A stretch of 64,000 nucleotides of DNA, taken from assembly GCA_002269645.1 (NCBI GenBank), contig NIVC01002849.1:62001-126000 (forward strand), read 5' to 3'. Both the position numbers and the translations under genes were made by a program. The notes under the pieces were generated by a model. It did no database searches. It saw only the letters and a program-made list of their open reading frames with translations, and was not told where the DNA came from. Below are positions 1 to 64,000 of the stretch, piece after piece. Numbering within the stretch: the first letter of the stretch is position 1; every line of letters starts with the position of its first letter. This DNA is from Macrostomum lignano (lineage: Eukaryota).

Positions 1-422
1 AAGCAACGAATAAAAGTTACATTCTGTACGATATTGGTTGTGTTGGAATGTTGCGCTGAATTGCTTGCTGAAGCTTGCTGCAGTAGGGCGATGTACCACA
101 CCCTAAAATTGTGAGGTTAGAAAAGCAAAGCTAAATGAGTGATGAAGCTAATTATCTATGCTTAGAAGTCAAGTAAAAAAATTTCAAGCAAAATTTGCAG
201 TTTTGCATAATTTAAATCTATTAATTATATTTCTTCAATAACTTAGCTATATCAATTTCATAAATTTGAACTAGAAATAGCTAATTAAATATATTATACC
301 AAAACTTCATGAAGAAAATAGAAAACCATTGGCTTGAAATTCAATTCTAGATATTAAATTTTATCAATAGTAGTATATGTTGGCTTCTAAGACTTAAGAT
401 GTACTCGATAATAACATTGCAT

Positions 423-695
423 TGGGGCCATAGCCTAGTGGGCTAGGGCAGTGCTCTGATGTGCCAATGGTCTAGGCTTGATTCTAAGTGCAGTCACATT
501 AATTTAGAGCTAAATATTCACTTGGGTCTGCTTAGTGCTCATAAAATTAATGCTAATGAGGCATAATTTTCAAGGCATAGTGAAATGCATGTACCTAATA
601 ATAAAAAGTCAAGGCCACTATATAAACTCATATGTGAGCAGACCTATGTCATATATATCTACTTCTATATGCCTACTTAGGCTAGGCCCCATAGT
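423..695 (+). mobile_element. Decayed tRNA-derived SINE copy (same family as 47790-48144)
   Basis: Aligns by eye to the reverse complement of 47880-48144 (tRNA-like head ..CTCTGATGTGCCA..GATTC(C/T)AAGTGCAGTC.CATTAATTT.., then CAAGGCA.AGTGAA). Differences are mostly C>T and G>A. Confidence 0.55.
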
Positions 696-3317
696 CCAGA
701 TCATGGCAGGTGTACACCAGAATGAAAGTTCATGTTTTTTCAATTTTATGCCAACATAAAATTTGAAAAAAAATTTATACTGAGCCCAGAGTTGCTTGTA
801 CACCAATTTTTTAAGAGAGTATATATTATTAGAAATAAAAGAGTCTTTACAAAACTAAACTTTACAATGGCAGTTTTTTGCTAAAAACTGATATTCTTTA
901 TTTTAGTTTTGCTTTTCTTGTAAATTTCATCAATATTATTATTTTATTTTTATTTTTTGATTATTTTTAAAAGAGCTTAGATACTAGTTGATATTTAACT
1001 ACACGATTATATTAACCCTGAACTCCTCTATTTCTTGTACACCAACTGTGTGCACTTCATGTTGAACCTGAAAATTCTATATGCCAAGTGTATGCCAAGA
1101 TTGTCAGTGAGAGTAAAAATAAGCTGGAATTTTCCAGCGTAAAGGCCATCTTCAAGACTATGGGCTAGGCCTAGGAGAGTTAACAAAATAGACAATAATA
1201 CCTTTCATTAGTTGTGATAGTGTTACTTAAACTTAATGTGCACATATATGTATATAGCCCCCTGCTTTAATAACAAAAGGTACATAAAATTATTATTTGA
1301 TAATTTAATTCTCTTTGCAATTTGCAATTCCAATTGGTGCAAAATGATGTGGCTTGATAGTTTGTCTTTGGCACAAAGTCTATCAGTTGGGTAGGTAGAC
1401 TTAATCAGTGGTCATTCAATGTGGGGCGAATGCAGTAGACTTCAAACTTCAAGCAGGATATTGCTTGTGCGCCACTGAAACCAAATTTAAATTTTATTAA
1501 TACTAATAGTAAAAATTTGATGTGGGAAAATCACAACAAAGACCTAAAAAAGAAAAAAAACTACTTACATGAAACAACTGGCTTATAAAGTGCCATTTTG
1601 AAAGAATAAAATAAGAGAAAACTATTTTAATTTTTTCGGAGGGTAACACTATGCATTTGATCCTTTAGTTATTTAATTTAAGCTGTGGGTTTGTCGAACT
1701 TGCATTAAACTTGCATTTAAGATCTGCAAACATATTTAAGAAAGTTCAACAAAATTTTAAATAAGTGTAACTAAAATTACTAATGAACTAGAAGATAGCA
1801 CAAAAGGCACAAAACACAAGAAACGGCTTCCGAAGTCAATCGGTTCTTTAAAAAATTATTATTCTTGCTTCTACGAAAACGGCTTAAATTGTCAATTTAA
1901 AATAGCTACAACTTTTAACTACCGTGGATTCACGACTGTTCGGCTTGAATGTTGAATTATTCTTTTTGAATTTGAATTTTGAATTTTGAATTTTGAATTT
2001 GAATTTTTTGAATCATTAACTCTAATTTGTGATATTTGATATGATGCTTCGTATAGTTACTTAGGATTATTAGGATTACTTAGTTATACTTAGTTACTTA
2101 GGAGTTAGGATTACTTAATCAGGGCATTCCCGCTCAAATAAATATTTTCTTTTAGCAATGATTGCCAATGATCATGGATCATGACGCATAGCACAACTTA
2201 TTACTTGATCTGGGACCAAAGAAGATTGCGGCTGCAGCGCATTCGATACCATTATCTGACAAAAGAGGACACATTCCCTTTCACTTAGACAAGAGGACAC
2301 TTAGACAAACCAAAGCAATTGCAAGTCTCCTATGTCTCCTATATACCTTGAGCAGCCGGGCCTGATGCAGAGTACCCAGCAGGAGGACACATTCCCTTTC
2401 ACTCATAACTGCATGTAGTTTATTTGTACAGTAAGCATGTAAATCTATACTACACCAACGCCTCGGATAACGTTCTAGAATTCATTGCGTACTGTGTGGC
2501 TCATTAATTAATGCTCCCAGCTAGAGTTTTTTCGCGCTAAAATACTACTGACAGGGGAGCAAGATACTTCACACGAATGATGCCCATTACATATATAATT
2601 GTACATGTATAGTTGTACACAATAAATACATTTTAAGTGCAAATATTAAGCTCTATCTGAATCGTCAGGCGCCTTGAAATATATTTCATATAGCTGAATT
2701 TAGTTAATTTTTATTATCGTACACAAGGCATGAAAACACAAACACAGTAACTGTGCCGCACTGTATGTAGGTGTAGCTCGTAGTAAATGATTATCACAAT
2801 TATTACAAAACACATCAAGTTGTTTATTGGTTTATTCCAAATAATAATCTATTACAGGTGCTTCTTTTATCAATACTACCGTAATAACTACCATTGCTAG
2901 CAAATCCGTCAAGCCAATCATGACAACAAACAGATAAAAATAAAGGAATTAATTAAGCAAAAGGAACGATTGTAGTCAGGTTCGTATTAAATGATAACTA
3001 ATCAACAGAGCATGTATAAGAATCCAATTACTATACAACAAAGACATCAGGTCACAGGCAGATACATGTGTTGCATAGAGTTGAGTTCAGTTAGAAGATA
3101 CAAACAGCCTTAAAAATAGATGAATATATACTCAATAAACTGCATGCACAGCTTACGGAATTGTTTAAGACGGAACACTTTATCATCCGCCTGCTTTACT
3201 TGAAGTAGCCAGTTACAGATCCGACATAAATGTACTCGCACTAGGACATGAATAATAAAACACCTAGGCGCCGAGCTATTGAACTTTTGTATTGCAACCG
3301 AGACGCTTGACTGAAGC

Positions 3318-14967
<11,650 letters not shown>

Positions 14968-15218
14968 GGCGAGTCAGCAGCGCCATGGAGTTCGGGTTGG
15001 TGCAGCCGCCCGTTTTATGTGCTACCGCTTGGCTTCCGGTGCCGGCTTACCTCAGCTGGGGAATGCAGCGTTTTTACTTGATCAGCTTAATGAGTAGTGC
15101 GCCTTCCTTCGCATTTCCAAACTTACTGATCAACAAGCATCGCATTCTCCAAACAGTAAAATTCTCAATTACCCACAATCCCTAAACTATAAACTAAAAA
15201 TCTGCCTGTTCCCTAAAC

Positions 15219-15590
15219 TGCATGTGACTCAAATTGCACATGACTCAAATTGCACATGACTCAAACTGCACATGACTCAAATTGCACATGACTCAAATTG
15301 CACATGACTCAAATTGCACGTGACTCAAATTGCACATGACTCAAATTGCACATGACTCAAATTGCACGTGACTCAAACTGCACGTGACTCAAATTGCACA
15401 TGACTCAAACTGCAAATGACTCAAATTGCACATGACTCAAATTGCAAATGACTCAAATCGCACATGACTCAAATTGCACATGACTCAAACTACACATGAC
15501 TCAAACTGCGAATGACTCAAACTGCACATGACTCAAACTGCACATGAAACAAAACTGCACATGACTCAAACTGCGAATGACTCAAATGGC
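15219..15590. repeat. 16-bp tandem array (TGCACATGACTCAAAT)n, about 23 units, upstream of UVRAG
   Basis: TGACTCA recurs every 16 nt from 15225 to 15529, then at 15562 and 15578 (22 copies). Confidence 0.95.
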
Positions 15591-16309
15591 TACTGCACAT
15601 AACTGAAATAACTACTGCACATTCATCAAAAAGCATATTGCCTGAATAAAATGCTTTTTCTTCTTTTGTTCTCAAAAAGTAATAAAAGAATCTAAAAAGC
15701 ACATTTTTTAAGGAATCAAAGCAACATTTTTATTGCAATACTGTATAACGTTGAAAATGAAATGACTCACAATGGTTGGATTATGATCAAATTGGCATGA
15801 AAATTTTAGAGCATAACGGTTTACAATTCACATGATATATGTGTATAACTTCATTTAGAGGAATTTAACAATATATTGTAGTGAGACAGGCGGTAGAAGA
15901 AACTACTATAAGTAGCCAATGACGCGAAACAGATAACACAGTGACTAATTAAATCATCAATTTCAGTTTTAGAGTGGATTTAACTTCCAGTGGAACATGT
16001 ATTCAAGTTCAATTGTATTTGGCACAAAGCCAAAAAATATAATTATCATAATTGATAATTAATTTAATTAATCACACGAGGCTCTAACAAAACTAGGGTC
16101 ACATTTGAGCGTCCAGAATTTAAATTAACAGGGCCTGACAACTTAAGCTCATAAAGTGGAGTTCCTAATCATCCCCTTGGTTGTTTTTTTGGCTTTTTTT
16201 GCCAAACCCAGCTTCCTGGTGTCACTGTGAACAGAATGACGCATCATTCGTGTGCAGAGGTTACTCGGGTTACTAGGTTACTACGTACTACTATGTGTAC
16301 ATAGTAGTT

Positions 16310-16482
16310 CAGAGGTTGGCAAACTCCGGCCCGCAAAGCCTCTCTATCCGGCCCTCGGGTCCTTTGAAACTTCACAATAGCAATCCGGGCTGCTCAAGGT
16401 CTGTGTCTCTTCTCAGCTCTCTTCTCTCTAATCTCCCCTCTCTTCTCATATCTCACTTCCCTCTCCTCTCTCCCCTCCTCTG
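16310..16482 (+). mobile_element. hAT/Charlie-like MITE fragment with CT-rich tail
   Basis: CAGAGGTTGGCAAACTCCGGCCCGCAAAGCCTCTCTATCCGGCCC..CACAATAGCAATCCGG..TCTCTTCTCAGCTCTC matches the copies at 5222-5446 and 50623. Confidence 0.55.
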
Positions 16483-16696
16483 ACCTGAAGCATTACCAAT
16501 TGGTTGAGACAGGGCATCATTACCAATCAGAACTGTGCAAAACAAACTTAGAAGGATTTCATAAAAGTGACAGAATTTTTTTCTCAATTTCTGAGCTGTA
16601 TAAAATCACTAATGTAACAAGTGAGCGCTGGTTCATTGAGATGAGGAACTTTGCTTTTGTGAGAAAAAATTAAAAAAACACACAGAATCGGAGCAA

Positions 16697-17158
16697 CTAT
16701 TTGCCAGTAATCTGGCTAATGGGATCTCGCAGCGAGTCAGCCAGTTTAGCAGCTTTCAACCGGAGCATGCCCAGCGGCACGGTGGCATTGGCGTAGAGGC
16801 ACAGCAGGATGCTGCTCACGTAGGCTATGTACAGGCTGCCATTGGTACATACAACAGTCATGTCCTGCAGGCCGGCTGGGGCTTGAGAGCTGGCAGCCCC
16901 GGCCCCTACACCGCTGCTGGGGCCTCCGACACTGGAGCTGCTGTTGCCGCCGCCGCCGCCATTCACTGAGCAGCGCTCCATGGTGTCCCACAGGTTGGCG
17001 GCGATGGCGGCCAGCACGCGGGCATCGGTGTCGGCAGTGTAGCCGGAGCAAGCTAGCAGGGCTCCGTCCAGAGATAGGAGCAGCGACGATTGAACTCCGT
17101 CTGTGTTTGTCTGGCTGAGCAGCTGCGCTACTGAGCGCGGCTTTAATGTTATTCCAGT
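16697..17158 (-). CDS. LAMTOR2: Ragulator complex protein LAMTOR2 (Roadblock/LC7 fold), 5' end lacking ATG
   Basis: The frame reads TGITLKPRSVAQLLSQTNTDGVQSSLLLSLDGALLACSGYTADTDARVLAAIAANLW...SILLCLYANATVPLGMLRLKAAKLADSLRDPISQI. It is collinear with LAMTOR2 ([53 protein letters not shown]...LLCMYAKETVGFGMLKAKA). The start is placed at the phase-0 acceptor CCGCAG|ACT (17158). Confidence 0.85.
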   Translation of the reverse strand, partial: TGITLKPRSVAQLLSQTNTDGVQSSLLLSLDGALLACSGYTADTDARVLAAIAANLWDTMERCSVNGGGGGNSSSSVGGPSSGVGAGAASSQAPAGLQDMTVVCTNGSLYIAYVSSILLCLYANATVPLGMLRLKAAKLADSLRDPISQITGK

Positions 17159-17423
17159 CTGCGGATTGGCGGCGGCGGGCTTGCATTGTCCTACTTGACT
17201 ACTGGCCAGTAATAGATGGCAGGCATTAATAGGTATAATTATGATCTAATTGAGAATAAGGGAATAACTTGAGAGTATCTTAAGTATCCAAGATAGGATT
17301 CTGGTTGTTGGGAATAGACTACAGTTACAGACATACACAATTATGCATGACAGGAGAGGTCAAGAGATCTTGATCAAAATATAACTGGGACCTCGCCAAG
17401 GACAATAAAAGATGCAGAAAACT

Positions 17424-18305
17424 CCATTACAGATGAATGGAAGGTGCAGACTCCTTTATTACAGATGAATGGAAGGTGCAGATACCTTCATTACAGATGA
17501 ATGGAAGATGCAGATACCTTTATTACGGATGACTGGAAGATTCAGATACCTTTATTACAGATGACTGGAAGATTCAGATACCTTCATTACAGATGAATGG
17601 AAGATGCAGATACCTTCACTACAGGTGACTGGAAGATTCAGATACCTTCATTACAGATGACTGGAAGATTCAGATACCTTTATTACAGATGGCTGGAAGA
17701 TGCAGATACCTTCATTACAGATGACTGGAAGATGCAGATACCTTCATTACAGATGACTGGAAGATTCAGATACCTTCATTACAGATGACTGGAAGATTCA
17801 GATACCTTCATTACAGATGACTGGAAGATTCAGATACCTTCATTACAGATGACTGGAAGATTCAGATACCTTCATTACAGATGACTGGAAGATTCAGATA
17901 CCTTCATTACAGATGACTGGAAGATTCAGATACCTTTATTACAGATGGCTGGAAGATGCAGATACCATCATTACAGATGACTGGAAGATTCAGATACCTT
18001 TATTACAGATGGCTGGAAGATGCAGATACCTTTATTACAGATGGCTGGAAGATGCAGATACCTTCATTACAGATGAATGGAAGGTGCAGATACCTTTATT
18101 ACAGATGCCTAAAAAGTGCAGATATCTTTATTAAAGGTGACTAAAAAGTGCAGATATCTTTATTACAGATGCCTAAAAAGTGCAGATATCTTTATTACAG
18201 GTGACTAAAAAGTGCAGATATCTTTATTACAGGTGACTGAAGTGCAGATACCTCCATTACAGGTGAGTTTAAGGTGCAGATACCTTTATTACCTATGACT
18301 GGAAG
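17424..18305. repeat. 32-bp minisatellite (AGATGACTGGAAGATTCAGATACCTTCATTAC)n, about 27 copies
   Basis: Visible periodicity that degenerates at both ends. Explains the short ORFs at 17597-18144. Confidence 0.92.
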
Positions 18306-18805
18306 GTGAAAAGAATTTTTTTAACTCAAACCCATCAGCGAATGCTATAAAAAGACGCGAAGCAAAGTACTATTGAATTATTTACTTACACAAGGTTTCA
18401 GCTGACAAGAACTGCAGGTGAGAAAAACACGCTTGAATAGCAAAAACTGACGCACAAGTTAATATAGGCGGAACATTAGAATGGGAAATTAAAAAGTAAA
18501 TATCAGCTCACGAATGAAACAGGTGAGTTGAGCCAGAGTGAAATGCAGCATTAATAAATACATGCATCTTAGAGCAATATAAACTTTAGCACCTCAACAA
18601 AGTAAAAATTGGCTTATCAAATCAATAATTATAGCACACGGAAAGATAAACAAAAATTCGGAGACCATTTGTTTATTTTATTTACACGCAAATAAAATGC
18701 TTCTAGTTAAAAGCTGACTAACTAGCAAATAGTACAGGACACAGGTTGTGGCAATAATATTTTTACAGCAGCTAATAAAAGTCAATTGCAGGTGTGCAGC
18801 AGTCG

Positions 18806-19399
18806 TCAGACACTGCCTCGCCTATCCCTGCCCAGAGACTCCAGCTGAGTGGACAAGCTGGACAGATCCTCAGCTATGGACTGCAGGCCGCAGATGAGGC
18901 TGCTAGCTCGCTCGTTGTACACCTGCAGGGTGTCAGTCAGCTGGGACAGCTTCAGCCTGGCGGGCGACGGGATCTGCTCGCCGTCGGCGAATAAATTAAT
19001 GTTGAGGTTCACCTGCTGCTGGTGATGCTGAAGAGGATGAGGCTGAGCAGCTGTCTGCTGCTGCTGCGTTGGCTCTTTATCGACAGTCTTTGTAGATTTG
19101 TCTCGAATCGGCTGCTTCTGTCTCTGCTGCTGCTGAAATCTGTGGCGCTGCTTCGGCACCGCGGAGGCGGTCGCCGCCGCAGGCCGGACTCGCGCGGCGG
19201 TGACAGCGGCTGCGTTGGTGGCAGTTTCGGTTGTTGCAGACGCCTGGCTAACTGTGGCGGTGACAGCGGCTCGAGTCCGATTGGCCACCACGGAGGCTGG
19301 CACGGGCAGGCGGGACTGGCGCCAGTAACGACTGGCAGCGACAGCGGCCTGCTGCGATGGCTGAGCAGCGGTCCGGCTGCTGGCTGCTTTGGTGGACAT
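18806..19399 (-). CDS. Hypothetical 197-aa protein (Ala/Gln-rich low-complexity N-terminus, heptad-like C-terminal helix)
   Basis: GC-rich ORF in AT-rich flanks, with an acceptor-like TTCGCTCTCCAG 10 nt upstream of the ATG and AATAAA (minus strand) at about 18672-18677. No family recognised. Confidence 0.5.
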   Translation of the reverse strand: MSTKAASSRTAAQPSQQAAVAASRYWRQSRLPVPASVVANRTRAAVTATVSQASATTETATNAAAVTAARVRPAAATASAVPKQRHRFQQQQRQKQPIRDKSTKTVDKEPTQQQQTAAQPHPLQHHQQQVNLNINLFADGEQIPSPARLKLSQLTDTLQVYNERASSLICGLQSIAEDLSSLSTQLESLGRDRRGSV

Positions 19400-19710
19400 T
19401 GCGGATCAGCTGGAGAGCGAACAGTTATTTACCTATGACATATGAATTTACGCTCGTAAGCACTTGTCAACATGCCATCAACTGTGACAATATAGTGGAT
19501 AGCAGCATCAAAAATGTCAAATAGGAATTTTGCATCACTAATATATTTCGGTATAGAAAGGTATAAATGTAACCTGTTTTTTGCAGACATGCATGCACAT
19601 ATGTATTTAATCTTATTCTATAAACTCCAAGCGAGCTATATATAAGTTGGTGATGCCAGCTATATCCGATTGAGAGTTGCCCAGTTGCAGAGCTGCTCAA
19701 TCAAGTTTCA

Positions 19711-20130
19711 CTACTAGCAGAGCCATCCAATCAGGTGCCACCATTAGCAGAGCCATCCAATCAGGTGACACCATTAGCAGAGCCATCCAATCAGGTGCCA
19801 CCATTAGCAGAGCCATCCAATCAGGTGCCACCACTAGCAGAGCCATCCAATCAGGTGCCACCATTAGCAGAGCCATCCAATCAGGTGCCACCATTAGCAG
19901 AGCCATCCAATCAGGTGCCACCATTAGCAGAGCCATCCAATCAGGTGCCACCACTAGCAGAGCCATCCAATCAGGTGCCACCATTAGCAGAGCCATCCAA
20001 TCAGGTGCCACCATTAGCAGAGCCATCCAATCAGGTGCCACCATTAGCAGAGCCATCCAATCAGGTGCCACCATTAGCAGAGCCATCCAATCAGGTGCCA
20101 CCACTAGCAGAGCCACCTAATCAAGTACCA
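19711..20130. repeat. 30-bp minisatellite (CCATTAGCAGAGCCATCCAATCAGGTGCCA)n, 14 copies
   Basis: Exact 30-nt periodicity, with a degenerate unit on each side. Confidence 0.95.
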
Positions 20131-21937
20131 CAACTGGTAGAGCCACCAAAAGGTAACTCGTCACTACTGATACTCAGCTAAGTGCATAAGGGCAGTTGCT
20201 ACAATTCTAGCAACTATATATTTCTAGATCTGTGGCAGGAACACCACTTGGGTCTGCACTTAAATGAAAGCTTATTAGAGAAGTGTAGTAGCCTAAATAC
20301 ACCCAAATTTTGTGATATTGATACATGTATAACGATAGTGAATAGATTTCATTTTACTTTAACTTCTTATTACAAATGACTAAAAGTTTTAATTTATTTT
20401 GATTGCTAAGTTTGTTAATTTTAATTGTTTGTTTTATTTAGTCAACAATTTTTTAATTTATTACTTACTTGCATTAAACTTACTATGACATAATAAACTC
20501 AACCAAAATGAATCTATCATAGTAAATTATTTGTCAAAATGGCCAGCTTTAGATGAAATAGTCATAGCAAAAGTCTTTTCTGCCATTATTGACTTTTACC
20601 AAAAATTTCTTTGCCAAAGTAGGTTGAATCCTTGTAATAAACCCAACTAAGCCTATCTATCAATTATGAATAAATGGCAATCTTTTGGATAATAATCATT
20701 GCTTAACTTACCAGCTTTGATTGACAATCACCATTGAAATTTGTTTCTATTCTTTGTTCAAATTGTCCTGCAACTGAGTCAATTCCAAGTTGGGTACTTA
20801 CTAACATACATGCGCAACTGCTGGCCAACCTGGCCGATCTGGCCACCGTAAATTGTGGTGGACCAGGGGTAAGTCGCAAAAATGCCCAGCCTAAAGAATA
20901 CAGACGTAGTACTAATTAGATGACGGGGAATTTAGCCCTTATAAGACAGTCATAGTTACTCCTGCCGTTTACCCAAAATTGCGTTAGGGTTTCTTTCACA
21001 GGTAAGTCGCATTTTTGGTCAAAAAGTAAGTCGCATGGCCAGTGTAAATCAGGGGGGTTGCGCATGTATGGTACTTACTAAATATCCCACAAAAGTAAAT
21101 GCTATACTTTTGGTTAATTATCACTTGTATATACCAGTAACATTGAAATGATTGTCTTTTAAAATTGAAGGGGGTGCACACTGTGCTCTGTTTGTAATCC
21201 ATAGTTCTCTTTGTTTTATGCATTAAAATTGAAGCCAAAGCCTTTATGCAATGGGACCATTTTATTTCAGACATGTGCAAGCTAATGTTAGGAAGGTGTC
21301 CAGTGTATGCCATAATTTTTTAGGCAAAATTTTAGGTAAATGCCAAGTACCCCAAAAATTGTTAATGTGACTTTGTTATATACACCAAAATTTAACAATT
21401 ATACAACCTCACCTTTGTGCTACAACAATAAAGAACCTTTTAATGTTGCAACCATCAAGAAATTTTTTCCATTGTTACATTTGATATTTATGTGTACATT
21501 AAGAAAATAAGTGTCATGTCTATTTCTCCTTTACAACAACTTGCAATTACACAAAGTTCCAGTACCTAAATTCTTTAAAATAGCACTATCACATTTAATT
21601 AATAGTTTTATTTTTTGTTTGCACTCTTGTCACCTCTTAGCTGCTACCTTTTTCTTCAAAATTTATGAGATAATTATTCTAACTTTTGTTATAAAAACTA
21701 AAAGATATTTGAACCTATTTTCAAACAGTTTCTATATCACTTTTTGTATACCAAATACAACTTTTTAAGATCCAAATATGCCAATTAACTATGAAGGGCA
21801 AATGCATGCCAGAAAATTCTTTTAACCATAAACCTTTTAACCATAGTGTGCAAGTACTTTAAGGCTTAAAGTAAGTCTATTTTCTTAAAGAAATGAAGTT
21901 TGTACTTTGGAATACAATCATTTTAATGCAATTTTCA

Positions 21938-22120
21938 TCTCTACATATAAAAATCAAAACTCTGTCTGTCTGTCTGTCTGTCTGTGTGTGGACAATTTTG
22001 ATCGCTATGGACTCCGAAACCGCTCAACCAAATGACACCAAACTTTACACCCACCCTAAACTTACTACGGAGAATGTCTTAGGCTACCTTTTAATTTCCT
22101 AGACTCAAGTCTTCCTACCT
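21938..22120 (+). mobile_element. Possible 5' end of a non-autonomous Helitron-like element
   Basis: A|TCTCTACATATAAAAATC..(CTGT)n..CCGAAACCGCTCAACC..AAACTTTACAC resembles the TC-start / (CTGT)n / AACCGCT layout of invertebrate Helitron-derived repeats. No 3' CTAG hairpin located. Confidence 0.35.
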
Positions 22121-23101
22121 AAAAGTAAAAAAAACTGCTCAAAATGCGCGATTTTTTCACTAAATTCTCCATAGCGCCGCTCCACTTCTACCGATTCTCT
22201 TCAAATTTGACACAGGCAATTTTCAACTATTTTGACACAATCGTGTAAAATTTCAAATCTCAAAGTTAATCCTGAAAGCCGCTGTGCACTTTTAAAGTTA
22301 GGCTGTTTTTTCAGCGTAGCAACCACCCCAACCTCCGCCCGCCTGCCTCTCTTTTCCGATCTGGGCCCAGATGTGTAAAAGGGTTTCAAAATTGACTAAC
22401 TTTCAGCTGCCATAAGTTTGCTCCACGTAAAGCGATTGACTTCAAACTTGACACAATTCTTCATTGACCCATTCTCTGTCTAAATGTAAAGTTTCAACTC
22501 TGTAACTCAACCGAAAAAGAAACTGTAAGCATGTGAAGTTTGTCTGCTTTTTCTGTTGTTTGTGCCACTCACTCACTCATTCCCCAGAGCCAGACGAAGG
22601 GTCAGGCGATAGGACTGAATGTACATAGCAAATGTACAGTGTTTTGGAATAACTTTATTTATAGCCTTCTCGCAATCTCGCACCCCGAGAGTGGAGAGGC
22701 TACGTTTAGCCATAACAGTTTAGTGAGAATTCTAACCACTGCCCTCCCCTCTGTATTGGCAAACTCTGCAGCAGTTTAACAGTGGATGGCAATTGGCAAA
22801 TCGAGGCAATCCAGCATGGTTTGTAAAAGCGAAATATTTATGAAAAGGTGATGCGATGCAATGAAATACAACCCTACTAAATTAGGCACACCATGGAAAT
22901 TATTAGTTTCTCTTAAAAGTACTTTGAAATTTAAATGGCCTAAGAAATGCGTATTTCCTTGGTTGTTAGACTGATGCAGACTGCAGTGGAGCTGAAGATA
23001 CACAAATTCCTTTCAGGGCTGCAAATTGGCAAGAAAGATGACGTGATCAAAGCATGAGAATAACGATGAGAGTAGTACGTCCCACAAACTGGCTTTCGAA
23101 G

Positions 23102-24626
<1,525 letters not shown>

Positions 24627-25844
24627 TTTTAGAGTCAAACAGACATTGCCTGACATTCTTCGGAGTACCCCAGCCAACAATATCAATGTTTGCCTCAAAC
24701 CCTAATTTTACACGAATGTGCTTCATTTTATGTCTACCTCTATCCTACTAACATTAATTTGTTTGTGTATGGCCTTAGATTTCAGAATACATGCAAAAGT
24801 AGTTCCGGGGATTGGAATTCCCCGGGTTCAAAATCCGCGGGTTTCAACAGCTTGTGTTTATATAATTGTCTTCCAAAACTAATCTAGTATACAAGGTGCT
24901 CCTTTATAAAAAAAGGTTCAAAGTGCTACAGAATATTGTTTTGTGAATGTTTGAAAGCTAAATTCATAGATACTTTAGTTTTAGAACCTAGCATTTTAGG
25001 GCAATTTTTAGATTTGAATAGTTGTCATACAAAATTGATATAATTTATAAAATGCTAATTTATAAAAATTTAAAGGTTGGACAAGATCTCAATCAAGATA
25101 TTGGCATTTTTTTAAATCTTAATCTTAGTCTTGGTTTTAAGATTCCAAAAGGAGTCATATATTTAACAAATAACAATAATTAGCATTGATAGATAGAATA
25201 GTATAAATAGGCCTACTATATGCTAATTAGGCTTAATCTTGAATCTTCAAGATTGAATCTTAATTATCTCACAAATATAGATCGTGAGTCTCAAAAAACT
25301 TGAAAATATATCGTCTGACCCCTAATAAAAGTGCTGAAATCATTTTTTCTATGAATGCTTCAAAAGTTGAAATTTTCAATTCTCGAAACAGTTTGTTAAG
25401 TCATTTTAAGAACTTGTACTCTATATTTATTTAAAACAATTTTTTAGGTGATCATTATCAGAAAATTGCCAAAAATAGCTATAAAAATAAAAATAGATAA
25501 AATATGTGATTATGAACTAGTTTGATTCTTTAGTAATTGAATTTTTAAATGAATGATAGCCATATTGATCAATTAATACTAGATTTATACCTAAATAAAA
25601 ATTCTTTAAATAGGCCTAAATTATAGAATTTATTTAAGGCTAAGTACAAAAGGTAGCTAATTAAAGAAAGCAAGTCAATTTGCCAAAAGTTTATTTGCCA
25701 AAAATTATAATAATTAAAGAACAAATGAATAAAATATACAAATAAAGAGATGAAATAATAAATATTAAATTTAAAACATTATTACCTCATCTATAAACAA
25801 ATAAATAAAGTAAATTGTAGAATTTTAAATGTTAAAGTGTAAAT

Positions 25845-27934
25845 GGTACCTTCCATTTTGGCAACAAGTCAATTTGGCAATGACCATTTTGGCAACAAAT
25901 ATAATAGAAAAATTACAAGTATCTATGGTACAGTGAACTAAACTCCAGCTGACTACCTCCCAGTTTTAGAATTGAATGCCTAAGTTTTAAACTTGCCTTA
26001 CTATATTATCTGATTGATACTTTCACTGTCCCTCTATTTACATCATGTACATCATGTTCTGCCCAAGTGACCATCAGTTCACCTACCCATCTCTCTCGTC
26101 TAAATCCAATCTGATTGGTATAGTATGAGCATATGTAGCAGAGTGGAATAATGGCAAAAATACAAGTGCATGCTACCATTGTGCTACAATTCAAAGCAAG
26201 CCTTGCAGCATACATAGTCGGTTACTTATTGCACATTGGAGATCACAAGAACATGAAGCACATTGTAGCTTGCAAAATGGGGAAAGAATAGGGAGAAAGA
26301 GGTGCTACAAAAGCAATCAGTGAGACCCGCATAGTACAACCACGTGGAGCAGCACAGACCAGCCAAGTGGCAAAGACTGCAGCAGGCTGTTGCAGCGTGA
26401 GCCAAACAGCAGCTTTTCATGTCGGCACCACAAATTGCACGCAAAGAGATACTAGCTGTTTTTGACACCTTTTGGCATGGACCATAGATTCCCAATCCAT
26501 GACTATTAGCCCATACTGCAAATTGCAATCGTGCGGCTGACAGACTGGAAAATTCTGCCCCAATCCATTTCAACTTGCCTGCATCATTCTTTCCTATCAA
26601 CTTTGTTGTTTATGATATCAGAAAGCCTGGTTGACAGCATCTACTGATGGCGACACCAAGTAATGTTGCATTATATTCAGTGCGCAACACACTAGTACTT
26701 GGATGGCATGTTTAATGTTGTACCTGAGCCATTTCATCAGCTATATTGCATGCATTCATTTGTTACTGGTCCTAAAGGTCACCTGAAGCAGGTACCAATG
26801 CTCATGGTCTTGATGTCCAACAGAGGCTACCAGGACTACTGCTTGTCTTTTTTGCTGCATATGATGTGCTCCATGACCAGCTGTCTGAATGCACAGCAGG
26901 ATGGACTTTGAGGCTGCAGTGTGGCAAGCAGTATGCACCAAATTTCCAACTGCAATGCGTCGTGGTTGTGCCTTCCACTACACACAGGCAATTTACTGCT
27001 GGATCATCACCATTGGACTTTCACAAGCTTACATGGATGATGTCAGTGCACAGGTTTTCTGCCGACAGCTCATGGCATTGCCTTTTCTGTCAGGTAACTG
27101 AATTGCAAATGCATTTTACACACTCCAAAGCATGGTCATAGAGGATGAGCTCAACAGGCTCTGCAACTATGTTCAGGGCACATGGATCTGCAACTCTAAC
27201 TGGCTAGTGCATGAACTCTTAGTCATCCAGTTATCAATTAGAACAAACAACAACACTGAGGGATGGCACAATAAGATGCAGCGCTGTGCAATGAAGGCCA
27301 ACATGCAGTTTTACCAGCTGCTAAATCTGCTGCACGAAGAGGCCCTCTTGGTCAAGATTGATGCAGCATTGGTTGGCCAAGGTGCCAACATTTGGGAAAC
27401 AAGGCCAGCAGTGTGTGCGAGGCAGGAGGCCTTCTTCTGCTATGGGCGGAGTATGAAGCCAGCACCAGAACTCTAGAGGCATTGCTGCTTGCATGCAATG
27501 GCATGAATGCCCCCATGGAAGAGTAAACATCATACACAAATTATCCTCTACAAGAATTTTTCTTGCTGTTTCTTAAGAATATTAATTTCTTATTGTAATT
27601 CATTTATTTTACCATACTTTTGGTGTCCAAGGATTCATCAGTGTCTAGGTTTTATATTGTCAACACATTGATTAAGTTTTACAATAACAATTGTTTAAAA
27701 GTTTTAACAAAGCTTGTAAAGTTTAATGTAAAGTTTTATACTATAATTCATTTTAACAACATTTAAACAGATTGTAAATTTCAGTAAGTTCTGAAATTTT
27801 TTGTTGCTATGAGATAAGAATACATTCAAAATCCTATTTAAGAATTGTTGCTGAAATGGTTGTCACCAAATTGACCTATTGCCGAAATAAATAGGTGTCG
27901 CCGAAATGGTTTGTCGCCAAAATATACTGGATTC
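25845..27934 (+). mobile_element. Decayed Mutator-like (MULE) DNA transposon
   Basis: Imperfect inverted termini made of TTTTGGC(A/G)AC sub-repeats (25845-25900 vs 27845-27934), flanked by GTGTAAAT / GTGTAAAC (7/8 TSD-like), with internal transposase remnants. Confidence 0.75.
26699..27476 (+). pseudogene. Frameshifted MULE transposase remnant
   Basis: Consecutive fragments in different frames carry MULE motifs: DGMFNVVPEPFHQLY..VPMLMVLM (DGTF region), DFEAAVWQAV..FP..GCAFHYTQAI, YVQGTW..RTNNNTEGWHNK. Confidence 0.8.
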
Positions 27935-29737
27935 GTGTAAACCACCTATGTTTTATAAATAAAGAGATAAAATATATACATTTGTCATTGTCGCTTACAA
28001 AGTGGTAGCCTACTTATTCTAGTATTTTTAATTAAGTAGCTAAAAAATTAAGCCTAATTAATCATCTATTAAAACCAAAAAAATTAATAAACTAATATAG
28101 GCTATATAATTATGAATAAATCAAATGCTAAAGCCTGAGCTGCCTGAGTCTACAAAAATATAAATCAGTAGGCCTTAAGCTAGCCTATAAAATTCCTTTA
28201 CAGAAAGTTGTTATGTTAAAAGGAATTTGAATATCCTTAAGTTTGAACTGGTGTAAATGATTCTTCTTTGGTTTATAATTATTCTTCTTTCTGGACTACA
28301 TTCTTCTTAATTAGTTCTATAGACCTAGGCTGTAGGCTTAGTGGCTAGCCCATAATACTCTTTTTACTAAGGCTTATCAACAATAATACCATGAGTTAAA
28401 AATTGCAAAAAGTTGACGCAAAGGTGTTATCGCATGCAGAAAAAATTAACTATATAAAAAGTTGGAAACGAATCTCCAAATTAAGAAGGGTTCAGATTTT
28501 ACTTTGGTTCTAAAGTAAACTCCTGTTATCGGCACGGCATCACGTCTAATTATTTTTACATTTTCCGAGAATCTTGCGTCCATATTAATTTTTTAAAGTT
28601 TTTCAGACAAAGGAATAACACATCTTATGCATTACCAAAAATTTTTCTGCCTTATAAACTGTTTACTTCTGCATAAATTCAGTATTTTATAGCTTTAAAA
28701 AATTTTTAGCTTTTCATATTAGTAAACAAAGATAACATTTCAGATTTTGTGCAGAAAGGCACTAATTTAACGTTTCTTTTCTTCCCGTTTTATTTGTAGT
28801 ATATTGCCTCGTTGTATTTGACTGATTGGCTTAAAAAGATTATTTACATCTAAACTTTCTCTACATAAATCAGCTTCTGACACTTAAAGGAATAACGTTT
28901 TTAATGTGGTGTATTCGATTTTTCGAAAAAAGCTAGCTTTTGTTGTAAAAACCGTTAAAAACAAACAAAACATGTTGGCCATAGTATATTTACTGGGCTT
29001 TATTGAAAATGAATTGCCATTGCTCTATAAGTAGTATTAGGAGCTAAAAGATAATTAGAATTGCTTAGTGTTGCTAATATTATAGTAAAAGATTAAGCAA
29101 TCAGTAATTTAATGTTGAGTGAAATATGAAATTAAAAATAAGATAATGGAAAAAATATAGAAAATTACCATTAACAAACAGAATTTTAAGAACATTGATC
29201 AAAATATTATAATTAAATTTCTTTGTTATATAATTTTTATCTTTATTACAGCATAATGTATTCATATTTATATTTATTTATACCTCATTAAAACCCTAGT
29301 ATGTTATAAACAGCAACATTTATATACTATGTCAAACTGTTAAAATGTTTATTTATCAATTTTGACTACTATTTAAGAAATAGTTCAATCCTAAACTTCA
29401 TAGCATTAATTTTAGTAGCATTTTTTAAAACTATAGTCTTTAAAAAAATTGAAATAAAATTTAATATAGGATTTTATTTTTTTAATAATAATATAGCATA
29501 TTTTTATCAGTTATATTTTTAAATATTTTTGTACTATTATCAAAAATATACTCTCTTGACTATTGTATTTGTTAATCAATGTTAATACAAAATGGTTGAA
29601 AAATTTAGAATATATACACAATAGATATTTATAGCATTTTCTAATATAATATTGTTATTAACTTTTTATATTTCTATTTCAGCTTTAAAACTCTTATACT
29701 AGTTTTAAAAAACCTTTTTATGCATGAGATTCTAAAA

Positions 29738-30535
29738 ATGAGTCCATTACTGCAGGCTGCTATCACATGCTTCATATTGTCCTCAGTCCTAAGCCCATGC
29801 TTAGCCATCAAGTGCTACCTATGCAACTCCACAATCCAGTCTGACTGTCTAGAAGAGTTCAACTACAACAGCAGATCAATTGTACCCATGGATTGTGATG
29901 TTGCAGATGGCAAGTTCTGCATAAAGACAACAGGAGTTTGGGGTGGTAAGTGTTTCACTACAGTTGAACTTTGATTGTTTGCGCTACTGTTAGTAGGTAG
30001 TGTGATGCCTACTATTAGTAGCTAGTGTGGTGTGGTGACTACTGTTAGTAGCTAGTGTGGTGGCTACTGTTAGTAGCTAGTGTGGTGGCTACTGTTGGTA
30101 GCTAATGTGGTGTGGTGGCTACTGATAGTAGCTAGTGTGGTGGCTACTGTTAGTAGCTAGTGTGGTGGCTACTGTTAGTAGCTAGTGTGGTGGCTACTGT
30201 TAGTAGCTAGTGTGGTGGCTACTGTTAGTAGCTAGTGTGGTGGCTACTGTAAGTAGCTAGTGTGGATCGAGAAGAATAGCATGGATATTTTGGGTCTCAT
30301 TCCAGCCGTGGTGGGGACCACCAGATTCTGCTCCAGCATGGACATGGGCAACCAATGCCAGTACCTGCCGTTCCCCGACCACGACCGCATCTACCGGGCC
30401 TGCGTGTACACCTGCAGCTCCGACGCCTGCAATGCCGGGTCTCCGTCTGGTGGCGGCGGTGGCTTCACGACGCTGCAGCTGCTGACGTCCTTGACGCTGT
30501 GGCTGCTCGCTGGCAGCCGCCTGCGACTTCTCTGA
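29738..30535 (+). CDS. bou: Ly6/uPAR three-finger GPI-anchored protein, boudin-like, copy 1 (145 aa)
   Basis: Exons 29738-29945 and 30306-30535 (G|GTAAGT..TTCCAG|CC). Has a signal peptide, IKCYLC, FCIKTTG..RFCSSMDMGNQCQY..YRACVYTCSSDACN (cf. Drosophila boudin RFCSSKDMGNYCDY..YRSCIYTCSTDGCN) and a hydrophobic C-terminal GPI-type tail. Confidence 0.87.
29980..30265. repeat. 25-bp intronic minisatellite (GCTACTGTTAGTAGCTAGTGTGGTG)n
   Basis: Visible periodicity. The same unit occurs in the paralogous intron at 36601-36800. Confidence 0.9.
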
Positions 30536-31237
30536 GTGATTTTTGATACTTGCGCTTATGATTTATTGCTGCTATCAGTGAATCATGGAGTTTTATGTCA
30601 GACTGTAAATCTCCCGTCGTGATCTGTGCGAACAGGTTTATGCTTTAAGAATAGGCCGTTAAGTCTGCAACTTCGGGATGTTCCGCACGTTTTTCCTAAA
30701 TCCTAAATACTTTAACAAAGTGGCACATTCCATTTAGCATCCGCCATGTTCGCGGGTTCTACAATTAGGGAGCTGTGATGATTCAATGCTTAGCTTTTGC
30801 ATACCCCTGTCTGTGTACATATTGATAGGCTGTGTGTATTAAACTTTAATATTGGATGTAATAAGGTTAAATTGCATTGTGCTTTACAATATTATTTGTA
30901 CGGCTATTCCGGGCTTTAAAATTCAAGTTTTTTGTATCTTCAAAAGGTTTAAAATTTTGCCTATTGTGCTAATGTTAAACTAATACATTTATTCATTTCT
31001 ACGTCCTATACATTATAATATACTTTACTGACAGCCTCAGATACCAATAAAACTAGTGTTGCATGGCACCAAAGCTGAGACATTTTGCTTCATTGTTTGT
31101 TTACTCAGAATTAGCATACTACATTTATCTGGGATCTTCTCGTGTCTCATTTGTTGTTTCGAAACTATTCGTGACAATTTTTTCTTAATCATCACGGAAT
31201 ATTAATGCTGTATGGTCTAGCTTTACTGCTTCCCCCG

Positions 31238-31845
31238 ATACTTCACCGTCTCACCTGACACTTCATTGCCTTTTCTGACACTTCACTGCCTTCCTTGACA
31301 CTTCACCGTCTCTCCTGACACTTCACCGCCTCTCCTGACATAACCGTCTCTTCTGACACTTCACCGTCTCTCCTGACACTTCACCGCCTCTCATGATGCT
31401 TCACTGCCTCCCCTGATAATTCACTATCTCTTCTGACACTTCACCGCCTCTCCTGACACTTCACCGTCTCTCCTGACACTTCACCGTCTCTCCTGACACT
31501 TCACCGCCTCTCATGATACTTCACTGCCTCCCCTGATACTTCACTGTCTCTCCTGACACTTCACTGCCTCTCCTGACACTTCACCGTCTCTCCTGACACT
31601 TCACCGCCTCTCCTGACACTTCACCGCCTCTCCTGACACTTCACCGCCTCTCCTGACACTTAACCGTCTCTTCTGACACTTCACCGTCTCTCCTGACACT
31701 TCACTCTCTCCTGACACTTCACTGCCTCCCCTGATACTTCACTGTCTCTTCTGACAATTCTTCGCCTCTCCTGACACTTCACCGTCTCTTCTGACACTTC
31801 ATTGCCTCTTCTGACATTTCACCTCCTCTCCTAACACTTTGCTGC
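31238..31845. repeat. 20-bp minisatellite (TCACCGYCTCTCCTGACACT)n, about 30 copies
   Basis: Visible 20-nt periodicity. Confidence 0.93.
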
Positions 31846-32312
31846 TACTCTTGAGACAGGCATTCCAGTACTGAAATCAAATTGAATAAAATTATTGTTT
31901 AATAATTTAATCGCAAATCAGGCTAGTGCGATATAAAACTACATGTTAGCAAGAATCCACAAGGTGAAAATCTATTCTTCAATCCTGCTATCGAAGTACA
32001 TCTATTAAATAACGGAGATACATAGTTTTTTAGATTATAATTTTTAGAGTATATGGATTTCTATCATCAAAGATTTTACACAGTAAATCTTAACATATTT
32101 TGTGCATCTCGCACAAGCAAATTTATGTTGTTAAGCTTTTTAGTCTTTGGCAAAAGTAAGCCTGACAGCGCGAGGCCCGGACTTCAATCAATATAATACG
32201 AGCCCAACTTGAAGCAAGACGCGAACAGTTTCTGTTTGCAGTTTTCACTTCCCGTGCATTAGAACTATCGATATCGGCTACAATTTTTTATTAGATAAAG
32301 GCAGCTAAAACA

Positions 32313-34587
32313 ATGGCCGGAGATCCAAATTCCATCGCGCAGCGGCTGATGAAGCTGGAGCTGCAGCAGCCGCAGGCTGTCATCAAGCAGGAAATAACAG
32401 CGGAGGACGTCACTGCGCAGGCGGCGCTCCCTGCGGGAGAAGGCGTCGGCAGTGAGAAAGAGATCAAAGACACAACAGGTGACGCTGAAGCTGGCAACGA
32501 GGATGAAGACGCGGCAGCGGGCGGCAGCAGCGACTTGGACGAGGACAGCGACGACGTAGAAGAAGGCGCCGAACAGGGCGAACCGGACGATCTGGACGAG
32601 CTGGCTGGCCTGCTGACCAGCGAGAGTCGCCGGGACCGCCTCCTGGGCGCGCGGAGTCTCCGCAGCCGCATCTCCGACAGGCACGAGGCGCCAGGCTACT
32701 CGCGACTGCTGACGTCGCCGGCTCTGGCCGCTCTGGTGGCGAACCTGGGTACCAGCGCCGACCAGGAGTTGCAGTTCGAGTCCGCTTGGGCGCTCACCAA
32801 CCTGCTGGCTGGCAGCGGAGCGAGGCCCGCCGACCTGGTGACGAGCAGCGGCTTGGGTAGCCGGCTGATTCGGATGCTCCAGTGTGCACCCACTGAGAGA
32901 CTTCGCGAGCAGGTGAATATCAGAATATCAGAATCTATTTGAACCTAGATGTAGACCTCGATATTATATACCGTTCTGGACAAAACTGCAATGCATTTCA
33001 TTAAATAACACATAATCATGTAAGTCAAGAAAAAACCAGTTCAATAAAGCTGAAGTTTCTGACTACAAATCAATTAGATCCCGAATGAAATGACCAAAAC
33101 TTAAAGACTAAACGTCTTACTTGTTTCTACGAGCAATATGTAAAATTTGAGTCAATATTCAGACGGGTATGCAGATCTGCATGATTTAAAAATGCACCGC
33201 ACCCTATTCAACCATGCACCAGGCCTGCTGGGCCCTTGCCAACGTGGCCGGCGAGTCCCCAGCCTGGCGCGATCAGCTGATCCTTGCCGACGATGGCAGC
33301 GGCAGCGGCGGTGGCCTCCTGCCAGCCCTCATTAGTCTGTGGGAATCCGACCCCGGCAATGGGCTGCTGGACGCCTCATCGTTGCTGTTGGTGAATCTAT
33401 TTCGCGACCGGCGACCTCGACTTAAGTTTGAGTACGCCCAGCTGCTGATGCCGCATGTCACGCGCCTACTGAGCCATCCGTACGATTCTGTGGTGCCCAA
33501 CCTGCTGTGGGCGCTGTCCTACGCCGTGGAGGGCAGCGAGCCTCGAGCCCGCCTTCTGCTGCGCGAGACCGACGCCGTCGATTGCGTACTCGGCTTTCTG
33601 GAAAGCAGCGACGACTCTCTTCTTATGCCGACGCTGCGGCTTCTGTGTTGCGCAGCCGCCTGCTTGCAGGTTCTGCCCGCCAAGCTGCTGACCGTGTTCC
33701 CGGCTGTCCGACGCCTGCTCGGCCACCGGGACGCCAAGCTGCGTCGCCAGGCTCTGCTGCTGCTTGGCTGCACTGCCTGCGGGCCGGACGCGCAGCTGGA
33801 GGCCGCTGCCCAGGCCGGCTGCTTGACTGCTTTAAACGAAATCCTGGCTGGCCGGAGACCGCAGACCGATGACCCTGAAGATGCTGCCGAGGCTTCCGGC
33901 GGCGGCGGCAGCGGAGCTGGCATCAGTGACCTAGAGAGACGAGAAGCCTTCTGGATCATTCCGGACTTCATGCTGTCCAGAGCGCACAAGTTTGTAAGTT
34001 GATATTGATAATATTCAGTTGTGATAGTGCCTTTGTATCTTTGTATTTTTATCGGCTGTTGATCTGTCGCTTCTGAAAAAGGTGCCGTACGAACGCCGAT
34101 CTTTTCAATCCCATATAAAAATTCTCCTCAGAGCAAGCGGATCACGGAAGAATGTTTGGAGGGACTTCTGGCCTCTCTAAGCTTGCCTGAATTGGAAGCG
34201 ACACGTTGTGCTCTTCTCTGCCTGCGCCATCTATTGTTCGCAGCAAAATATAAGAACCGGCCGGATCTTAACTTTGAACTTTTGAAAACTAGCATCGAAA
34301 AGTTGGATGGCCTAAAAAAGATTGAGGCAATGCAGAAGATTGAAGATAAAGAAGTGATAAAGCTAAGCGATCAAATCCTTAATCAGTACTTTTGGGGCAA
34401 CGAGAAAAAGTACCTAGAAGAGAGCAGCCAATCACAAGAAACGAGTCCTTCTCCTGTTGCGGCTGCGGACATTGAAGTTGGCGATGACCTACTTGACGAC
34501 GGAGACGACGGAGAAGTTGTTTGCGGTCCAGACAAGGATGGAGCTCTAAGCTCCCTTATTGGTGGACTACAGGCCAACAGGGACTAA
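32313..34587 (+). CDS. Divergent importin-alpha (karyopherin-alpha)-like ARM-repeat protein, about 608 aa, 3 exons
   Basis: Exons 32313-32912, 33223-33993 and 34132-34587, all phase 0 with GT..AG. Motifs: LQFESAWALTN, LREQACWALANVAGESP..RD, LLWALSY, REAFW, and the C-terminal LKKIEAMQ..EVIKLSDQILNQYF typical of importin-alpha. Confidence 0.85.
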
Positions 34588-36070
34588 TTAAGTGCCGCGT
34601 CTGAAGGTAGCATTAAAACTGGTAAAGCTGGCAAAGTTTAAATAAGGTCTATAAAACGGATGTAGTGCTCTAAAGCGTAACTTTCGTGTCTCATTAGTTT
34701 TTCAGTACACTACTCGTTTGAATACTTCGAGCCTCAGGAATGGGCCCAGATGCATGCATGTGCCTGTACATGTGCATGTATGCATGGTTGAATTGTCAGG
34801 TGTTTAAAAACACAGTGAAAGTATTTTACAAAGTGTGATTATTACTTTCATTTTGCAGCGTACCAGTAAACCGGTCAATAAATTCATGATCCATCACCTA
34901 GACTGACGAAATATCTCTCCATAAAACTGTATCAACGTACGCAAGAAACGTTAATGAATATACTAAACCACATCGTGTACCATTTCACGACGATGCTAAT
35001 ATATTGTTACTTGCTGAATCACATTAGCAAGCATATCCTTGCTAATAAATTTTTATTTTCGATTTTTGCCAAACCCCAAGCCTTGGCCACGCCTCTCGTC
35101 GCCAGTCAAAGTCATCAGTAAAAATGGTAAAGTAAATAAAATTATTTTCCGGTGTCAACGATATCTACGGACTCTGCTTTCCATGGCGCCAATTTAGTTT
35201 TTTACGCATGAAAAATTTGTAACGATCATAGGTAAATGCTTCCTTCCTGCTTGCTCAATAGAACTGAATAAAAATAAAATACAGGCTTTTATTGTTTGTT
35301 TCGCTTGAATTCCATACCTAGTCAACAATATTTATGCTATGATAGATAGATATAGTCCAAAACGGCAAAAGCTTCAATTGTGTACAAATTTACATTCACT
35401 CAGTGTTCTTTTCACAACCCAAGAAATGATATACTTTCCTTGTAATTAATAACATTATAACTAAAATATAAACCTTCAGGCGATATTTTTTTCAACAATG
35501 AAAATGCTGCAGTGCTCTCTGTGATTTATTTAATGCTCCTTTAATATTTTGTCACACAGAGTAATATAATAATTAATACTGCAACTCAAGTCAAGTTGAC
35601 ACACATTGCAGAAATTTAACTAACAAAGACAATGGTTGAAATCTATTACCATTTTTTAGTATGGGTTATTATTTATAAGATTTAAATAATTTCGTGACTT
35701 AATTTAAAATCAAATTATGATTTTTATTCTAAGCTAAGCCTAAGCCTATAGCTTACTATGTAGAAGCATAGAAAATAATTTACTATGAATTAAAAATTAG
35801 TATTTATGAATAGGAAGTTTATTTCCATTTCCAATATGAATGTATAAATGATCTAATTTCTGATATTTTGTATTGTTGCATGCTTTATAGAGCATGCATA
35901 TTACATGCATAAGTACTTAACATATTATTGATAATATTATAGATAATAATATCAATCAATTTCATTAGTCCTATGTATTCTTTTTTTGTAATAATTGTAC
36001 CAACTCTATAGATCAATAAGGTGAAATTATATTAGCTGCTAATCTTTTATATGAGACTATTTGAAGCAAT

Positions 36071-36251
36071 CAGTGGTGCAACCAGGGGGCTCCTTAGGCC
36101 ACCCTTAGGGAGAGACAGAGACAGAAAAAATAAAACGAGGGACCAGGTAATTTTCGCCAAGGTACAGAGCTGCAACCCCTCCACCCCCTCATTGGGTCCT
36201 TACCCTCCAGTATCCGCCCTCCCCCTCAACAAATTTCTGGTTGCGCTACTG
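36071..36251. mobile_element. 181-bp hAT-type MITE
   Basis: 15-bp TIRs CAGTGGTGCAACCAG / CTGGTTGCGCTACTG (13/15), flanked by GAAGCAAT / GAAGCAAG (7/8, 8-bp TSD-like). Lies 105 bp upstream of boudin copy 2. Confidence 0.65.
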
Positions 36252-36355
36252 GAAGCAAGCAATGTTTTCCAAAAATTTTTCTATGCATTTATTCTTTCAA
36301 AATCTAGCTAGAGATGAAGTATAAAAATTTCCTGAACCAATTTCAGAGTGTCAAA

Positions 36356-37070
36356 ATGAGTCCATTACTGCAGGCTGCTATCACATGCTTCATATTGTCC
36401 TCAGTCCTAAGCCCATGCTTAGCCATCAAGTGCTACCTGTGCAACTCCACAATCCAGTCTGACTGTCTTGAAGAGTTCAACTACAACAGCAGATCAATTG
36501 TACCCATGGATTGTGATGTTGCAGATGGCAAGTTCTGCATAAAGACAACAGGAGTTTGGGGTGGTAAGCGTTTCAGTGCAGTTGAACTTTGATTGTTTGC
36601 GCTACTGTTAGTAGCTAGTGTGGTGGCTACTGTTAGTAGCTAGTGTGGTGGCTACTGTTAGTAGCTAGTGTGGTGGCTACTGTTAGTAGCTAGTGTGGTG
36701 GCTACTGTTAGTAGCTAGTGTGTTGTGTCTACTGTTACTATCTAGTGTGGTGGCTACTGTTAGTAGCTAGTGTGGTGGTTACTGTTAGTAGCTAGTGTGG
36801 ATCGAGAAGAATAGCATGGATATTTTGGGTCTCATTCCAGCCGTGGTGGGGACCACCAGATTCTGCTCCAGCATGGACATGGGCAACCAATGCCAGTACC
36901 TGCCGTTCCCCGACCACGACCGCATCTACCGGGCCTGCGTGTACACCTGCAGCTCCGACGCCTGCAATGCCGGGTCTCCGTCCGGTGGCGGCGGTGGCTT
37001 CACGACGCTGCAGCTGCTGACGTCCTTGACGCTGTGGCTGCTCGCTGGCAGCCGCCTGCGACTTCTCTGA
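36356..37070 (+). CDS. bou: Ly6/uPAR three-finger protein, boudin-like, copy 2 (protein identical to copy 1)
   Basis: Exons 36356-36563 and 36841-37070. Only 3 synonymous differences from copy 1. Confidence 0.87.
36601..36800. repeat. 25-bp intronic minisatellite, 8 copies
   Basis: GCTACTGTTA recurs at 36601, 36626, 36651 and onward. Confidence 0.9.
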
Positions 37071-37704
37071 CTGCACCCAGTGTCTTTAATACGAATAATT
37101 GTGCTATAGAGTGCGAGATTGTTTTATCGCACATTTCTCCCGTACTTTTGTTTTCTTTACGTCCAACATTCCTGTGCCACCGCATATGCAGTAAATTTTG
37201 TACATTTCCTAAACTATAATGGCCAATTGCAATCCTGATAAACTTATTTGTTTTAACTGTGTCAATCACTTTTAATATGACATACCTGTGTTTTGATTTA
37301 GTATTGGAATATATTAATGTTATTGTGTCAACTAATTCGGCGTCAATAGTGAGTGTTTTTTTATCAGACATTTTTCGCATTCAGTGTGCTTTTATCTATA
37401 AAGCTTTATAGTTTGAAGCATGATAGAAGAGTAAGTGAAACTGGACTCATAGCATAAAATAACGCCAATACTATGAAAATGTCATTAATTTTCAATTATC
37501 CTCCCTCAGGATATGAGGAATCGAAGGTAACAATAGCGAAGGTCTGGATGTTTTTAAAAAGAAAAACGAATAGCGGGCAGAGCTACTCAGCCGCGGTAGA
37601 CGTGTCTGTCTGACTCTCGCGCCCTGACCCGCGGTTGGATTCTGTGCGTCGCAATAATTTTTGCAGGAAAATTGGCCGGAGGTTTGTTGTGCAATTCACG
37701 CATA

Positions 37705-64000: not shown

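What the first reader, a model, noticed from the sequence alone, without database searches (positions are those of the whole stretch)
16697..17240. LAMTOR2 has no start codon: candidate for initiation on the AUG of a trans-spliced leader
Seen: the frame aligns to LAMTOR2 from residue 2 (..ACA TTA AAG CCG = T-L-K-P where orthologues have M-L-R/K-P). It has no ATG upstream until an in-frame TAG at about 17236. The only nearby ATG (17186) is out of frame. A phase-0 acceptor (GCCAATCCGCAG|ACT GGA ATA ACA TTA AAG) lies 12 nt upstream of the conserved Leu. Established: flatworm spliced-leader RNAs end in AUG, and that AUG can serve as the initiator Met. Inference: SL trans-splicing at 17158 would give MTGITLKPRSVAQLL.., so the start codon of a core Ragulator gene would not be encoded at the locus and its translation would depend on trans-splicing. 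Alternatives are cis-splicing from the upstream orphan ORF (phase-0 donor-like CAG|GTGAAC near 19012), near-cognate initiation, or a sequencing error.
Basis: partly seen in the sequence, partly recalled or inferred. Interest (0 to 1): 0.75.

Follow-up and report, generated by a model that had tools for sequence, protein, structure and literature searches.

The report
LAMTOR2 gene without its own start codon
In the flatworm Macrostomum lignano the conserved lysosomal signalling gene LAMTOR2 really has no start codon in its single coding exon, so splicing must supply one; the spliced leader's terminal AUG is the likeliest source, but this is a known flatworm mechanism, it is unproven here, and the public annotation joins the exon to an upstream gene instead.

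Summary
The window is M. lignano Mlig_3_7 contig NIVC01002849.1. On the minus strand, 17158..16697 encodes a full-length LAMTOR2. Its codon at the invariant Met1 position of MLKP is ACA (17149-17147). There is no in-frame ATG back to the stop TAG at 17248-17246, not ~17236. Two sister loci are identical across this stretch, and all four substitutions in the coding sequence are synonymous. So this is neither a sequencing error nor a pseudogene.

The AG at 17160-17159 is a real acceptor, because GenBank model PAA54869.1 uses it. The M. lignano spliced leader ends in ATG, and splicing there would be in frame, giving MTGITLKPRS.

That same GenBank model cis-splices the exon to an upstream orphan ORF, using the donor CAG|GT at 19013/19012. 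This ORF looks like a separate gene: coding-type codon bias continues past the donor, and it has its own stop and AATAAA signals. The fusion is therefore probably a chimeric by-product.

No RNA reads could be reached with these tools. I put a leader-supplied AUG at about 0.45, the fusion as the true source at 0.2, and an unannotated small 5' exon at 0.15. At best this is a new member of a known kind (Cheng et al. 2006). Interest is modest.

The parts
16697..17158 (-). Single LAMTOR2 coding exon (153 codons plus TAG stop at 16699-16697). It begins ACT GGA ATA ACA TTA AAG and has no in-frame ATG before Met at 'DTMERCS'.
   Evidence: It is exon 2 of GenBank PAA54869.1.
17147..17149 (-). Codon ACA (Thr) at the position of the invariant initiator Met of LAMTOR2 orthologues.
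   Evidence: Alignment A3. Identical in three loci.
17159..17160 (-). AG of the 3' splice acceptor (ccgccgccaatccgcAG|ACTGGA). The exon starts at 17158 in phase 0. This is the proposed SL trans-splice site and the annotated cis acceptor.
   Evidence: The junction HHQQQ|TGITLKP is in P0004.
17246..17248 (-). First in-frame stop (TAG) upstream of the exon. Its own AG is another in-frame acceptor candidate with a good pyrimidine tract.
17184..17186 (-). Out-of-frame ATG that opens a 146-codon overlapping ORF. It would capture scanning ribosomes on any unspliced transcript.
17159..17410 (-). AT-rich segment upstream of the acceptor, unusually conserved between the three loci (1 difference in 252 bp). 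Candidate outron or internal promoter, or the 3' end of an intron.
   Evidence: Fisher P=0.02 against 3'UTR plus synonymous sites.
17337..17348 (-). Unannotated mini-exon candidate ATG CAT AAT TGT|GTATGT (donor GT at 17336-17335). It is in phase with the 17158 acceptor and would give MHNC-TGITLKP.
   Evidence: It is one of 27 in-phase candidates, so it carries little weight.
17409..18305 (.). 32-bp tandem repeat, 28 copies, between the orphan ORF and LAMTOR2. Units carry TTCCAG acceptor-like and ATGAAG|GTATCT donor-like motifs.
   Evidence: Copy number is lower in L002 and L003.
18806..19399 (-). Upstream orphan ORF of 197 codons. Its first 129 codons (19399-19013) form exon 1 of the annotated fusion. 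Codons 130-197 continue past the donor with strong coding periodicity.
   Evidence: No homologue found.
19011..19012 (-). GT of the cis donor CAGCAGCAG|GTGAAC, phase 0, used in PAA54869.1. It lacks the G at +5 of the GT[G/A]AG motif.
   Evidence: Motif from PMC8629364.
18672..18682 (-). Two overlapping AATAAA signals about 125 nt after the orphan ORF's stop, suggesting it has its own 3' end.
19410..19411 (-). AG of CTCTCCAG|, a full match to the published trans-splice acceptor motif [T/C]TNCAG. The exon that would start at 19409 puts 10 nt between this site and the orphan ORF's ATG (19399).
   Evidence: Motif from PMC8629364.

Best explanation
The M. lignano LAMTOR2 coding exon has lost its own initiator ATG (now ACA). 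It depends on a splice at the 17158 acceptor to acquire one.

The most likely source is the 35-nt spliced leader, whose last three bases are AUG. Trans-splicing at 17158 puts that AUG in frame and yields MTGITLKPRSVAQLL..., that is LAMTOR2 with the four residues Met-Thr-Gly-Ile ahead of the Thr that replaces the ancestral Met1. It also removes the upstream out-of-frame AUGs.

The pre-mRNA comes either from an internal promoter in the conserved 250 bp upstream, or from a polycistronic transcript that includes the upstream orphan gene. On such a transcript the same acceptor is occasionally cis-spliced to a weak donor inside the orphan ORF. That event would give the chimeric transcript behind GenBank model PAA54869.1.

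Shown: there is no genomic start codon, the acceptor is real and in phase, the gene is under purifying selection, and the SL ends in AUG.

Inferred: the SL is actually joined at 17158, its AUG is the start used, and the fusion is a minor product.
For: 1. Thr (ACA) aligns with the invariant Met1, and L-K-P-R is retained. Translation must therefore start at or upstream of 17149.
2. There is no in-frame ATG down from the stop at 17248. The ATGs at 17226 and 17186 are out of frame.
3. The three loci are identical here. Substitutions in the coding sequence are 4 synonymous to 0 nonsynonymous. These loci are the only LAMTOR2 genes found for the species.
4. The acceptor at 17158 is used in a transcript-derived GenBank model, and it is phase 0.
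5. The SL ends in ATG. About 30-39% of M. lignano genes are trans-spliced, with enrichment among conserved genes (PMC8629364; PMC5730564).
6. SL-AUG initiation is documented. [quoted passage not shown] It has been noted for Macrostomum (PMC10468722).
7. The two sister loci are annotated as 5'-partial single-exon genes with neither the upstream exon nor a start codon.
8. The orphan ORF looks like a separate gene. GC by codon position is 0.56/0.43/0.79 past the donor. That segment shows zero divergence. It has its own stop and AATAAA signals. Chimeric fusion models of neighbouring operon genes are a known artefact in flatworm annotations, and acceptors there are widely shared between cis- and trans-splicing (PMC12582326).
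9. The spacing from the orphan gene's AATAAA to the acceptor is about 0.6 kb once the repeat is subtracted. That is below the 1 kb operon threshold.
10. Crystallised LAMTOR2 constructs carry short N-terminal extensions, so four extra residues are tolerable.
Against: - No SL-containing read or transcript could be examined. No M. lignano transcript-derived proteins are in the searchable collections, and junction searches found nothing.
- The annotators' TBONE pipeline cuts transcripts at SL-read peaks. It neither cut the fusion model at 17158 nor set the 5' end of the partial models there. Those models start at Val, 17131, which is 27 nt inside the exon. So no strong SL peak was recorded at 17158, though multi-mapping across three near-identical loci or low depth could explain that.
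- CCGCAG lacks the T at position -5 of the enriched [T/C]TNCAG motif.
- A complete in-frame cis-spliced alternative is annotated at this very locus.
- 27 in-phase ATG...|GT mini-exon candidates lie upstream.
Confidence: 0.45

Rival explanations
1. The annotated fusion is the real gene. LAMTOR2 is made only as a 282-aa protein whose first 129 residues come from the upstream exon (ATG 19399, donor 19013/19012), cis-spliced to 17158.
For: GenBank PAA54869.1 (BOX15_Mlig016944g2) has exactly this structure, with a phase-0 GT-AG intron. Donor, acceptor and exon 1 are conserved in all three loci, and the only indel is in frame. The annotators' pipeline did not split the model at an SL site.
Against: - The ORF runs 68 codons past the donor with strongly coding codon-position bias, zero divergence, and its own stop and polyA signals. 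The unspliced form is therefore the selected one.
- The donor GTGAAC is weak against the published motif.
- The fusion is not annotated at the two sister loci, although their exon sequences flanking the junction are identical.
- None of the eight orthologues aligned carries an N-terminal extension; MLKP is their N-terminus.
- The upstream part has no homologue anywhere.
- Chimeric operon gene models are a known flatworm annotation error (PMC12582326).
Confidence: 0.2
2. An unannotated short 5' exon supplies the ATG by ordinary cis-splicing to 17158. Examples are ATG CAT AAT TGT|GTATGT at 17348-17337, or ATG AAG|GTATCT from a 32-bp repeat unit.
For: Several ATG...|GT combinations are in phase with the acceptor. 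The 250 bp upstream of the acceptor is unusually conserved. That fits a promoter plus a first exon and a small intron.
Against: No public model contains such an exon. The sister-locus models end inside the LAMTOR2 exon and are flagged partial. With 27 candidates in 1.6 kb, such patterns arise readily by chance. GTATGT and GTATCT do not match the species' GT[G/A]AG donor motif.
Confidence: 0.15
3. SL trans-splicing occurs at a different acceptor. One option is 17245 (the AG of the TAG stop, good pyrimidine tract, in frame), which would add a 32-residue hydrophobic extension. Another is 17130 (CAG|TAG), which gives AUG-UAG and no full-length protein.
For: The in-frame acceptor at 17245 has the best pyrimidine tract (0.78). 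The partial GenBank models start at 17131, one base from the 17130 site.
Against: 17158 is the only acceptor with transcript support. 17130 cannot encode the conserved LKPR residues. 17245 would add a signal-peptide-like IIIIPINACHLLLA segment to a cytosolic scaffold subunit. The segment 17245-17159 shows no coding periodicity.
Confidence: 0.08
4. Initiation is at a near-cognate codon (for example AUA at 17152-17150) on an unspliced mRNA, or the gene is a decaying pseudogene, or the missing ATG is an assembly error.
For: ATA lies one base change from ATG, one codon before the Thr.
Against: The three independent loci are identical here, which rules out a sequencing error. The 4:0 ratio of synonymous to nonsynonymous changes and the intact ORF argue against a pseudogene. 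Upstream out-of-frame AUGs, including a 146-codon ORF, would pre-empt scanning ribosomes. AUA is a very weak initiator (general knowledge).
Confidence: 0.05

Closest known systems
Flatworm mRNAs that use the spliced leader's 3'-terminal AUG as initiator Met (Cheng, Cohen, Ndegwa & Davis, J Biol Chem 2006; 'slORFs' of PMC9851317)
   Same: The SL ends in AUG. The acceptor sits directly in front of the conserved N-terminus and in frame. The recipient exon has no usable genomic ATG.
   Different: That work was in Schistosoma mansoni and used cDNA and translation assays. Here there is only genomic inference in a free-living macrostomid, with no SL-junction read, and a competing annotated cis-splice uses the same acceptor.
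Chimeric gene models and shared cis/trans acceptors in flatworm operons (PMC12582326, Mol Biol Evol 2025)
   Same: Two same-strand neighbouring genes are fused in the annotation through the downstream gene's 5' acceptor. The upstream gene has its own stop and polyA signal. One acceptor could serve both splicing modes.
   Different: That study covers parasitic flatworms and defines such sites from SL-read counts. Here the chimeric nature is inferred from codon bias and conservation only. The fusion here is also in frame, so it could encode a real chimeric protein.
LAMTOR2 / p14 / ROBLD3, the Ragulator roadblock subunit (PDB 1VET, 5X6U, 6EHP and others)
   Same: Colinear over its full length, 47-50% identical to bilaterian orthologues, with a Robl_LC7 domain and the conserved LKP...LSQ.NT.GVQ and LLC.Y motifs.
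   Different: Met1 is replaced by Thr. There is a Gly/Ser-rich insertion of about 24 residues in the central loop, whose length differs between loci. The gene is present in three near-identical copies.
Outron 'sanitisation' by SL trans-splicing in nematodes and ascidians
   Same: Trans-splicing would discard upstream out-of-frame AUGs (17348, 17334, 17226, 17186).
   Different: In nematodes the SL does not usually supply the start codon. Here it would be the only source.

Membership tests
LAMTOR2 (Ragulator roadblock subunit) | Roadblock/LC7 domain | tested here: met
   Pfam PF03259, E 1.8e-10, 40.9 bits against a cut-off of 23.
LAMTOR2 (Ragulator roadblock subunit) | Full-length colinear similarity to LAMTOR2 specifically, rather than to dynein roadblock or LAMTOR3 | tested here: met
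   47-50% identity to 8 named LAMTOR2 orthologues, with 46 invariant columns. All 12 PDB hits are LAMTOR2/p14, E 3e-25 to 1e-23.
LAMTOR2 (Ragulator roadblock subunit) | Genomically encoded Met1 directly before L-K/R-P | tested here: not met
   The codon is ACA (Thr) in all three loci. This does not affect family membership of the protein, only how it is initiated.
SL-AUG-initiated ORF (Cheng 2006 type) | The organism's spliced leader ends in AUG | tested here: met
   The SL is CGGTCTCTTACTGCGAAGACTCAATTTATTGCATG, from PMC8629364. The window was identified as M. lignano Mlig_3_7 by a 100% match.
SL-AUG-initiated ORF (Cheng 2006 type) | Functional 3' splice acceptor at the 5' edge of the first coding exon, in frame with the ORF | tested here: met
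   AG at 17160-17159, phase 0. It is used as an acceptor in PAA54869.1.
SL-AUG-initiated ORF (Cheng 2006 type) | No usable in-frame genomic AUG between the acceptor and the conserved N-terminus | tested here: met
SL-AUG-initiated ORF (Cheng 2006 type) | SL sequence actually joined to this acceptor in mRNA | not testable with these tools
   No M. lignano reads or transcripts are reachable. The exact-protein look-up of MTGITLKP... was negative. Junction scans of metagenome contigs were negative. The annotators' pipeline did not place a boundary at 17158.
SL-AUG-initiated ORF (Cheng 2006 type) | Translation starts at the SL AUG | not testable with these tools
   This needs ribosome profiling or N-terminal peptide mass spectrometry.
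Downstream gene of an M. lignano operon (Ustyantsev & Berezikov 2021 criteria) | Same-strand upstream gene within 1 kb after subtracting repeats | tested here: met
   From AATAAA at ~18672 to the acceptor at 17158 is ~1.5 kb. Subtracting the 897-bp tandem repeat leaves ~0.6 kb. This assumes the orphan ORF is a gene.
Downstream gene of an M. lignano operon (Ustyantsev & Berezikov 2021 criteria) | The downstream gene is SL trans-spliced | not testable with these tools
   As above, no read data.
Genuine fusion gene (orphan N-terminus + LAMTOR2) | In-frame GT-AG junction conserved in the paralogues | tested here: met
Genuine fusion gene (orphan N-terminus + LAMTOR2) | Sequence past the donor behaves as intron, not as coding sequence | tested here: not met
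   GC by codon position is 0.56/0.43/0.79 and GC is 59%, against 34% in the following 3'UTR-like stretch. There are zero differences in 207 bp (P=0.012 against flanks).

The most novel reading that the evidence does not exclude
All three homeologous LAMTOR2 copies of M. lignano have permanently lost their genomic start codon. A core Ragulator/mTORC1 subunit can then be translated only from the AUG donated by the spliced leader. The same acceptor is sometimes cis-spliced to a lineage-specific orphan gene, giving an in-frame chimeric Ragulator subunit. If so, nutrient-signalling capacity would be coupled to trans-splicing activity, which in this animal is strongly associated with stem-cell genes.
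Probability: 0.4. Interest if true: 0.4.

Novelty: new member of a known kind. Interest (0 to 1): 0.3.

Why it matters
If confirmed, this is a clean case in a free-living model flatworm of a deeply conserved housekeeping gene whose start codon exists only after trans-splicing. That would extend the schistosome findings of Cheng et al. 2006 to Macrostomorpha.

Its practical value is mainly for annotation:
- The GenBank models for this gene are either a probable chimera (282 aa) or 'partial'.
- Pipelines that trim the leader together with its ATG will systematically mis-call such genes.
- It warns anyone designing LAMTOR2 knock-down or transgenic constructs in M. lignano that the genomic locus alone does not encode a translatable ORF.

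It opens no new mechanism.

Tried and rejected
- **Sequencing or assembly error:** rejected. Three loci are identical across the acceptor and first codons.
- **Pseudogene:** rejected. Changes are 4 synonymous to 0 nonsynonymous, the only indel is in frame, and these are the only LAMTOR2 copies found.
- **Transcript evidence through protein collections:** exact look-ups of MTGITLKP..., MERCS... and variants were absent. Only GenBank and UniProt genome-derived models exist.
- **Metagenome-contig scans:** the SL-exon junction and the exon start each gave 0 hits.
- **Papers and supplements:** searches for Mlig016944, Mlig026703 and LAMTOR2 found nothing.
- **Identity of the upstream ORF:** Pfam gave nothing at E up to 10 beyond noise. 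An exhaustive HMMER search of 1.84 billion representatives gave 0 hits. It remains an orphan.
- **Operon membership from locus tags:** I searched with the ATG14-like first exon to read the tags. It returned no hit and used the last protein search.
- **Flatworm LAMTOR2 orthologues:** the Drosophila-type query returned 604 hits, but the 120 listed contained no flatworm. The question of whether ATG loss is Macrostomum-specific stays open.
- **Known RNAs in the window:** the SL sequence, Rfam families and tRNAs were all absent.
- **The Val start (17131) of the 'partial' models as a trans-splice site at CAG|TAG (17130):** considered and set aside. It would give AUG-UAG and could not encode the conserved LKPR. 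An SL-read peak there should also have split the fusion model at the identical sequence in this locus.

Full report
**Source and gene identity**

A protein search with the translated frame returned only Macrostomum lignano proteins. The window is 100% identical over 8 kb to contig NIVC01002849.1 of assembly GCA_002269645.1, Mlig_3_7. Window coordinate = 29400 minus L001 coordinate.

The gene lies on the minus strand. Reading from 17158 down to the TAG at 16699-16697 gives TGITLKPRSVAQLLSQTNTDGVQSS...ITGK. This product:
- hits Pfam Roadblock/LC7 (E 1.8e-10);
- hits only LAMTOR2/p14 chains in the PDB (E about 3e-25);
- is 47-50% identical over its full length to LAMTOR2 from insects, a brachiopod, a mollusc, echinoderms, a lamprey and amphioxus.

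It carries a Gly/Ser-rich insertion of about 24 residues in the central loop.

**Checking the observation**

In the alignment every orthologue begins M-L-K-P. The M. lignano frame has T-L-K-P, with ACA (17149-17147) under the Met. The frame stays open upstream for 32 codons, to TAG at 17248-17246.

That stretch has no in-frame ATG. There are two out-of-frame ATGs (17226 and 17186), not one. The second opens a 146-codon ORF overlapping LAMTOR2. Two more ATGs (17348, 17334) lie a little further upstream.

The stretch 17245-17159 has no coding periodicity: GC by codon position is 0.55/0.45/0.45, against 0.60/0.55/0.69 in the exon. The coding exon therefore really begins near 17158, behind ccgccgccaatccgcAG.

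**Not an error and not a pseudogene**

The assembly holds two more copies, L002 on NIVC01003463.1 and L003 on NIVC01001937.1. They are 94-97% identical to the window over several kb. Across the acceptor and the first codons all three are identical.

Within the 459-nt coding sequence the copies differ by four substitutions. All four are synonymous (P about 0.005 if neutral). There is also one in-frame GGC indel in the Gly run. The 3'UTR differs at about 3%.

No other LAMTOR2 was found for the species. These are therefore the working genes, and none has its own start codon.

**What the public annotation says**

The 90% cluster of this protein holds three GenBank products.

PAA54869.1 (BOX15_Mlig016944g2, 282 aa) is encoded at this very locus. 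It starts at ATG 19399, runs 129 codons to CAGCAGCAG|GTGAAC (donor GT at 19012-19011), and is spliced in phase 0 to ACTGGA at 17158: ...HHQQQ|TGITLKP.

The annotation was built from RNA-seq and a de novo transcriptome (PMC5730564). The junction therefore shows that 17158 is a genuine 3' splice site.

At the two sister loci the gene is a 5'-partial single exon starting at Val (GTA, equivalent to 17131), with no start codon and no upstream exon. Yet donor, acceptor and flanking exon sequences there are identical.

**Is the upstream ORF part of LAMTOR2 or a separate gene?**

The ORF does not end at the donor. It continues for 68 more codons to TGA at 18808-18806, 197 codons in all. Several features point to a separate gene:
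- The part past the donor has the clearest coding signature in the region. GC by codon position is 0.56/0.43/0.79 at 59% GC overall, and GC drops to 34% straight after the stop.
- That part shows no difference among the three loci, whereas the flanks differ at 2-5% (P=0.012).
- About 125 nt after the stop lie two overlapping AATAAA signals, 18682-18672.
- Just upstream of its ATG is CTCTCCAG|, with the AG at 19411-19410. It is a full match to the published M. lignano trans-splice acceptor motif [T/C]TNCAG.
- The donor GTGAAC lacks the +5 G of the species' GT[G/A]AG motif.

The protein has no homologue among 1.84 billion representative sequences and no Pfam match.

I conclude that it is most likely an independent, lineage-specific gene, and that the 282-aa model joins two genes. 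Fusion of neighbouring operon genes into chimeric models is a documented problem in flatworm annotations. So is use of one acceptor for both cis- and trans-splicing (PMC12582326).

One oddity remains. The orphan ORF's two substitutions are both nonsynonymous and none is synonymous. Its low divergence may therefore reflect gene conversion or nucleotide-level constraint rather than protein-level selection.

**The spliced-leader hypothesis**

The M. lignano leader is CGGTCTCTTACTGCGAAGACTCAATTTATTGCATG. About 30-39% of genes receive it, with strong enrichment among genes conserved with human (PMC8629364; PMC5730564).

Joined at 17158, its terminal AUG is in frame and gives MTGITLKPRS.... This splice would also discard the four upstream out-of-frame AUGs. 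PDB constructs of LAMTOR2 with 2-7 extra N-terminal residues still form complexes, so a four-residue extension is plausible.

After subtracting the 897-bp tandem repeat, the distance from the orphan gene's AATAAA to the acceptor is about 0.6 kb. That is inside the 1-kb repeat-adjusted operon criterion.

The 250 bp before the acceptor are also unusually conserved, with 1 difference in 252 bp (P=0.02). This would suit an internal promoter or outron.

The mechanism itself is established. In S. mansoni the leader AUG is in frame in 28% of trans-spliced mRNAs, and more than 40 cDNAs need it (Cheng et al. 2006, as summarised in PMC9851317). The authors of the M. cliftonense and M. hystrix genomes state that the Macrostomum leader likely contains the final ATG as a translation start codon (PMC10468722).

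**What weakens it**

I could not reach any RNA read:
- No transcript-derived M. lignano proteins exist in the searchable collections.
- Junction scans of metagenome contigs were empty.
- Paper supplements do not list the gene.

The annotators' TBONE step places gene boundaries at peaks of SL-trimmed reads. It set no boundary at 17158. The fusion was not split, and the partial models start 27 nt further in. This suggests no strong SL peak was recorded, although multi-mapping over three identical copies or low depth could explain it.

CCGCAG is only a partial match to the acceptor motif.

Other acceptors exist. 17245 is in frame with a better pyrimidine tract, but would add a hydrophobic 32-residue extension. 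17130 would give AUG-UAG and cannot encode the conserved LKPR.

Finally, 27 ATG...|GT combinations in phase with the acceptor lie between the two genes. They include ATG CAT AAT TGT|GTATGT at 17348-17337 and ATG AAG|GTATCT in eleven units of the 32-bp repeat. An unannotated cis mini-exon therefore cannot be excluded. Their abundance also means none carries much weight.

**Verdict**

The missing start codon is real, fixed in all copies, and compatible with purifying selection. The start must come from splicing at or near 17158. My estimates are:
- about 0.45 for the spliced-leader AUG at 17158;
- 0.08 for another SL acceptor;
- 0.2 for the annotated fusion as the true source;
- 0.15 for a hidden cis mini-exon;
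- about 0.05 for near-cognate initiation or other explanations.

Even if the leading explanation is right, it is a further example of a mechanism described in 2006 and already noted for this genus. I rate it as a new member of a known kind, with modest interest. Its main value is to flag mis-annotated models. The decisive test is simple and uses existing public data: count SL-bearing against cis-junction reads at 17158.

Noticed in passing
window 5997-14371: An (ACAG)n microsatellite of about 2200 units (8.4 kb), with almost no T on the plus strand. It begins right after the first coding exon of the downstream ATG14-like gene (ATG at 14967, minus strand). The same repeat is much shorter at paralogue L002. 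It is either an extreme locus-specific expansion or an assembly artefact.
   Followed up: partly
window 17409-18305: A 32-bp tandem repeat of 28 copies here, and far fewer in L002 and L003. Each unit reads TTCCAG|TCATCTGTAATGAAG|GTATCTG: a consensus trans-splice-type acceptor, an ATG, and a donor-like site in phase with the LAMTOR2 acceptor. Whether these decoy splice signals matter is unknown.
   Followed up: partly
window 19399 down to 5995, and L003 10001-20435: Same-strand string of the orphan ORF, LAMTOR2, an ATG14-like gene (588 aa), and in L003 a TRAPPC10-like gene. These are lysosome, autophagy and trafficking genes in a row, possibly one polycistronic unit.
   Followed up: no
window 18806-19399: The orphan 197-codon ORF is much less diverged between the three loci than its flanks (2 substitutions in 594 bp against 2-5%). 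Both substitutions are nonsynonymous and none is synonymous. This points to gene conversion or nucleotide-level constraint rather than ordinary protein-level selection. It has no homologue in 1.84 billion representative proteins.
   Followed up: partly
window 16746-17186: The out-of-frame ATG at 17186 opens a 146-codon Arg/Pro-rich ORF overlapping almost all of LAMTOR2. It is probably a by-product of the GC-rich coding sequence, but it would be the first long ORF on any unspliced transcript.
   Followed up: no
window 16880-16965: LAMTOR2 has a Gly/Ser-rich loop insertion (NGGGGGNSSSSVGGPSSGVGAGAASSQAPAG) that is absent from other animals. The Gly run differs in length (5 or 6) between loci.
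   Followed up: no
L002 13201-13770 (equivalent to window 14967 downward): A search with the 188-aa apparent first exon of the ATG14-like gene found no protein at all, not even the annotated 588-aa M. lignano product. The real first exon may be much shorter than the open frame suggests.
   Followed up: no
window 15225-15587 and 19715-20149: Two further tandem repeats flank the gene pair, with periods of 16 bp and 30 bp. Intergenic DNA here consists largely of short-period satellites.
   Followed up: no
protein P0002 (UniProt A0A1I8F6M1): The older M. lignano assembly carries a frame-shifted, start-less model of the same gene, misnamed 'F-box/WD repeat-containing protein 7'.
   Followed up: no
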